Below, piece by piece: positions 1-64,000 of a DNA stretch of 64,000 nt. Position numbers and translations under genes: made by a program. This DNA comes from an uncultured Gemmatimonadales bacterium (GTDB taxonomy: Bacteria; Gemmatimonadota; Gemmatimonadetes; Gemmatimonadales; GWC2-71-9). The DNA lies in NCBI GenBank assembly GCA_963730185.1, contig CAVSQW010000015.1:160001-224000 (forward strand), given 5' to 3'. Every line of letters starts with the position of its first letter. Positions within the stretch are counted from its first letter, which is position 1. Below the pieces are notes generated by a model, which saw nothing but the letters and a program-made list of their open reading frames with translations, was not told the DNA's origin and searched no databases.

Positions 1-7
1 TCCGAAA

Positions 8-1324
8 ATGCGACGTTCCCCGCTCCTGATCCTGAGCCTCCTGGCCGGCGCGGCGACCGCCGCGGCCGGGCAGGCGCCGCTCCGGCTTGGATTGGCCGAC
101 GCCTTGGCGCGGGCGCGCGAGCACCATCCCGGGCTGATCGACGCCCGGATGGGGGCCGCGGTCCGCACCGCCCAGGCCGACGCCAGCCGGGCCGCGTTCC
201 TCCCCCAGGTCTCGGTGGACTGGGGACTGATTCGAACCGACGACCCGGTGGCCGTATTCGGCTCGAAGCTCCGTCAGGGGGTGTTCGCCGCGCCGGACCT
301 GGCGCTGGATGCCCTCAACTCGCCCGCCGCCGTGACCAACACGTCGGTCGGGGTCACGGTGGAGCAGCCCTTGGTGATGCCCGAGGCCTGGCTGGGCCGC
401 CGGGCCGCGCTGGCGGGGGCCGAGGCGGGCCGGCGTTTCGAGGCTCGGGCCGAGCAACTGACCGCGCTCGACGTGATCCAGGCCTACTTCGGCGCCCGGC
501 TGGCGCTGGAGCGGGTGGCGGTCATGGACACGTCGCTGGCCGCCGCCCGGCGGACTCTGGAGCAGGTCCGGGCCTTCCGTCGGGAGGGCCTGGTGACGGC
601 GGTCGACGAGCAGCTGGCGCTGGCCAAGGTGAGCGAGCTCGAGGCCGGCCGGGCGATGGCCGACGCCGACCGGGTCGGGTCGTCCGACCGGTTGCTGGTG
701 CTGCTCGGCGAGACCCCGGGCACGCGGGTGGAGCTGGTGGACCGGCTGGATGATGCGGTGCCGGCGTCGCCGGGCGGCGAGACGACGCGGGAGGACCTGG
801 CGGGGCTCGAGGCGGTGGTGAGAGCTCAACAGGCCGGCCTGGACCGGGCCCGGGCGCAGTGGATTCCCTCGGTGGGCGCCTTCGGCTCCCTGAATTGGAA
901 CCAGGGGAACTTCGGCGCGCTGGCGGGGCCGCGCCGCTGGACCGCGGGGGTGATGGTGCGCTGGAATCTGTTCCGGGGCTTCGCCGACGTGGCCGACTTG
1001 AACCGGGCCCGGGCGGAGCGCGACGCGGCCGAGCAACGCCTCGACGCCGCCCGCCGTCAAGCCGAGGCGGAGGTCCGGGCGGATTCGGCGAGAGTGGCGG
1101 CGTCGGCGGTCGCCCTGGATGCGGCCAACCGGGCGTTGACCCACGCCGAAGAAGCCGTGCGGGTTTCCGAGGCCAGATACGCTGGTGGGGTGGGGACGAT
1201 TTCCGAGCTGTTGGCGGTGCGGGCGGCGGAGTCCGGTCAGCGCCTGGCACGACTGGATGCGCTCCACCGAGCGCGGATTGCGCGGGCCGCGCTCGTCGTG
1301 GCCAAGGGAGGGATGCCCGAATGA
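8..1324 (+). CDS. TolC-family outer membrane efflux protein
   Basis: 438 aa, signal peptide, OEP-like helical repeats; first of TolC-MFP-RND trio. Confidence 0.85.
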   Translation: MRRSPLLILSLLAGAATAAAGQAPLRLGLADALARAREHHPGLIDARMGAAVRTAQADASRAAFLPQVSVDWGLIRTDDPVAVFGSKLRQGVFAAPDLALDALNSPAAVTNTSVGVTVEQPLVMPEAWLGRRAALAGAEAGRRFEARAEQLTALDVIQAYFGARLALERVAVMDTSLAAARRTLEQVRAFRREGLVTAVDEQLALAKVSELEAGRAMADADRVGSSDRLLVLLGETPGTRVELVDRLDDAVPASPGGETTREDLAGLEAVVRAQQAGLDRARAQWIPSVGAFGSLNWNQGNFGALAGPRRWTAGVMVRWNLFRGFADVADLNRARAERDAAEQRLDAARRQAEAEVRADSARVAASAVALDAANRALTHAEEAVRVSEARYAGGVGTISELLAVRAAESGQRLARLDALHRARIARAALVVAKGGMPE

Positions 1325-2364
1325 ACAAGTCGATCCTGGCGGTCGGAACCGCGGTCGCCCTGGTGATGGCCGCCGGCTGTGGCGGTGACCAGCCCGATGG
1401 GGCGGTGGAGCAGGGGCCGACGCGTGACGTCGCCGTGCTCCGGGTCGAGGCCGGCGGCGGCGGCGGCACCTATCGGGCGGCGGGCACGGTCCGGGCCCTC
1501 CGTCGAGCGGAACTGGCGACCCGGGTCATGGGTCGGATCGACGGGGTGAGTGTCCGGGCCGGTGATCGGGTCCGGACCGGCCAGACCCTGGTAACGATCG
1601 ACAAGGCCTCGCTCTCGGCCATGCGGCAGCAGGCCGACGCCGGCCTGGAGCTGGCCCGGGCGACCTTCCATCGGATGGAGCGTCTCTACGCCGACAGCGC
1701 GATCCCGGCGGCGCAGTTCGACCAGGCCAAGGCCGGGTACGAACAGGCCCAGGGGCAGTCGAAGGCCGCCACGTCCGAGCTGACCTACGCCGACCTGGTG
1801 GCGCCCTTCTCGGGTGTGGTCGCGGCCCGTAACGCCGACCCGGGCGATCTGGCGGTGCCCGGCCAGCCGGTGCTGGTGATCGAGGACGACGGTCCTCGGG
1901 AGGTGGTGGTGTCGGTGCCCGATCACGTGGCCGCGCAGATCAAGGTCGGGGAGGCCGTTCCGGTCGAGGTCGGCTCCGACGCCCGACGGATCGAGACCCG
2001 GGTCTCCGCCGTGGTCCGCTCGGCCGATCCGATCAGCCGGACCATCGAGGTTCGGCTCCGGACCGCCGAGCGGCTGCCGACCAACCTGACGGCGGTGGCT
2101 GAGTTTCCCACCGCGGCGCAGGGTGGGGGGAATCTGACCCTGCCGCGGAGCGCGGTGGTGGAGCGGGGACAGCTGGTGGGCGCGTTCGTGGTGGCGCCCG
2201 ACTCCACCCTGCGGCTCCGTTGGATCCGCCTGGGGCGGGTCCTGGGCGATCAGGTCGAGGTCGCGAGTGGCCTCGTGGCCGGCGATCTGGTGGCGCGGAG
2301 CCCGGGCTCGATCCAGGACGGTGAGCGGGTCCGGCCGATCGTGTCGGGGGAGAGTGGCCAGTGA
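1321..2364 (+). CDS. RND efflux periplasmic adaptor (MFP), lipoprotein
   Basis: ATG 1321 overlaps TolC stop; lipobox-like MAAGC; lipoyl motifs GDRVRTGQTL and APFSGVV. Confidence 0.88.
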   Translation: MNKSILAVGTAVALVMAAGCGGDQPDGAVEQGPTRDVAVLRVEAGGGGGTYRAAGTVRALRRAELATRVMGRIDGVSVRAGDRVRTGQTLVTIDKASLSAMRQQADAGLELARATFHRMERLYADSAIPAAQFDQAKAGYEQAQGQSKAATSELTYADLVAPFSGVVAARNADPGDLAVPGQPVLVIEDDGPREVVVSVPDHVAAQIKVGEAVPVEVGSDARRIETRVSAVVRSADPISRTIEVRLRTAERLPTNLTAVAEFPTAAQGGGNLTLPRSAVVERGQLVGAFVVAPDSTLRLRWIRLGRVLGDQVEVASGLVAGDLVARSPGSIQDGERVRPIVSGESGQ

Positions 2365-5300
2365 AAACCGGACTGTCGGGCCGGATCGCTCAGGCCTTCC
2401 TGCAGAGCAAACTGACGCCGCTCCTGATCGTGGCGTCGGTGGTGGCGGGGGTGGGCGGCGTCCTCACCACTCCCCGCGAGGAAGAGCCGCAGATCAGCGT
2501 GCCGATGATCGACGTGTTCGTCGCCGCGCCGGGCGATTCGCCGGCCGAGGTGGAGCGGCGGCAGGTGGAGCCGCTGGAACGCCGTCTGTGGGAGATCCCC
2601 GGCGTCGAGCACCTCTACAGCACCATCTCGCCGGACGGCGGGATGACCATCGTCCGCTTCAAGGTGGGCGACGACCCCGAAGAGAGCCTGGTCAAGGTCT
2701 ACTCCAAGCTGAGCGGGACGCCGGCCTTGGTGAAGCTCCATACCATCGACGACGTGCCCGTGTTGGCCCTGACCCTGCACGGCGGCGGCTACGACGCCTT
2801 TCAGCTCCGCCAGATCGCGGCCGAGCTCCGGGCCGAGATCGAGCGGCTGCCGGACGTGGCTCAGGTGGAGCTGATTGGCGGGGCGCCGCGGGTGGTGACG
2901 GTGGAGCCCGATCCGGTCCGGCTCGCGAGTCACGGGCTGAGCGCGCCCGCCCTGGCCGACGCCCTCCGGGGCGCCAACGTGCTCCTCCCCGCGGGAACGG
3001 TGCTCGAGGCCAACCGCTCGCTCCCGGTGCGGGCGGGCGGCCTGCTCACCTCGGCCGACGACGTGGGGGCGGTGCTGGTCGGGGTGCACCAGGGCCGGGG
3101 CGTCCGGGTGTCGGACGTGGCGGCCGTGTCGGACGGGCCGGCGGAGCCGGTCTGGTACGTGAGCCACGTGACGGGGAGCACGAGCGAGCCGGCCGTGACC
3201 ATCTCGGTCGCCAAGCGGCCCGGCGTCAACGCCGCCGACTTGGCCGACGCCATTCTGAACCGGACCCACGACCTCTCCGGCCGGCTGGTGCCGAGCGATC
3301 TCCAGGTGACGATAACCCGGAACTACGGCGAGACGGCCAACGAGAAGGCCCAGGAGCTGCTGAGCCACATCCTGATCGCCACGGTGGGCGTGGCGGTGCT
3401 GGTCTGGCTGGCGCTGGGCTGGCGCGAGGCCCTGATCGTCCTGGTGGCCGTGCCCGTGACCCTGGCGCTCACCCTGCTCGTCTACCGGTTGCTGGGGTAC
3501 ACCCTGAACCGGATCACCCTCTTCGCCCTGGTGTTCGCGATCGGGATCCTGGTCGACGACGCCATCGTGGTGGTCGAGAACATCGCCCGGCACCTGGCCA
3601 TGCGGCGCCGGTCGCCGACCGAAGCCGCGGTCGAAGGGGTGGACGAGGTGGGGAACCCCACGATCCTGGCCACCTTCACGGTGATCGCGGCGATTCTCCC
3701 GATGGCGTTCGTCACCGGGTTGATGGGCCCCTACATGCGGCCCATCCCGGTGGGGGCCTCGCTGGCGATGCTCTTCTCTCTCGCGGTGGCGTTCATCGCC
3801 ACGCCGTACCTGGCCCTCCGGCTGGTCAAGGAGGCCTCACACGGCGAGGGCGAGGGCGAGGGGCACCCGCCGGGCCGGATGGCGCGGGTCTACCGGGGCT
3901 TGCTCGAGCGCCTGCTGGCCAATCGGGCCCAGCGCTGGACCGCCTACGTGGTGGTGGTGCTTCTGCTGCTCGGATCGGTGACGCTGGTGGTGACCGGGTT
4001 GGTGACGGTCAAGATGCTGCCCTTCGACAACAAGAGCGAGTTCCAGGTAGTGCTCGACTTCCCGGAGGGCACCACCCTGGAGACCAGCTCGCGGGCCGCG
4101 CACGAGATTGCCGAGGCGCTGGTGAAGGATCCGGCGGTTCGGGACGTGCAGGTGTATGCCGGCACGGCGTCGCCCTTCAACTTCAACGGCCTGGTCCGGC
4201 ACTACTTCCTGCGCCAGGGCCCGGAGGTGGCCGATTTGCAGGTCAACCTCCGGCCCAAAGACGAGCGCTCGGATCAGAGCCACGCCATCGCGGTCCGGCT
4301 CCGGCCGGCGGTCGTGGCCGTGGCCGAGCGCTACGGCGCCCGGTCCAAGGTGGCGGAGATCCCGCCCGGTCCGCCGGTGTTCGCCACGCTCACGGCCGAG
4401 GTGTTCGGACCCGACGACTCCACCCGCCGGGCGGTGGCCGAGCGGGTCCGCTCGGCGTTCGACAGCACCGAGGGGATCGTCGACGTGGACTGGACCCTGG
4501 CCGATCCCAGCCAGGAGCTCCGGGTCTTGGCCCGGAACGAGGCGGCGACCCTGACCGGCTTCGTGACCGCCGATCTGGCCGGGAACCTGGCGGCGGTGGG
4601 CGGGCTCGACGCCGGGACCCTGCACGACCCGCGGTCGGCCGAGCCGGTGCCGATCTCGGTCCGGCTGCCAGCGGTGGACCGGGTCGGGGTGGAACCGCTC
4701 CAGAGCCTGCCGATGCTGTCGCGGGCCGGCGTGGTGGTGCCGGCCTCGGCGGTGGCGGACGTGAGGGAGGTGCCGCGGCTCGAGTCCCGGTACCGGAAGG
4801 ACCTGAAGCCGGTGATCTACGTGACCGCCGACGTCGCCGGGGCCATCGAGGCGCCGGTCTACGCGATGCTCCAGGTCGACCCGATCCTGACCCGGGCCGG
4901 CGTGGCCACCACCTGGCGGGGGGCGGAGACGGCCACCGAGCAGGCCAGCGTGAACTGGGATGGCGAGTGGCAAATCACCTACGAGGTGTTCCGCGACCTC
5001 GGGGTCGCGTTCGCGGCGGTGCTGGTGCTGATCTACTTCCTGGTGGTCGCCTGGTTCCAGTCGTTCAAGACCCCGTTGGTGATCATGGCGCCGATCCCTC
5101 TCACCCTGATCGGCATCCTGCCGGCTCACGCGGTGGGCGGAGCGTTCTTTACGGCGACGTCGATGATCGGGATGATCGCGCTGGCCGGGATCATCGTCCG
5201 GAACTCCATTCTGCTGGTCGACTTCACCGAGCTGGCCCGGGAGCGGGGCCGTTCGGTCAAGGAGGCCGTGATCGAGGCGGGGCTGATCCGAGCTCGCCCG

Positions 5301-5459
5301 ATCGTGCTCACCGCCGCGGCCGTGGTGATCGGGGGCGCGGTGATGGTCAGCGACCCGATCTTCCAAGGGCTCGGGTTGGCCCTGATGTCCGGCGCCGTGG
5401 TCGCGACTCTGCTCACGCTGGTGTTGATCCCGCTGCTCTACGCGGAGGTGGAAGCATGA
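2361..5459 (+). CDS. RND efflux permease (AcrB/AcrD/AcrF family)
   Basis: 1032 aa; GILVDDAIVVVENI, GIIVRNSILLVDF and RARPIVLT motifs. Confidence 0.93.
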   Translation: MKTGLSGRIAQAFLQSKLTPLLIVASVVAGVGGVLTTPREEEPQISVPMIDVFVAAPGDSPAEVERRQVEPLERRLWEIPGVEHLYSTISPDGGMTIVRFKVGDDPEESLVKVYSKLSGTPALVKLHTIDDVPVLALTLHGGGYDAFQLRQIAAELRAEIERLPDVAQVELIGGAPRVVTVEPDPVRLASHGLSAPALADALRGANVLLPAGTVLEANRSLPVRAGGLLTSADDVGAVLVGVHQGRGVRVSDVAAVSDGPAEPVWYVSHVTGSTSEPAVTISVAKRPGVNAADLADAILNRTHDLSGRLVPSDLQVTITRNYGETANEKAQELLSHILIATVGVAVLVWLALGWREALIVLVAVPVTLALTLLVYRLLGYTLNRITLFALVFAIGILVDDAIVVVENIARHLAMRRRSPTEAAVEGVDEVGNPTILATFTVIAAILPMAFVTGLMGPYMRPIPVGASLAMLFSLAVAFIATPYLALRLVKEASHGEGEGEGHPPGRMARVYRGLLERLLANRAQRWTAYVVVVLLLLGSVTLVVTGLVTVKMLPFDNKSEFQVVLDFPEGTTLETSSRAAHEIAEALVKDPAVRDVQVYAGTASPFNFNGLVRHYFLRQGPEVADLQVNLRPKDERSDQSHAIAVRLRPAVVAVAERYGARSKVAEIPPGPPVFATLTAEVFGPDDSTRRAVAERVRSAFDSTEGIVDVDWTLADPSQELRVLARNEAATLTGFVTADLAGNLAAVGGLDAGTLHDPRSAEPVPISVRLPAVDRVGVEPLQSLPMLSRAGVVVPASAVADVREVPRLESRYRKDLKPVIYVTADVAGAIEAPVYAMLQVDPILTRAGVATTWRGAETATEQASVNWDGEWQITYEVFRDLGVAFAAVLVLIYFLVVAWFQSFKTPLVIMAPIPLTLIGILPAHAVGGAFFTATSMIGMIALAGIIVRNSILLVDFTELARERGRSVKEAVIEAGLIRARPIVLTAAAVVIGGAVMVSDPIFQGLGLALMSGAVVATLLTLVLIPLLYAEVEA

Positions 5460-5746
5460 AGCTCCTGGTGGTGGCGGTCGACAAGGAGAACGAATCCGAC
5501 GTGATCCGGGTGCTGGAGGACACGGTGGTCTCCGGGTACTCGATCATTCCCCGCGTGCTGGGCCGCGGGGCGACGGGGGCGCATCTCGGGACCCGGGCAT
5601 TCCCGGGGGAGAACGCGATGGTGGTGGCACTGGTGCCCGCCGCCAAGGTGGAGCCGCTCAAGGAGTCGCTGGCGGCCTTGCATGAACGGCTCCGGCCGGG
5701 TCAGGGCCTGACGGCCCTGGTGCTGGACGCCGACCGTCTCGTTTGA
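5456..5746 (+). CDS. PII-like transporter-associated protein
   Basis: 96 aa, ATGA overlap with RND stop; SGYSIIPRVLGRG resembles the PII-like fold. Confidence 0.7.
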   Translation: MKLLVVAVDKENESDVIRVLEDTVVSGYSIIPRVLGRGATGAHLGTRAFPGENAMVVALVPAAKVEPLKESLAALHERLRPGQGLTALVLDADRLV

Positions 5747-5754
5747 GGAGAACC

Positions 5755-6027
5755 ATGAAACCGATGCCGATGCACTACGCGATCCGGCTGGTGGCCGGGA
5801 CCTTCGTCCTTGCCTCCTTGGCGCTGGGACACTGGGTGAACCCACTCTGGTACCTGTTCACCGCGTTCGTCGGGGTGAACCTGATCCAGTCGGCCTTCAC
5901 CCGCTGGTGCCTGATGGAGAAGATCCTGGCCGGCTTGGGCTTGGTGCCGGTGGAGCGTCCCGGCGGCGCGCCCGGCCGCGGCCCCTTGCCGGGCCGGAAC
6001 GATGCCGACACCATCCATCAGCGGTAG
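5755..6027 (+). CDS. DUF2892/YgaP-like membrane protein
   Basis: GAGGAG RBS; IRLVAG...FVGVNLIQSAFTRWCLME signature. Confidence 0.85.
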   Translation: MKPMPMHYAIRLVAGTFVLASLALGHWVNPLWYLFTAFVGVNLIQSAFTRWCLMEKILAGLGLVPVERPGGAPGRGPLPGRNDADTIHQR

Positions 6028-6041
6028 GTAAGGAGAACGCC

Positions 6042-6488
6042 GTGACCAAGACCATGGCCGAACGCCCCGCGACCGTGCGGTGCCCGTTCTGCGAGCAGCT
6101 CAATCGGGTGGACCTGGCCCGGCTGGCCAGCGGGCCCAAGTGCGGCGGGTGCAGTCGGCCCCTCCACCTCGACCGGCCGGTCAAGTCCACCTCGGAGGAC
6201 TTCGACCAGACGCTGGCGGGAACCGCCGTCCCGATCCTGGTGGATTTCTACGCCGACTGGTGTGGTCCCTGCCGGATGATGGCCCCGGCGATCGACGACC
6301 TGGCGGCCACCCGGGCCGGCGAGGTGCTGGTCCTCAAGGTCGACACCGATCGGGCCCAGGACCTGGTGATGCGGTTCGGGATCCGAGGGATCCCGACTCT
6401 GATCGCCTTCCGGGACGGCAAGGAGATCGGCCGGCACGTGGGGCTGGCCCAGCGGCGCGAGCTCGACGCGCTGGTCGGGGCAGGGTAG
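6042..6488 (+). CDS. trxC: Thioredoxin 2 with N-terminal zinc finger
   Basis: AAGGAG RBS then GTG 6042; CPFC and CGGC zinc pairs; WCGPC active site. Confidence 0.9.
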   Translation: MTKTMAERPATVRCPFCEQLNRVDLARLASGPKCGGCSRPLHLDRPVKSTSEDFDQTLAGTAVPILVDFYADWCGPCRMMAPAIDDLAATRAGEVLVLKVDTDRAQDLVMRFGIRGIPTLIAFRDGKEIGRHVGLAQRRELDALVGAG

Positions 6489-6504
6489 GGGCCGCTGCGG
6501 CGCG

Positions 6505-7065
6505 GTGCGAGGCTTCCTCCTTGGCGGCCTGGCGTGCTGGGGGGCGGTGGCCGCCCGCCCGGCGGCGGCCCAGGCGATCGGCGAAGCGGCCCTCGTCGGG
6601 GTGGGTGGCTACGAGTGGGGCGATGCCCACAACGGCGCGCTGGCCGGCGGCGTCGCCCGGTTCGCGCTCCAGCACGGCGCCTTCAGCGTCGGTCCCGAGC
6701 TTCTGGTGGCCAATGGCCGCTCCCTTCGGGTCCGGGCCCTATCGGGCGTGGCCCGGGTTCGTCAGGGACGGGGCTGGGCTCGTCCTTATCTGCTCGTGGG
6801 CCTCGGCGCCTACGCCTGGCAGGACCGGGTGGTGCTCGAGCCGCCGGTGCTCGCCGGAGCGGCCGGAGCGGTCCCGACGACCGACTACTGGCGCGAGACC
6901 CGCTACTTCTCGGGCAGCCTCGGTACCGGAGTCGCGATCGGGTCGCCGGGGGGGCGGCCCGAAGTCGTCCTCGAAGCCCGGTGGCACCGGAATCTCAGCC
7001 AACGCGAGGAGGCCGGTGCCCGGAGCGTTCTCACCGTGGGAGTCGGTCTTCAGTTCGTCTGGTAG
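6505..7065 (+). CDS. Outer-membrane beta-barrel-like protein
   Basis: Signal peptide (AAAQA), amphipathic strands, C-terminal aromatic GLQFVW. Confidence 0.6.
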   Translation: MRGFLLGGLACWGAVAARPAAAQAIGEAALVGVGGYEWGDAHNGALAGGVARFALQHGAFSVGPELLVANGRSLRVRALSGVARVRQGRGWARPYLLVGLGAYAWQDRVVLEPPVLAGAAGAVPTTDYWRETRYFSGSLGTGVAIGSPGGRPEVVLEARWHRNLSQREEAGARSVLTVGVGLQFVW

Positions 7066-7078
7066 CCGGGCGCCCGTG

Positions 7079-7108
7079 TTGACGCGCCAATCGGCCGCCG
7101 TCTAGCTT
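7079..7108 (+). promoter_or_regulatory. Putative sigma70 promoter for mscS-cysS
   Basis: TTGACG-N18-TAGCTT. Confidence 0.5.
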
Positions 7109-7147
7109 CTCCCCCGATCCCATCCTTCCGGTGAGGCCAGACCCGAC

Positions 7148-8080
7148 GTGCCCGTGACGCTCTTCCTGCCTGACCTCCTCCAGCGTGTGGCGCAGTTCCT
7201 CGGCGTGAGTCCAGACCAGGTCACCTCGGTGCTGCTCGAGAAGTCGGGCAAGCTGGTGTTCATCTGGGCCGGTGCCTGGGTTGTCTACCGGCTGGTCAAA
7301 CTCCTGGCCGCCCGGATCGTCGCGTCGGTCGACGACGGCAACGATGCCGTGATGACGGCCGCGGAGAAGCGGGGGCATACCATCGCGACGCTGGTCCGGA
7401 GCACCGGCCGGATCGCGATCATCGTGATGGCCGCGTTGTTGAGTCTGGCCGAGTTCATCAACATCGGCCCGCTGCTGGCCGGGGCCGGGGTGTTCGGGCT
7501 GGCGGTGTCGTTCGGCGCCCAGTCGCTGGTCAAGGACGTGATCAGCGGGTTCTTCCTGATGATCGAGAACGGCTTCGCCGTGGGCGACGTGATCGAGGCG
7601 GGTGGGAAGACCGGTGTGGTGGAGCGACTCACCCTCCGGGTCGTGTACCTTCGCGACCTGCGCGGCGTGCTCCATATCGTGCGGAACGGCCAGATCGAGA
7701 CGGTGAGCAACTTCACCAACGGCTGGTCGCGGGCGGTGGTGGAGGTCGACGTGGCCTACGACGCCAATGTGGACCGGGCCCTCGCGGTCTTCCGGGACGA
7801 GGTCGCCAAGCTGGCCGCCGATCTCGCCTGGAACGGTCATCTCGACGGCCCGCCCGAAGTGACCGGGATCGAGAACCTGGGCGAGAGCGGGGTGACCATC
7901 CGCACCCTGATCCGGACTGCGCCCGGGCAGCATTGGGCGGTGGCCCGGGAGCTCCGCCGCCGGCTCAAGAACCGGCTCGACGCTGAAGGGATCGAGATCC
8001 CGTTCCCGCAACGGACCATCCACATCCGGCCCGCCGATTCGGAGCCGGCGGCCCCTCCCATCGCCGCCAAGGACGGGTAA
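7148..8080 (+). CDS. Small-conductance mechanosensitive channel (MscS family)
   Basis: LAGAGVFGLAVSFGAQSLVKDVISG; GIEIPFPQRTIH. Confidence 0.92.
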   Translation: MPVTLFLPDLLQRVAQFLGVSPDQVTSVLLEKSGKLVFIWAGAWVVYRLVKLLAARIVASVDDGNDAVMTAAEKRGHTIATLVRSTGRIAIIVMAALLSLAEFINIGPLLAGAGVFGLAVSFGAQSLVKDVISGFFLMIENGFAVGDVIEAGGKTGVVERLTLRVVYLRDLRGVLHIVRNGQIETVSNFTNGWSRAVVEVDVAYDANVDRALAVFRDEVAKLAADLAWNGHLDGPPEVTGIENLGESGVTIRTLIRTAPGQHWAVARELRRRLKNRLDAEGIEIPFPQRTIHIRPADSEPAAPPIAAKDG

Positions 8081-8081
8081 C

Positions 8082-9506
8082 GTGGGTCTTTCGCTCTACA
8101 ACACGCTCACCCGCCGACTCGATCCGTTCGAGCCGCTGGCGCCGCCCCGGGTCACCCTCTATTCCTGCGGCCCCACCGTCTGGAACTACGCCCACATCGG
8201 GAACTTCCGGACCTTTCTGTTCGTGGACCTGCTCCGCCGCTGGCTCGAAGCGAGCGGATACCAGGTCTTCCACATCATGAACCTGACGGACGTCGACGAC
8301 CGGATCATCCGCGAGGCGACGGCCAAGGGCATCACCCTCGACGCCCTGGTGACGCCGTTCATTGACGCCTTCTACCAGGATCGGGACTATCTCCGGATCC
8401 GGCCGGCTCACGAGTACCCGCGCGCCACCCACCACATCGCCGCGATGGTCCGGCTGGTCGAGGGCCTGCTGGCCAACGGCACCGCCTATCGGGGCGACGA
8501 CGGCTCGGTCTACTTCGCGATCGACCGGTTTCCGGCCTATGGGCGGCTCTCGCAACTCGACCGGCGGGAGCTCAAGGCCGGCGGGAGCGGCCGGGTGGCC
8601 AGCGACGAGTATGCCAAGGAGAACGCCCAGGACTTCGTGCTCTGGAAGGCGGCCAAGCCCGAGGACGAGGCCGCCGGCGCGGCCTGGGACGCCCCCTTCG
8701 GCCGGGGCCGTCCAGGGTGGCACCTGGAGTGCTCGGCCATGGCGCTCGAGCTGATCGGGGAGCGATACGGCGCCCGGGTGCTGGACCTCCACACCGGCGG
8801 CGTCGACTTGATCTTTCCCCACCACGAGGACGAGATCGCCCAGAGCTGCGCCTACACCGGCCAGTCGGACTTCGCCCGGGTCTGGCTCCACGGCGCGTTT
8901 CTCAACGTGCGCGGCGCCAAGATGTCCAAGCGGTTCGGCAACATCACCACGGCGCGCGATCTCGAGGCCGACGGGGTGGATCCGGCCGCGATCCGGCTCC
9001 TGATGTCGCAAACCCACTATCGCCAGCCGTTCGACCTGACCGACGAGGGACTGGAGGCGGCCCGAGAGGGCTCCCGGCGGCTGGGCGACATGGACCGGCG
9101 GCTCCAGGCCTCGGCGGGGGCAGGTGGGGCGCTCGACGAGCTGGTCGCCCGGACCGACGCCGACTTCCGCGCCGCCCTCGACGACGACCTCAACGCGCCC
9201 CGGGCGGTCGCGGCCGTGTTCGACTTCGTCCGCGAGGCAAACCGGATGCTGGATGGGGGCGCGAAGATCGGGGAGCCCGCCCGGGCGGCGTGGCGGCGGT
9301 GGACCGGTGAGGTGCTGGACGTGCTGCCGTCCCGTCAGGCGGTGGACGCGGAGCTGGCCGAGTGGGTCGAGGCCCGGCTGGCCGAGCGGGCTCAGGCCAA
9401 GAAACAGCGCGACTTCGGACGGGCCGACGCGATCCGGGCCGAGCTGACCGGCCGGGGGATCGTGGTCGAGGATACTCCGGCCGGGCCCAAGTGGCGGCTG
9501 GGCTGA
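8082..9506 (+). CDS. cysS: Cysteine--tRNA ligase
   Basis: CGPTV, HIGN, GRPGWHLECSAM, FPHHEDE, KMSKR motifs. Confidence 0.96.
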   Translation: MGLSLYNTLTRRLDPFEPLAPPRVTLYSCGPTVWNYAHIGNFRTFLFVDLLRRWLEASGYQVFHIMNLTDVDDRIIREATAKGITLDALVTPFIDAFYQDRDYLRIRPAHEYPRATHHIAAMVRLVEGLLANGTAYRGDDGSVYFAIDRFPAYGRLSQLDRRELKAGGSGRVASDEYAKENAQDFVLWKAAKPEDEAAGAAWDAPFGRGRPGWHLECSAMALELIGERYGARVLDLHTGGVDLIFPHHEDEIAQSCAYTGQSDFARVWLHGAFLNVRGAKMSKRFGNITTARDLEADGVDPAAIRLLMSQTHYRQPFDLTDEGLEAAREGSRRLGDMDRRLQASAGAGGALDELVARTDADFRAALDDDLNAPRAVAAVFDFVREANRMLDGGAKIGEPARAAWRRWTGEVLDVLPSRQAVDAELAEWVEARLAERAQAKKQRDFGRADAIRAELTGRGIVVEDTPAGPKWRLG

Positions 9507-9557
9507 TCGTTCCGCCCCTTCCCGGGCCGATCCCCCTGCCCCGGTCCTCGGGACCGA

Positions 9558-10493
9558 TCAGTAGGCCATCCCTCGCCGCCGGGTGACCAGGACGTCGCAG
9601 GGCGCGCGCTCCACCACCGCTTCCGCGACACTGCCGAGGAACAGCCGCCCCAACCGGGACTTGCCGGACGAGCCGACGGCCAGGAGGTCGGCCTTCTTCG
9701 CCCGGGCCTGCTCGAGCAGGACGGAGCGAGGATCCCCGGTCTTGAGGATCAATCCTTCGATCCCGGCGGGCTCCAGGGCTCGCCGCACCGCCCGGGCCCG
9801 CTCCCGGACGGCTTCGCCGGCCCGCTGGCGACGAGCCCGTGCCCCACTGGGCACCAGGGCCGCGGGCACCCCCGCGAGCGGATCGTCGAACGCTGCGACC
9901 GCGGCCAGTCGGGCGGTGGCCGGAGTGATGCGCCGCATCATCTGGGCGGCGCGCTTGGCTTCGGCGGAGAGGTCGTAGCCGACCAAGGCGCGTCGGTAGG
10001 GCGCGGTGGGCGGCGGCCCGACCACCAGAACGGGTTGTCGACCGCGGCGGACCATTCGGCGGGCGGTCGTGCCGATCAGGATCTCTTTCATCCGCGACTG
10101 GCCTCGGCGTCCCACCACCACGAGGTCGGCCTCGAGGATCTTGGCCAGCCGGAGCAGCTCCTCCGCGGGGTCGCCGCGGACCAGGCGGGTGGTCACGGTC
10201 ACGTCCGTTCGGCCCCGCTCCTCCAGCGTCCCGGCCAGTTTGGCCGCCGTGGTCTCGAGCTCGGTCTCGGCCGCGCCGCGGACCACCGAATCGGTAGCCG
10301 GGTCGATCCTCCGCGGGAGCACGGAGGCCACCACGACCGAGGCCCGCGAGGTCAGCGGCAGGGTCGCCACCCGGCGGACCGCCCGATCGCCGTCGAGCGA
10401 CAGATCGGTGCCGACCAGGACCCGCCCGACGCCGATCCCGCGGGTGGTTCGGGATCGGCGGCTCACCGGTCGACTCTTTCCTCGGGTCGTCAT
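9558..10493 (-). CDS. Universal stress protein, tandem USP domains (USP1)
   Basis: ATG 10493 with GGAGG RBS; GRRGQSRMKEILIGT and GSSGKSRLGRLFLGSVAE. Confidence 0.9.
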   Translation of the reverse strand: MTTRGKSRPVSRRSRTTRGIGVGRVLVGTDLSLDGDRAVRRVATLPLTSRASVVVASVLPRRIDPATDSVVRGAAETELETTAAKLAGTLEERGRTDVTVTTRLVRGDPAEELLRLAKILEADLVVVGRRGQSRMKEILIGTTARRMVRRGRQPVLVVGPPPTAPYRRALVGYDLSAEAKRAAQMMRRITPATARLAAVAAFDDPLAGVPAALVPSGARARRQRAGEAVRERARAVRRALEPAGIEGLILKTGDPRSVLLEQARAKKADLLAVGSSGKSRLGRLFLGSVAEAVVERAPCDVLVTRRRGMAY

Positions 10494-10532
10494 CGTAACT
10501 CCTCCGTGCTGGTTGGCCGCCGCCTCAGTGAC

Positions 10533-10577
10533 AAGGTCGGGGCCGTGGCTTAACGTGGTCGTGGAACGGCCCTGAGC
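10533..10577 (-). promoter_or_regulatory. Repeat-array promoter 1 (USP1)
   Basis: Minus strand GCTCA-N6-TTCCA-N7-GTTAA-N11-GACCTT. Confidence 0.5.
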
Positions 10578-10596
10578 GTTTCTTCCGAAGGGAACC

Positions 10597-10641
10597 CTTC
10601 CCGACGGCTTCAGGTCCGCTTCATCGACGCGAGCGCTGATT
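10597..10641 (+). promoter_or_regulatory. Repeat-array promoter 2 (esterase-PRTase-hydrolase operon)
   Basis: CTTCC-N6-CTTCA-N6-CTTCA-N12-CTGATT; the -10 match is weak. Confidence 0.6.
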
Positions 10642-10666
10642 CGAGAGGTCGGTTCCGGAGGCGGCG

Positions 10667-12595
10667 ATGGGGACCGCTCGTAGGGCATTGATGGTGGAGG
10701 CCCAGCTGGCCGGACGGGGGATTGCCGATCCGGCGGTGCTCGCGGCCATGAACGCCGTGTCGCGCGAGTCCTATCTTCCGAACCAGCTGATCGATGAGGC
10801 CTGGGACGATGCGGCGATCGTCGTGGCGCCGGGTCAGGTGTTGCCGCAACCTTGGCTTCTGGCCCGGGCGCTCGAGGCCCTGGAGCCCAGCCCCGCCGAC
10901 CGGGTGCTGGAGCTCGACGCCGGCCTGGACTACTCGACCGCGGTGCTCCGCCGGCTGGTGCGGGAGGTCGTGACGGTCCCGCCGACCGACGGCGACCCCC
11001 CGTTCGACGCGATCCTGGTCCACGACCGGACCGAGGCGGCGGCGGTGCGACTCCTGCCTTGGCTCCGCGAGGGTGGGCGTCTGGTGGCCGTGGTCCCGGA
11101 AGGTCCCGGGGAGCGCCGGTTGGTGCGGTTCCGGCGCCGACGCGGCGGAACCGAGTACGACCGTAACCCGCTCGAGCGGGCCCGCTTCGTGCTGCTCCCC
11201 TGGGGCGCCGAGACCCGCTCCGACCTGGGCCGCTACCTGCCCGGGCTGGCGCCGTCCGATCCGCGGGCCGCGGCCGGGCTGGTCCGGGAGGTAGCCGAAC
11301 CGTTCGGGTCGGTCGAGGACTTCGATCCCGGCCCGATTCTGGAGCGACTGGGCGACGCCCGTCTGGTGCTCATCGGGGAGGCGAGTCACGGGACCTCGGA
11401 GTTCTACCGGCTCCGCGCCCGCCTAACGCGGGCACTGATCGAGCGCCGGCGCTTCGCCTTCGTCGCCGCGGAAGCGGACTGGCCCGACGCGACCCAAGTG
11501 GATCGGTACGTCCGGCACCGGCCGCCCGACCCGGCCGACGAGCCGCCCTTCATCCGGTTTCCGACCTGGATGTGGCGCAACCGCGAGGTGGCCGGGTTCG
11601 TCGGGTGGCTCCACGAGTGGAACGCGGGGCGGGGCAGCGGGGGCGGCCGGGTCGGCTTCCACGGCCTCGATCTCTATAGCCTTCGAACCTCGCTCCGCCT
11701 GGTCCTGGACTATCTCGACCGGGTCGACCCGGCTGCGGCCCGCCTGGCGCGGGAACGCTACGGGTGCCTCCGCCCGTGGGAGCTCTCGCCGGCCGCCTAC
11801 GGCCGCTACGCGCTCTCGGCCGGTTACCGCTCCTGCGAGGAGCCGGTGGTCCGGCAGCTGACCGAGCTGCTTCGGCAACGGCTGGCCTATGGCGGCCGGG
11901 ACGGTGAGCAGTTCTTCGACGCCGAGCAGAATGCCCGGCTGGTAGCCGACGCCGAGCGGTACTATCGGGCGATGTACTACGGCTCGGTCGCCTCGTGGAA
12001 TCTCCGTGATCGGCACATGTTCGCCACCCTGGACCGGCTGCTGACGGCCTACGGGCCGACCTCCCGCGGCGTGGTCTGGGCCCACAACTCGCACCTGGGT
12101 GACGCCTCGGCCACCGAGCTGGGCGGGCGGGGCGAGCTCAACATGGGTCAGCTCTGCCGGGCGGCGTTCGGGCCGAGCGCCTATCTGATCGGATTCGGGA
12201 CCGACCGCGGGACGGTGGCAGCGGCCCAGGACTGGGACGGGCCGCTCGAGATCAAGACGGTCCGCCCGGCCCATCCGGAGAGCTACGAAGCTCTTTGTCG
12301 CGCGGCCGAACGACCGGCCTTCGCGCTTCACCTTCGGGACCCGCGGCGGCCCGAGGTGCGGGACGAGCTGCTGCCGATTCGCCTGGAACGGGCGATCGGC
12401 GTCATCTATCGCCCCGAGACGGAGCGTCAGAGCCACTACTTCGCGGCCTCGCTTCCGCGCCAGTTCGACGAGTACCTCTGGGTGAGTGAAACGAGCGCCG
12501 TGGCCCCGCTGGCCGTTACCGAGCGATTCCCCCCGGTTTCACGGGACCTTCAGGGCCCGATGGCCACGTTGCGGGGAGGGGAGGAGAGCCGCTGA
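10667..12595 (+). CDS. PCMT-like domain fused to erythromycin esterase-family domain
   Basis: N-terminal QLAGRGIADPAVLAAM; C-terminal IGEASHGTSEFY, EADWPDA, VVWAHNSH, ERAIGVIY. Confidence 0.88.
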   Translation: MGTARRALMVEAQLAGRGIADPAVLAAMNAVSRESYLPNQLIDEAWDDAAIVVAPGQVLPQPWLLARALEALEPSPADRVLELDAGLDYSTAVLRRLVREVVTVPPTDGDPPFDAILVHDRTEAAAVRLLPWLREGGRLVAVVPEGPGERRLVRFRRRRGGTEYDRNPLERARFVLLPWGAETRSDLGRYLPGLAPSDPRAAAGLVREVAEPFGSVEDFDPGPILERLGDARLVLIGEASHGTSEFYRLRARLTRALIERRRFAFVAAEADWPDATQVDRYVRHRPPDPADEPPFIRFPTWMWRNREVAGFVGWLHEWNAGRGSGGGRVGFHGLDLYSLRTSLRLVLDYLDRVDPAAARLARERYGCLRPWELSPAAYGRYALSAGYRSCEEPVVRQLTELLRQRLAYGGRDGEQFFDAEQNARLVADAERYYRAMYYGSVASWNLRDRHMFATLDRLLTAYGPTSRGVVWAHNSHLGDASATELGGRGELNMGQLCRAAFGPSAYLIGFGTDRGTVAAAQDWDGPLEIKTVRPAHPESYEALCRAAERPAFALHLRDPRRPEVRDELLPIRLERAIGVIYRPETERQSHYFAASLPRQFDEYLWVSETSAVAPLAVTERFPPVSRDLQGPMATLRGGEESR

Positions 12596-13260
12596 TGGAA
12601 TTCCAGGTGTTTCGGGATCGGCACGACGCCGGCCGGCAGTTGGCGGTCGCGCTGGAGCGATTCCGGGCGGACCGACCGGTGGTGCTCGGGTTGCCGCGCG
12701 GTGGCGTGCCGGTGGCCGCGGAGGTCGCGCGCGCTCTGGACGCTCCGCTCGACGTTCTGGTCGTGCGGAAAATCGGCGTGCCGTGGCAGCCGGAGTTTGC
12801 GATCGGCGCGATGGGCGAGGGGGTGGTCAAGCTCGATCAGGCGCTCATCCGCCGGATGGGTATCTCGTTCGACGACGTCCACGAGGTGGTGGATCGCGAG
12901 AGCCGGGAGCTCGAGCGGCGGATCCGGGTGTACCGGGCGGTCCGCGCCCCGATCGAGGTAACGGACCGGCCCGTCATCGTGGTCGACGACGGGCTCGCCA
13001 CCGGGTTCACCGCCCGGGCCGCCATCGAGGTGCTCCGGCGACACCGGCCCTCGCGAGTCGTCTTCGCCGCTCCGGTCTGCGCCCCGGATTCCGCCCGGCG
13101 ATTGGCCGGCGTGGTCGACGAGGTGGTGTGTCTTCGGCAGCCCGGCGATTTCCGGGCGGTGGGACGCTGGTATCGGGACTTCTCACCGACGGCCGAGGCC
13201 GAAGTGGTGGCCTTGCTCGAGGAGGCGTCGGCCGCCACGGGCGGTCGTGCTCTCCGGTAG
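12595..13260 (+). CDS. Phosphoribosyltransferase-family protein
   Basis: FRDRHDAGRQLA, LPRGGVPVA, PRPP-binding VIVVDDGLATG. Confidence 0.9.
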   Translation: MEFQVFRDRHDAGRQLAVALERFRADRPVVLGLPRGGVPVAAEVARALDAPLDVLVVRKIGVPWQPEFAIGAMGEGVVKLDQALIRRMGISFDDVHEVVDRESRELERRIRVYRAVRAPIEVTDRPVIVVDDGLATGFTARAAIEVLRRHRPSRVVFAAPVCAPDSARRLAGVVDEVVCLRQPGDFRAVGRWYRDFSPTAEAEVVALLEEASAATGGRALR

Positions 13261-13281
13261 GACGCCTGGAAGGAGGCCTCC

Positions 13282-13953
13282 GTGGCCAAATTGACGACGA
13301 CGCTGGTGGAGCGGGACGTTGGGGTAGTGGCCGGCACCGTGCTGTTGGCCGGCACCCTGACCATCCCGCCGGAGGCCGGCGGGATGGTGTTCTTCGCCCA
13401 TGGCTCGGGCAGCAGCCGGTCGAGCCCCCGGAACCGCTTCGTGGCCCGCCGTCTCAACGAGGCCGGTCTGGCCACCCTGCTTTTCGACTTGCTCACCGAG
13501 CGCGAGGCCGCGGAACGGACGAATGTGTTCGACGTCGACCTGCTCGGCCGGCGGCTGGTCGAGGCCATCGATTGGCATCGGGGTCAGGCCGGGCTCGAAG
13601 GCCTGCCGGTCGGCGTCTTTGGCGCGAGTACCGGTGCCGCCGCGGCGCTGATCGCCGCCGCTCGGCTCCCCGGAACGGTTCGGGCCGTGGTCTCGCGAGG
13701 CGGCCGGCCCGACCTGGCGGGTGACGCGCTGGGGCGGGTGCTGGCACCCACGCTGCTCCTCGTCGGCGGTGAGGACGACCTGGTGCTCGAGCTCAATCAG
13801 GCCGCCATCGCCCGCCTCGCGAGTCCCAAGCGGCTGGTGGTCATTCCCGGGGCGGGGCACCTGTTCGAGGAGCCCGGCAAGCTCGAAGCCGTATCCCGGC
13901 TCGCGGCCGAGTGGTTCGTTCGCTACCTGACCGTCAAACGGCTGGCGGAGTGA
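13282..13953 (+). CDS. Dienelactone hydrolase-like alpha/beta hydrolase
   Basis: FAHGSGSSRSSPRN, GASTG, VSRGGRPDLA, GAGHLFEEPG. Confidence 0.88.
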   Translation: MAKLTTTLVERDVGVVAGTVLLAGTLTIPPEAGGMVFFAHGSGSSRSSPRNRFVARRLNEAGLATLLFDLLTEREAAERTNVFDVDLLGRRLVEAIDWHRGQAGLEGLPVGVFGASTGAAAALIAAARLPGTVRAVVSRGGRPDLAGDALGRVLAPTLLLVGGEDDLVLELNQAAIARLASPKRLVVIPGAGHLFEEPGKLEAVSRLAAEWFVRYLTVKRLAE

Positions 13954-13982
13954 CGATCGGCGGCCCCGCCGTCGGCTTCGAG

Positions 13983-14420
13983 TCAGGTCGGAATCTGGGT
14001 CCCCTGGCGGGCCAGGAGTCGCCCGATGGCCTGGGCCTCGTCGACCAAGAGCTCCATGACGTCGTCGAGGCTCACGATTCCCGCGACGTGACCACCCTTA
14101 GCGGTGACGACGAGTCGGCGGGTGCCGAGCCGGGCCATCCGGTTCAACGCCTGCTCGATCGGGGTGTCCTCGTCGACGGTCTGGGCCGGGGTCGACATGA
14201 CCGTCGCGATGGCGGTCTCCTCGGGGTCGAGTCCGGCGGCCAGGCAGCGGGTCACCAGGTCGCGGTCGGTCACGATCCCAACCGGCTCCTGGAAGGATTC
14301 GCCGCCGAGAACCACCAGGGTGCCCACGTCCTCCTCGTTCATGCGCCGAGCGACCGTCCGGACGGTCTCGGTGGCGGTCGCCGTCGCGACGACCCGGCTG
14401 GCGATGCGTCCGACCGACAT
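13983..14420 (-). CDS. CBS-domain pair protein
   Basis: GIVTDRDLV and GIVSLDD motifs; GGAGGG RBS. Confidence 0.9.
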   Translation of the reverse strand: MSVGRIASRVVATATATETVRTVARRMNEEDVGTLVVLGGESFQEPVGIVTDRDLVTRCLAAGLDPEETAIATVMSTPAQTVDEDTPIEQALNRMARLGTRRLVVTAKGGHVAGIVSLDDVMELLVDEAQAIGRLLARQGTQIPT

Positions 14421-14468
14421 GGTTCCCTCCTAGGCTGACGGGCTGGGGCGGTACATCACCCGGGCTCA

Positions 14469-14524
14469 ACGGTACCGCGTAGCGGGTGAGGGCGGCCTGA
14501 AGCCTGAGTGAGAAGGTGATGAGC
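14469..14524 (-). promoter_or_regulatory. Repeat-array promoter 3 (CBS)
   Basis: Minus strand GCTCA-N6-TCTCA-N6-CTTCA-N6-CCTCA-N12-TACCGT. Confidence 0.68.
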
Positions 14525-14533
14525 GCCCGGGAA

Positions 14534-14578
14534 CTTCCCGCTGCGTTAATGCTGTCGTCAGGATCGGCGTCCCAACTT
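14534..14578 (+). promoter_or_regulatory. Repeat-array promoter 4 (glgA)
   Basis: CTTCC-N6-GTTAA-N6-CGTCA-N12-CAACTT. Confidence 0.55.
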
Positions 14579-14587
14579 GGGGGAGCC

Positions 14588-16144
14588 ATGACGACGACCG
14601 CCCCGATCTCCGCTCCCGCCGCACTCCCCCGCCGCACCGTCGCCGAACCGTTGCGCCGCCGATCGCGGACGGCCTTCCACTCCCGCGCCCAGGTGGTACA
14701 TCTCTCGGCCGAGTATGGTGCCCTGGCCCGGACCGGCGGCCTGGCTGAGGCGGTCGAAGGCCTGGCGCGAGCCCAAGCCCGGACCGGATCTCCCCGGGCG
14801 GCGGTGATCCTCCCCCTTTACCCCGCGCTCCGGCGCTCCGGGCGGTTTGTCCCATTGGCCTCCGACGGCCGCGCCGATCCGGGGGCGGTTCCGGTGTGGC
14901 GGGATGTGGCTCAGGCGGAGGCGGGACAACCCGACGTCCTGGCGCTGGACCTCCCTGGCTTCGACCGCCCGGGAATCTACGGCGAGGACGGCGTCGACTA
15001 TCCGGACAATCCCGCCCGTTTCTCGACCTTCGTGCGGGCGGCGCTCGAGGTCATGCCGCGACTGACGCCGGCCATCCGGGTGCTGCACGTCCACGACTGG
15101 CACGCGGGCCTGGCCCCAGCCCTGCTCCGTACCGAGTGGGCCGGCCGGCGATTCTACGACGCCATCGCGACGGTCCTGACCGTGCACAACGGGGCCTACC
15201 AGGGGCGCTTTCCCCGAGGAGTGTGTGACGGGCTAGGCCTTCCGTCCGCCGTCCTCGACGCCTTGGTGCCTGACCGTGAGGGGCGCCTCGCCTGGCTGGA
15301 CCTCGCCCTTCGGTTTGCCGACCTGGTGACCACGGTGAGCCCGAACCACGCCGAGGAGCTCCGGACGCCGCTGGGCGGCTTCGGCCTCGACGATCGCTAT
15401 CGGGCCTTGGGCGACCGGCTGGTCGGGATTCGAAACGGGATCGACGCCATCCACTGGGATCCCGCGACGGATGGGGCCTTGCCGGCCTTCTTCCAGGCCG
15501 GCTCCCGCGCCGGACGGGCCGCCAGTCGGACGGCGGTCGACCGGGCCCTCGGCTTTCCCTCGGACGGGGCACCGCTGATCGGGCTCGTCGGTCGACTGGT
15601 CGAGCAGAAAGGCATCGACCTGGTCGCCGATGGTCGGCTGGTCGAGTGGTTTCCGGAGGCGCGGTTCGTCGTGATGGGCGAGGGGAGGCCGGAGTACCGG
15701 GACCGGCTCCGCGGGTTGGCGGCGCGGTTTCCCGACCGGGTCCGGGCGCCGCTGGCCTTCGACGAGGGGTTCGAGCGCCGGCTCATGGCGGGCGCGGACC
15801 TCGTGCTGGTGCCCTCCCTGTACGAACCCTGCGGGCTGGCGCAGCTCCACGCCCAGCGGTACGGGGCCGTGCCGGTGGTACGGCGGGTCGGCGGCCTGGC
15901 GGACGCGGTGGTGGACGGGGTGACGGGATTCGTCTTTGACGAGTATTCCGTGCCCGCCCTCGCGGAGGCCTTGGGCCGGGCGCTCGCCGCCCGGCGGAAC
16001 CCGATCGGGTGGCCCGTGTTGGTGGAGCGGGTCATGCGGCTGAATGTCGGGTGGGACGACGCGGTGCCTCGGTTCCGCGACGTCTATCGGGCCGCCTGCA
16101 CCCGTCACGCCGCCTGGGAGGTGCAGGCGCATCGGAACCCGTGA
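14588..16144 (+). CDS. glgA: Glycogen/starch synthase (GT5)
   Basis: RTGGL, HVHDWH, TVHNGAYQG, PSLYEPCGLAQL, VGGLADAV; ATG 14588. Confidence 0.88.
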   Translation: MTTTAPISAPAALPRRTVAEPLRRRSRTAFHSRAQVVHLSAEYGALARTGGLAEAVEGLARAQARTGSPRAAVILPLYPALRRSGRFVPLASDGRADPGAVPVWRDVAQAEAGQPDVLALDLPGFDRPGIYGEDGVDYPDNPARFSTFVRAALEVMPRLTPAIRVLHVHDWHAGLAPALLRTEWAGRRFYDAIATVLTVHNGAYQGRFPRGVCDGLGLPSAVLDALVPDREGRLAWLDLALRFADLVTTVSPNHAEELRTPLGGFGLDDRYRALGDRLVGIRNGIDAIHWDPATDGALPAFFQAGSRAGRAASRTAVDRALGFPSDGAPLIGLVGRLVEQKGIDLVADGRLVEWFPEARFVVMGEGRPEYRDRLRGLAARFPDRVRAPLAFDEGFERRLMAGADLVLVPSLYEPCGLAQLHAQRYGAVPVVRRVGGLADAVVDGVTGFVFDEYSVPALAEALGRALAARRNPIGWPVLVERVMRLNVGWDDAVPRFRDVYRAACTRHAAWEVQAHRNP

Positions 16145-16156
16145 CCGGGGCGGACG

Positions 16157-16335
16157 CAAAGAAGAGGCGGAGGGTCTCGCCTCTCTCGAGACCCTCCGCC
16201 TTTCCCTCGTTCGGCGTCCGGATGGAGAGTCCGGTGGAGTCCCGCTGCTCTAGGCTTGGCGCGGGTCGCCGACGGGAGCGGCCGACGACGGCCGACCGCT
16301 CCAGGCCGACGGCGTCCTTCACTTCCACCCTCGGC
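16157..16335 (-). ncRNA. Candidate small RNA A (~180 nt)
   Basis: Own repeat-array promoter (TATCGT), several hairpins, terminator, no credible ORF; ends estimated. Confidence 0.45.
16165..16201. terminator. Bidirectional intrinsic terminator
   Basis: Perfect 15-bp stem AGGCGGAGGGTCTCG/CGAGACCCTCCGCCT with pyrimidine tails on both strands. Confidence 0.8.
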
Positions 16336-16341
16336 ACTCCA

Positions 16342-16386
16342 ACGATAGTCCGGAGCCGCTGAAGGGGCGGTGAGCTGACCGTGAAG
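16342..16386 (-). promoter_or_regulatory. Repeat-array promoter 5 (sRNA A)
   Basis: Minus strand CTTCA-N6-GCTCA-N6-CTTCA-N12-TATCGT. Confidence 0.68.
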
Positions 16387-16406
16387 CTTCGATGTCAGCG
16401 CCCGGG

Positions 16407-16556
16407 CAAACGACGGCCCCGGCGGCTCGGCTACGCCCCCGGGGCCTGGGAGTGGGTCGGGCAAGTGAACCATTCGGGTCACTTTCTTGAGACGCCGGCC
16501 ACCCGCGCCGACAGTCCCGTGGGCACTACCTTCGCCCTTCCTGCCGCCCGACCTTC
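16407..16556 (-). ncRNA. Candidate small RNA B (~150 nt)
   Basis: Own repeat-array promoter (TATCTT), multibranch fold closed by GGTCGGGC/GCCCGACC, 3' hairpin 16415-16446; ends estimated. Confidence 0.4.
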
Positions 16557-16562
16557 ACCATC

Positions 16563-16606
16563 AAGATAGCCTCGGCGCGTTAGGAAATGGCGAAGCTCGC
16601 TTGACG
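16563..16606 (-). promoter_or_regulatory. Repeat-array promoter 6 (sRNA B)
   Basis: Minus strand CGTCA-N6-CTTCG-N6-CCTAA-N11-TATCTT. Confidence 0.55.
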
Positions 16607-16638
16607 TCCCGTTCATCGTCGGGGAGGGACGCCGGCTT

Positions 16639-16683
16639 CTTCGTCGCCGCTTCAGGTCTTCTTCAACCGGTCCCGCCCAGATT
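16639..16683 (+). promoter_or_regulatory. Repeat-array promoter 7 (USP2)
   Basis: CTTCG-N6-CTTCA-N6-CTTCA-N12-CAGATT. Confidence 0.7.
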
Positions 16684-16720
16684 GCCGGTATGGGCTTGGT
16701 GGGCCCGGGAGGAGGATCCG

Positions 16721-17626
16721 ATGCTTCGCTCGCTCGTGGTTCCGCTCGATGGCTCGGGCTTCGCCGAGACCGCGATTCCCGTCGCCCGGGCGCTGGCTCG
16801 TGCGGCCGGGGCGTCGATTCGCTTGGTGATGGCGCACCAGCCGAGTCCGGTCCTGGTCGGGGCCTCCGCCCCGGACGACCGGGAGGTGCAGGCCCAGGAA
16901 CGCACCTACCTCGCCGCCCAGGCGGCCGACCTCCGGCAGCTGGCGTCAGGTCCGGGCTCGCAGGTGCTGCTCGAGGGGCATCCCGGTCCCGCCCTGGTCG
17001 AGTGGCTCACGGCGGAGCAGCCGGACCTCGTGGTCATGGCCACCCACGGGCGCGGCCCCGCCAGCCGGTTCTGGCTCGGCAGCGTGGCCGACTACCTGGT
17101 TCGCCATGCCCGCGCGCCGCTCCTGCTGCTCCGGCCCCCGGCGGCCGAGGGGCCGCAGGCGGCCCCGACCTTCCGGGCTGGCCTGGTCGCGCTCGATCTG
17201 TCCAACCGGGCGGAGGCCGTCCTGGAGACGGTGGCGCCGCTGGCCCTCGCGACCCAGGCGCACCTGACCCTGCTCTACGTACTCGAACCCGGTCTGGGCA
17301 TGGCCGGCACGCCGGCGCCCTACCCCGTCTCGCTGCCGCACGACTTGCTGGAGCACACCCGCGAGGAGGCCCAGCGCTACCTCGATGGCGTGGCCGACCG
17401 GCTTCGGACCCGCGGACTCCAGGTCGCCACGAAAGTCCTCGTTGGCTTCGGCGTCGCCGGCGCCTTGTTGGCACAGTTGGGTCGCGACGAATACGACTTC
17501 GTGGCCGCCTCCACCCATGGTGCCGGCGGCTTCCGGCGGATGCTGATCGGCAGCGTGGCCGACAAACTGGTGCGGGGCGCCACCAAGCCCGTGCTGTTGG
17601 TGCGGTCGGATCGGCATCTGCCCTGA
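16721..17626 (+). CDS. Universal stress protein, tandem domains (USP2)
   Basis: GGAGGAGG RBS; VVPLDGSGFAE, ATHGRG...LGSVAD, STHGAGG...IGSVAD. Confidence 0.92.
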   Translation: MLRSLVVPLDGSGFAETAIPVARALARAAGASIRLVMAHQPSPVLVGASAPDDREVQAQERTYLAAQAADLRQLASGPGSQVLLEGHPGPALVEWLTAEQPDLVVMATHGRGPASRFWLGSVADYLVRHARAPLLLLRPPAAEGPQAAPTFRAGLVALDLSNRAEAVLETVAPLALATQAHLTLLYVLEPGLGMAGTPAPYPVSLPHDLLEHTREEAQRYLDGVADRLRTRGLQVATKVLVGFGVAGALLAQLGRDEYDFVAASTHGAGGFRRMLIGSVADKLVRGATKPVLLVRSDRHLP

Positions 17627-17640
17627 CCACGGCGGGACGG

Positions 17641-17696
17641 CGTCACCGGGCGTTACAGAATCCTTCATGCTGCGTTCAGGCGGGGCGCAGCATGTT
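17641..17696 (+). promoter_or_regulatory. Repeat-array promoter 8 (USP3)
   Basis: CGTCA-N6-GTTAC-N6-CTTCA-N6-GTTCA-N12-CATGTT. Confidence 0.68.
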
Positions 17697-17750
17697 GCCT
17701 CAGTGGGGGCATTCGGCGCCCACGCCGACACCGGACGGGGGAGGCCCGCC

Positions 17751-18662
17751 ATGACCCGGTCGATTCTGCTGCCGCTCGACGGCTCGCGCTTTGCCGAGGC
17801 CGCGATTCCCCTCGCGCTCGAGCTGGCGCGAAAGGCGCGCGCGTCGATCCACCTCATCCACGCCCACGAAGGCGTGCCCGCGGCCCTGGTGCACGGTGAC
17901 CTCGGGCCGGGTGGCGAGTCCGACTTGGGCGAGGAACGGAGCTATCTCGCAGAGACAGCCGCTCGCCTCTCCTCGGGATCGGTGGAGATCAGCTACCAGC
18001 TGGTCGACGGGCCGCCGGTCGAGGCCCTCGACGAGTGGATCGTAGAGCACCGGCCCGCCTTGGTGGTCCTGGCCACCCACGGTCGGGGCTCGCTCGACCC
18101 CCTCTGGCTCGGAAGCGTGGCGGAGCACCTCGCACGGTGCGCGGCTGCTCCCCTGCTCCTGGTGCGGCCCGAAGACGGCGCCCCGCTCCCGTCACCGGTC
18201 CCGAGCATCCGGCGGGTTCTGGCGCCGATCGACTTCGCCGAGGGGCACGAGGCCCTGGTCGATCGGTTGGGTGAGTTCGCCGGTTTCGTCCAGGCCCACG
18301 TGACCCTGCTCCACGTGGTCGCGCCGCCGCGCGGGCTGCCTGAGGCCGCGGCCCCGGCCCCCGGGCGTGGGCTGGTCTGGCAGACGCCGGCGGAGGCGGG
18401 CGCGCAGCGTTGGCTCGATCGGCTGGCCGACCGGCTCCGCGCCCGGGGAGTGGCGGCGGCGGCTCGGGTCGTGGGGGAGCCCGACATCGGCCCGGCGATC
18501 CTCGAATACGCCGACCGGATCGCCGCCGACGTCGTGGCGCTCCACGCGCACGGCTGCGGCGAGTCTCACGACGGAGGCATCGGGCCCGTCGTGGACCACG
18601 TGGTCCGCGGTGCCCGGACTCCGATCCTGATCCTTCCGCCGATCCGTCCCCAGGCGATCTGA
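17751..18662 (+). CDS. Universal stress protein, tandem domains (USP3)
   Basis: GGAGG RBS, ATG 17751; LLPLDGSRFAE, ATHGRG...LGSVAE; paralog of USP2. Confidence 0.9.
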   Translation: MTRSILLPLDGSRFAEAAIPLALELARKARASIHLIHAHEGVPAALVHGDLGPGGESDLGEERSYLAETAARLSSGSVEISYQLVDGPPVEALDEWIVEHRPALVVLATHGRGSLDPLWLGSVAEHLARCAAAPLLLVRPEDGAPLPSPVPSIRRVLAPIDFAEGHEALVDRLGEFAGFVQAHVTLLHVVAPPRGLPEAAAPAPGRGLVWQTPAEAGAQRWLDRLADRLRARGVAAAARVVGEPDIGPAILEYADRIAADVVALHAHGCGESHDGGIGPVVDHVVRGARTPILILPPIRPQAI

Positions 18663-18708
18663 CCAGCCTGTTCTCGTTCGGCCGACCACGGCCCGGTCCG
18701 GCCAGCCA

Positions 18709-18748
18709 ACCGGAGTGCCTCACCTGCGGCTCGAGGCACTCCGGTTTC
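18709..18748 (+). terminator. Terminator hairpin after USP3
   Basis: 13-bp stem ACCGGAGTGCCTC/GAGGCACTCCGGT with short T run. Confidence 0.65.
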
Positions 18749-18781
18749 GATTGACGGGACCAGCGTCGCGTCCCGGGGTCG

Positions 18782-18826
18782 TTTAATCCCCGCTTCACCT
18801 CCGGTTCAGCGGCGCCCCGCCAACTT
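18782..18826 (+). promoter_or_regulatory. Repeat-array promoter 9 (DUF5661 and HPF-CSD)
   Basis: TTTAA-N6-CTTCA-N6-GTTCA-N12-CAACTT. Confidence 0.68.
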
Positions 18827-18866
18827 CGGAGGGTGCGCATCCGGCGCGCGGAGCCAGGAGGGGACC

Positions 18867-19181
18867 ATGTTGGGCAGGTCACGATTCGCCACCGACCAGG
18901 TGCTGAAGGTCGGCACGGTGCTGGGGATCAACTGGGAAGAGGTGGATCTGGAGCAGTTTCGGCGCGGTCTCGAGGTGGAGCTCGAGCACGGCCGGCGGAG
19001 CCCGCTGACCGACCTCACCGGCGACGATCCGGTGTTGACCGGGAAGATCGCCCTCGCGCATCTCCGCGAGGTGCCCGACTACTACTCCCGGCTCGACGCG
19101 ATGGGGCGGGAGGCCGAAGCCGATTGGAAGGGTCGCCGGACGGCGGCCGTTCGGGGGTTCGCGGGCGAGGAGCCGTGCTGA
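18867..19181 (+). CDS. DUF5661-like small protein
   Basis: QFRRGLEVELEHG...TGKIALAHLREVPDYYSRL; AGGAGG RBS. Confidence 0.8.
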   Translation: MLGRSRFATDQVLKVGTVLGINWEEVDLEQFRRGLEVELEHGRRSPLTDLTGDDPVLTGKIALAHLREVPDYYSRLDAMGREAEADWKGRRTAAVRGFAGEEPC

Positions 19182-19275
19182 CCACGCAGGCAGGTGAACC
19201 ATGACGACGAAGCTCGGAGGCGCCGGCCGAGAAGGGGCGGCGCAGGCGCTGTCGGACCTGGGGAGGGAGGGGATC

Positions 19276-19863
19276 GTGACCGAGACCACGAAACGGAGTC
19301 GCACCAGCCGCGAAGCCACCGAGGCGCCGCCGACCTGTCAGATCGTCGCCAAAGCTCTCGAGGTGGATCCCGGCATCCAGGCCCTGATCCGGCGCGAAGC
19401 CCGCAAGCTGAGCCAGTTCTTCGACCGGATTCTCGACGTTCGCGTGGTCGTGAGTACGCCGCACCGGCGCCTCCATCGCGAGACGGTCGACTACGCCGTC
19501 CGGATCTACCTGGCGGTGCCTCGCGACGAGCTGGTGGTGAAGCGCCAGCGTGACGCCGATCTTCGGACCGCCATCCAGGCGGCGTTCCGGGCGGCGGGGC
19601 GGGTGCTCCAGGACTACGCCACCCGGCGGCGCGACCCACCGCCGGTCCAGGCGAAGGCGCCCGTGGGGCGGGTGAGTCGGCTGTTCCCGTACGAAGGCTA
19701 TGGCTTCCTCACCGGCGAAGACGGCACCGATCTCTACTTCCACCGCAACGCGGTCGCCGGCGGCCGGTTCGACGAGATCGCGGTCGGCGAGCGGGTTCGC
19801 TACGCCGCGGCCGAGGGCAATCTGGGGCCGCAGGCGAGCCGGGTGACCCGGGGACGCCGGTGA
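19276..19863 (+). CDS. HPF/RaiA-like domain fused to cold-shock domain
   Basis: KLSQFFDRILDVRVVV...DLRTAIQAAF, then YGFLTGEDGTDLYFHRNAV; GTG 19276 has GGAGGGG RBS (alternative ATG 19201). Confidence 0.85.
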   Translation: MTETTKRSRTSREATEAPPTCQIVAKALEVDPGIQALIRREARKLSQFFDRILDVRVVVSTPHRRLHRETVDYAVRIYLAVPRDELVVKRQRDADLRTAIQAAFRAAGRVLQDYATRRRDPPPVQAKAPVGRVSRLFPYEGYGFLTGEDGTDLYFHRNAVAGGRFDEIAVGERVRYAAAEGNLGPQASRVTRGRR

Positions 19864-19879
19864 ATCCGGGGCGCGGGCC

Positions 19880-22266
19880 TCACCGGCCCGCGCTCAGCCG
19901 CTTTGCCACCCGCGCCACCGAATCGGGGTTGAGCGAGATCGAGTCGATCCCGATCGACACCAACCATTCGGCAAACTCCGGGTCGTCGCTGGGCGCCTGG
20001 CCGCAGATGCCGACTGGGCGCCCCTGGCGGTGCACCCCCTCGACCACCATCCGGATCAGGCGCTTGACGCCGGGGTCGCTCTCCCGGAAGAGCGGGGCCA
20101 GGATCTCGGAGTCCCGGTCCACCCCGAGCGCCAGCTGGGTCAGGTCGTTCGACCCGATCGAGAAGCCGTCGAACAGCTGGGCGAACTCCTCGGCGAGGAT
20201 CACGTTGTTCGGGATTTCGCACATCACCCAGACCTCGAGGCCCCGCTCGCCCCGGATCAACCCGTTCGCGGTCAGCTCGGCCAGCACCCGCTCCGCCTCC
20301 TCGAGGGTGCGGCAGAACGGGATCATCACTTTGACGTTGGTGAGCCCCAGGTCGTCGCGAACCCGGCGGATCGCCGAGCACTCGAGAGCGAAGCCCTCGC
20401 GATAGCGGTGGTCGTAGTAACGCGACGCGCCCCGGAAACCAATCATCGGATTGGACTCGACCGGCTCGAAGTCCACCCCTCCGAGGAGGCCGGCGTATTC
20501 GTTGGTCTTGAAGTCCGAGAACCGGACCAGCACCGGCTTGGGGTAGAAGGCCGCCGCGATCTGGGCCACCCCGCTCGCCAAACGCTCCACGAAGAACTCG
20601 GCCGGGGCACCGGCGCCGGCGGCCGCCTCGCGGATCCGGGCTCTCACCGTGGGGTCGGAAACCCGATCGGGATGGATCAGGGCCATCGGGTGGATCCCGA
20701 TCCAGCTCGAGATCACGAACTCGAGCCGGACCAGCCCGACGCCGTGCGACGGTAGCCGGGCAAAGGCGAAGGCCCGGTCGGGGTTCGCCAGGTTGAGGCA
20801 GAGCGGGACGGGCGGCTCGGGCAGGGTTGCGGGGTCGACGGTCTCCCGGGCGAACGGCACCACGTCCTCGTACACGAAGCCGGCCTCACCCTCGGCACAG
20901 GACACGGTCACGATCTGACCGGGGCGGAGGGTGGTCGTGGCTTCGGCCGCCCCGACGACGCAGGGAATGCCGAGCTCACGCGACACGATGGCGGCATGGC
21001 AGGTCCGACCTCCTTCGTCCGTCACCACCGCGGCGGCTCGCCGGAGTACCGGCTCCCACGACGGATCGGTCATCCGGCTGACCAGGATCTCGCCGTCCTC
21101 GAAGCCGGAGAGGTCCGCGGGGGCTCGGATGATCCGGACCGGTCCCGACGCCACCTGTGCCCCGACGCTCTTGCCTTGGATCAGGACCCGGGCCGGTCCG
21201 GCGCGGTGGTAAATTTCAAGCGGTGCGGCCGGCGTCTTCCCGTGGACGGTTTCGGGGCGGGCCTGCACCAGGTAGAGGAGGCCGTCGAGGCCGTCCTTGG
21301 CCCACTCGATGTCCATCGGCCGTCGATAGTGACGCTCGACCGCCACCGCCCAGCGGGCCAGCGCCAAGATGTCGTCGTCGCCGAGGATCGCGCGGCGGCG
21401 ATCGCTCGCCTCGACCGGCACCTCGACGACGGCCCCGGAGCCGTCCTCATATACGACCTTCACTTTTTTGTCGGCGATCTCGCGGCGAATCAGCGATCGG
21501 TATCCGGCCTCGAGGGTCGGTTTGTGGACCAGGAACTCGTCGGGACGGACCCGCCCCTGGACCACCGATTCGGCGATGCCCCAGGCGCCGGTAACCATCA
21601 CCACGTCGCGGAAGCCGGTCTCGGTATCGAGGGTGAAGATCACGCCGGCCGAGGCCAGATCGCTCCGGACCATCTTCTGGACCCCGACCGAGAGCGCGAC
21701 CTGTCCGTGGCCGAAGCCATGGGTGGCCCGGTAGACGATCGCGCGGTCGGTATAGAGCGACGCCATACAGGCCCGGACGGCGCGATCGAGGGCGGCCTGA
21801 CCCCGGACGTTGAGATAGCTTTCGTGCTGGCCCGCGAAGCTGGCGGTCGGCAGATCTTCGGCGGTAGCGCTCGAGCGGACGGCGACGTCGACGGCCTCCA
21901 CGCCGTATTCGGCCGAGAGCTGGCGGTAGCCGGCGGCGAGTTCTTCGGCCACGACGTCTGGCAGCGGGGCTTCCCGAATCCGGGCCCGAATCGCGCTCGC
22001 CGTCCGGGCCAGGGCGGCCACATCGGTCGGGTCAAGCTCGGCCAGCTGCCGCTCGACCCAGGCGGTGAGTCCGGCCCGCTCGAGGTGAAGCCGGAAGGCG
22101 TCGGCCGTGAGGGCGAATCCGTCCGGCACCCGGACTCCTGCCGAGCCGAGGGCGGTGGCCAGCTCGCCGAGGGAGGCATTCTTCCCCCGACCAGGGGGAG
22201 GTCGGCGAGCCGGAGGTCGCCGAAGGGGATCAGGTGGGCGGTACGGGCGACGGTGGCGGCGGTCAT
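19880..22266 (-). CDS. ppsA: Phosphoenolpyruvate synthase (apparent -1 frameshift near 22184-22188)
   Basis: VGGKNASLGE restored by one extra base; VAVRSSATAED, GGRTCHAAIVSRELG, FSIGSNDLTQ, GICGQAPSD. Confidence 0.92.
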
Positions 22267-22296
22267 GATCCGGCTCCTCGAAACTGTCCCAATCTC

Positions 22297-22340
22297 AAGG
22301 TCCGCCCGGGTGGTGATCTCCCGGTGGAGAAAGGGTGAAG
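22297..22340 (-). promoter_or_regulatory. Repeat-array promoter 10 (ppsA)
   Basis: Minus strand CTTCA-N6-CTCCA-N6-GATCA-N11-GACCTT. Confidence 0.6.
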
Positions 22341-22459
22341 ATCGTCTCACTCCGAGGCCGGGGCTTCCGGGTGGGGGTGTCCGATTTCGAGTCCGGGGCC
22401 CTGGATCGGGGGCTGGGGGTGGGGGCCGGCGGCGGATCGGCGGAGGGTTTGGGGGGCTG

Positions 22460-22488
22460 TTGACCTGTTGCCTAAGTGTAGGTAGAAT
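22460..22488 (+). promoter_or_regulatory. sigma70 promoter of tRNA-tuf operon
   Basis: TTGACC-N17-TAGAAT. Confidence 0.85.
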
Positions 22489-22517
22489 AAGAGTCTGTCG
22501 ATGCTGCGGACTTGTCC

Positions 22518-22590
22518 GCTGGCGTAGCTCAACTGGCAGAGCAGCTGATTTGTAATCAGCAGGTTAAGGGTTCGAGTCCCTTCGTCAGCT
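22518..22590 (+). tRNA. tRNA-Thr(TGT)
   Basis: Cloverleaf; anticodon arm CTGAT-TTGTAA-ATCAG-type stem/loop; GTTCGA T-loop; CCA not encoded. Confidence 0.96.
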
Positions 22591-22687
22591 TGAGTCGGGC
22601 AGACAACCAAAGACGGTCACCCGGAACCCCGCGCCCCGTATCGCGGGGTTCCGTGTCGGATGCAGCGGCGCATTCGTTAGGCGCTTT

Positions 22688-22771
22688 GGTGGGGTGGCCG
22701 AGTGGCTAATGGCAGCAGACTGTAAATCTGCCGGGCTAAGCCCTACGTAGGTTCGAATCCTACCCCCACCA
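22688..22771 (+). tRNA. tRNA-Tyr(GTA)
   Basis: GGTGGGG/CCCCACC acceptor stem, CTGTAAA loop, long variable arm. Confidence 0.96.
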
Positions 22772-22820
22772 TGTAGGAGGGCGGACAAGCGGAACGGACT
22801 AGGCGGACGGGAGAGACCCT

Positions 22821-22893
22821 GCGGGTGTAGCTCAGTTGGTAGAGCATCAGCCTTCCAAGCTGAGGGTCGCGGGTTCGAGCCCCGTCGCCCGCT
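22821..22893 (+). tRNA. tRNA-Gly(TCC)
   Basis: GCGGGTG/CGCCCGC acceptor stem, CTTCCAA loop. Confidence 0.96.
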
Positions 22894-22896
22894 TTG

Positions 22897-22969
22897 GCTC
22901 GCGTAGCTCAGTCGGTAGAGCACATCCTTGGTAAGGATGAGGTCACCGGTTCGATCCCGGTCGCGAGCT
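22897..22969 (+). tRNA. tRNA-Thr(GGT)
   Basis: GCTCGCG/CGCGAGC acceptor stem, TTGGTAA loop. Confidence 0.96.
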
Positions 22970-23113
22970 CTGGCAGTGAACGGGTAGATGCGGCTGGACG
23001 GGCAGCGGGAGACGGGTGGGGCTCGGGAGGGTTAGGCCGGCCGGGTGGTTACCGCCCGCCACGCCGACCCGTCCCGATCGAGACGAGGATCAAACACTGA
23101 GCGGAGCTCCGAG

Positions 23114-24312
<1,199 letters not shown>

Positions 24313-24325
24313 TCGAGCGGACGCT

Positions 24326-24478
24326 ATGCCGAGAGAGAAGATCATCCTCGAGTGCACCGACTGTAAGAGTCGGAACTACTTCAACGACAAGAACCGCCGG
24401 CTGCATCCCGAGCGGGTCGAGTGGAAGAAGTATTGCCCGCGCTGTAACAAGCACGTGGCGCACAAGGAATCGAAGTAG
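24326..24478 (+). CDS. rpmG: 50S ribosomal protein L33 (zinc-ribbon type)
   Basis: Manual translation [18 protein letters not shown]...[17 protein letters not shown], 50 aa, below ORF-track cutoff. Confidence 0.95.
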
Positions 24479-24480
24479 TC

Positions 24481-24723
24481 ATGGCCGCCGTCGATGTCGC
24501 CGAGCGGTCGAACAAGCTGACGCGGTGGAGCCGGTCGACCTGGCAGTTCCTGGTCGATACCCGGGCCGAGTTGCGCAAGGTGACCTGGCCGACGTGGCCG
24601 GAGCTCAACGACGCCACCAAGCGCGTCCTGATCATGACGCTCGCGATCGGCATTGCGCTCGGTCTGCTGGATCGGGCGCTGCAGTTCATCCTGGTGGACG
24701 GCATCGCCGCGATCGCCCGGTAA
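24481..24723 (+). CDS. secE: Preprotein translocase subunit SecE
   Basis: ELRKVTWPT motif, one TM segment, synteny. Confidence 0.93.
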   Translation: MAAVDVAERSNKLTRWSRSTWQFLVDTRAELRKVTWPTWPELNDATKRVLIMTLAIGIALGLLDRALQFILVDGIAAIAR

Positions 24724-24727
24724 GTCC

Positions 24728-25274
24728 ATGGACTACCGCTGGTACGCGATCCAGGTCACCGCCGGACACGAGAACAAGGTCAAGGGACTCCTCGAGCGAC
24801 GGATCGGCGAGGACCCCCGGCCCGAGGACTCGAAGCTGGTCCGGCAGGTGCTCGTGCCGGTCCAGGAGGCCATCGAGATCAAGAACGGCAAGAAGGTCGT
24901 GGTCGAGCGGAAGCTCTATCCCGGCTACGTGCTGATCGAGACCACGATGAGCCAGGAGGCCCAGCACCTGGTCAACAGCGTGCAGGGCGTGATCAAGTTC
25001 GTGGGCAGCGGCCGGGGAGCGCCGCTTGGCGCTCCGGCAGGACGAAGTCAACCGGCTGCTCGGGATCGTCGAGGAGACCGCCGACCAGGCCCCCAAGGAG
25101 GAGATCCCCTTCATGGTCGGCCAGGCGGTCGAGATCACCGAAGGGCCGTTCTCGGAGTTCAGCGGGACGGTCGAAGAGGTGCTGGCGGATAAGGGCAAGG
25201 TGAAGGTCTCGGTGTCGCTCTTCGGGCGGCCGACGACCGTCGAGTTGGACTACTTGCAGCTCCGAGGGCATTGA
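24728..25274 (+). CDS. nusG: NusG (apparent +1 frameshift near 25012-25028)
   Basis: WYAIQVTAGHENKV, YPGYVL, KOW GPFSEFSGTVEEV, FGRPTTVEL split across two frames. Confidence 0.93.
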
Positions 25275-25327
25275 TAGGGAGTAGGGAGTGGTGAGTAGGG
25301 AGGGAGTAGGGAGTAGGGAGTAGCGAG
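25275..25327 (+). repeat. Heptamer tandem repeat (TAGGGAG)n
   Basis: Five exact and two variant units plus one partial, directly after the nusG stop. Confidence 0.9.
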
Positions 25328-25483
25328 CGGGGTTGTACCCGCGACCGCGCGGGTGATCGCGGCAGGTACGAGCGGCGCTGGTGCCGCTTGCCTTCACGAG
25401 AGGGCGTGGCCGTCGAGCCGGGTGAGTACTGGTCCTGGACGGTGGCCGGCCGTCGCTCGTGAAGCAACCGAACTGAGGGAGGT

Positions 25484-25910
25484 ATGGCAAAGAAAGTCGT
25501 GGCCATGGTCAAGCTCCAGTGTCCCGCTGGAGCCGCCAATCCGGCGCCGCCGGTCGGCACGGCGCTGGGCCCGCAGGGCGTGAACATCATGGACTTCTGT
25601 AAGCAGTTCAACGCCCGCACCCAGTCGCAGGCCGGGATGGTCATCCCGGTCGTCGTGACGATCTATCAGGATCGCACGTTCACCTTCATCACCAAGACCC
25701 CGCCGGCGGCGAATCTGCTGCTCAAGGAGGCGGGCATCGAGAAGGGCAGCGCCCAGCCCAACCGCACCAAGGTCGGGACGGTCACCGCGCGCCCAGCTCA
25801 AGAAGATCGCCGAGCTCAAGATGGAGGACCTCAACGCGGCGGACGTCAACTCGGCGATGAACATGATCGCCGGGACCGCGCGCTCGATGGGCCTGGAGGT
25901 GGCGGACTGA
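25484..25910 (+). CDS. rplK: 50S ribosomal protein L11 (apparent +1 frameshift near 25787-25791)
   Basis: [13 protein letters not shown]-terminus ...[14 protein letters not shown] lies in the shifted frame. Confidence 0.93.
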
Positions 25911-26599
25911 TGCCGGCGACGGGAAAGAAGTACCAGGCGGCCGTCTCCAAGGTGGATCGGAGCCGGTTCTATCCGTTGGACGAGGCGGTCAAGGCGGTCA
26001 AGGCCGCCGCGTTCGCCAAGTTCAACGAGACCGTGGACGTGGCGGTCCGGCTCGGGGTCGATCCCCGGCATGCCGATCAAGTGGTCCGGGGCACGGTGGT
26101 GCTCCCCCACGGGACCGGGAAGTCGGTGCGGGTGTTGGTCATCACTCAGGGCGACCGGGTCAAGGATGCCGAGGCGGCCGGCGCCGACTTCGTGGGGGTC
26201 GAGTACCTCCAGAAGATCAGGGACGGCTGGCTCGATTGCGACGTGATCGTCGCGACCCCGGACGTGATGGGTCAGCTCGGCCCCTTGGGCAAGATCCTCG
26301 GCCCCCGCGGCCTGATGCCCAATCCCAAGGCCGGCACGGTCACGCCGGACGTGAGCCGCGCCGTTCGCGAGATCAAGGCCGGTAAGATCGAGTTCCGGGT
26401 CGACAAGACTGGCAACGTCCACGCGCCGATCGGCAAGATCTCTTTCAGCGAGCAGCAGCTGGAGGAGAACCTCGCGGCGTTCATGGACAGCATCGTGAAG
26501 GCTCGGCCGGCCGCGGCCAAGGGTATCTACCTCGAAGCGGCGACGGTCTCGAGCACCATGGGGCCGGGCGTCCGGCTGGAATTGGCGGGGTACCGATGA
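25910..26599 (+). CDS. rplA: 50S ribosomal protein L1
   Basis: [35 protein letters not shown]. Confidence 0.96.
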
Positions 26600-27096
26600 G
26601 CAAAGCCGAACGGCAGGCGAAGGTTGAGGCCCTGACCGAGCAGATCAAGGGCTTCCCGAACCTCTACGTGACCGACTTCGCGGGGCTCAACGTCGCCAAG
26701 ATCACCGATCTGCGGCGGCAGCTCCGGCAGGCGGGGGCGCGCTACGTGGTCGTGAAGAATACGCTGGCTCGTCAGGCGCTCGCGGCCAACGCGATCGGCG
26801 GGCTCGACGAGCATCTGGCCGGCCCGACCGGGCTGGTGCTGGTGGGCGACGATCCGCTGCCCGCCGCCAAGGTGCTGGGCGATTTTGCCAAGGTGCACCA
26901 GCTCCCATCGATCAAGGCGGGCCGGATCGACGGGCAGGCCGTGGAGCCCTCGTATGTGCAGCGGCTCGGTGCCCTGCCGCCCCGGGATGTGCTCCTGGGC
27001 CAGGTGCTGGGCTGCTTGAATGGCGTGCTGTACCAGGTGGTCGGTGCGCTCGAGGCGCTCAAGACCAAGCGCGAAACCGAAGCCTCGGCTTCTTGA
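26596..27096 (+). CDS. rplJ: 50S ribosomal protein L10
   Basis: VVKNTLAR motif, synteny. Confidence 0.94.
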
Positions 27097-27122
27097 TCAA
27101 CGAGCAGGAAGGGACAAAACGC

Positions 27123-27497
27123 ATGTCGACTCTGACGAACGAGCAGATTCTCGAAGCCATCGGCGGCAAGACGGTGCTGGAGCTGTCCGAGCTGATCGAG
27201 GCCTTCAAGGACAAGTTCAACGTGGCGGTCGTGGCTGCGGCCGGACCGGCGGCGGGGGCCGCGGCCCCGGTGGCTGAGGAGCAGACCGAATTCGAGGTCG
27301 TGCTCAAGGAAGGCGGGGCCAAGAAGATCCAGGTCATCAAGGTCGTCCGCGAGCTCATTTCCGGGCTCGGACTCAAGGAGGCCAAGGAGATCGTGGACTC
27401 GGCGCCGAAGACCATCAAGGAGGGCGCCTCCAAGGCTGAGGCCGAGGAGATCAAGAGGAAGCTCGAAGAGCAGGGTGCGGTCGTCGAGCTGAAGTAG
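27123..27497 (+). CDS. rplL: 50S ribosomal protein L7/L12
   Basis: [29 protein letters not shown]. Confidence 0.96.
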
Positions 27498-27753
27498 CCC
27501 GGCGGGTTCCGGCCCGGGCGTCATGGTGACGTTCGGGCCCCCCCAACGGCGACTTCAGTGAGGCGGCATGCACCAACGGCCGAGCGACCTCGACAACCGT
27601 TTGTCTCGAACTCCCCGCGGGAGCCACCCGTCCTGGCGACGGCTGGCGTCCGCGGTGGGGTGCTTTTGTGCTGGTATGCGTGATCCGGGTCCCGATGCCT
27701 TCCCGGGCGGCGTTGGCGCCGTCCGCTGGGGCACAGTAGAGAGAGTGTGAACG

Positions 27754-30700
27754 ATGCCCGAAACCCGACCTCAGATTTCGTTTTCGAAGCGCGAAGGCGC
27801 GATGCCGATGCCCCACCTTCTGGATATCCAGACTCGGGCATTCGACGCGCTGCTGGAGCCCGACGACGTCGAGGGTGACCGCCAGGACGTGTCGCTGGAG
27901 CGCGTGTTCCGCGACCTGTTCCCGATCTCCGACGTCAACGGCAAGTACGAGCTCGACTTCAAGAGCTACTCGCTGGGCGAGCCGAAGTACTCCGTCGAGG
28001 AGTGCATCGAGCGCGACATGACCTACGCCACGCCGCTCAAGGCCAAGCTGGCCCTGAACGTGTTCGAGGACGTGGACGGCCAGCGTCGGCTCAAGAACCA
28101 GATCGAGCGCGAGGTCTACCTCGGCGAACTGCCGATCATGACCCGGCTGGGCACCTTCGTCATCAACGGGGCCGAGCGGGTGGTGGTCAGCCAGCTTCAT
28201 CGGTCGCCGGGCGTGGTCTTCGAAGAGGAGACCCACCCCAACGGGCAGCGGCTCTTCTCGGCCCGGATCATCCCGTTCCGGGGCTCGTGGGTGGAGTTCA
28301 CGATCGACATTCACGACGTGATCTACGTCCACATCGACAAGAAGAAGAAGTTCCCGGCCACGGCCCTGCTGCGGGCCTTCGGCTATGGGGGCAATGCCGA
28401 CATCCTCAAGCTCTTCTTCGCGACCAAGCAGCTCTCGATCGCGGGCAAGCTCGAGGGCCGGCAGGAGCGCCGCGAGGTGCTGGGCTCGCTCCTGGCCGCC
28501 GAGGTGCCCAATCCGGAGGAGCCGGATGGCGATCCGCTCGGCAGCCTGGGCGAGGAGCTCACCGTCGACCGCCTGAACGCGATGCGGCACGTGGGGGTCA
28601 AGTCGGTGACGGTGTTCGCGGGCTACACCACCCTCGACCTCCGCGACGATGACCAGCCCACGACCACCCGGGATCGGCAGGTGCCGGTCCTGGCCTTCGA
28701 CGTGGCCGATCCCGGCACCGGCGAGGTGGTGGCGGAGGCCGGGCAACAGCTCACCGACACCCGCCGGAAGAAGCTGCTGGCCGCCGAGGTGGTGAAGGTC
28801 GACGTGTTGCTGCCCGCGGGGCGCTCCGAGTCGGCCCTGATCAAGAACACCCTGGTCAAGGACCCCACCGCGTCCGAGTCCGAGGCGTTGCAGCAGATCT
28901 ACTCCCTGCTCCGTCCCGGCGACGCGCCCAACCTGGAGACCGCCCGGGCCCAGCTCCAGCGGCTCTTCTTCAACCCCAAGCGGTACGACCTGGGGCGGGT
29001 GGGCCGGTACAAGATCAATCACCGGCTGGGGCTCAAGCTCGATCAGAACAACACCGTTCTGACCGAAGAGGACTTCGTCGCGATCATCCGCTACCTGATC
29101 GACCTCCACGACGGGCGCGGGCACACCGACGACATCGATCATCTCGGCAACCGCCGGATCCGGTCGGTGGGCGAGCTGATCGCCAACCAGTTTTCGGTCG
29201 GCCTGTCCCGGATGGCGCGGCTGGTCAAGGAGCGGATGAGCATCAACTCCGACCCGGAGAAGATCTCGCTCGACGATCTGGTCAACGCCCGGACCGTGAG
29301 CGCCGTGATCCAGGCGTTCTTCGGCTCCTCGCAGCTGAGCCAGTTCATGGACCAGACCAACCCGCTGGCCGAGCTGACCAACAAGCGCCGGCTCTCGGCC
29401 CTGGGACCGGGCGGCTTGACCCGGGAGCGGGCCGGCTTCGAAGTCCGGGACGTGCATTACTCCCAGTACGGGCGGATGTGCCCGATCGAGACGCCGGAAG
29501 GTCCGAACATCGGCCTGATCACCAGTCTCGCGACCTTCGCCCGGATCAACGAGCTGGGCTTCATCGAGACACCCTACCGGCTGGTCAAGGGCGGGCGGGT
29601 GACCGACGAGATCCGGTGGCTCTCGGCCAGTGAGGAAGAGGGCTACGCCGTGGCCCAGGCCAACGCGGTGGTCGACCCGGACGGCAAGCTGGTCGAGAGC
29701 CTGGTGCTCTGCCGCCGGGGCGACGACTACCCGCTGCTGGCGCCCTCGCGGATCGATTACATGGACGTGGGGCCGGAGCAGCTGGTGTCGATTGCCGCCG
29801 CGCTGATCCCGTTCCTGGAGCACGACGACGCCAACCGGGCCCTGATGGGCTCGAACATGCAGCGGCAGGCGGTCCCGCTCCTCTTCCCCGACGCCCCGAC
29901 CGTGGGCACCGGGCTCGAGGAGAAGGTGGCCCGCGACTCGGGCGCCGTGATCGTGGCCCGGCGGGCCGGGATCGCCACCCGGGTCACCGCCGACGAGATC
30001 ATCATCGACGCCGGCTCGGTCGGGGTCGGCGATCAGCCGCTGGCGCGGCTGGCCCAGGTGGACCGCTACCGGGTCAAGAAGTTCTGGCGGACCAATCAGG
30101 ACACCGCGATCAACCAGCGGCCCCTGGTCCAGGTGGGCGATCAGATCGGTGCCGGGCAGATCATCGCCGATGGCGCCGCGACCGAGGAAGGTGAGCTGGC
30201 CCTGGGCGCGAACGTCACCGTGGCGTTCATGCCCTGGTACGGACACAACTTCGAGGACGCGATCGTCCTGTCCGAGCGGCTGGTCAAGGACGACGTCTAC
30301 TCGTCGATCCACATCCAGGAGCTCGAGCTCCACGTCCGTGACACCAAACGCGGCCAGGAGGAGATCACCCGCGAGATTCCCAACGTCTCCGACGAGGCCC
30401 TGGTCGATCTCGACGAGCGGGGCATCATCCGGATCGGCGCCCACGTGAAGCCGGGCGACATCCTGGTCGGCAAGATCACGCCGAAGGGCGAGACCGAGCT
30501 TTCGCCGGAAGAGAAGCTGCTGACGGCGATCTTCGGCGAGAAGGCCAAGGACGTGAAAGACTCGTCGCTCAAGGTGCCGCCGGGCATGAAGGGCACCGTG
30601 ATCGACGTCAAGATCTTCAGCCGGGTCGAAGACCAGGTGGTCGAGAAGGATCGCGGCGAGCGGATCGGCGAGGTTCGCCGGCTCGAGCACGAAGAGAAGT

Positions 30701-32220
30701 CGCGGATCAACGAGGTGATGGTCGAGGAGCTCCGCGAGCTCCTGTCGGGTCAGGAGGTGGCCTTGATGCTGAAGGCGGGCACCGTGGAGGAGTTCCTCCC
30801 GGCCGGCACCAAGCTCGGCAAGGACACCCTGGGCTCGATTGAGCTGACCGAGGTGGACCTCAAGACCCTCCGGCTGGCCAACAAGGCGGCCAACGAGCGG
30901 GTCCGGCTCACCATCGACGCGGCCGCCTCCGAGCGCGCTCGGGTCGAGGAGAAGGCCGAGGATCAGATCGACAAGATCCTCCAGCCCGACGAGCTGCCGC
31001 CCGGCGTGATCCAGCTGGTCAAGGTGTACCTGGGCGAGAAGCGGAAGGTCGCGGTCGGCGACAAGATGGCCGGCCGGCACGGCAACAAGGGGATCGTGGC
31101 CCGGGTGGTGCCGGAGGAGGACATGCCGTTCCTCCCCGACGGCAGCCCCGTCGACATCGTCCTCAACCCGCTCGGCGTGCCAAGCCGAATGAACGTCGGC
31201 CAGATCCTGGAGACCCACCTCGGGTGGTGCTCCACCATTCTGGGCTTCAAGGCCAAGACCCCGGTGTTCCGGGGCGCCGACGAGGGCGAGATCGGACTCC
31301 TCCTGCGGCTGGCCGGCCTGCAGTGGGCGGGTGAGTCCCTCCACCTGACCCGGCAGGCGCCCTCGCCCGACGTGGGTGGGGTGGCGGCGCTGGTGGCCGA
31401 CCTCAAGCGGATCGGGGTCGAGAACAAGCTCCTGGCCGACGCCGGGATTTCGGACCTGGCCAGCGACAAGGCGTCGAGTGCCACCAAGAAGCTCTACGAG
31501 CAGCTCAAGGCTTACGTCATCGCGGCGGCCGAAGAGCTGGCGGCACGCGAGTTGGCCCAGCATCAGCAGGAGGTGGTCTACCACCAGGCCCAGCTCGCCG
31601 ACGCCGAAGGCGCCCGCAAGAAGGAGATCGAGAAGGCGCTCAAGGCGGCCGAGGCCGATGCCGGCAAGTCGCCGGATGCCCTGCTCGAGCTGGCCGGCCG
31701 GCCGCAGCTGGGCCGGGTGCTGGTCGGCAAGCCCGACCCCGAGCAGGTCCGCGCCGCGGCCGATGCCCTGATCCGCGCGGCCGGGCTCACGCCCGGCGGC
31801 AAGGTCCGGCTCCGCGACGGGCGGACCGGTCAGCCGTTCGACAGCGACGTGACGGTCGGGACCATCTACATGCTCAAGCTGAGCCACTTGGTCGATGACA
31901 AGATCCACGCCCGCTCGATCGGTCCGTACTCGCTGGTGACGCAGCAGCCGCTGGCCGGTAAGGCCCAGTTCGGCGGGCAGCGGTTCGGCGAGATGGAGGT
32001 GTGGGCGCTGGAGGCCTACGGCGCCGCCCACCTCCTGCAGGAAATGCTCACGGTCAAGTCGGACGACGTCAACGGCCGGAGCAAGGTGTACGAGGCCATC
32101 GTGAAGGGCCAGAACCTCCCCGAACCGGGGATTCCGGAATCCTTCAACGTGCTGGTAAAAGAACTCCAGGCCCTGGGTCTCAAGGTGACGCTGGGAACCA
32201 CCGCCGAAGGTGAGGAGTAA
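27754..32220 (+). CDS. rpoB: RNA polymerase beta subunit
   Basis: [41 protein letters not shown]; 1488 aa. Confidence 0.98.
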
Positions 32221-32229
32221 CGGTCACCC

Positions 32230-36783
<4,554 letters not shown>

Positions 36784-36801
36784 CGGAGCTCCGGCTCCAA
36801 A

Positions 36802-36837
36802 GCCCAAGCGCCCGGGATCATTCCCGGGCGCTTGGGC
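36802..36837. terminator. Terminator hairpin between convergent rpoC and next gene
   Basis: 16-bp stem GCCCAAGCGCCCGGGA/TCCCGGGCGCTTGGGC. Confidence 0.8.
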
Positions 36838-36857
36838 GTTCAGGGTCCCGGATCCCC

Positions 36858-37895
36858 TCAGACGCGCGGCAGCGCCCGGAAGTTCTTTTCGGAGGCCGGC
36901 GTCATCGAGAGGCCGCCGGTGTGGACGAACAAGACCCGGCTCCCTCGCCCGAGCCGGCCGTCGGCCGCGAGAGCCAGAAGGCCCGCGAACGCCTTGGCCG
37001 TGTAGACGGTGTCGAGGAAATAGCCCTCCTCCTGAGCCAGAGCTCGAATCGCGGCGTCGCTGCCGGCGTTGGGCACTCCGTATCCTTCCTCGGCGAAGCC
37101 GAAGACCTTCTGGTGCGGGGGCACCTCGAGGTCTGCGGGCAGGCCCAGCGGCTCGAGGGCTTCCCGGAAAAACTCGGCCGGCGACGGCTGGTGGAACACC
37201 TCCTCCACGGCGTGGCGCGACATCACCGGGATTGCCCAGAGGTGGGTGTCCAGCCCGGCCATCGCGATGCCGAGCAGGAGGCCCGCAGTGGTCGATCCGG
37301 TGCCGATCGCCACCACCACATGATCGAAGTCGAACCGCCCGCCCCGCTGCTCCGCGATCTCCAGTACCGCGTTCATGTACCCCGGCTCGGCGACCGGCGT
37401 CGTGCCCCCGGCGGGCACCCAGTAGCCGCCGGTTTCCCGGGTGACCTGGTCGCAGCGGGCCCGGAGCGCCGCCGTCTGGGCCGGGGTCGGGTTGGCGAAG
37501 TCCATCGGGGAGAAGTGGAGCGTGGCCCCCAGGTAGTCGAGCAGGAGCAGGTTGCCCGAAGGCGCCGCCGGCCGTTCGCCGCCCACGACGCAGTGGATCT
37601 CGAAGCCCGCTCGTCGGCACGCCGTGGCCGACATCATGGTGTGGTTCGAAGTCAGCGGCCCCACCGTCACGATGGTGTCGTGTCCGAGGCCCCGCGCGTC
37701 GGCCAGGATGTACTCGAGCTTCCGCGTCTTGTTGCCGCCCAGGGCCACGCCCGAGCAGTCGTCGCGCTTCATCCAGAGATCGAGCCCCAGCCGCGCTCCG
37801 ATGCGCGCCAGGGGAACGAGCGGCGTGGGGAAGAGTCCGAGCGGGAGCCGGGAACGGGTCGCCAGGAAGTCGCGCAGGGCGGCGGAGTTGGCCAT
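36858..37895 (-). CDS. D-cysteine desulfhydrase/ACC deaminase-family PLP enzyme
   Basis: KRDD...GGNKTRKLEY, SNH, LDTVYTAKAF, FVHTGG. Confidence 0.88.
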   Translation of the reverse strand: MANSAALRDFLATRSRLPLGLFPTPLVPLARIGARLGLDLWMKRDDCSGVALGGNKTRKLEYILADARGLGHDTIVTVGPLTSNHTMMSATACRRAGFEIHCVVGGERPAAPSGNLLLLDYLGATLHFSPMDFANPTPAQTAALRARCDQVTRETGGYWVPAGGTTPVAEPGYMNAVLEIAEQRGGRFDFDHVVVAIGTGSTTAGLLLGIAMAGLDTHLWAIPVMSRHAVEEVFHQPSPAEFFREALEPLGLPADLEVPPHQKVFGFAEEGYGVPNAGSDAAIRALAQEEGYFLDTVYTAKAFAGLLALAADGRLGRGSRVLFVHTGGLSMTPASEKNFRALPRV

Positions 37896-38025
37896 GGCAG
37901 CCGGGGTCCTCGCGGGAGGGAAGGGGGGCACGGAACCGGGTGAAGATAATCGCCGGCCGGCCGGGGCTTGAAACCCCCGGCTGGCCGGGCCCGTATTTCT
38001 CCTAGTTTGTTGAAGAAATGGGGTC

Positions 38026-38364
38026 ATGAACTCACGCGCCTCGCTCGGGGAACTCGAGCAACTCGTCCTGCTGGCCGTGGCCCGGTTGGAGGGCAGCGGC
38101 TACGGGGTGTCGATCCAACGGGAGATCGGCGCCCGGGTCGGCCGGCGAGTCACCCTGGGCGCCGTCTACGCCACGCTGGGCCGGCTCGAGGCCAAGGGGT
38201 ACGTCAGGTCTTGGCAGGGGGAGCCGACGCCGGCTCGGGGCGGGCGGGCCAAGCGGTGCTTCGCCTTGCGCCGCGAGGGCGCCCGGGCGCTCGAGGCCGG
38301 CCGCCGGTCGCTGGAGCAGATGTGGGACGGCTTGGTGCTCGACCCGAAGCCGGGCGCGCCGTGA
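38026..38364 (+). CDS. PadR-family transcriptional regulator
   Basis: LGELEQLVLLAV, GAVYATLGRLEAKG, RGGRAKR. Confidence 0.9.
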   Translation: MNSRASLGELEQLVLLAVARLEGSGYGVSIQREIGARVGRRVTLGAVYATLGRLEAKGYVRSWQGEPTPARGGRAKRCFALRREGARALEAGRRSLEQMWDGLVLDPKPGAP

Positions 38365-41015
38365 GCGGCTCGCTCCCCCCTCGTCTCGTTTCGTTGCTCC
38401 GGCGCCGGCTCGGCGAGCGGGCCGAGCCGATTCTCGGCGACCTGGCCGAGGGGCTCGCGGACCGGCTCGGCGGCCGCGGGCGGCCGAGCCCCGGCGACCG
38501 CCTCTGGGTCTGGCGGGAGGGGCTCTCGTGCCTGACGCCGGCCGTCCGCCGGGCTCTCCAGCCGACCCCTCGTTCCTCCGCCACCAGAGCCGGGAGACGC
38601 CTCATGGATGCGCTGCTCAACGACCTCCGCTTTGCGTTCCGCTCGATTCGGCGGGCCCCGTCCTTCGCGCTGCTCGCCGTTGGGACGATCGCCCTGGGCA
38701 TCGCGGCGACGACGGTGGTCTACTCGGCGGTCGACGGGCTCGTGCTCCGACCGTTTCCGTTTCCCGAGCCGTCGACCCTGGTGGGAGTGGGCAGCGCGCA
38801 CCCGACGATCGGGGGCGAGATGACCTTTTTCGAGCACCTCTCGCCGGCGGAATACCAGGACATCGCCGGGACGGGCGCGCTGGACAAGGTCGTGGCGTGG
38901 GACATGGGCAATCGTCAGGTCTCGGTCGGGGAGCAGGCGGAGAATCTCTTCAGCGGCTTCTGGTGGGGCGATGCCTTCCCGACCCTCGAGGTTCGGCCCT
39001 ACCTGGGCCGGGGCTTCAGTCCGGAGGAGATTCACGAGGGCCGGCACGTGGCGGTGCTCTCGTACCGGGTGTGGCGCGACCGGTTCGGGGGCGACAGCTC
39101 GCTGGTGGGTGGGCGGGTTCTGGTGAATGGCGATCCATACGACGTGGTCGGCATCATGCCGCCGGGAGCGGTGCTCTACGGCATGGATCTCTGGCTCCCG
39201 ATGCCGATCGCTCCCGAAGTATTTGCCCGGAATCGGCGTCAGTTCCAGGTGCTTGCCCGGCTGGCGCCGGGCGCCACGATGGCCTCGGTCCAGTCGGAGC
39301 TCGACGTCCTGGCCCGGCGGGTGGAGGCGACTTTTGGGGCGGAATTTCGCGAGTACGCCGGCTGGCGGCTCGAAGCCAAGACCTGGAACGACATCAACGT
39401 GGCGGCCCTCCGTCCGGCGGCGATAGTGCTGCTGGCGGCGGTCGGGTTCGTGATGCTACTGGTCTCCACCAACATCGCCACCCTCCTGCTCGGCCGGGCT
39501 ACGGGCCGGACCCGTGAGATGGCGGTGCGGAACGCCCTTGGCGCCGGACGCCGGCGGCTGCTCCGTCAGCTGCTGACCGAGAGCCTGCTGCTGGCCGTGG
39601 CGGGCGCCACGGTCGGGGTGGCGCTCGGGTACCTTGGCGTCCGGGGTGTGGCGGGGCTGGTGCCGGCCCTGGGCATTCCCGTCCCCGGCCACTTGGCGGT
39701 GAGCGGCCGGGTGCTCGGGGTGAGCGTCGGGGTCGCGGTGCTGGCCGGCCTGGCGTTCGGCATCGTCCCGGCGCTCTACTCGCTCCGAGTCGATCCGCAG
39801 CGGACCCTGCAATCGGAGGCCGCGGCGAGCACGGGAACGGCGTCCCGGCTCCGGCTTCAGCAGCTGCTGGTGGCCGTCGAAGCGGCGCTGGCCGTCACCC
39901 TGCTCGCGGGGAGCGGTTACCTGCTGCACAGCTTCGTCCGGCTTCGGGCGGTGGAGCCCGGGTTCGCGCCGGAGCGGGTGCTCACCCTCCGCCTCTCCCT
40001 CGCCCGCGAGCGCTACCAGGCCGACGCGATCGAGCCGTTCTTCGCCGACCTTCGCGAGCGGCTGGCGGGCGTCGCGGGCGTCCGGTCGGTCGCCACGGCC
40101 TCGCAGTTTCCGCCGGTAGTGTTCAGCCGATTCGAATTCAGGATCGAGGGCCGCGCGGCCGACGCCTCGCCCGCGGCCGCCTTCGCGACGCTGGTCAGCC
40201 CGGGCTACTTCTCGACCCTCCGGATTCCGGTGATCGAGGGCCGAACCTTCAGCCCGTTCGACGGTCCGGACGCGCCCCGGGTCGCGATCGTCAACGAGGT
40301 CGCCGCGCGGCGGTACTTCCCGGCCGGGGCCGTGGGGAGCCGGATCCGGATCGGGACCGACCGGGCGCCGTGGACCGAGGTCGTCGGGGTGGTGGCGTCC
40401 ACGAAGAACCGCGGCCTCGACCGCGACGCCGCACCCGAGATCTTCGCACCGAGCCTTCAGCTGGGCGGCTTCAACAATCAGATGTTCGTGTTGATCCGCT
40501 CGGCCGGCGAGCCCCGCGCCCTCTTACCGGCCGTTCGGGCGGTGGTCAAGGCGCTCGACCCGGAGCAGCCGATCTACGCCATTCGGACCCTGCAGGAAAC
40601 CATCGACGAATCGCAGGTCCGCCGGCGGGTTCCGGCCTTGCTGCTCACCCTGTTCGGTGGCTTCGCGCTGGGGCTCGCGGCTGTCGGCATCTACGGCGTC
40701 GTGAGCTATGCCACCAGTCAGCGGACTCGCGAAGTGGGGGTCCGGGTGGCGCTGGGCGCGAGTCGCTCTCAGGTGGCCCGGCTGTTCGTCCGCCAGGCGC
40801 TTCTGCCGGTGGGGGTTGGCGCCGTCGTCGGACTGGCCTTGGCGCTCGCGCTCGGGCGGCTGATGAGCGGGCTGCTCTTCGAGGTCGGTGCGAACGATCT
40901 CGCCACCCTGGGCCTCGCGGCGGGGCTCCTGGTCGTCATCGGTCTGGCGGCCGCCTGGGCGCCCGCCCGGCGGGCCGCTCGACTCGACCCCGTCCGCGCG
41001 CTCCACGGTCGCTGA
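38361..41015 (+). CDS. Duplicated MacB/FtsX-type ABC permease (ADOP family)
   Basis: GTGA overlap with padR; DLRFAFRSIRRAP, REMAVRNALGA, QRTREVGVRVALGA, PARRAARLDP. Confidence 0.9.
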   Translation: MSGSLPPRLVSLLRRRLGERAEPILGDLAEGLADRLGGRGRPSPGDRLWVWREGLSCLTPAVRRALQPTPRSSATRAGRRLMDALLNDLRFAFRSIRRAPSFALLAVGTIALGIAATTVVYSAVDGLVLRPFPFPEPSTLVGVGSAHPTIGGEMTFFEHLSPAEYQDIAGTGALDKVVAWDMGNRQVSVGEQAENLFSGFWWGDAFPTLEVRPYLGRGFSPEEIHEGRHVAVLSYRVWRDRFGGDSSLVGGRVLVNGDPYDVVGIMPPGAVLYGMDLWLPMPIAPEVFARNRRQFQVLARLAPGATMASVQSELDVLARRVEATFGAEFREYAGWRLEAKTWNDINVAALRPAAIVLLAAVGFVMLLVSTNIATLLLGRATGRTREMAVRNALGAGRRRLLRQLLTESLLLAVAGATVGVALGYLGVRGVAGLVPALGIPVPGHLAVSGRVLGVSVGVAVLAGLAFGIVPALYSLRVDPQRTLQSEAAASTGTASRLRLQQLLVAVEAALAVTLLAGSGYLLHSFVRLRAVEPGFAPERVLTLRLSLARERYQADAIEPFFADLRERLAGVAGVRSVATASQFPPVVFSRFEFRIEGRAADASPAAAFATLVSPGYFSTLRIPVIEGRTFSPFDGPDAPRVAIVNEVAARRYFPAGAVGSRIRIGTDRAPWTEVVGVVASTKNRGLDRDAAPEIFAPSLQLGGFNNQMFVLIRSAGEPRALLPAVRAVVKALDPEQPIYAIRTLQETIDESQVRRRVPALLLTLFGGFALGLAAVGIYGVVSYATSQRTREVGVRVALGASRSQVARLFVRQALLPVGVGAVVGLALALALGRLMSGLLFEVGANDLATLGLAAGLLVVIGLAAAWAPARRAARLDPVRALHGR

Positions 41016-41263
41016 TCGCGGCCCGTCGCTCCACTCTCTGATCGAGGTCACCATCCGGGGCGGTGTCCGCGCGCGAACTGGCGCCGAACGTCGCCCGACC
41101 TGCTGACGGCCCATCCGCGGTATTATCCTACAGCGTTCGCTTGCGCGTCGTACCTGAGGCAGGCCGAGGGGCGGCGCCGCCGCTCCGGAACTCCAAGGAG
41201 GGATGCCATGCTCGCCCCCGACCCGGACGAGGCCCGGGCTTCCGCGCCCGAGGCTAGGACCTG

Positions 41264-42595
41264 ATGGGCCAACCGGATCGTTTTCTCGAGGAGTACCAGC
41301 GGAAGCACCCGGGCTCCGCGGATTGGCATCGCCGAGCCACCGGCTACTTCGCCGCCGACGGATCCACCCACTTCGCGCGAGTCAGCGCACCGACCCGACC
41401 CTACATCACCCGCGCCCAAGGCTCCCGCAAATGGGACGTCGACGGCAACGAGTACCTCGACTACGTCATGGGACACGGCGCCCTGGTGTTGGGGCACTCG
41501 CACCCGGCGATCGTCGCGGCCGTGCAGGAGCAGGTCGCTCGCGGCGTTCACTTCGGTGACAATCATCCGCTCGAGGTGGAATGGGCCGAGCGGATCCGCG
41601 GGCTGATGCCGGCGGCGGAGCGGGTGGAATACTTCGCCTCGGGGATGGAGGCCAACTTGATGGCCATCCGTCTGGCTCGGGTGAAGACCGGCCGGAAGCG
41701 GGTGCTCCGGTTCGAGCACAACTACCACGGCTGGGGCGACGAGCTGGTCGCGCCGGGAACCCCGGGGGCCGTGGCCGATCTGGTGACTGTGATCCCCGCC
41801 AACGACCTCGCGGCAGTGGATCGTGAGCTGGCGTCCGGTCGGTACGCGATGGTTCTGGTCGAAGGGGGCGGGGGACGGGTGGCCGGCCGCTACCCGACCA
41901 AGGTCGAGTTCTACCAAGGCCTGCCCGCGATCGCCCGGGCCCACGACGTGGTGCTCGCGCTCGACGAGGTGGTGACGGGCTTTCGCGAGGCGCCGGGCGG
42001 CTGGCAGTCGGTGGTGGGGATCACGCCCGATCTCACCACGGTCGGGAAGGCGGTCAGCGGCGGCCTGCCCTGTGGCGCCTTGCTCGGCCGCGAGGAGGTG
42101 TTCGACGCGCTCAGCCCGGCAACCCCGCCAGCGGGCCGCGTCTCGCACGGTGGCACCTGGAACGGCGCGCCGGTGACCTGTGCCGCGGGGATTGCCGCCT
42201 GCGGTCTCTACGCCGATGGGGCGCCCCACCGGCGGGCCCGGGCGGCGGCCGACCAGCTCCGGGTCCAGGTGAACGACCGGATGCGGCGCCGCGGGGTGAA
42301 TCTCCGCCTCTACGGTCGGAGCATTCTCCACGTGTACGCCGGTCCCCTCGACCGGGAGCCTTCCGACGACGGCTATGCGCCGACGGACCACGCGGCCCAT
42401 CTGGCCAATCCGGAGGCCACCAAGGTGTACAAGCGCCTCGACCTGCACCTGGTGCAGCGCGGCGTCACGACCCTTCGGGGCGAGGCGTTCGTGGTCTCGG
42501 CGGCGCACGACGACGCCGACGTGGAGCGCACCGCGGCGGTGGTCGAGGAGTCGGTGGCCGCGATGCTCGACGAGGGGTCCCTGGCCCCCGACTGA
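41264..42595 (+). CDS. Class III aminotransferase (GSA aminomutase-like)
   Basis: WDVDGNEYLDY, SGMEAN, DEVVTGFR, GKAVSGG, HGGTWNG. Confidence 0.88.
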   Translation: MGQPDRFLEEYQRKHPGSADWHRRATGYFAADGSTHFARVSAPTRPYITRAQGSRKWDVDGNEYLDYVMGHGALVLGHSHPAIVAAVQEQVARGVHFGDNHPLEVEWAERIRGLMPAAERVEYFASGMEANLMAIRLARVKTGRKRVLRFEHNYHGWGDELVAPGTPGAVADLVTVIPANDLAAVDRELASGRYAMVLVEGGGGRVAGRYPTKVEFYQGLPAIARAHDVVLALDEVVTGFREAPGGWQSVVGITPDLTTVGKAVSGGLPCGALLGREEVFDALSPATPPAGRVSHGGTWNGAPVTCAAGIAACGLYADGAPHRRARAAADQLRVQVNDRMRRRGVNLRLYGRSILHVYAGPLDREPSDDGYAPTDHAAHLANPEATKVYKRLDLHLVQRGVTTLRGEAFVVSAAHDDADVERTAAVVEESVAAMLDEGSLAPD

Positions 42596-42624
42596 GGGTG
42601 GTCAGCGGCCGGTCGGGTCTCCGG

Positions 42625-44319
42625 TCAGCCGGAGGTCGGGCCGGTCCGGCGGTAGGGCGGGGGCTCGGTGAGGTCGCCCCGGGCCACCCGTGCCTGGACC
42701 TCCTGCCAGTACCCAGGGGTGAACAGGGCGGCGTGCTCCGCCCGGAAGGCCCCGTGGAGCGGCTCGGGAAAGCGGAGGAAGCGTTCGAACTCCTCCGGGA
42801 ACACGTCGCCGTCCCTGACCGGGTACCACGGCTCGGCGGCCAGCTCGTCTTCCTCGGTCCGGGGCGCGGGGATCGACCGAAACTGGCAGGCGGTGAGCGC
42901 CGAGATCTCGTCGTAGTCGTAGAAGACCACCCGCCCGTGACGGGTGACCCCGAAGTTCTTCGCCAGCATGTCGCCCGGGAAAATGTTGATGCCGGCCAGC
43001 TCCCGGATGGCGTGGCCGAAGTCCACCACCGCCGCCCGGGCGTCCGCCTCGGAGGCCGAGCGGAGATAGACGTCGAGAGGCGTCATCCGGCGCTCGGTGT
43101 AGAGGTGCGACAGCAGGAGCCGGCCGTCCTTCCGGGTTACGCTCCCGGCCGCGTCCTGGATCAGCTGGGTGTGGACCTCGGGCGCGAAGGCCCGCTCCGG
43201 GAGCGAGAGCCCCTCGAACTCCTGGCTGTCGGCCAGGCGCCCGCCGTGCTCGGTCACGAACACGAACCGATACTTCTCCATCACCTCGCGGCGGGTGACG
43301 GTCTTGGGCGGGTCGGGGCGATCCTTGATCACCTTGAAGACCGCGTTGAGGGGCGGCAGCGCGAAGACCACCATCACCATCCCTTCCACCCCGGGCGCCG
43401 GCTCGAAGTGCCGGCCCGGCTCGGCCACGATCCGCTCGAGCGCCTGGTAGAACTCCCGCTTCCCCTGCTTGTGGTAGCCCAGCACCGTGAAGAGCTCGTC
43501 GATCCGCTTGGCCGGAATCAGCGAGTGGATGAAGGCCACCGCGGCGCGGGGCGCGGCGACATCGACGTGGAAGTAGGAGCGGGTGAACCCGAAGACGATG
43601 CTCGCCTCGTCGGGGGTGAGGAGCACGGCGTCGGGACGGAGCCCATCGGGATGGGGCACGATCGGGACGATCAGCGGCACCCGCCGAGCCGAGGTCGTCA
43701 CCCGTCCTACCAGGAAGGCGCGCCGATTCCGGACCAGGGGCTCGGGCAGGAGGTCCAGGGTGCCGCCCGCCGCCAGCTCGGGCAGTGCCTCCGACATCCG
43801 CCCGGCCACCCAGGCGGCGTCGCCCCGGAGGTCGGCCCAGGCCCGGAAGCCGAGTCGCTCGAACGCGGTCACGATCGAGGCGGTCGGGGTCTCGCCGGCT
43901 GGGAGGGGAAGGGTCTCCGCCACCGACCCTTCGTGCAGGGTCGGCGGTCCCAGGTCGAGGAACTCGGCGGCGGGGTTCACGCCCACCGTGCCGAGGATCC
44001 GTCGGATGGCCGAGTTGTAGAAGGTCCGGCCGATGTCCGCGTCGGGGCGGTCGGCCACCAGGTTGGCGTAGCGGCGGAAGAGAATGTCCGGGGGTACCGG
44101 GTGCCAGTGCGAGAGCCGGCTCACCTCCACCACGGCCTGTTGGACCACCCGGCCGTAGAGCAGCAGCCGCGCCTCCACCCGGCCCTCCATCGCGCGCCAG
44201 TCCCGCCGCTCGAAGTCCTGGCGGACCTGGCGGGTCAGCCGGCGGAACTCGTCGGTGTAGGACGCGAACGCCTGGACCAGGGCATCGGTCGCGAGCCGGA
44301 CGACCGGGTGATTCTGCAT
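42625..44319 (-). CDS. aceK: Isocitrate dehydrogenase kinase/phosphatase
   Basis: APGVEGMVM, VFKVIKD, NIFPGDMLAKNFGVTRHGRVVFYDYDEI, DVFPEEF. Confidence 0.93.
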   Translation of the reverse strand: MQNHPVVRLATDALVQAFASYTDEFRRLTRQVRQDFERRDWRAMEGRVEARLLLYGRVVQQAVVEVSRLSHWHPVPPDILFRRYANLVADRPDADIGRTFYNSAIRRILGTVGVNPAAEFLDLGPPTLHEGSVAETLPLPAGETPTASIVTAFERLGFRAWADLRGDAAWVAGRMSEALPELAAGGTLDLLPEPLVRNRRAFLVGRVTTSARRVPLIVPIVPHPDGLRPDAVLLTPDEASIVFGFTRSYFHVDVAAPRAAVAFIHSLIPAKRIDELFTVLGYHKQGKREFYQALERIVAEPGRHFEPAPGVEGMVMVVFALPPLNAVFKVIKDRPDPPKTVTRREVMEKYRFVFVTEHGGRLADSQEFEGLSLPERAFAPEVHTQLIQDAAGSVTRKDGRLLLSHLYTERRMTPLDVYLRSASEADARAAVVDFGHAIRELAGINIFPGDMLAKNFGVTRHGRVVFYDYDEISALTACQFRSIPAPRTEEDELAAEPWYPVRDGDVFPEEFERFLRFPEPLHGAFRAEHAALFTPGYWQEVQARVARGDLTEPPPYRRTGPTSG

Positions 44320-44419
44320 CCTCGGAGGATAGCGCCGGCGAGGCGCCCGGCGAAACGGACTTGCGGCGCTTGGTCCGCGGGAGAGATGTTGCCGAGCCCC
44401 CTCATCGTCGGAGCGCCGG

Positions 44420-45538
44420 ATGGATCGAGATCCCGCACCGCCGCCGTCCGGGCCGCTCGCCGGGCTCCGGGTGGTGGAGTTCGCCGGCCTCGGCCCGGCG
44501 CCCCTCGCCGGGATGCTCCTGGCCGATCTGGGCGCCGACGTGGTCGTGGTGGATCGTCCCGACGCCGCGGCGATCCACCGTTTCGTGGCGCCGCCCTATC
44601 GGCTGGCCGAACGGGGCAAGCGGCGGGTCGGGCTCGATCTGAAGGCCCCCGAGGGGGTCGCTGGGGCGCTGGCGCTGGTGGAATGCGGGGAGGCCCTAAT
44701 CGAGGGTCTTCGACCGGGCGCGATGGAACGGCTCGGGCTCGGGCCCGAGGTCGCGCTCTCTCGCCGGCCGTCGCTGGTCTACGCCCGGATCACCGGGTGG
44801 GGCCAGACGGGGCCGCGGGCACCGACCGCCGGTCACGACATCGACTACCTGGCCATTACCGGCGCGCTCCACGCGATCGGTCCCGCCGGTGCGCCGGTGG
44901 TGCCGCTCAACCTGGTGGGCGACTATGCCGGGGGAACGCTCTTCGGGGTGGTCGGGCTCCTCGCTGCCCTGCTGGAGGCCCGCCGGTCCGGCCAGGGACA
45001 GGTGGTGGACGTGGCGATGGTGGACGGGGTGGGCGCGATCATGGCGCCGCTCTTCGGCATGCTGGCCGGCGGAGGCTGGGAGGACCGGCGCGAGGCCAAC
45101 CTGCTCGACGGCGCGGCGCCCTTCTACACGACCTACCGCACTCGGGATGGAGGCTTCCTGGCCGTCGGGGCGCTGGAGGATCGGTTCTTTTCCGTCCTGG
45201 CCGCCGGCCTCGACCTCGACCCCGGCCTGGTCGTCACCCGCCGGGACCGAGCGACCTGGCCGGCGCTCCGCGAAACGCTGGCGGCCCGGATCGCGACCCG
45301 AACGCGCGACGAGTGGGTGGCGCATTTCGACGGTTCGGACGCCTGCGTCGCGCCGGTGCTCTCCCTCGGCGAGGCCGGCAGCGATGCCCACCAGCGGGCC
45401 CGGGGCGCCTTCGTCGAGGTCGACGGAGTGCAGCACCCGGCGCCGGCGCCGCGGTTCGGTCGTACCCCTGCCAGGCCGCCGGGCCGGCCGGCGGTCGAGT
45501 CGGTGGATCTGAAGGTGGTGCTCGAACAATGGGCCTAG
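44420..45538 (+). CDS. CaiB/BaiF CoA-transferase family (alpha-methylacyl-CoA racemase-like)
   Basis: GPLAGLRVVEFAGLGPAP, AGHDIDY, GDYAGG, PAPAPRF. Confidence 0.9.
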   Translation: MDRDPAPPPSGPLAGLRVVEFAGLGPAPLAGMLLADLGADVVVVDRPDAAAIHRFVAPPYRLAERGKRRVGLDLKAPEGVAGALALVECGEALIEGLRPGAMERLGLGPEVALSRRPSLVYARITGWGQTGPRAPTAGHDIDYLAITGALHAIGPAGAPVVPLNLVGDYAGGTLFGVVGLLAALLEARRSGQGQVVDVAMVDGVGAIMAPLFGMLAGGGWEDRREANLLDGAAPFYTTYRTRDGGFLAVGALEDRFFSVLAAGLDLDPGLVVTRRDRATWPALRETLAARIATRTRDEWVAHFDGSDACVAPVLSLGEAGSDAHQRARGAFVEVDGVQHPAPAPRFGRTPARPPGRPAVESVDLKVVLEQWA

Positions 45539-47670
45539 CGGCGGGGACCGTCCGGCAGGAAGGTGCGGCGAGGGTGCCCGCTCCGGTCCATGGTCCGGCG
45601 CTCGCCGGTCCAGGGGCGCTCCACCAGCTGGCGCGGGGCTCCGGCCGACAGGGCCCGGAGGGCCGCGTTCAGGGTGTAGGGGTCGGCGCCGGCGTCGTTC
45701 ACCAGGTAGCCCTGGTCCCGGAGTGATGCCACCGTCACGGCGCTCAGCGGATTGAATCCGTCGTTCAGGTAGCCGGTCATCAGCTCGGAGCCGAGGATCG
45801 ACTCGCGCCAGTGCGAGTCCTGGGTGCCCGGCCCGCCGGTGTTCTCGACCGGCACGGTGTTACCGGCGTAGTTCCTGAAGTCGGCGGCGGCGAACGCGCC
45901 GCGGGCCGAGCCTCCGGTGAAGTAGGGGTCGCCGGTGCCCCCACCCACCAGGAGGTTCTGGTAGTCCCAGATCGAGCCGATCCCGAGGATGTGCCCCATC
46001 TCGTGGAGGACCACGCTCTCGAACTGGCCGGCGGCGATCAGCTGGTTCACGTCGGCGACGTCGAACTGCATCCGGCCGATGAAGGGGAGGAAACCGTCGT
46101 CGCGGGCCCAGCACCAGTAGGCGGACCCGAGGACCCCGCCAGGACCATCGATGGACTCGATGCTGGCGAAGATCAGGAGGTCGTCGATGGTCTCGTCGAT
46201 GTTCTGGCCTCCGCAGAAGCTCAGGTCGTCGTGGAAGGGGATGTCCTGCACGTCGCCGACGATCAGGCTCTCCCAACGCGCCGCCGCCGAGTCGAAGGCG
46301 GCCTTCTGGGCGGCGTTGGGTTGGGCCCCGATGAAGCGGACCTCGATGTGAAAGGCCGAGGGCGGCGGGGCGCTGGCGGTGGCGGTGAAGACCACGGGCG
46401 GGAGCCCGTCGGGCCGGGCCTCGACGGTCTGCACGGCCTCGGTGGGGCCCAGACGCCAGGCGCCTAACGCGGCCTCGCCCTGGAAGTCCGACACGGCCGA
46501 GCTCCGGGCCAGCGACCCGGCACCGGTAGTCACCAGGAACGACACCGGCGCGCCCGCCACCGGCCGGCCGCCGGCGTCGGTCAGCCGGATCCGGGGCATC
46601 TGGCCGGGGAAATTGCCGAGGAACCCGGCCTGCTGCACGACGGAGACGGGGGCCGCCTGGGCTGGGGTGGCCAGGACCCCGGTGGCCGTGATCAGGATCG
46701 GCGGAGTGCCCAGCACCTGGGCCTTGAGCTCGTTCGGGCCGGGAACGAGGCTGAGAACCCAGGTCGGAGCGACCGCCAATCCCGTGGGGTCGGTCTTGAC
46801 CGAGCCGCTCCCCACCAGCCTGCCGCCGTCCTGGACGGAGAACCCGACCGTGACGTCGGCCAGCGGGGCGCCCGAGTCGTCGACCGCCAGAATGGTGGGG
46901 GCCAAGGGGACCGCCGTGCCGGCATTGGCGGCCTGGTTATTGCCCGCCGCGATAGACGTGGCGGCGGGCGCCGAAAAGGCCGTGAACGTTGCTGTGGCTC
47001 CCGTGGCTGGCGCCACGGCCTTGACCTGGTAGACTCCGCTCTGGTTGGGGATCCGCCAGGAGGTGAGCCCGGCGGTGCCGGCCGCGTCCGTCGTCCGGCT
47101 GTCGCCCTCGAGGGTGGCCAGTCCGGCCGGATCGCTGAACTCGACGGCAGTGCCCTCGATCGGGTTGCCGAAGGCGTCGGACGCCCGGATGGTGGGCGGT
47201 GCCGCGACCGCTCGGCCGACGACCACGATCTGGTTGGCCGGCGTGGTCGGGCTCAGCAGCGCCAGCCGGCCGACGGTGACGGTGGCATGGGCCACCGCGG
47301 GCGCGACTCCGGCGACCGTGCCCGAGAGCGATTGGTCACCCAGGGTGCCGCCGACGGTCCAGGTCACGGACACGGAGCCGTCCGTCCGGGTGGTGTCGGA
47401 CCGGCGGCTCGGGAAGCCGGTCGCGTCGGCAAGGGTGAAAGTGACCTGGACGCCTGAGAGCGGCCCCTGCTGGTCCGACACCAGAAAGCGGACCGCGTTG
47501 GGCAGCGGCGTCCCGGCGGCGGCCGTCTGGCGATCGCCGGCGGCGACCACGATCTGGTTGGGCGTCCGGGCGGGCGGCGGCTCCTGCCCGCCGCAGGCGG
47601 CGAGCAGGGCAAGGAGGGGCGCTAGGCGATGGACCGGTTGGGCGGGCATGATCGGGAACGACCGGGTCAC
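45535..47670 (-). CDS. Lipoprotein with Ig-like repeats and leishmanolysin-like zinc peptidase domain
   Basis: Lipobox LAAC; repeated GDRQ/GNNQ Ig-like units; HEMGHILG, SHWRE, ELMTG. Confidence 0.82.
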   Translation of the reverse strand: MTRSFPIMPAQPVHRLAPLLALLAACGGQEPPPARTPNQIVVAAGDRQTAAAGTPLPNAVRFLVSDQQGPLSGVQVTFTLADATGFPSRRSDTTRTDGSVSVTWTVGGTLGDQSLSGTVAGVAPAVAHATVTVGRLALLSPTTPANQIVVVGRAVAAPPTIRASDAFGNPIEGTAVEFSDPAGLATLEGDSRTTDAAGTAGLTSWRIPNQSGVYQVKAVAPATGATATFTAFSAPAATSIAAGNNQAANAGTAVPLAPTILAVDDSGAPLADVTVGFSVQDGGRLVGSGSVKTDPTGLAVAPTWVLSLVPGPNELKAQVLGTPPILITATGVLATPAQAAPVSVVQQAGFLGNFPGQMPRIRLTDAGGRPVAGAPVSFLVTTGAGSLARSSAVSDFQGEAALGAWRLGPTEAVQTVEARPDGLPPVVFTATASAPPPSAFHIEVRFIGAQPNAAQKAAFDSAAARWESLIVGDVQDIPFHDDLSFCGGQNIDETIDDLLIFASIESIDGPGGVLGSAYWCWARDDGFLPFIGRMQFDVADVNQLIAAGQFESVVLHEMGHILGIGSIWDYQNLLVGGGTGDPYFTGGSARGAFAAADFRNYAGNTVPVENTGGPGTQDSHWRESILGSELMTGYLNDGFNPLSAVTVASLRDQGYLVNDAGADPYTLNAALRALSAGAPRQLVERPWTGERRTMDRSGHPRRTFLPDGPRR

Positions 47671-47775
47671 AGGTCCCTAACGATGGATGCAAAGGGGCCG
47701 TGATGCCAGCCCGCCCGCGAACGCGCTGGGTCGCGCGGGGGGATCGAGTTCGAGAGCCCGGAAGGGGTGCCCAGA

Positions 47776-48306
47776 ATGAAGCAGACGACGCTGGTGGCCA
47801 AGCCCGTGCTGGTCGCGGCCTACGTGGCCGCGATCCTGATTCTTGCCGACCAGGCGGCCGAGTTCATCGTCAGTGTCTACCCGCCCCGGCTCGGTGCGGT
47901 CGACTGGCGGTTCGCCGCGTACGGGCTCCTGATCGGTCGGACGACCGCCCTGGTCGTGGCCGACCTGCTCGTCCAGCTCGCGGCGGTCGGCCTCGGACAC
48001 CGTCGGGTCCTTCGCGCGTCGGTGGTGGCGCACGCCGTCGTCGGGCTCCTCCTCCTCCTCGGCCTGGCCGGATTCGCGCTGGATGCGCTCCAGCTCCGCC
48101 GCTCGCTCCAGCCCGGCGGGCCGGTGACGCTGGAGACCCTCGAGCTGGCGTCCGCCCAGGCCGCGGGGATCGTCGTGCTGGGCCTCGCCTACTGCGGGGT
48201 GGTGGCCGTCGCGGCCCGTCGCGCCGCTCAGGCCATGCCGAAGCCGATCTCCTCGGCGGTCGACCCCGTGCTGGTGGTGAATACCGGAGGCCGCCGCGAT
48301 GGATGA
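47776..48306 (+). CDS. Hypothetical multi-pass membrane protein
   Basis: About four hydrophobic segments; ILADQ...WRF motif. Confidence 0.7.
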   Translation: MKQTTLVAKPVLVAAYVAAILILADQAAEFIVSVYPPRLGAVDWRFAAYGLLIGRTTALVVADLLVQLAAVGLGHRRVLRASVVAHAVVGLLLLLGLAGFALDALQLRRSLQPGGPVTLETLELASAQAAGIVVLGLAYCGVVAVAARRAAQAMPKPISSAVDPVLVVNTGGRRDG

Positions 48307-48769
48307 GGTCTTGGCGTCGCCGCACCGGCCGTTCGCCGGCCCGGTGGCCGCCGTCGCGGTCGCCGGCGGGGTGATGATCCTGGCCGACCAGCTGTTCCAG
48401 GTGGCCGTGACACTGGGAGGCGTCGACCTCGCGGTGCCGGCGTGGCGGGTGCAGGCCGCCCTCCTGGTGGGGAGCCGGGTGGCCGGTCTGGTGCTCAGCC
48501 CCCTCCTGCTGGTGATCGGGTGCCGACTCGTCGCGGGCGTGTGGGGGCTCCGGGCGGCCCAGGGGCTGATCGTCGTCCTCGCCGTGGCGGCGCTCGCCGC
48601 CGCCATCTCGATCGTCTGGGACGGTGCCGAGGTGGTGTCGCTGGTGGCTCGGGACCAGCTGGGCCAGTTCGTGGGAGACCGGATTCGGGCTTTGATCGGG
48701 TCGCTGCTGGGGCTGATCGGGCTCGGGGTAGTCGGCTGGGCCTCCCGCTCCCCCCAACCGCATTCTTGA
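48299..48769 (+). CDS. Hypothetical multi-pass membrane protein (probable paralog of upstream gene)
   Basis: Overlaps previous stop; ILADQ...WRV motif. Confidence 0.65.
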   Translation: MDEVLASPHRPFAGPVAAVAVAGGVMILADQLFQVAVTLGGVDLAVPAWRVQAALLVGSRVAGLVLSPLLLVIGCRLVAGVWGLRAAQGLIVVLAVAALAAAISIVWDGAEVVSLVARDQLGQFVGDRIRALIGSLLGLIGLGVVGWASRSPQPHS

Positions 48770-48794
48770 CCGTCGTTTAGGCGAAGGCTATAAT
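48766..48794 (+). promoter_or_regulatory. sigma70 promoter of rpsL-rpsG
   Basis: TTGACC-N17-TATAAT; the -35 contains the upstream TGA stop. Confidence 0.9.
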
Positions 48795-48886
48795 CCACGG
48801 CTCCCGGTTTTTCTGGCCGGGGTATCAGTGTGCTTGGCCTCTCGGGCCGGGCCAGCATCACAGAGAGCGGGAAACTCGGGACGGGA

Positions 48887-49270
48887 ATGCCGACGATCAA
48901 TCAATTGGTACGCAAGGGACGGAAGGCGGCCGCGACGAAAGACAAGTCGCCTGCGCTGGCCCGCAATCCGTTCCGACGGGGTGTGTGCACTCGGGTTTAC
49001 ACCGTCACCCCCAAGAAGCCGAACTCGGCGCTTCGGAAGGTCGCGAAGGTCCGGCTGGTGAACGGCTTCGAGGTCATCGCGTACATCCCGGGTGAGGGGC
49101 ACAATCTGCAGGAGCACTCGATCGTGCTGATCCGGGGCGGCCGGGTGAAGGACTTGCCCGGCGTGCGCTACCATATCGTGCGCGGGACGCTCGACGCGGC
49201 CGGGGTCAACGGTCGCCGGCAGAGCCGGTCCAAGTACGGGGCCAAGGCGCCGAAGGACGGTGCCAAGTGA
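48887..49270 (+). CDS. rpsL: 30S ribosomal protein S12
   Basis: [29 protein letters not shown]. Confidence 0.97.
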
Positions 49271-49737
49271 GTCGCCGGAACAAGGCCATCAAGCGGCCGG
49301 TGCCGCCCGATCCGCGGTACGACAGCCAGACGGTCTCCAAGTTCGTGAACTCGCTCATGTACGAGGGCAAGAAGAGTCTCGCCGAGCGGGTGTTCTATCA
49401 GGCGATGGACCTGATCGAGGAGCGGACCGGGCAGCCGGGCGTGACCGTGTTCAAGCAGGCGGTCTCGAACGCCAAGCCGGCGGTCGAGGTCAAGAGCCGC
49501 CGGGTGGGCGGCGCCTCGCTCCAGGTGCCGGTCGAAGTGCGTCCCGAGCGGCGGACCTCGCTGGCCATGCGGTGGCTGATCCAGTACGCCAGGGCCCGGA
49601 GCGAGAAGTCGATGTCCGAGCGGCTGGCCGCCGAGCTGATCCTGGCCTCGAAGGGCGAGGGCAACACGATCAAGAAGAAGGAAGACACCCACAAGATGGC
49701 CGAGGCGAACCGCGCTTTCGCGCACTATCGCTGGTAG
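49267..49737 (+). CDS. rpsG: 30S ribosomal protein S7
   Basis: [21 protein letters not shown]. Confidence 0.97.
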
Positions 49738-49754
49738 CCTTCGGTCGGTGGGAT

Positions 49755-49798
49755 GGAACCGGGCTCCGGGCGGTCGGCGGGAGCCCGGTTTCCGTTTC
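49755..49798 (+). terminator. Terminator-like hairpin after rpsG
   Basis: AACCGGGCTCC/GGAGCCCGGTT stem followed by TCCGTTTC. Confidence 0.65.
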
Positions 49799-49804
49799 GG
49801 TCAC

Positions 49805-49833
49805 TTGACCGAAGTCCAAGTGTAGAATAGCTT
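49805..49833 (+). promoter_or_regulatory. Internal sigma70 promoter upstream of fusA
   Basis: TTGACC-N17-TAGCTT in a locally AT-rich patch. Confidence 0.7.
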
Positions 49834-50069
49834 TTTGGGCTCCCGATCTTGGCGCATCGGGAAGGCAGGGCCGCGTGACGGGAGCTTCCGCCACCTCCGG
49901 CTCGGCGAACAAGCCAAGGGCCGCCCCAAGGGCGCCCCCTCCCAACGGCCGGAGCCAGGGCCGAGGAGGCGTGCGGAGCGATACCGCGGGACCGAGGGGT
50001 CCCGGACCGGTCGCCCCGCTTTTCTGTTGGGACGGGACGCTTTCGCGAGACGGGACAGACGGACGGAAC

Positions 50070-52167
50070 ATGGCTAGAGAGACACCGCTCGAACGCTATC
50101 GGAACATCGGCATCATGGCGCACATCGATGCCGGCAAGACGACGACGACCGAGCGCATCCTCTATTACACGGGGAAGAACTACAAGATGGGCGAGGTCCA
50201 TGATGGCGCGGCCACCATGGACTGGATGGAGCAGGAGCAGGAGCGGGGCATCACCATCACCTCGGCCGCGACCACCTGCTTCTGGGTTCGGAACGACACC
50301 CCGTTTCGGATCAACATCATCGACACGCCCGGCCACGTGGACTTCACCGCCGAGGTCGAGCGCTCTCTGCGGGTGCTCGACGGGGCGGTGACCTTGCTCG
50401 ACTCGGTGGCCGGCGTCGAGCCGCAGACCGAGACGGTCTGGCGTCAGGCCGACCGCTACGGCGTGCCCCGGATCATCTTCGCGAACAAGATGGACCGGGT
50501 CGGCGCCGATTTCTATCGCTGCGTCGACATGATCCGGGCGCGGCTCACCCGGAAGGCCTTCCCGATCCAGCTGCCGGTCGGCTCGGGAGAGACCTTCACC
50601 GGGCACATCGATCTGCTCCGGCAGGTCGAGCGCGTCTTCGACGACGCCACGATGGGCAGGAACTTCACCGAGATGCCGGTGCCCGAGGCGCTCAAGGCGG
50701 ACGTGGAGAAGTGGCGGCACGATCTGATCGAGGCCGCGATCGAGCACGAGGAGGATCTGCTCGAGAAGTACTTCGCGGGCGAGGAGCTGACCGAGGCCGA
50801 GATCCAGGGGGCAATCCGCCGGGCGACCTGCAACGGTTGGATCGTGCCGGTGCTCTGCGGCGCCTCGTTCAAGAACAAGGGCGTGCAGTCGCTGCTCGAC
50901 GCTGTCATCGATTACCTGCCGAGTCCGATCGACGTGCCGCCGATCAAGGGGCATCTTCCCTTGCACGACGACACCCAGGTCGAGCGGAAGGCGGGCGACG
51001 AGGAGCCGTTCTCGGCCCTGGCGTTCAAGGTGGCGACCGATCCCTTCGTCGGGACGGCTCACCTTTTTCCGAGTCTATTCCGGGTCGGTCAGGGCGGGGA
51101 GCTACGTCTACAACAGCTCCAAGGACAAGCGGGAGCGGGTCGGGCGGCTGTTGCAGATGCACGCCAACAAGCGGGAGGAGATCGAGGAGGTCATGGCCGG
51201 CGACATCGCCGCCGCCATCGGCCTCAAGGACACCCGCACCGGCGACACGCTGTCCGACGAGGCCAAGCCGGTCATTCTCGAGGCCATGCGGTTCCCGAAC
51301 CCGGTCATCGACGTCGCGATCGAGCCCAAGACCAAGGCCGATCAGGACAAGATGGGCATCGCCCTCCAGAAGCTCGCCGAAGAAGATCCCACTTTCCAAG
51401 TCCGCTCCGACGCCGAGACCGGCCAGACGATCATCGCCGGCATGGGCGAGCTCCATCTGGAGATCATCGTCGATCGGATGAAGCGGGAGTTCAAGGTCGA
51501 GGCCAACGTGGGACGCCCGCAGGTGGCCTACCGCGAGACGGTCATGAAGAAGGTCACCCAGGTGGAGGGCCGGTTCATCCGCCAGTCTGGTGGTAAGGGG
51601 CAGTACGGCCACGTGGTGATCGACCTCGAGCCGGCCGAGGCGGGCTCCGGGTTCCACTTCGAGGACAAGATCGTGGGCGGCGTGATCCCGCGGGAATTCA
51701 TCAAGCCGGTCGAGGCGGGCATCAAGGAAGCCCTCGAGAACGGCGTGCTGGCGGGCTATCCGGTGGTCGACGTGAAGGTGTCGCTGGTGTTCGGCAGCTA
51801 CCATGACGTGGACTCGTCGGAAATGGCGTTCAAGATCGCGGGCTCGATGGCCTTCAAGGAGGCGGCGAGGAAGGCCCACCCGATCATCCTCGAGCCGATC
51901 ATGGAGGTCGAGGTCGTGACCCCGGCCGACTATCTCGGCGACGTGATCGGCGATCTCTCCAGCCGCCGCGGCAAGATCGGCGGGATGACCCAGCGGGGCG
52001 AGGCCCAGGTGGTCGCGGCCGACGTGCCGCTATCGGAGATGTTCGGCTACTCCACCACGCTGCGGAGCACCAGCCAGGGTCGAGCGGTGTACTCGATGCA
52101 GTTCGACCACTACGAGCAGGTGCCGAAGCAGGTGGAAGAGCAGATCGTCGCCAAGACGAAGAAGTAG
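50070..52167 (+). CDS. fusA: Elongation factor G (apparent +1 frameshift near 51051-51053)
   Basis: [40 protein letters not shown]; removing one G restores [15 protein letters not shown]. Confidence 0.96.
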
Positions 52168-52240
52168 GACGGGACGGGGGACGGGCTGAGTCGACCCGTC
52201 GCTGAGGACTGAAAGATCAAACCCTGAGCGGAGCTCCGAG

Positions 52241-53439
<1,199 letters not shown>

Positions 53440-53447
53440 TGCGGTCG

Positions 53448-53471
53448 GACGGACTGACGGACTGACGGACT
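53448..53471 (+). repeat. Octamer tandem repeat (GACGGACT)x3
   Basis: Three exact copies between tuf and rpsJ. Confidence 0.9.
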
Positions 53472-53485
53472 AAAGAGAGCGATTC

Positions 53486-53794
53486 ATGGCGAGTAAGATT
53501 CGAATCCGCCTCAAGGCGTTCGACCACGTGGTCCTCGACCAGGCGGCCGGCGACATCGCCCGAGCGGTCGAGAAGACGGGGGCCCAGGTGGCCGGGCCGA
53601 TTCCACTGCCCTGTAAGATCGAGCGGTGGACGGTGCTCCGGAGCCCGCACATCGACAAGAAGAGCCGGGAGCAGTTCGAGCTCCGGACGCACAAGCGATT
53701 GCTGGACATCAACGATTCGCGCCCCCAGACGATGGACGCGCTGACGAAGCTCGATTTGCCGGCTGGCGTGGACGTCGAGATCAAGGTCGAGTAG
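53486..53794 (+). CDS. rpsJ: 30S ribosomal protein S10
   Basis: [24 protein letters not shown]. Confidence 0.97.
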
Positions 53795-53796
53795 CG

Positions 53797-54423
53797 ATGA
53801 CGGCTGGACTGATTGGACGCAAGGTGGGCATGACGCGGGTGTTCGCCGAGGACGGCGTCGCGGTGCCGGTGACCGTCGTCGAGGCGGGCCCCTGCCGGGT
53901 GCTCCAGGTGCGAGACGGCGGGGTGCAGATCGGCTACGGGGCCAAGCGGGCATCGCGGGCGCCCAAGGCCGAGGTGGGCCACGCCAAGGTGGCGGGAGTC
54001 GAGACCGCGCCCGAGGTGGTGCGGACGATCCCCCTCAACGGACCCGAGACGCCCAAGCCGGGCGATACCCTCACCGTCCAGATCTTCGCCGAGGGCGAGA
54101 TGGTGAAGGTCACGGGGCGCTCCAAAGGCCGCGGGTTCCAAGGCGTCGTGCACCGGTACGGGTCCGGCGGTGGACCCGCGTCCCACGGCAACACCCGTCA
54201 CCGGAAGCCCGGGTCGATCGGCGCCGGGACGGATCCGTCGCGGGTGATCAAGGGCAAGCGGATGCCCGGACACATGGGCGACCGGCGTCACACCGAGCTC
54301 GGGCTTCGGATCGTCCGGGTCGACGCCGAGCGGAATCTGCTCTTCATTCGGGGCGCGGTCCCCGGGGCGCGGAACGGCATCGTGTTGGTCGCGAAGCAGG
54401 GAGGAAAGAGCCGCCATGATTGA
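53797..54423 (+). CDS. rplC: 50S ribosomal protein L3
   Basis: GRKVGMTRVF, SKGRGFQG, KGKRMPGHMG. Confidence 0.96.
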   Translation: MTAGLIGRKVGMTRVFAEDGVAVPVTVVEAGPCRVLQVRDGGVQIGYGAKRASRAPKAEVGHAKVAGVETAPEVVRTIPLNGPETPKPGDTLTVQIFAEGEMVKVTGRSKGRGFQGVVHRYGSGGGPASHGNTRHRKPGSIGAGTDPSRVIKGKRMPGHMGDRRHTELGLRIVRVDAERNLLFIRGAVPGARNGIVLVAKQGGKSRHD

Positions 54424-55237
54424 GGCTCCGCATTACAGCCCGACCGGGGCGAAGCACAAGGGCGGCTTCGCGCTGCCGGACGACTACTTCGACGGGACGG
54501 TCAACGAGCCGGTCTTGCACCAGGCGGTCAAGGCGTTCCTGGCCAACCAGCGGCAGGGCACCCACGCCACCAAGACCCGGGGGTTCGTCACCGGTGGCAA
54601 CCAGAAGCCCTGGCGCCAGAAGGGCACTGGCCGGGCCCGGCAGGGATCGATCCGGGCTCCGAATTGGCCGGGCGGTGGCACCGTGTTCGGCCCCCATCCT
54701 CGCGACTACCGCCAGGATCTGCCGAAGAAGGTCAAGCAGCTGGCTCGGCGCTCGGCGCTCAACGCCCGGGCGCGTGAGGGCTCGCTCTGGGTGATTGACG
54801 TCGTGGAGTTCGACGCTCCCAAGACGGCCCGGTTCGCCGAGCTGTTGGAGAAGATGGGACTCACCGGCAAGAAGGTCGTGGTGCTGACCCACGGCGCCAA
54901 GCCAAACGTGTATCTCAGCGCCCGGAACGTTCCCCGGGTCGAGGTGAAGCCGTACGCCGAGGTGTCGGCCTACGAGATCATCTGGTCGGACGCGCTGGTG
55001 GTGGAGCAGGGCGCGATCACCGGTGAGCCGGTGACGGGGCCCCCCGAGGGCGAGGCGCCGACCCCGAAGCGACCGGCCAAGAAGGCCGCCGCTCGGCCCA
55101 AGACGCCGGCCAAGCCGCGAGCCACCAAGCAGGCGGCGGCGAAGAAGGCCGCCGCGAAAAAGGCGCCCGCCAAGAAGGCGCCGGCCAAGAAGGCGGCCGC
55201 CAAGAAGGCCGCGCCCAAGAAGAAGGGGAGTGAGTGA
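54416..55237 (+). CDS. rplD: 50S ribosomal protein L4 with Lys/Ala-rich tail
   Basis: KPWRQKGTGRARQGS. Confidence 0.96.
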   Translation: MIEAPHYSPTGAKHKGGFALPDDYFDGTVNEPVLHQAVKAFLANQRQGTHATKTRGFVTGGNQKPWRQKGTGRARQGSIRAPNWPGGGTVFGPHPRDYRQDLPKKVKQLARRSALNARAREGSLWVIDVVEFDAPKTARFAELLEKMGLTGKKVVVLTHGAKPNVYLSARNVPRVEVKPYAEVSAYEIIWSDALVVEQGAITGEPVTGPPEGEAPTPKRPAKKAAARPKTPAKPRATKQAAAKKAAAKKAPAKKAPAKKAAAKKAAPKKKGSE

Positions 55238-55524
55238 TGCCGGCGCTCCAGGACATCGTGGTCAAGCCGTTGGTGACCGAGAAGAGCTCGGCGGCCTACC
55301 AGAACCGCAAGGAGTACGCGTTTCGGGTCCACCCGCTGGCGACCAAGCGGGACATCCGCGAGGCGCTTCACAAGCTGTTCGGGGTGACCGTGACCAAGGT
55401 TCGCACCCTCCAGGTGCGGCGCCAGGAGGTGACCCGGGGGCGGACCCGGGGGCGCTCCGCGGCCTGGAAGAAGGCGTTCGTGACTCTGAAGGACGGCGAC
55501 TCGATCGCCGTATTCGAGGGCTGA
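55237..55524 (+). CDS. rplW: 50S ribosomal protein L23
   Basis: [15 protein letters not shown]. Confidence 0.96.
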
Positions 55525-55525
55525 G

Positions 55526-56377
55526 ATGGCGATTCGACAGTATCGTCCGACCTCGGCGGGCACCCGGTTCCGGTCGGTGGCCAGCTTTGAGGAGATCACC
55601 CGGAACACGCCGGAGAAGTCGCTGCTCGAGCCACTTCGGAAGAGTGGCGGGCGGAACAACCAGGGCCATGTCACCACCCGAGCGCGGGGCGGCGGGCACC
55701 GGCGTCATTACCGGCTGGTGGACTTCCGCCGGGAGAAGTTCGGCATCCCGGCCCGGGTGGCGGAGATCGAATACGATCCGAACCGGAGCGCGCGAGTGGC
55801 GCTGCTGGTGTACGCCGACGGCGAGAAGCGCTACATCCTCCACCCGAACGGCTTGAAGCAGGGTGACACGGTGGTGTCCGGTCCCGGCGCCGATACCCGG
55901 CTCGGGAACGCCCTGCCGCTGAGCGAGATCCCCCTGGGCACCAACGTGCACAACGTGGAGCTCAAGATCGGCGGCGGTGGCCGGATGGCTCGGGCCGCCG
56001 GTCAGTACGCTCAGGTGATGGCGCGCGAGGGCAAGTACGTGACCCTCCGGCTCAAGTCGGGCGAGATGCGGATGGTGCACGCCCGGTGCCTGGCCACGGT
56101 CGGCGAGGTTGGGAACTCGGAGCACGAGCTCCAGAAGGTGGGCAAGGCGGGGAAGACGCGCTGGCTGGGGCGGCGCTCGAAGGTCCGGGGCGTGGCTAAG
56201 AACCCGGTCGACCACCCGCTGGGCGGCGGTGAGGGCAAGAGCTCGGGCGGGCGGCCGGCGTGCACGCCGTGGGGCAAGCCCGAGGGGATCAAGACGCGCC
56301 ATCGGAAGAAAGCGACCAACCGCCTGATCGTGCGGGGCCGCAAGCGCGGCAAGGCCACGGGCGGCGGGAACAAGTAG
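55526..56377 (+). CDS. rplB: 50S ribosomal protein L2
   Basis: [20 protein letters not shown]. Confidence 0.97.
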
Positions 56378-56413
56378 CGTCGATTACGAGTCACCGACGA
56401 CGGACGAGCTGAC

Positions 56414-56704
56414 ATGGGTCGAAGCATCAAGAAGGGACCGTTCGTTCAAGAGGCTCTGCTCCGCAAGGTGCAGGTCCTGAACGGCAAGAACCAGAAGCAG
56501 GTCGTGAAGACCTGGAGCCGGGCCAGCACGATCCTGCCCGAGTTCGTGGGCCACACGTTCGCGGTGCACAACGGCAACAAGTTCGTGCCGGTGTACGTGA
56601 CCGAGAACATGGTGGGCCACAAGCTGGGTGAGTTCTCGCCGACCCGGATCTTCAAGGGCCACAGCGGCAAGCTGGTGGCCGACAAGAAGGGCAAGCCGGA
56701 GTGA
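56414..56704 (+). CDS. rpsS: 30S ribosomal protein S19
   Basis: [20 protein letters not shown]. Confidence 0.97.
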
Positions 56705-56706
56705 CC

Positions 56707-57075
56707 ATGGCCGAGGGACACGCAATTCAACGCTACGTCCGGCAGTCGCCGCGGAAGATGCGGCTCGTGATCGATTTGATCCGGGGCCTGGACGTCAACG
56801 AGGCGATCGCGATCCTCAAGTTCAACAAGCGGATCGCGGCGCGGCAGATCGCGAAGACGCTGAAGAGCGCGGTGTCGAACGCGGAGCAGAAGGCGCTCCT
56901 GGAAAACGAGCGGTTCGACGCGGACGAGCTGGTGGTGTCGAAGGCGATCATCAACGGCGGGACCCCGCTCCGGCGGATTCAGGCGGCGGCGCAGGGACGG
57001 GCCACGCCGATCCGGAAGCGGACCAGTCACGTGGAAATCCACGTGCGCAGCAAGTCGACCAAGGAGAAGGCCTGA
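56707..57075 (+). CDS. rplV: 50S ribosomal protein L22
   Basis: [19 protein letters not shown]. Confidence 0.96.
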
Positions 57076-57734
57076 TGGGTCAGAAGACCAATCCGGTGGG
57101 ATTCCGGCTGGGCATCGTCAAGCCGTGGCTCTCCCGCTGGTACGCGGGGAAGGAGATGCCGGCCCTCCTCAAGGAGGACGAGCTGATCCGGAAGTACCTG
57201 TCGACCCGGCTGGGCCATGCGGCGATCGCCGAGATCCACATCGAGCGGCGGCCGGGCAAGGTCACGGTGACCATCCATACCGGGCGACCGGGCGTGGTGA
57301 TCGGGAAGAAGGGCGCCGAGGTGGACAAGCTCCGCGACGAGCTGGCCCAGCTGACCGGCAAGGATGCGGCGATCAACGTCGAGGAGATCAAGCGGCCGGA
57401 GACGTCGGCGCAGCTGGTCGGCGACAACATCGCCCATCAGATCGTCCAGCGGATCTCGTTCCGCCGGGCGATGAAGCGGGCGGTGCAGTCGGCCATGCGG
57501 ATGGGCGCCCAGGGCATCAAGGTGCGCGTCTCGGGGCGGCTCGGCGGGGCCGAGATCGCGCGGACCGAGGGGTATCACGAGGGGCGGGTGCCGCTCCACA
57601 CCCTTCGGGCCGACATCGACTACGCCACGAGCACCGCGAAGACCACCTACGGCACCGTGGGGGTGAAGGTCTGGATCTTCCGGGGTGAGGTCGTCGAGGA
57701 CGTCGGCGGCCGCACCTACAGCACGGGGAGCTGA
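57075..57734 (+). CDS. rpsC: 30S ribosomal protein S3
   Basis: [27 protein letters not shown]. Confidence 0.97.
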
Positions 57735-57737
57735 GGG

Positions 57738-58151
57738 ATGCTGGCACCAAAGCGGATCAAGTTCCGGAAGCAGTTCAAGGGGCGGACCCGGGGTACGGCC
57801 CATCGGGGCAGCACGGTCGCGTTCGGGGAGTACGGCCTGGCGGCGATGGAGCCGGGCTGGATCACCAACCGGCAGATCGAGGCCTCGCGGGTCGCGATCA
57901 CCCGGGCCATGAAGCGGGGCGGCAAGCTCTGGATCCGGATCTTCCCGGACAAGCCAGTCACCAAGAAGCCGGCCGAGACTCGGATGGGCAGTGGCAAGGG
58001 TAACCCGGAAGGGTGGGTCGCGGTGGTCAAGCCGGCCCGGCTGATCTTCGAGATCGAGGGCGTGCCGGAGGAGGTGGCGCGGGCGGCGTTCTCGCTGGCC
58101 TCGGCCAAGCTGCCGGTCAAGACGCGCTTCGTGAAGCGCGAGGAGGGCTGA
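57738..58151 (+). CDS. rplP: 50S ribosomal protein L16
   Basis: [12 protein letters not shown]. Confidence 0.97.
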
Positions 58152-58154
58152 GCG

Positions 58155-58358
58155 ATGAAGTCCCTCAAGGCGAGCGACCTGGCCGATTTGACGGTCGAGG
58201 AGCTCCAGGCCAAGCTGGCGGAGCTCCGGGAAGACCAGTTCCGGCTCCGGTTCCGCTCGGCGACCGAGGCGATCGACAATCCGCTCCAGTTCCGGACCCG
58301 GCGGCGGGACATCGCCCGGGTGCTGACGGTGCTCAAGCAGAGGGAACAGGCGCAGTGA
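58155..58358 (+). CDS. rpmC: 50S ribosomal protein L29
   Basis: RRDIARVLT motif, synteny. Confidence 0.95.
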
Positions 58359-58395
58359 GCCGCGGGGCCCCGATGCGGCCCGGGAGAGAGTAGCG

Positions 58396-58671
58396 ATGAC
58401 GGACGAGACGACGACGACCACCGACCGGACCCGGCGGAAGACCCGGACCGGGGTGGTGACCAGCGACAAGATGACCGGGACGGTCACGGTCCTGCTGACC
58501 CGGCGGATGGCGCATCCGATCTACGGGAAGCGGATCACCCGGGAGAAGAAGATCAAGGCCCGGAACGGCCAGGACGCCCGGATGGGCGATCTGGTGCGGG
58601 TCATGGAGACTCGGCCGCTCGCCAAGACGGTTCGCTGGCGGGTGACGGAGATCATCGAACGAGCGAAGTAG
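58396..58671 (+). CDS. rpsQ: 30S ribosomal protein S17
   Basis: [22 protein letters not shown]. Confidence 0.96.
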
Positions 58672-58692
58672 GCTCTCGCGGAGAGTGGACCG

Positions 58693-59061
58693 ATGGTTCA
58701 GCAAGAGACGATCGTCCGAATCGCGGATAACAGCGGCGCCCGCAAGGCGCTCGTGATCCGCGTGCTCGGCGGTTCCAAACGGCGGTACGCGGGCCTCGGC
58801 GACGTGGTGATCGTCGCGATCAAGGACGCCATTCCGACCGGTCAGGTGAAGAAGGGCGACGTGGCCCGGGCGGTACTGGTCCGGACGGCCAAGGAGACCC
58901 GTCGCCGAGACGGCTCGTACATCCGCTTCGACGACAACGCCGCGGTGCTCATCAGCGACACCGGCGAGCCGCGAGCCACCCGGATCTTCGGCCCCGTGGC
59001 CCGGGAGCTCCGTGAGAAGCGTTACATGAAGATCGTGTCGCTGGCGCCGGAGGTGATCTGA
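58693..59061 (+). CDS. rplN: 50S ribosomal protein L14
   Basis: [17 protein letters not shown]. Confidence 0.97.
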
Positions 59062-59062
59062 C

Positions 59063-59446
59063 ATGCGTCGACTGGTTCATCGGAAAGCCCGCCGGGTCCG
59101 GCAGAAGCCGGTGGTCCGGGTGGCGATGCCCGTCACCAAGGGCGACACCGTCCAGGTGATCGCGGGTGAGTTCGCCGGGCAGCGGGCCCGGGTGCTCCGG
59201 GTCCACCTCAAGACGGGCCGGGTCACGCTCGAGGGCGTGAACCTCATCAAGAAGCACCTTCGGGCCCAGCAGGCCGGAGGCGAGTCGGGCATCATCGAGC
59301 GTCCGGCGCCGATCCATCACTCCAACGTGATGTTGATCGATCCCAAGAGTAGCGAGCCCACCCGGGTCCGTCGCCGGCAGAACAAGGACGGGACCGTGGA
59401 GCGGATCGCGGTGAAGTCGGGCCAGTCGATCCCGAGGAGTCGGTAA
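59063..59446 (+). CDS. rplX: 50S ribosomal protein L24
   Basis: [18 protein letters not shown]. Confidence 0.95.
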
Positions 59447-59448
59447 CG

Positions 59449-60138
59449 ATGGCTGAGGCGAAGAAGGGCAAGGGGCCCGCCAAGGGCGGGGCGCCCGCGA
59501 AGGGCAAGGGGAAGGGTGACAAGGGCAAGGGGCCCTCGGGTGCCGATCCGGCCCCGAAGGCGTCCGAAGGGACGCCCCGGCTCCAGACCCACTACCAGAC
59601 CACGGTCCGGGAGCGGCTGGTGAAGCAGTTCGGGCTCACCAACCCGCATCAGATCCCTCGGTTGGTCAAGGTGGTGCTCAACGTGGGCGTGGGCGAGGCG
59701 AGCAAGAACCCGAAGAGCCTCGACGCCGTGATCGATGAGATGACGGTGATCTCGGGGCAGCGGCCGGTGGTCACCCGGGCCAAGAAGGCGATTTCGAACT
59801 TCGGGCTGCGGGCCGGCGTGCCGGTGGGCGTGATGGTGACGCTTCGGGGCGCCCGGATGTACGAGTTCCTGGACCGGTTCATCGCCCTGGCGGTGCCGCG
59901 GACCCGTGATTTCCGGGGGCTCCCCAGCCGGAGCTTCGATGGACGGGGCAACTACTCGTTCGGGATCAAGGAGCAGCTGATCTTCCCGGAGATCGACTAC
60001 GACAAGGTCGAGAAGATCCACGGGATGGACATCACGATCGTCACCAGCGCCGAGCGGGACGACCTCGCGCTCGCGCTGCTCAGGGAGTTCGGTTGGCCGT
60101 TCCGGGGCGAGACCCCGCAGCGGATCATGGCGGCGTAA
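59449..60138 (+). CDS. rplE: 50S ribosomal protein L5
   Basis: [21 protein letters not shown]. Confidence 0.97.
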
Positions 60139-60156
60139 GGAGCGGGACGAGAGGCT

Positions 60157-60342
60157 ATGGCCAAGACCTGTTGGATCGAGCGCGCCAAGCGGGCGCCCAA
60201 GTTCAAGTCGCGGGTGGTGCGGCGCTGTCAGCGGTGTGGTCGGTCGCGGGCGGTGCTGCGGAAGTTCGGTCTCTGCCGGATCTGTTTCCGGGACCTGGCG
60301 CTTCGCGGGCATCTGCCCGGCGTCCGCAAGGCGAGCTGGTAA
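60157..60342 (+). CDS. rpsN: 30S ribosomal protein S14 (zinc-binding type Z)
   Basis: CQRC...CRIC, 61 aa, ends KASW. Confidence 0.96.
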
Positions 60343-60357
60343 GGGGAAGGATCGACC

Positions 60358-60753
60358 ATGAGCATGACAGATCCCGTCGCGGATATGCTGACCCGGATCC
60401 GCAACGCGTGTGCGGCGGGCCACAAGCGGGTGGACCTTCCGAGCTCCAAGCTGAAAACGGAGCTCGCCCGGATCCTCCAGGATCACCATTACATCGCCGA
60501 CTATCGGGTGGTGGAGGGGGCGGGCCGGGAGGTGCTCCGGCTCACGCTCCGCTACTACCAGGATCGGCCGGTGATCCGGGAGCTCAAACGGGTGTCCAGC
60601 CCAGGCCTCCGGCGCTACGTGAAATGCCGCGAGCTGCCGCGAGTGAAGAACGGCCTTGGCATCGCGATCGTGTCGACCCCACGGGGGCTGATGAGCGATC
60701 GCGACGCCCGGGCTCAGAATCTGGGCGGCGAGCTCCTCGCCGTCGTCTGGTAG
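60358..60753 (+). CDS. rpsH: 30S ribosomal protein S8
   Basis: DPVADMLTRIRN, SSPGLRRY. Confidence 0.97.
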   Translation: MSMTDPVADMLTRIRNACAAGHKRVDLPSSKLKTELARILQDHHYIADYRVVEGAGREVLRLTLRYYQDRPVIRELKRVSSPGLRRYVKCRELPRVKNGLGIAIVSTPRGLMSDRDARAQNLGGELLAVVW

Positions 60754-60761
60754 GAGGCGCC

Positions 60762-61301
60762 GTGTCGCGAATCGGCAAGCATCCGGTCCCCGTCCCCAAG
60801 GGCGTGACCGTCGAGATCGCCGGGAGCCGGATCGTCGTGAAGGGTCCCAAGGGCCAGCTGGAGCGGGCGCTCCACCCGTCGATGAAGGTGGCGATGGTGG
60901 ACGGCCAGGTGTCGGTCCAGCGGCCCGACGATCAGGAGCGGCACAAGGCGCTCCACGGGCTCTCCCGGACCCTGGTAGCCAACATGGTCGAAGGCGTCGC
61001 GACCGGGTTCGAGCGGGTGCTCGAGATCCAGGGCGTGGGGTACCGGGCGGAGGCCAAGGGCAAGGCCCTGACGCTGGTGGTAGGGCTGTCGCACCCGGTG
61101 ACGATCCAGGCGCCCGACAGCGTCACGCTGACGGTGGAGAACAACACGATCGTGAAGGTCGCCGGCCCCAACAAGGAGCTCGTGGGGCAGGTCGCGGCCG
61201 AGATCCGGTCGATCCGGCCGCCCGAGCCCTACAAGGGCAAGGGGATCCGGTATCAGGGTGAGCGGGTCCGGCGTAAGGCCGGCAAGACAGGAGCGAAGTA
61301 A
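60762..61301 (+). CDS. rplF: 50S ribosomal protein L6
   Basis: GTG 60762 after [25 protein letters not shown]. Confidence 0.96.
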
Positions 61302-61672
61302 TGCGCGCCATTCACGCGCCCAAGACGCGGACCCAGCTGCGCTATCGGCGCCATCTCCGGGTCCGGAAGAAGGTGGCCGGGACCGCCGAGCGGCCCCGCC
61401 TGGTGGTGTTCCGCTCCCTCAAGCACGTCTACGCTCAGCTGGTCGACGACGATCGGGGTGTGGTGTTGATGGGGGTGAGCGACCGGAGCAAGGGCGTCGC
61501 GATCGAAGGCACCGGCAAGGTGGCCAAAGCGGCGGCGACCGGCAAGCTGCTGGCGGAGCGGGCCAAGGCGGCCGGGCTGGCCAAAGTGGTCTTCGACCGG
61601 GCGGGTTATCGGTATCACGGGCGGGTCAAGGCGGTCGCCGACGGCGCCCGCGCTGGCGGATTGGAGTTCTGA
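61301..61672 (+). CDS. rplR: 50S ribosomal protein L18
   Basis: [28 protein letters not shown]. Confidence 0.97.
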
Positions 61673-61673
61673 G

Positions 61674-62297
61674 ATGACGGGACCGGGCGATTCGAATCAG
61701 GCGACGCAGTCGGGGCCGGGTGGCCAGCAGCGGGGGCGTCGGGGCGGCCGCGGTGATCGCGGGCGTCGCGGCGACGGCCCCCGCCGGGACCGCGACTCGT
61801 CGAGCGAGTTCATCGAGAAGGTGGTGGAGATCAACCGCGTCGCCAAGGTGGTGAAGGGCGGTCGGCGGTTCTCGTTCAACGCCCTGGTGGCGGTCGGCGA
61901 CGGCAAGGGCCGGGTCGGCATCGCCATGGGCAAGGCGAACGAGGTCTCGGAAGCGGTGCGGAAGGCGGTCGAGGCTGCCAAGCGGGGGATGGTGGAGGTG
62001 CCCCGGACCGGGACGACGATCCCGCACGAGGTGCAGGGCCGGCACGGCGCCGGCGTCGTGATGCTCAAGCCGGCGGCCACCGGGACCGGGGTGATCGCCG
62101 GCGGCGCGGTGCGGGCGGTGCTCGAGTGCGCCGGCGTCACCGACATCCTGACCAAGAGCCTGGGCTCGACCAATCCTCACAACATGGTCCGCGCCACCAT
62201 GCAGGGGCTCAAAGACCTGGTGTCGGTCGCGCAGGTGGCGCGGGAGCGGGGCGTCGAGGTGGACTCCCTCCCCTACCGGCCACGGCAGGAGGGCTGA
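61674..62297 (+). CDS. rpsE: 30S ribosomal protein S5
   Basis: [22 protein letters not shown]. Confidence 0.97.
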
Positions 62298-62300
62298 GCG

Positions 62301-62561
62301 ATGGGACGGAATCCAGTCGTAGGTCGGCAGGGGCCGGCCTATCATGCGGCCACGGTGCCCTCCGAGCAGGAGGCGGCCCGAATTCGGGTCCGCCAGATCC
62401 GGTCGACGATCGGGCACCCCGACACCATGCGCCGCACGCTCGCGGCGCTAGGGCTTCACAAGCATCAGGCGACCGTCGAGCTCCCGAACAACGCCTCCGT
62501 GCGCGGCATGCTGTTCAAGGTGCGGCACATGGTAGTGGTGGAGCCGGCGGGGGCTGAGTAG
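62301..62561 (+). CDS. rpmD: 50S ribosomal protein L30
   Basis: QIRSTIG...LAALGL...VRGMLFKVRHMV, synteny. Confidence 0.92.
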   Translation: MGRNPVVGRQGPAYHAATVPSEQEAARIRVRQIRSTIGHPDTMRRTLAALGLHKHQATVELPNNASVRGMLFKVRHMVVVEPAGAE

Positions 62562-62598
62562 ACGGGCAGGCCCCGTCCACGAAAGGACTCGCAGCACC

Positions 62599-63048
62599 AT
62601 GACCGACAAGATCATCACCCTCTCCAACCTCAAGCCGGCGCCCGGCAGCAACGTGGCCCGTCGTCGGGTCGGGCGCGGACCGGGGAGCGGCCTGGGCAAG
62701 ACCTCCGGCAAGGGCCACAAGGGCCACAAGGCCCGGGCCGGTGGCTCCACCAATCCGGGCTTCGAAGGCGGGCAGATGCCGATGTACCGGCGACTGCCCA
62801 AGCGCGGCTTTACCAACCCGTTCCGGGTCGCGGCGCAGGTGGTGAACCTGAAACAGCTCGAGAGGGTGACCGGTGACGAGCTGACCCCGGAGACGCTGGC
62901 GGCGGCCGGACTGGTGAAGAAGGCCGACGTGCCCGTCAAACTCCTCGCGATGGGCGAGCCGGGGCGGGCGTTTACGGTTCGTGGCCTCGCGGTGTCGGCC
63001 GCCGCGAAGGCCAAGATCGAGGCGGCAGGCGGCAAAGTCGAGGCGTAA
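62599..63048 (+). CDS. rplO: 50S ribosomal protein L15
   Basis: GRGPGSGLGKTSG, FEGGQMP. Confidence 0.97.
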   Translation: MTDKIITLSNLKPAPGSNVARRRVGRGPGSGLGKTSGKGHKGHKARAGGSTNPGFEGGQMPMYRRLPKRGFTNPFRVAAQVVNLKQLERVTGDELTPETLAAAGLVKKADVPVKLLAMGEPGRAFTVRGLAVSAAAKAKIEAAGGKVEA

Positions 63049-63050
63049 CG

Positions 63051-64000
63051 GTGACCAGTCCCAAGGCGCAGATGGCCAATCTGGGCATCGACGAGGAGCT
63101 CAAGCGCAAGCTGCTCTTCACGGTGCTCGCCGTGTTCATCTACCGGCTCGGCGCCCACATCGCCGCGCCGGGGGTGAACGTGGTGGCGCTCCAGGCGTTC
63201 ATCAACCAGAACGCCGGCGCCAATACGTTCTTCCAGCTGTACGATACGCTCGGGGGCGGTCTTTACCGGGCGACGGTGTTCGCGCTGGGCATCATGCCCT
63301 ACATCTCGGCTTCGATCATCTTCCAGCTCGTCGGCGGGATCTTCCCGACCGTGAGCAAGATGCAGAAGGACGAGGAGGGGCGGAAGAAGCTCACGCAGTG
63401 GACCCGCTACATGACCATCTTCATCTCGCTGTCGCAGGCGTACACCTTCACCTTGTTCACGGAGTCGATTCCGGGCGCCATCCCGAATCCCGGCTTCGTG
63501 ACCCGGTTGACGATGGTGTTCACGCTCACGATCGGCGCGATCTTCGTCATGTGGCTGGGCGAGCAGATCACCGAGCGGGGGATCGGCAACGGTATGAGCT
63601 TGCTGATCGCGGTGTCGATCATCGAACGGCTCTGGCCGGGCACCTTCAACCTGGTCACGCTCTGGCGGACCGGGGCGCTGTCCTTGGGCGGCGTGGTCGT
63701 GGTGGTGGCCTCGGGCGTCGCCGCGGTGGCCGCGGTGGTCGGGATGACGATCGCCGCGCGCCGGATCCCCATCCAGATCCCCCGCAAGGTCATGGGACGG
63801 GGCCGGATCCGCGAAGGCCAGAAGACCTTCATCCCGATCCGGCTGATCACCGCCGGCGTGATGCCCATCGTGTTCGCGCAGACCATCATCATCATGCCGA
63901 GCACGATCGCCAACTTCACCCGGAACCAGGCGCTGACCGACATCGCCAACTACTTCACCCCGGGTGATTGGCCCTACGACGTCATCTTCTCGGTGATGAT
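63051..64000 (+). CDS. secY: Preprotein translocase SecY (runs off window end)
   Basis: Manual translation from GTG 63051: KRKLLFT..YRLGAHI, FALGIMPYISASII, WLGEQITERGIGNG, AGVMPIVFA. Confidence 0.95.
   Translation, partial: MTSPKAQMANLGIDEELKRKLLFTVLAVFIYRLGAHIAAPGVNVVALQAFINQNAGANTFFQLYDTLGGGLYRATVFALGIMPYISASIIFQLVGGIFPTVSKMQKDEEGRKKLTQWTRYMTIFISLSQAYTFTLFTESIPGAIPNPGFVTRLTMVFTLTIGAIFVMWLGEQITERGIGNGMSLLIAVSIIERLWPGTFNLVTLWRTGALSLGGVVVVVASGVAAVAAVVGMTIAARRIPIQIPRKVMGRGRIREGQKTFIPIRLITAGVMPIVFAQTIIIMPSTIANFTRNQALTDIANYFTPGDWPYDVIFSVM

Follow-up and report, generated by a model that had tools for sequence, protein, structure and literature searches.

The TTCA repeats found upstream of genes in a stress cluster of an uncultured Gemmatimonadales bacterium are real promoter elements of fixed geometry, and we put at about three in four the probability that they are the operators of a regulator encoded at C15:147435-148133, switched on by a DosT-type haem-GAF kinase that senses low oxygen (or NO/CO). 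That the arrays are operators of this neighbouring OmpR-family regulator is in itself likely from the sequence. The window here means the whole stretch of 64,000 nucleotides that was analysed; the cluster and its array sites reach 15 kb further left, beyond the window edge.

The first-pass annotation had placed ten repeat arrays before −10-like hexamers, and all ten are found at the coordinates and strands given below, each with three (C/G)TTCA repeats at an 11-bp period and a spacer of 11-12 nt before a hexamer of type xAxxxT, which nine of the ten hexamers fit as claimed (the exception is CTGATT at 10641). On the minus strand a weak array with −10 GACCTT (10533..10577) precedes the gene of a tandem-domain universal stress protein (USP; 9558..10493, −; Pfam Usp, start chosen from the RBS), and on the plus strand CTTCC/CTTCA/CTTCA, 12 nt and CTGATT (10597..10641) lie upstream of a PCMT-like/erythromycin-esterase-family fusion gene (10667..12595, +). 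An eleventh array, overlooked at first, is formed by ATTCC/TTTCA/CTTCA, 12 nt and CACGTT (12526..12570, +; 21.4 and 22.3 bits by two matrices) within the 3'-terminal part of the esterase gene and 24 nt ahead of a phosphoribosyltransferase start (12595-13260, +), and an alpha/beta hydrolase gene (13282-13953, +) follows. Matrix scores support a four-repeat array with TACCGT (14469..14524, −) for a CBS-pair protein gene (13983..14420, −), while an array with CAACTT (14534..14578, +) ends 9 nt ahead of the likely ATG (14588) of the glycogen synthase gene glgA (14588..16144, +; TIGR02095 above cut-off). Further arrays with matrix-score support carry CAGATT (16639..16683, +) for a USP gene (16721..17626, +; gene call and phmmer with USP queries), CATGTT after four repeats (17641..17696, +) for another (17751..18662, +), CAACTT (18782..18826, +) for an operon of a DUF5661 protein (18867-19181, +) and a ribosome-hibernation (S30AE)/cold-shock fusion (19201-19863, +), and GACCTT (22297..22340, −) for PEP synthase (19880..22266, −), whose gene seems to be frameshifted by one base close to the 5' end.

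Two minus-strand arrays supported by matrix score, with TATCGT (16342..16386) and TATCTT (16563..16606), face no called gene. The former may drive a candidate small RNA, roughly 170 nt long, that runs to a terminator (16201-16165) and the latter a candidate structured small RNA (16556-16408); folding gave z −2.6 for 16556-16408 and −0.8 for the other taken without its terminator. An Rfam search of both returned no family near its gathering score and nine weak matches, and their conservation amounts to scraps of 23-63 bases in 14 of 40 relatives. The claim that housekeeping promoters here use TTGACC was borne out once, by TTGACC-17-TAGAAT (22460..22488, +) before the tRNA operon of the tRNA/tuf region, which lacks an array, and no second example was seen.

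When leave-one-out matrix scores were set against every one of the genome's 10.5 million positions, nine sites reached p = 3e-7 to 4e-6, and p was 4.5e-4 at site 10533, which can also be read as a plain 11-bp period of GCTCA/TTCCA/CGTTA, 12 nt and GACCTT; this site counts as weak because of that p value and because its 13.4 bits come from a matrix containing its own hexamer. An unbiased count of spaced dyads in the cluster's 17 intergenic regions (3.2 kb) against 2,320 others (535 kb) ranked CTTC/TTCA pairs at offsets 11-12 at the top, and the best 15 de novo dyads are all TTCA-derived. TTCA-N7-TTCA occurs 9 times in the 3.2 kb against 22 times in the 535 kb, and TTCA-N6-TTCA and TTCA-N8-TTCA are absent from the cluster's intergenic regions. 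In the genome outside the window (GC above 0.60, arrays of at least 15 bits) the 11-bp period yielded 37 intergenic and 4 genic arrays, and other periods within 7-16 yielded 2-11 intergenic ones; among the 37, xAxxxT stands at spacer 12 in 20 and at each other spacer from 4 to 25 in 0-4. These counts from sequence outside the window give the motif strong support. A second matrix, trained on the regulator promoters of relatives alone although with training sites chosen by the first-pass consensus, scores ten window sites at 12.9-28.7 bits with the runner-up at 5.5, and these ten are nine of the noted sites plus 12526-12570, with 10533 outside the top 22. The commonest base at repeat position 1 is C (20/30). 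No −35 word is conserved at the array promoters, the 6-nt gap being unconserved, and with the −10 element at −12 to −7 the two repeats nearest to it cover roughly −40 to −25, so that the repeats do overlie the −35 region as had been suggested.

A single activator of OmpR/PhoB type encoded outside the window had also been suggested, and this is now the best reading because a nearby gene carries the array and the array tracks that gene in relatives. No Trans_reg_C gene was found within the window; an OmpR-family regulator gene lies in the same cluster 12 kb left of it (C15:147435-148133), follows a kinase gene and itself carries the array. The phospho-acceptor set D8, D9, D51, T79 and K101 is invariant in its relatives, as is the recognition helix SNVVDVHVGN(L/V)RRK (75/75). 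The closest PDB match to its DNA-binding domain is CarR, whose helix reads SNVIEVHVNHLRRKL; among the named NCBIfam regulator models none attains its cut-off score, the best being cztR_silR_copR (231.6 vs 279.2), and in an Atlas search for relatives the top three clusters were Gemmatimonadota.

At 78 of the 80 loci the kinase gene is followed by that of the regulator; the remaining two end at a contig edge region and were left out of the promoter counts for want of a regulator match. An array of at least 13 bits precedes the regulator in 73 of 78 relatives (shuffles, 0.45% of 1,560), and the hexamer ends 6-9 nt before its ATG in 75 of 78, unlike in the genome under study (G000), where a 33-nt gap with an RBS intervenes. 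Across the 80 kinase loci there are 260 arrays, and only 8 when the period is set to 10; most of the 260 lie upstream of the regulator (66), USPs (62+31) and Hsp20 (11/11). Conservation upstream of orthologues is only partial at the respiratory genes: arrays of at least 16 bits precede 12 of 24 hydrogenase orthologues (best 25 of 28 matches) and are absent in 12, and precede 8 of 27 nosZ units (best 30 of 60 matches, two loci with short upstream sequence and the own locus left out) and are absent in 19; for PEP synthase the count is 3/8, and the period-10 control is 0 in all three sets.

In family f1, where the sensor was found in 61 of 72 genomes, the strict pattern matches 250 times in the 61 regulator-bearing genomes (27 and 33 for the controls) and 5 times in the 11 without it (controls 4 and 8), counts to be read knowing that kin are not independent and that a regulator and its clustered sites can go missing together from an incomplete bin. 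In family f2, where a search of the genomes found neither protein in nearly all of them, there are 26 strict matches against 25. Exceptions are 6 of the 61 regulator-positive genomes, which lack a strict match, and a single-contig regulator-negative genome (G140), which has 3. Two genomes from a different family encode a 61-63% relative of the regulator amid arrays of this kind, next to a different kinase that matches the one here over the kinase core only, with no GAF match, so the box goes with the regulator clade and not necessarily with oxygen sensing.

The kinase is a soluble GAF, HisKA (PF00512) and HATPase protein with no further domain. Its predicted DosT-type haem GAF, the single copy of that domain type in the whole genome, would let it sense a fall in oxygen (or NO/CO). 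Its best PDB sequence matches are DosT GAF-A (2vzw, E 1e-39) and DosS; the predicted GAF model superposes on 2vzw at 1.6 Å with 51% identity, and G50, H113 and Y135 align with DosT Gly85, His147 and Tyr169, residues whose roles are described in PMC4082495. Haem His, distal Tyr and Gly are invariant in 80/80 relatives, a figure with mild selection bias because one of the six search words for relatives contained the haem His.

With our own matrix and gene caller (4,532 genes, called starts sometimes off), 39 of 4,525 called genes have an array of at least 16 bits within 300 nt, and 11 of the 64 genome matches at that score sit in AT-rich islands and are probably noise. The predicted regulon is genome-wide and respiratory, extending beyond the stress cluster first seen, and genes of high-affinity and anaerobic respiration predominate among its putative targets. 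Array-bearing genes include those for USPs, Hsp20, Acg (NF047509 above cut-off), cbb3 oxidase, hydrogenase, clade II nosZ and PFOR, together with OsmC, a peroxiredoxin and a peroxidase.

The following scheme would account for these features. Oxygen-bound haem would keep the kinase off, and deoxy, NO or CO haem would allow autophosphorylation at His196 and transfer of the phosphate to Asp51 of the regulator. The phosphorylated regulator would bind head-to-tail on one DNA face from about −51 to −25 and recruit RNA polymerase in place of a −35 box; the hexamer is very probably the −10 box of the housekeeping sigma, because in relatives it ends at a spacing from the start codon typical of leaderless transcripts. 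From an internal promoter that lies after the kinase gene, the regulator may boost its own expression. A survival arm (five USPs, Hsp20, Acg, CBS proteins, HPF, GlgA, PEP synthase) would then be turned on, and with it a respiratory arm of cbb3 oxidase, uptake hydrogenase, cytochrome c-nosZ, NapA-like reductase, cytochrome c peroxidase, PFOR, transhydrogenase and V-ATPase.

Among the alternatives, an unlikely one keeps regulator and operators but has NO, CO or haem redox state as the trigger, or several kinases feeding the regulator. DosS and DosT bind O2, CO and NO, with gas versus redox sensing disputed (PMC4082495), relatives of the regulator occur beside another kinase type, and the OsmC, peroxiredoxin and peroxidase targets would suit such a trigger; against these stand the target set, mainly of respiration at low or no oxygen, and the conserved DosT-type Gly, which is linked to a stable oxy complex (PMC4082495). 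Slightly less likely still, another OmpR protein such as the CusR-like paralogue at C7:324974-325663 mainly reads the arrays and the neighbouring regulator is merely a target. That paralogue has its own array (18.6 bits), one of its two orthologues at 70% identity or more has 14.9 bits upstream, and short TTCA/TTAA repeats do serve several OmpR proteins (PmrA, BqsR, PhoP). However, such orthologues were found in only 2 of 31 family genomes and the motif is family-wide, its helix SNVIDVYVMRLRRK differs from that of the cluster regulator, six other OmpR genes of G000 have at most 3.9 bits upstream, and where the cluster regulator is missing from a genome, OmpR homologues of 41-49% are retained but the motif is not. 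Since the paralogue has an array and three targets look metal-related (C8:308338, C16:10246, C7:325736), some sites may be shared or its own.

It is very improbable that the arrays are PHO boxes of a phosphate-starvation regulon, even though the PHO unit of Streptomyces also measures 11 nt, contains GTTCAY and comes two or three in a row (PMC2275107), and the array position agrees with that of PhoB: at most 6.4 bits are found before pstS, pstCAB, phoU, phoB/phoR or their neighbours in G000, the targets are no phosphate genes, and C at repeat position 1 is unfavourable for Streptomyces PhoP (PMC2275107). The Pho reading is already largely refuted. An alternative sigma factor or chance AT-richer patches, to which the degenerate −10 words and the matches in AT-rich islands might point, is equally improbable given three helically phased repeats, an unconserved gap where a −35 box would be, the strictness of period and spacer, and the tracking with one regulator. 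A sigma-54 reading is rejected. An FNR/Anr reading is rejected, TGA-N6-TCA or FNR-type boxes being absent from the cluster; of the CRP-family proteins, two score above cut-off in this 82% complete genome and both lack the Cys cluster of a Cys-ligated FNR. The first-pass annotation had compared the arrays with the repeat motifs of CreB (TTCAC-N6-TTCAC) and MprA; the CreB motif occurs nowhere in the cluster in exact form and the CreB model scores 155.9 vs 273, so CreB is rejected and the comparison fits less well than that with PhoP/BqsR boxes.

Gemmatimonadota are abundant and for the most part uncultured, and in soils theirs rank among the most frequent nosZ genes; the clade II nosZ product breaks down the greenhouse gas N2O. 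In cultured members the use of N2O is believed to aid survival when conditions change between oxic and anoxic (PMC10581226), and the nos regulators named in one paper are FNR/ANR/DNR types of other bacteria (10.1101/2022.10.27.514152). Sensor, regulator and operator can now be named, as predictions, for low-oxygen control in one Gemmatimonadales family, with a sequence rule for reading regulon membership from metagenomes. Tentatively, and with more doubt than belief, the whole may be a chimeric master oxygen switch of that family, in which a CusR-like OmpR regulator with a swapped-in DosT-type haem sensor takes both DosR and FNR roles and places clade II nosZ and two new small RNAs, which hypoxia would induce, under one DNA code; the code would then tell from sequence which N2O reducers induce nosZ on oxygen loss, the remainder using an Rrf2 regulator for nosZ. 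A literature search covering mainly openly accessible papers found no description of this sensor-regulator-array system.

The mechanism type itself, OmpR direct repeats, is already textbook, and from sequence the operators bear the OmpR/PhoB marks of 11-bp direct repeats, fixed placing at −35 and a linked REC and Trans_reg_C protein. They share repeat period and predicted autoregulation with PhoB, Streptomyces PhoP, PmrA/BasR and P. aeruginosa BqsR/CarR; they occupy the place of the −35 box, as with PhoB (−41 to −25 at pstS; PMC10570014), and their words resemble GTTCAY (PMC2275107) and TTAAG-N6-TTAAG (PMC4358008). Unlike in those class II activators three repeats are the norm here, and the sensor is a cytoplasmic, putatively haem-binding GAF where theirs is a membrane protein that responds to metal or phosphate. 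In ArcAB and ResDE/SrrAB, too, an OmpR-family regulator controls respiration at low oxygen; their kinases are membrane-bound and not known to be DosT-like. The Burkholderia lxa cluster likewise groups USPs, alpha-crystallin, nitroreductase and cation ATPase, low-oxygen-induced there, but its motif is an Anr/Fnr-like TGA-N6-TCA palindrome (PMC3721108).

DosS has a kinase core of the type that pairs with NarL regulators. The near-identical haem GAF-A of a soluble kinase (51% to DosT; His/Tyr/Gly kept) recalls DosS/DosT, the sensors of the DosR (DevSR) dormancy system in mycobacteria such as the tuberculosis bacterium, but the kinase here combines a single GAF with a HisKA (class I) core, where DosS has a second domain, GAF-B (PMC4082495). 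Its partner is an OmpR-type winged-helix protein, DosR being of NarL/UhpA type (PMC13486717), and none of 13 GerE-domain matches lies in the cluster as a NarL/UhpA-type regulator beside the kinase would. The arrays here are 11-bp direct repeats, and the Dos boxes consist of palindromic GGGACT half-sites (PMC3177182); a loosely defined GGGAC..GTCCC pattern matched 6 times, counting strands, in the 3.2 kb vs 244 in the 535 kb, about fourfold and far below the enrichment of the TTCA dyads. The target sets are alike in many USPs, alpha-crystallin Hsp20, Acg nitroreductase, CBS proteins, a cation ATPase, erythromycin-esterase/PRTase-type genes and tandem sites over the −35 region, and unlike in that those here include cbb3 oxidase, hydrogenase and nosZ. 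A predicted DosT-type haem sensor is wired here to an OmpR output, with a gene set resembling that of Dos placed under a different DNA code, and as judged from its genes the system works like DosRST dormancy plus an anaerobic-respiration regulon, while its OmpR regulator and direct repeats set it outside the DosR system.

All ten arrays claimed by the first-pass annotation, each with three or four (C/G)TTCA-like repeats at an 11-bp period, then 11-12 nt and a −10-like hexamer (xAxxxT in nine of them), were found where it had placed them, with leave-one-out p values against a whole-genome background of 3e-7 to 4e-6 for nine sites and 4.5e-4 for the site at 10533. An unbiased dyad count ranks TTCA at 11 bp top in the intergenic DNA of the cluster. 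Beyond the window, intergenic arrays of at least 15 bits number 37 when the period is 11, where the other periods from 7 to 16 give 2-11 each, and xAxxxT stands at spacer 12 in 20 of these 37 held-out arrays against 0-4 at other spacers. A matrix from the regulator promoters of relatives, its training sites selected using the earlier consensus, recovers nine of the sites plus a new one at 12526-12570, and below these ten the score in the window falls from 12.9 to 5.5 bits. The motif, geometry and targets of the arrays are shown, as are their linkage to a regulator gene and their conservation.

The single activator had been placed outside the window, and that reading is supported and completed, with a likely regulator and a predicted sensor now named: the window (C15:160001-224000 of the source genome, G000) holds no OmpR-type gene and one lies at C15:147435-148133. 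Its 5' neighbour (C15:148218-149450) encodes a 410-residue GAF-HisKA-HATPase kinase, and 3' of it come a P-type ATPase and the cbb3 operon. An array sits in the 85 nt that separate the kinase gene from the regulator gene. Kinase then regulator is the order in 78 of 80 relatives' loci, and the matrix trained on the window sites scores at least 13 bits upstream of the regulator in 73/78 and at least 16 in 64/78 (shuffles 0.45% and 0.06%). In a scan left free as to position, the last base of the hexamer falls 6-9 nt ahead of the regulator ATG in 75/78 relatives, and to judge from sequence the transcript in these looks leaderless, unlike that of G000, where a short leader containing an RBS precedes the gene. 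The strongest support for taking the hexamer as a −10 box comes from this leaderless-transcript spacing; if so, the proximal repeats would lie at about −40 to −25, a position like that of the PhoB box at pstS (PMC10570014, partial text). The regulator would bind at the arrays and activate from them.

The kinase was found in 61/72 genomes of family f1 and 1/31 of f2. Strict matches in f1 number 250 in the 61 regulator-bearing genomes (27 for the spacer-15 control, 33 for the reversed one) and 5 in the 11 lacking it (controls 4 and 8); f2 gives 26 against 25. These counts come from kin that are not independent and from bins that can lose regulator and sites together, and for that reason the nominal p value is given no weight. 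Genus g4 has 0-18 matches in eight regulator-positive genomes (at least 4 in seven) and 0 in three without, the without-regulator tallies resting partly on G055 (unpublished), one of these three. In G125, a single-contig genome with 1 strict match, kinase (residues 5-217) and regulator (104-220) are only partly matched at G125:C1:2147467-2148458, and the system there is possibly decayed.

A CusR-like paralogue (C7:324974-325663) might instead read the arrays, since its gene also carries one, but its close orthologues are rare (2/31 genomes of the family); six other OmpR genes of G000 have no array. Metal-efflux-like or CusRS-like genes lie downstream of three sites. PHO boxes resemble the arrays (PMC2275107, in part), yet the pst/pho genes of G000 lack them. 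The palindrome of lxa/Anr-type control (PMC3721108, in part) is absent from the cluster.

Scanning G000 (5.27 Mb, 70% GC, 82% complete) for the array gave 64 matches of at least 16 bits, 11 of them within AT-rich islands and probably noise, and such an array lies within 300 nt of 39 of the 4,525 called genes. The islands (C7:729000-757000 and C12:423000-434900; 27-39% GC) are poorly covered by the gene caller used and give rise to false motif matches. Window positions 9558-22266 encode three USPs, a PCMT/erythromycin-esterase fusion, a phosphoribosyltransferase, a hydrolase, a CBS protein, GlgA, DUF5661, an HPF/cold-shock fusion and PEP synthase; the 80 best-matching relatives of one gene of the cluster all come from MAGs of Gemmatimonadota, mostly labelled Gemmatimonadales. 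PEP synthase (22266-19880, minus strand) and tuf (23115-24312, plus strand) show apparent frameshifts in G-rich runs, and ccoG and hydrogenase cytochrome b are also split (L001:959-2367; L007:6366-7119); these are probably assembly errors, because tuf is essential.

Nine further sites within 15 kb left of the window precede ccoNO (cbb3 oxidase), two USPs, YgaP/Acg, a release-factor-like protein, a CBS protein, a hydrolase-like gene, Hsp20 and a response regulator. Sites elsewhere stand in front of genes for a NiFe hydrogenase, a cytochrome c-nosZ unit (its NosZ Sec-dependent, scoring over the model cut-off), a NapA-like molybdoenzyme accompanied by NrfD and multihaem cytochromes, a di-haem peroxidase, PFOR, V-ATPase, transhydrogenase, OmpW, an acyl-CoA dehydrogenase-ETF unit, a beta-eliminating lyase, OsmC and peroxiredoxin. 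Five of the six USP genes of G000 carry an array, one of them weak. Four array-preceded proteins with no Pfam/NCBIfam match (L003:5732-7111, L010:3816-4535, L011:4168-4581, L005:9088-9681) are candidates for unnamed low-oxygen proteins. Sites 16342 and 16563, both on the minus strand, face no called gene and may drive small RNAs of the regulon, as behind each lies a stretch of 150-170 nt that closes with a hairpin. The candidates, both minus-strand and ORF-free, are 16556-16408 (closed multi-branch fold plus hairpin, z −2.6) and 16335-16160 (strong terminator at its end); neither gave an Rfam match or a homologue.

Conservation upstream of orthologues holds in part. The 80 kinase loci contain 260 arrays, 43 of them without an assigned gene, where a period of 10 gives 8. 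Arrays are kept at 12/24 hydrogenase promoters (antisense 3), 8/27 nosZ units (controls 0) and 3/8 PEP synthase promoters (antisense 2). Among nosZ loci (L102-L130) an array of at least 16 bits occurs in 7/13 without an rrf2-family neighbour against 1/14 with one; G000 has both array and rrf2-family gene. Clade II nosZ may be controlled in two alternative ways. In the relatives G106:C2, G043:C1, G113:C94, G100:C121, G064:C32, G058:C10, G132:C13 and G061:C8 the kinase-regulator pair has nosZ-family genes no farther than about 20 kb away.

The first-pass observation as a whole is confirmed, and no description of this system was found in the main-text literature; two phylum surveys (PMC9426454, PMC10581226) describe cbb3 and nosZ, and the available parts of their main texts describe no such regulator. 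The DNA-binding domain of the regulator finds its best PDB match in CarR/BqsR, which binds TTAAG-N6-TTAAG over −35 (PMC4358008, partial text). At two f6 loci (L185, L186) a 61-63% regulator relative, with helix SNVVDVH(V/M)ANLR, lies among CTTAA/CCTCA/TTTCA arrays beside a different kinase with no GAF match, and so an array alone does not imply oxygen control. Sequence comparison here links the box with the clade of the regulator and points to a sensor swap, ancestral wiring in f6 being possible; around three other distant relatives no arrays were found within 1.5 kb.

For the kinase GAF domain the best PDB matches are DosT (E 1e-39) and DosS, and the structure model (pLDDT 80.7) fits DosT GAF-A at 1.6 Å. 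By alignment His113 corresponds to the proximal ligand, Tyr135 to the distal ligand-discriminating Tyr and Gly50 to DosT Gly85, roles known from DosT/DosS (PMC4082495, in part), and all three are invariant in 80/80 relatives; we infer haem and oxygen sensing by the kinase. At least 2,520 database proteins among 8,000 scored match it at E<=1e-60, the named ones from Gemmatimonadota. The system would work like mycobacterial Dos but is not Dos, because DosR is of the NarL/UhpA type with palindromic boxes (partial texts of PMC13486717 and PMC3177182), whereas the regulator here is OmpR-type.

Follow-up and report, generated by a model that had tools for sequence, protein, structure and literature searches.

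A predicted small RNA behind a CTTCA-repeat regulon promoter in an uncultured Gemmatimonadales bacterium

Introduction

ResD and SrrA are regulators of the OmpR family, DosR is a NarL-type regulator with an inverted-repeat box, and the small RNA (sRNA) FnrS needs Hfq. RoxS of Bacillus subtilis and RsaE of Staphylococcus aureus are induced by the O2/NO-responsive ResD and SrrA, can pair through C-rich regions with Shine-Dalgarno (SD) sequences that are rich in G, depend little on Hfq and are conserved across genera, according to the accessible part of the source (PMC4409812). The enterobacterial FnrS needs FNR and is co-activated by the OmpR-family ArcA, which uses two to five direct repeats with 11-bp spacing (PMC3798270, part of the text). 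For Mycobacterium tuberculosis, the accessible portion of PMC5360333 places DrrS/MTS1338, which has a longer precursor, under a hypoxia regulator whose regulon includes universal stress proteins (USPs).

Hardly any RNA regulation has been described in the Gemmatimonadota, bacteria that are common in soil, and the literature consulted (mainly freely accessible main texts) yielded neither an sRNA nor a CTTCA regulon described for this phylum. In Gemmatimonas phototrophica lowered O2 raises cbb3 oxidase and a universal stress protein (PMC11406998, part of the text). Here we describe a predicted sRNA, RNA A, found in a 64,000-nucleotide stretch of DNA (the window) from an uncultured Gemmatimonadales bacterium. 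The host genome (G000) is 82% complete.

Results

Locus and promoter of RNA A

RNA A lies in a 576-bp gap between a glgA-like gene that ends at 16144 and a USP gene that starts at 16721, both on the plus strand. The main features of the locus are as follows.

14588-16144, plus strand: glgA-like glycogen/starch synthase (Pfam Glyco_transf_5; start codon uncertain), convergent with RNA A
16157-16335, minus strand: predicted small RNA A, about 179 nt, with its start placed at 16335 or 16334
16342-16347, minus strand: -10 element TATCGT, 12 nt past the last repeat
16360-16386, minus strand: three CTTCA-type direct repeats of 11-bp period (CTTCA 16386-16382, GCTCA 16375-16371, CTTCA 16364-16360)
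16639-16683, plus strand: regulon promoter of the USP gene, divergent from RNA A and the top site of the position weight matrix (PWM) at 33.8 bits
16721-17626, plus strand: universal stress protein gene (Pfam Usp)
19201-19863, plus strand: S30AE/HPF and cold-shock-domain (CSD) fusion with a regulon promoter in front, a candidate RNA-binding partner

The glgA stop sits 13 nt past the RNA A 3' end, and the glgA-like gene has a regulon promoter of its own upstream (24.4 bits). The surrounding cluster encodes USP, CBS, erythromycin-esterase, phosphoribosyltransferase, HPF-CSD and PEP-synthase-type proteins. Elsewhere in the window, a tuf gene (23116-24312) and a nusG-like gene (24653-25274) are split across frames and rplK near 25800 also appears frameshifted, all likely through assembly indel errors. 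Two contig ends of this 70% GC genome (C7 at about 730-750 kb and C12 at about 430 kb) are very AT-rich and are possibly contamination or chimeric joins.

A preliminary description of the locus had reported a minus-strand CTTCA/GCTCA/CTTCA-N12-TATCGT array and called it a regulon-type promoter that drives no protein. All motifs of the array are present, and the assignment to a regulon is borne out by PWM rank, a spacing peak and counts in congeners. With a PWM trained without the RNA A site (consensus CTTCA-N6-CTTCA-N6-CTTCA-N12-TAnnnT), 35 sites over 20 bits were detected genome-wide in G000, among which the RNA A promoter ranked 14 at 28.2 bits. At 34 of the 35 sites the next gene has the orientation of the promoter; one of these genes escaped the gene caller and was recognized by translation, and one of these sites is located within the end of the gene before it. 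The RNA A promoter is the sole exception. When the spacing d in nnTCA-N6-nTTCA-Nd-TAnnnT was varied from 5 to 29, eight matches were found at d=12 and eight at d=23, compared to 0-3 at each of the 23 other spacings; the pattern was derived from the RNA A promoter, which is itself one of the eight matches at d=12. A two-box pattern exceeded its reversed control by 68 to 2 in five congeners and by 27 to 2 in five further congeners.

Genes behind these promoters encode USPs, CBS proteins, Hsp20, cbb3 oxidase, hydrogenase small subunit, PFOR, a NapA/Fdh-like molybdoenzyme and peroxiredoxin, and several others gave no match in the family search. A box is also found upstream of a gene for an OmpR-type regulator (Response_reg and Trans_reg_C domains; G000:C15:147435-148133), as it is upstream of such a gene in loci of six congeners. 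This regulator gene adjoins a GAF-HisKA kinase gene (C15:148218-149363) and cbb3 oxidase genes, and the protein that it encodes is the presumptive activator of the regulon. The repeats at 16360-16386 are predicted to be the site of an OmpR-family activator that replaces a -35 element. Low oxygen or redox is the probable signal, because of the regulon content, the response of cbb3 oxidase and a USP to O2 in G. phototrophica and the 11-bp repeats of ArcA. On the basis of the regulon content, the term 'stress-induced' of the preliminary description is narrowed to likely low oxygen; induction itself is a prediction from sequence. Taken together, these 35 sites with their triple CTTCA repeats form an OmpR/GAF-kinase regulon that is conserved in the genus, includes many leaderless members and is apparently undescribed.

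Transcript start and coding potential

Over 149 sites, an ATG was most often located 6 nt past the -10 element (13 sites) or 7 nt past it (7 sites), compared to 0-3 sites at other distances. Since leaderless genes of the regulon begin 6-7 nt past the -10 element, the start of RNA A is placed at 16335 or 16334. From 16335, RNA A has no AUG and no start-stop open reading frame (ORF); its start codons are two GUGs (nt 8 and nt 14), whose frame has no stop in the RNA, and a terminal UUG. The two minus-strand ORFs of the region (16482-16105 and 16337-16032) cross the terminator and run into glgA, as first proposed; both scored negative in a dicodon model trained on the genome, and neither had a Pfam match. 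A six-frame search of the RNA A region for a protein remnant was likewise negative (best E 0.47). In the relative described below, all 7 of the 7 in-RNA codon differences in the long minus-strand ORF alter the amino acid. RNA A has the general properties of a trans-encoded sRNA, namely a promoter of its own, a terminator, no ORF and a length within 50-500 nt.

Predicted fold and terminator

The predicted elements of RNA A, in 5' to 3' order, are the following.

16305-16335, minus strand: 5' purine-rich hairpin with loop UGGAAGUGAAG, on which MFE, centroid and MEA folds agree
16275-16302, minus strand: 12-bp stem with loop CGUC, seen in sequence and fold and identical in the relative
16241-16265, minus strand: hairpin in which CCCGC/GCGGG encloses a 15-nt inner segment, seen in sequence and fold
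16235-16240, minus strand: single-stranded C-rich linker ACUCCA, predicted to be exposed
16218-16234, minus strand: 5-bp hairpin CCGGA-CUCUCCA-UCCGG, whose loop CUCUCCA is predicted to be exposed and is the best candidate seed; no listed difference in the relative
16158-16201, minus strand: intrinsic terminator with a perfect 15-bp stem (16201-16165) and a U-rich CTTCTTT tail

The 12-bp stem, the CCCGC/GCGGG stem, the CCGGA-CTCTCCA-TCCGG hairpin and the 15-bp terminator with its CTTCTTT tail had all been listed in the preliminary description and are present. The terminator is the strongest of three in 14 kb; a comparable hairpin with T-tail followed 48 of 1500 random intergenic starts. RNA A as a whole is predicted to fold into multiple hairpins, with no 6S-like rod, and the minus strand of its region folds better than the plus strand. 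With the terminator included, the folding z-score was -4.7, and 0 of 200 shuffles folded as well; it fell to a modest -2.4, -1.6 or -1.4 without the terminator, depending on which of three boundary choices was used; the terminator therefore provides most of the folding signal.

Divergence in a close relative

A close relative was found as a population in two soil DNA runs, which possibly stem from one campaign; its contigs have a depth below 5, and at positions 16199, 16201 and 16238 the coverage comes from a single run. Run X4, which is identical to the window over 16111-16261 and possibly its source, was left out of the comparison. In flanking, mostly coding pieces, 110 of 1940 letters (5.7%) and 64 of 1158 letters differ between relative and window. 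By contrast, only one placed difference was detected in the 144 nt of the RNA A body (16205-16348), compared to the 110/1940 of the flanks (Fisher p=0.006), or 3/144 when two unplaced differences of that contig are counted (p=0.083). The one placed difference (16238) lies in ACUCC, so that the CUCC match is lost and the linker remains C-rich. Differences in the promoter region (16349, 16376, 16387 and 16388) fall in spacer or flank, leaving the three boxes and the -10 element unchanged. The variable parts are the terminator region (9/60) and the promoter spacers (4/40).

Within the terminator the relative carries one compensatory pair (16167/16199), and at 16175, 16179 and 16201 it has changes that the minus strand accommodates as G-U pairs and that leave the plus strand with A-C mismatches. 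Pairing is thus kept at 15 of 15 positions on the minus strand compared to 12 of 15 on the plus strand. These data reveal a strand-specific terminator pattern, in agreement with the minus-strand orientation originally given, and an RNA A body that is little diverged in one relative. The body itself had no covariation in this comparison.

Distribution of RNA A

No Rfam family matches RNA A: at the gathering threshold only four tRNAs were detected in the whole window, and at E up to 10 only 14 sub-threshold hairpin matches were found in 16000-16800. Resemblances to SRP helix 8, c-di-GMP and TPP elements were dropped for want of Rfam support. Self-BLAST revealed a single copy of RNA A in G000, and no match was found in viral contigs or plasmids; a REP/MITE repeat was rejected on these grounds. 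BLAST against 100 relatives and 400 genomes of the phylum (2-6 candidates scored per genome in the latter search) returned short GC-rich noise and no homologue. A single-sequence covariance model (R1) run on 149 genomes also found no homologue; the best outside match had 27 bits, and no regulon promoter leads into any of the 29 loci fetched for its matches. Synteny searches with glgA (29 loci without the promoter, best relatives 45-49% identical), USP and cysS were negative for an RNA A homologue. A 17-mer scan of 27 of 64 metagenome parts gave 119 loci, none with flank similarity, and these loci were excluded from later scans. Pattern scans of genome collections gave 0 and 3 matches, the three being unrelated and actinobacterial. 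A match to the CUCUCC hairpin in congener G007 was rejected, as it lies inside a kinase-like gene. The unpublished genomes G035, G128 and G193 were not drawn on for any conclusion. RNA A is thus likely to be restricted to its lineage, judged by these searches, with a homologue only in one near-identical population.

A second candidate RNA and orphan promoters in congeners

A second and weaker orphan promoter is located upstream of RNA A.

16407-16606, minus strand: orphan promoter (boxes 16606-16580, -10 element TATCTT 16568-16563, spacer 11) and candidate RNA B

This promoter (PWM 19.8 bits) is 220 bp upstream of the RNA A promoter on the same strand. Candidate RNA B (about 16556-16407, about 150 nt) has a weak terminator, and its transcription may read through into RNA A. 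Its folding z-score was -1.5 to -1.9 on the minus strand and about 0 on the plus strand, and 16389-16550 has at most two differences and one gap in the relative (one contig). Alignment of RNAs A and B scored inside the shuffle range, and cofolding gained only about 7 kcal/mol over separate folds. Both RNAs have GUGAAGG around the 5' start and a C-rich ACUCC linker ahead of a GC hairpin. An inverted repeat, AAGTGA-N10-TCACTT (16479-16458), lies inside candidate RNA B and could be an RNA hairpin or the site of another factor.

Promoters without a gene were also sought in congeners, in the pieces fetched from their genomes, and the following were found.

L338:2487-2681 (G010:C48) and L348:1500-1694 (G003:C327), minus strand: orphan promoter with a three-hairpin RNA of about 145 nt and a terminator, after cysS-dodecin
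L448:11052-11458 (G015:C47), plus strand: orphan promoter and a gene-free stretch of about 360 nt that ends in a terminator, convergent on cysS

By inspection, the other sites flagged in these scans (13 of 72 in one) were mostly missed genes, weak sites and frameshifted genes. Between G010 and G003, differences numbered 4/103 in the RNA body, 105/1425 in cysS, 12/57 in the promoter and 6/213 in dodecin. This RNA pair has no Rfam match, no covariation and no exposed CUCC. Alignments of RNA A with it scored inside the shuffle range, and covariance model R2 was negative; an AGCAGCG hairpin end in common is not significant alone, and the G010/G003 model finds only the RNA A terminator (E=0.025 in 30 kb). 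The G015 orphan was found in one of 22 genomes; at z -0.77 its fold is no improvement on shuffles, and it may be a relic.

Predicted pairing and RNA-binding proteins

By prediction, both ACUCCA and CUCUCCA lie wholly open, with an opening energy of 0.02 kcal/mol each, and two exposed CUCC were found in 0 of 500 shuffles, for a motif chosen after the fact. GGAGG is the commonest SD word in the genome, and 54 of 4185 genes have GGAGAG in front of them. Targets were predicted with our own duplex-plus-accessibility script rather than IntaRNA. By this approach, energies fell inside the range of eight shuffled RNAs (3 hits below -10 kcal/mol compared to 0-36, for 1200 of 4185 genes), no coherent set of targets was seen, and pairing was dominated by the G-rich 5' hairpin; the best site was in nt 88-128 for only 77 of 4185 genes. 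Of the earlier suggestion that anti-SD-like ACUCC and CUCUCC are exposed and could pair with ribosome binding sites, the predicted exposure of both thus holds, and the pairing gains no support from energies that lie within those of shuffles or from a relative that alters ACUCC. Neither Hfq nor CsrA was found in G000 (82% complete). None of the 22 genomes of the genus gave an Rfam 6S match, and the gap between zapA and the next gene in G000 is only 37 nt.

Discussion

RNA A is probably a functional non-coding RNA. That it is specifically a stand-alone low-oxygen sRNA gene, controlled by an OmpR-family regulator and acting by base-pairing with other RNAs, we rate at about even chances. According to this model, low O2 or a redox change would lead the OmpR-type regulator encoded beside the GAF kinase to activate the RNA A promoter, and the RNA would be transcribed from about 16335 and stopped at the minus-strand terminator. 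The exposed CUCUCCA loop and the neighbouring C-rich linker might then seed pairing with G-rich ribosome-binding regions, the least supported step of the model. Such pairing would dampen translation without Hfq, and the activator would gain a repressive arm as ResD does with RoxS and FNR/ArcA with FnrS.

A less probable alternative that has to be reckoned with is an RNA A that is real and co-induced and works by binding protein or sponging RNA instead of anti-SD pairing. In one version RNA A would be a stable dormancy RNA with RNA polymerase, the ribosome or the neighbouring HPF-CSD protein as its partner; in another its G-rich 5' end would act against C-rich RNAs, the sponge being possibly a B+A transcript of about 400 nt. 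Near-invariance in the relative extends over the whole body and beyond a seed, and the S30AE and CSD fusion (19201-19863) stands behind a regulon promoter. The G-rich 5' segment that dominates predicted pairing recalls the G-rich regions of the sponge RosA (PMC8216469, part of the text), and MTS1338 of M. tuberculosis is reported to be bound by a cold-shock protein (PMC12840758), which we count for protein binding. The lack of an Rfam 6S match throughout the 22 genomes and the 37-nt zapA gap also count in favor of this alternative. It is weakened by the multi-hairpin fold without a 6S-like rod, by the failure to find CsrA in the 82% complete genome and by the small gain of the A+B cofold.

We consider it unlikely that the locus is a relic or by-product, in which a regulon promoter was orphaned when genes of a fast-shuffling stress cluster were lost or rearranged and now fires into a gap, the RNA is functionless and the terminator shields glgA from antisense transcription. 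Any transcription toward glgA would select a minus-strand terminator, RNA A is species-restricted, and the orphan transcripts of congeners are unrelated in sequence; the G015 orphan, with its shuffle-like fold, is divergent from an HhH gene at the place where G000 has the promoter of a CBS gene. By contrast, a relic would not be expected to have a body less diverged than coding flanks while terminator (9/60) and spacers (4/40) vary. A weaker form of the same pattern is seen between G010 and G003 (RNA body compared to cysS), though dodecin, at 6/213, is as little diverged as the RNA body. Furthermore, no protein remnant was detected in six frames, and a useless promoter would be expected to lose its boxes.

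A short peptide translated from GUG 16322, and ended by frameshift, read-through or ribosome rescue, is very improbable. An SD-like GAGG precedes this GUG by six bases, the first 18 or so codons are GC3-rich, and none of the differences listed for the relative falls within the first 33 codons. The frame has no stop ahead of the terminator, however, its dicodon score is negative and it has no Pfam or protein match; the conserved part lacks even synonymous changes, and the later in-RNA changes are all non-synonymous. Scarcely credible is a locus that is not transcribed, with boxes that serve the divergent USP promoter and a hairpin that is only the terminator of glgA: the hairpin is 21 nt past the glgA stop and symmetric in this genome, but the boxes point in the direction opposite to the USP gene, whose own promoter is 250 bp off, and have a correctly spaced -10 element, and the relative breaks three plus-strand pairs and no minus-strand pair, with 3 T in 8 in the plus-strand tail.

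More speculatively, and with little probability, Gemmatimonadota in which neither Hfq nor CsrA nor Rfam-type 6S is detectable might use the OmpR/GAF-kinase regulon to make fast-evolving structured RNAs from a cysS-linked stress cluster (A and B in tandem here, and others unrelated to them in G010/G003 and in G015), a new class of dormancy RNA that would act with the HPF-cold-shock-domain protein on ribosomes or RNA polymerase. If the preferred base-pairing sRNA is expressed, it would give a low-oxygen regulon an RNA arm that evolved independently and parallels RoxS, FnrS and DrrS, in a host that apparently lacks Hfq. The promoter matrix provides a 35-site regulon and a direct route to more such RNAs; the narrow distribution of RNA A limits its reach.

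Comparison with known systems

Like 6S RNA (RF00013) and Ms1-type RNAs, RNA A is about 180 nt in length and likely made in slow growth, in a genus without an Rfam 6S match. 6S RNA itself was rejected, as RNA A has no rod with central bubble and no match at E up to 1, is not at the zapA locus and is not conserved in the genus. A CsrB/RsmZ-type sponge was also rejected, with CsrA not found (incomplete genome) and only one GGA in a loop.

Similarly to RoxS and RsaE, RNA A has two C-rich regions predicted to be exposed, one of which is altered yet still C-rich in the relative. Its promoter carries the regulon motif, and an OmpR-type gene has a box of its own; binding of that regulator and an O2 signal are predicted. 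It differs in having no sequence or covariance-model match to them, in its phylum and binding box, in its narrow range and in having two C-rich sites at most, one of them variable. With FnrS it would share the role of sRNA arm of a low-oxygen regulon and the 11-bp direct repeats known for ArcA (PMC3798270, part of the text); unlike FnrS, it has no Rfam match, its repeat sequence is different and Hfq was not found in its host. DrrS/MTS1338 resembles it in a regulon that contains USPs, in a GC-rich host and in a precursor comparable to the possible B+A read-through, whereas the promoter of RNA A has OmpR-type direct repeats and its RNA has no sequence or Rfam match to DrrS. By analogy, RNA A likely works as RoxS, FnrS and DrrS do, yet belongs to none of these families.
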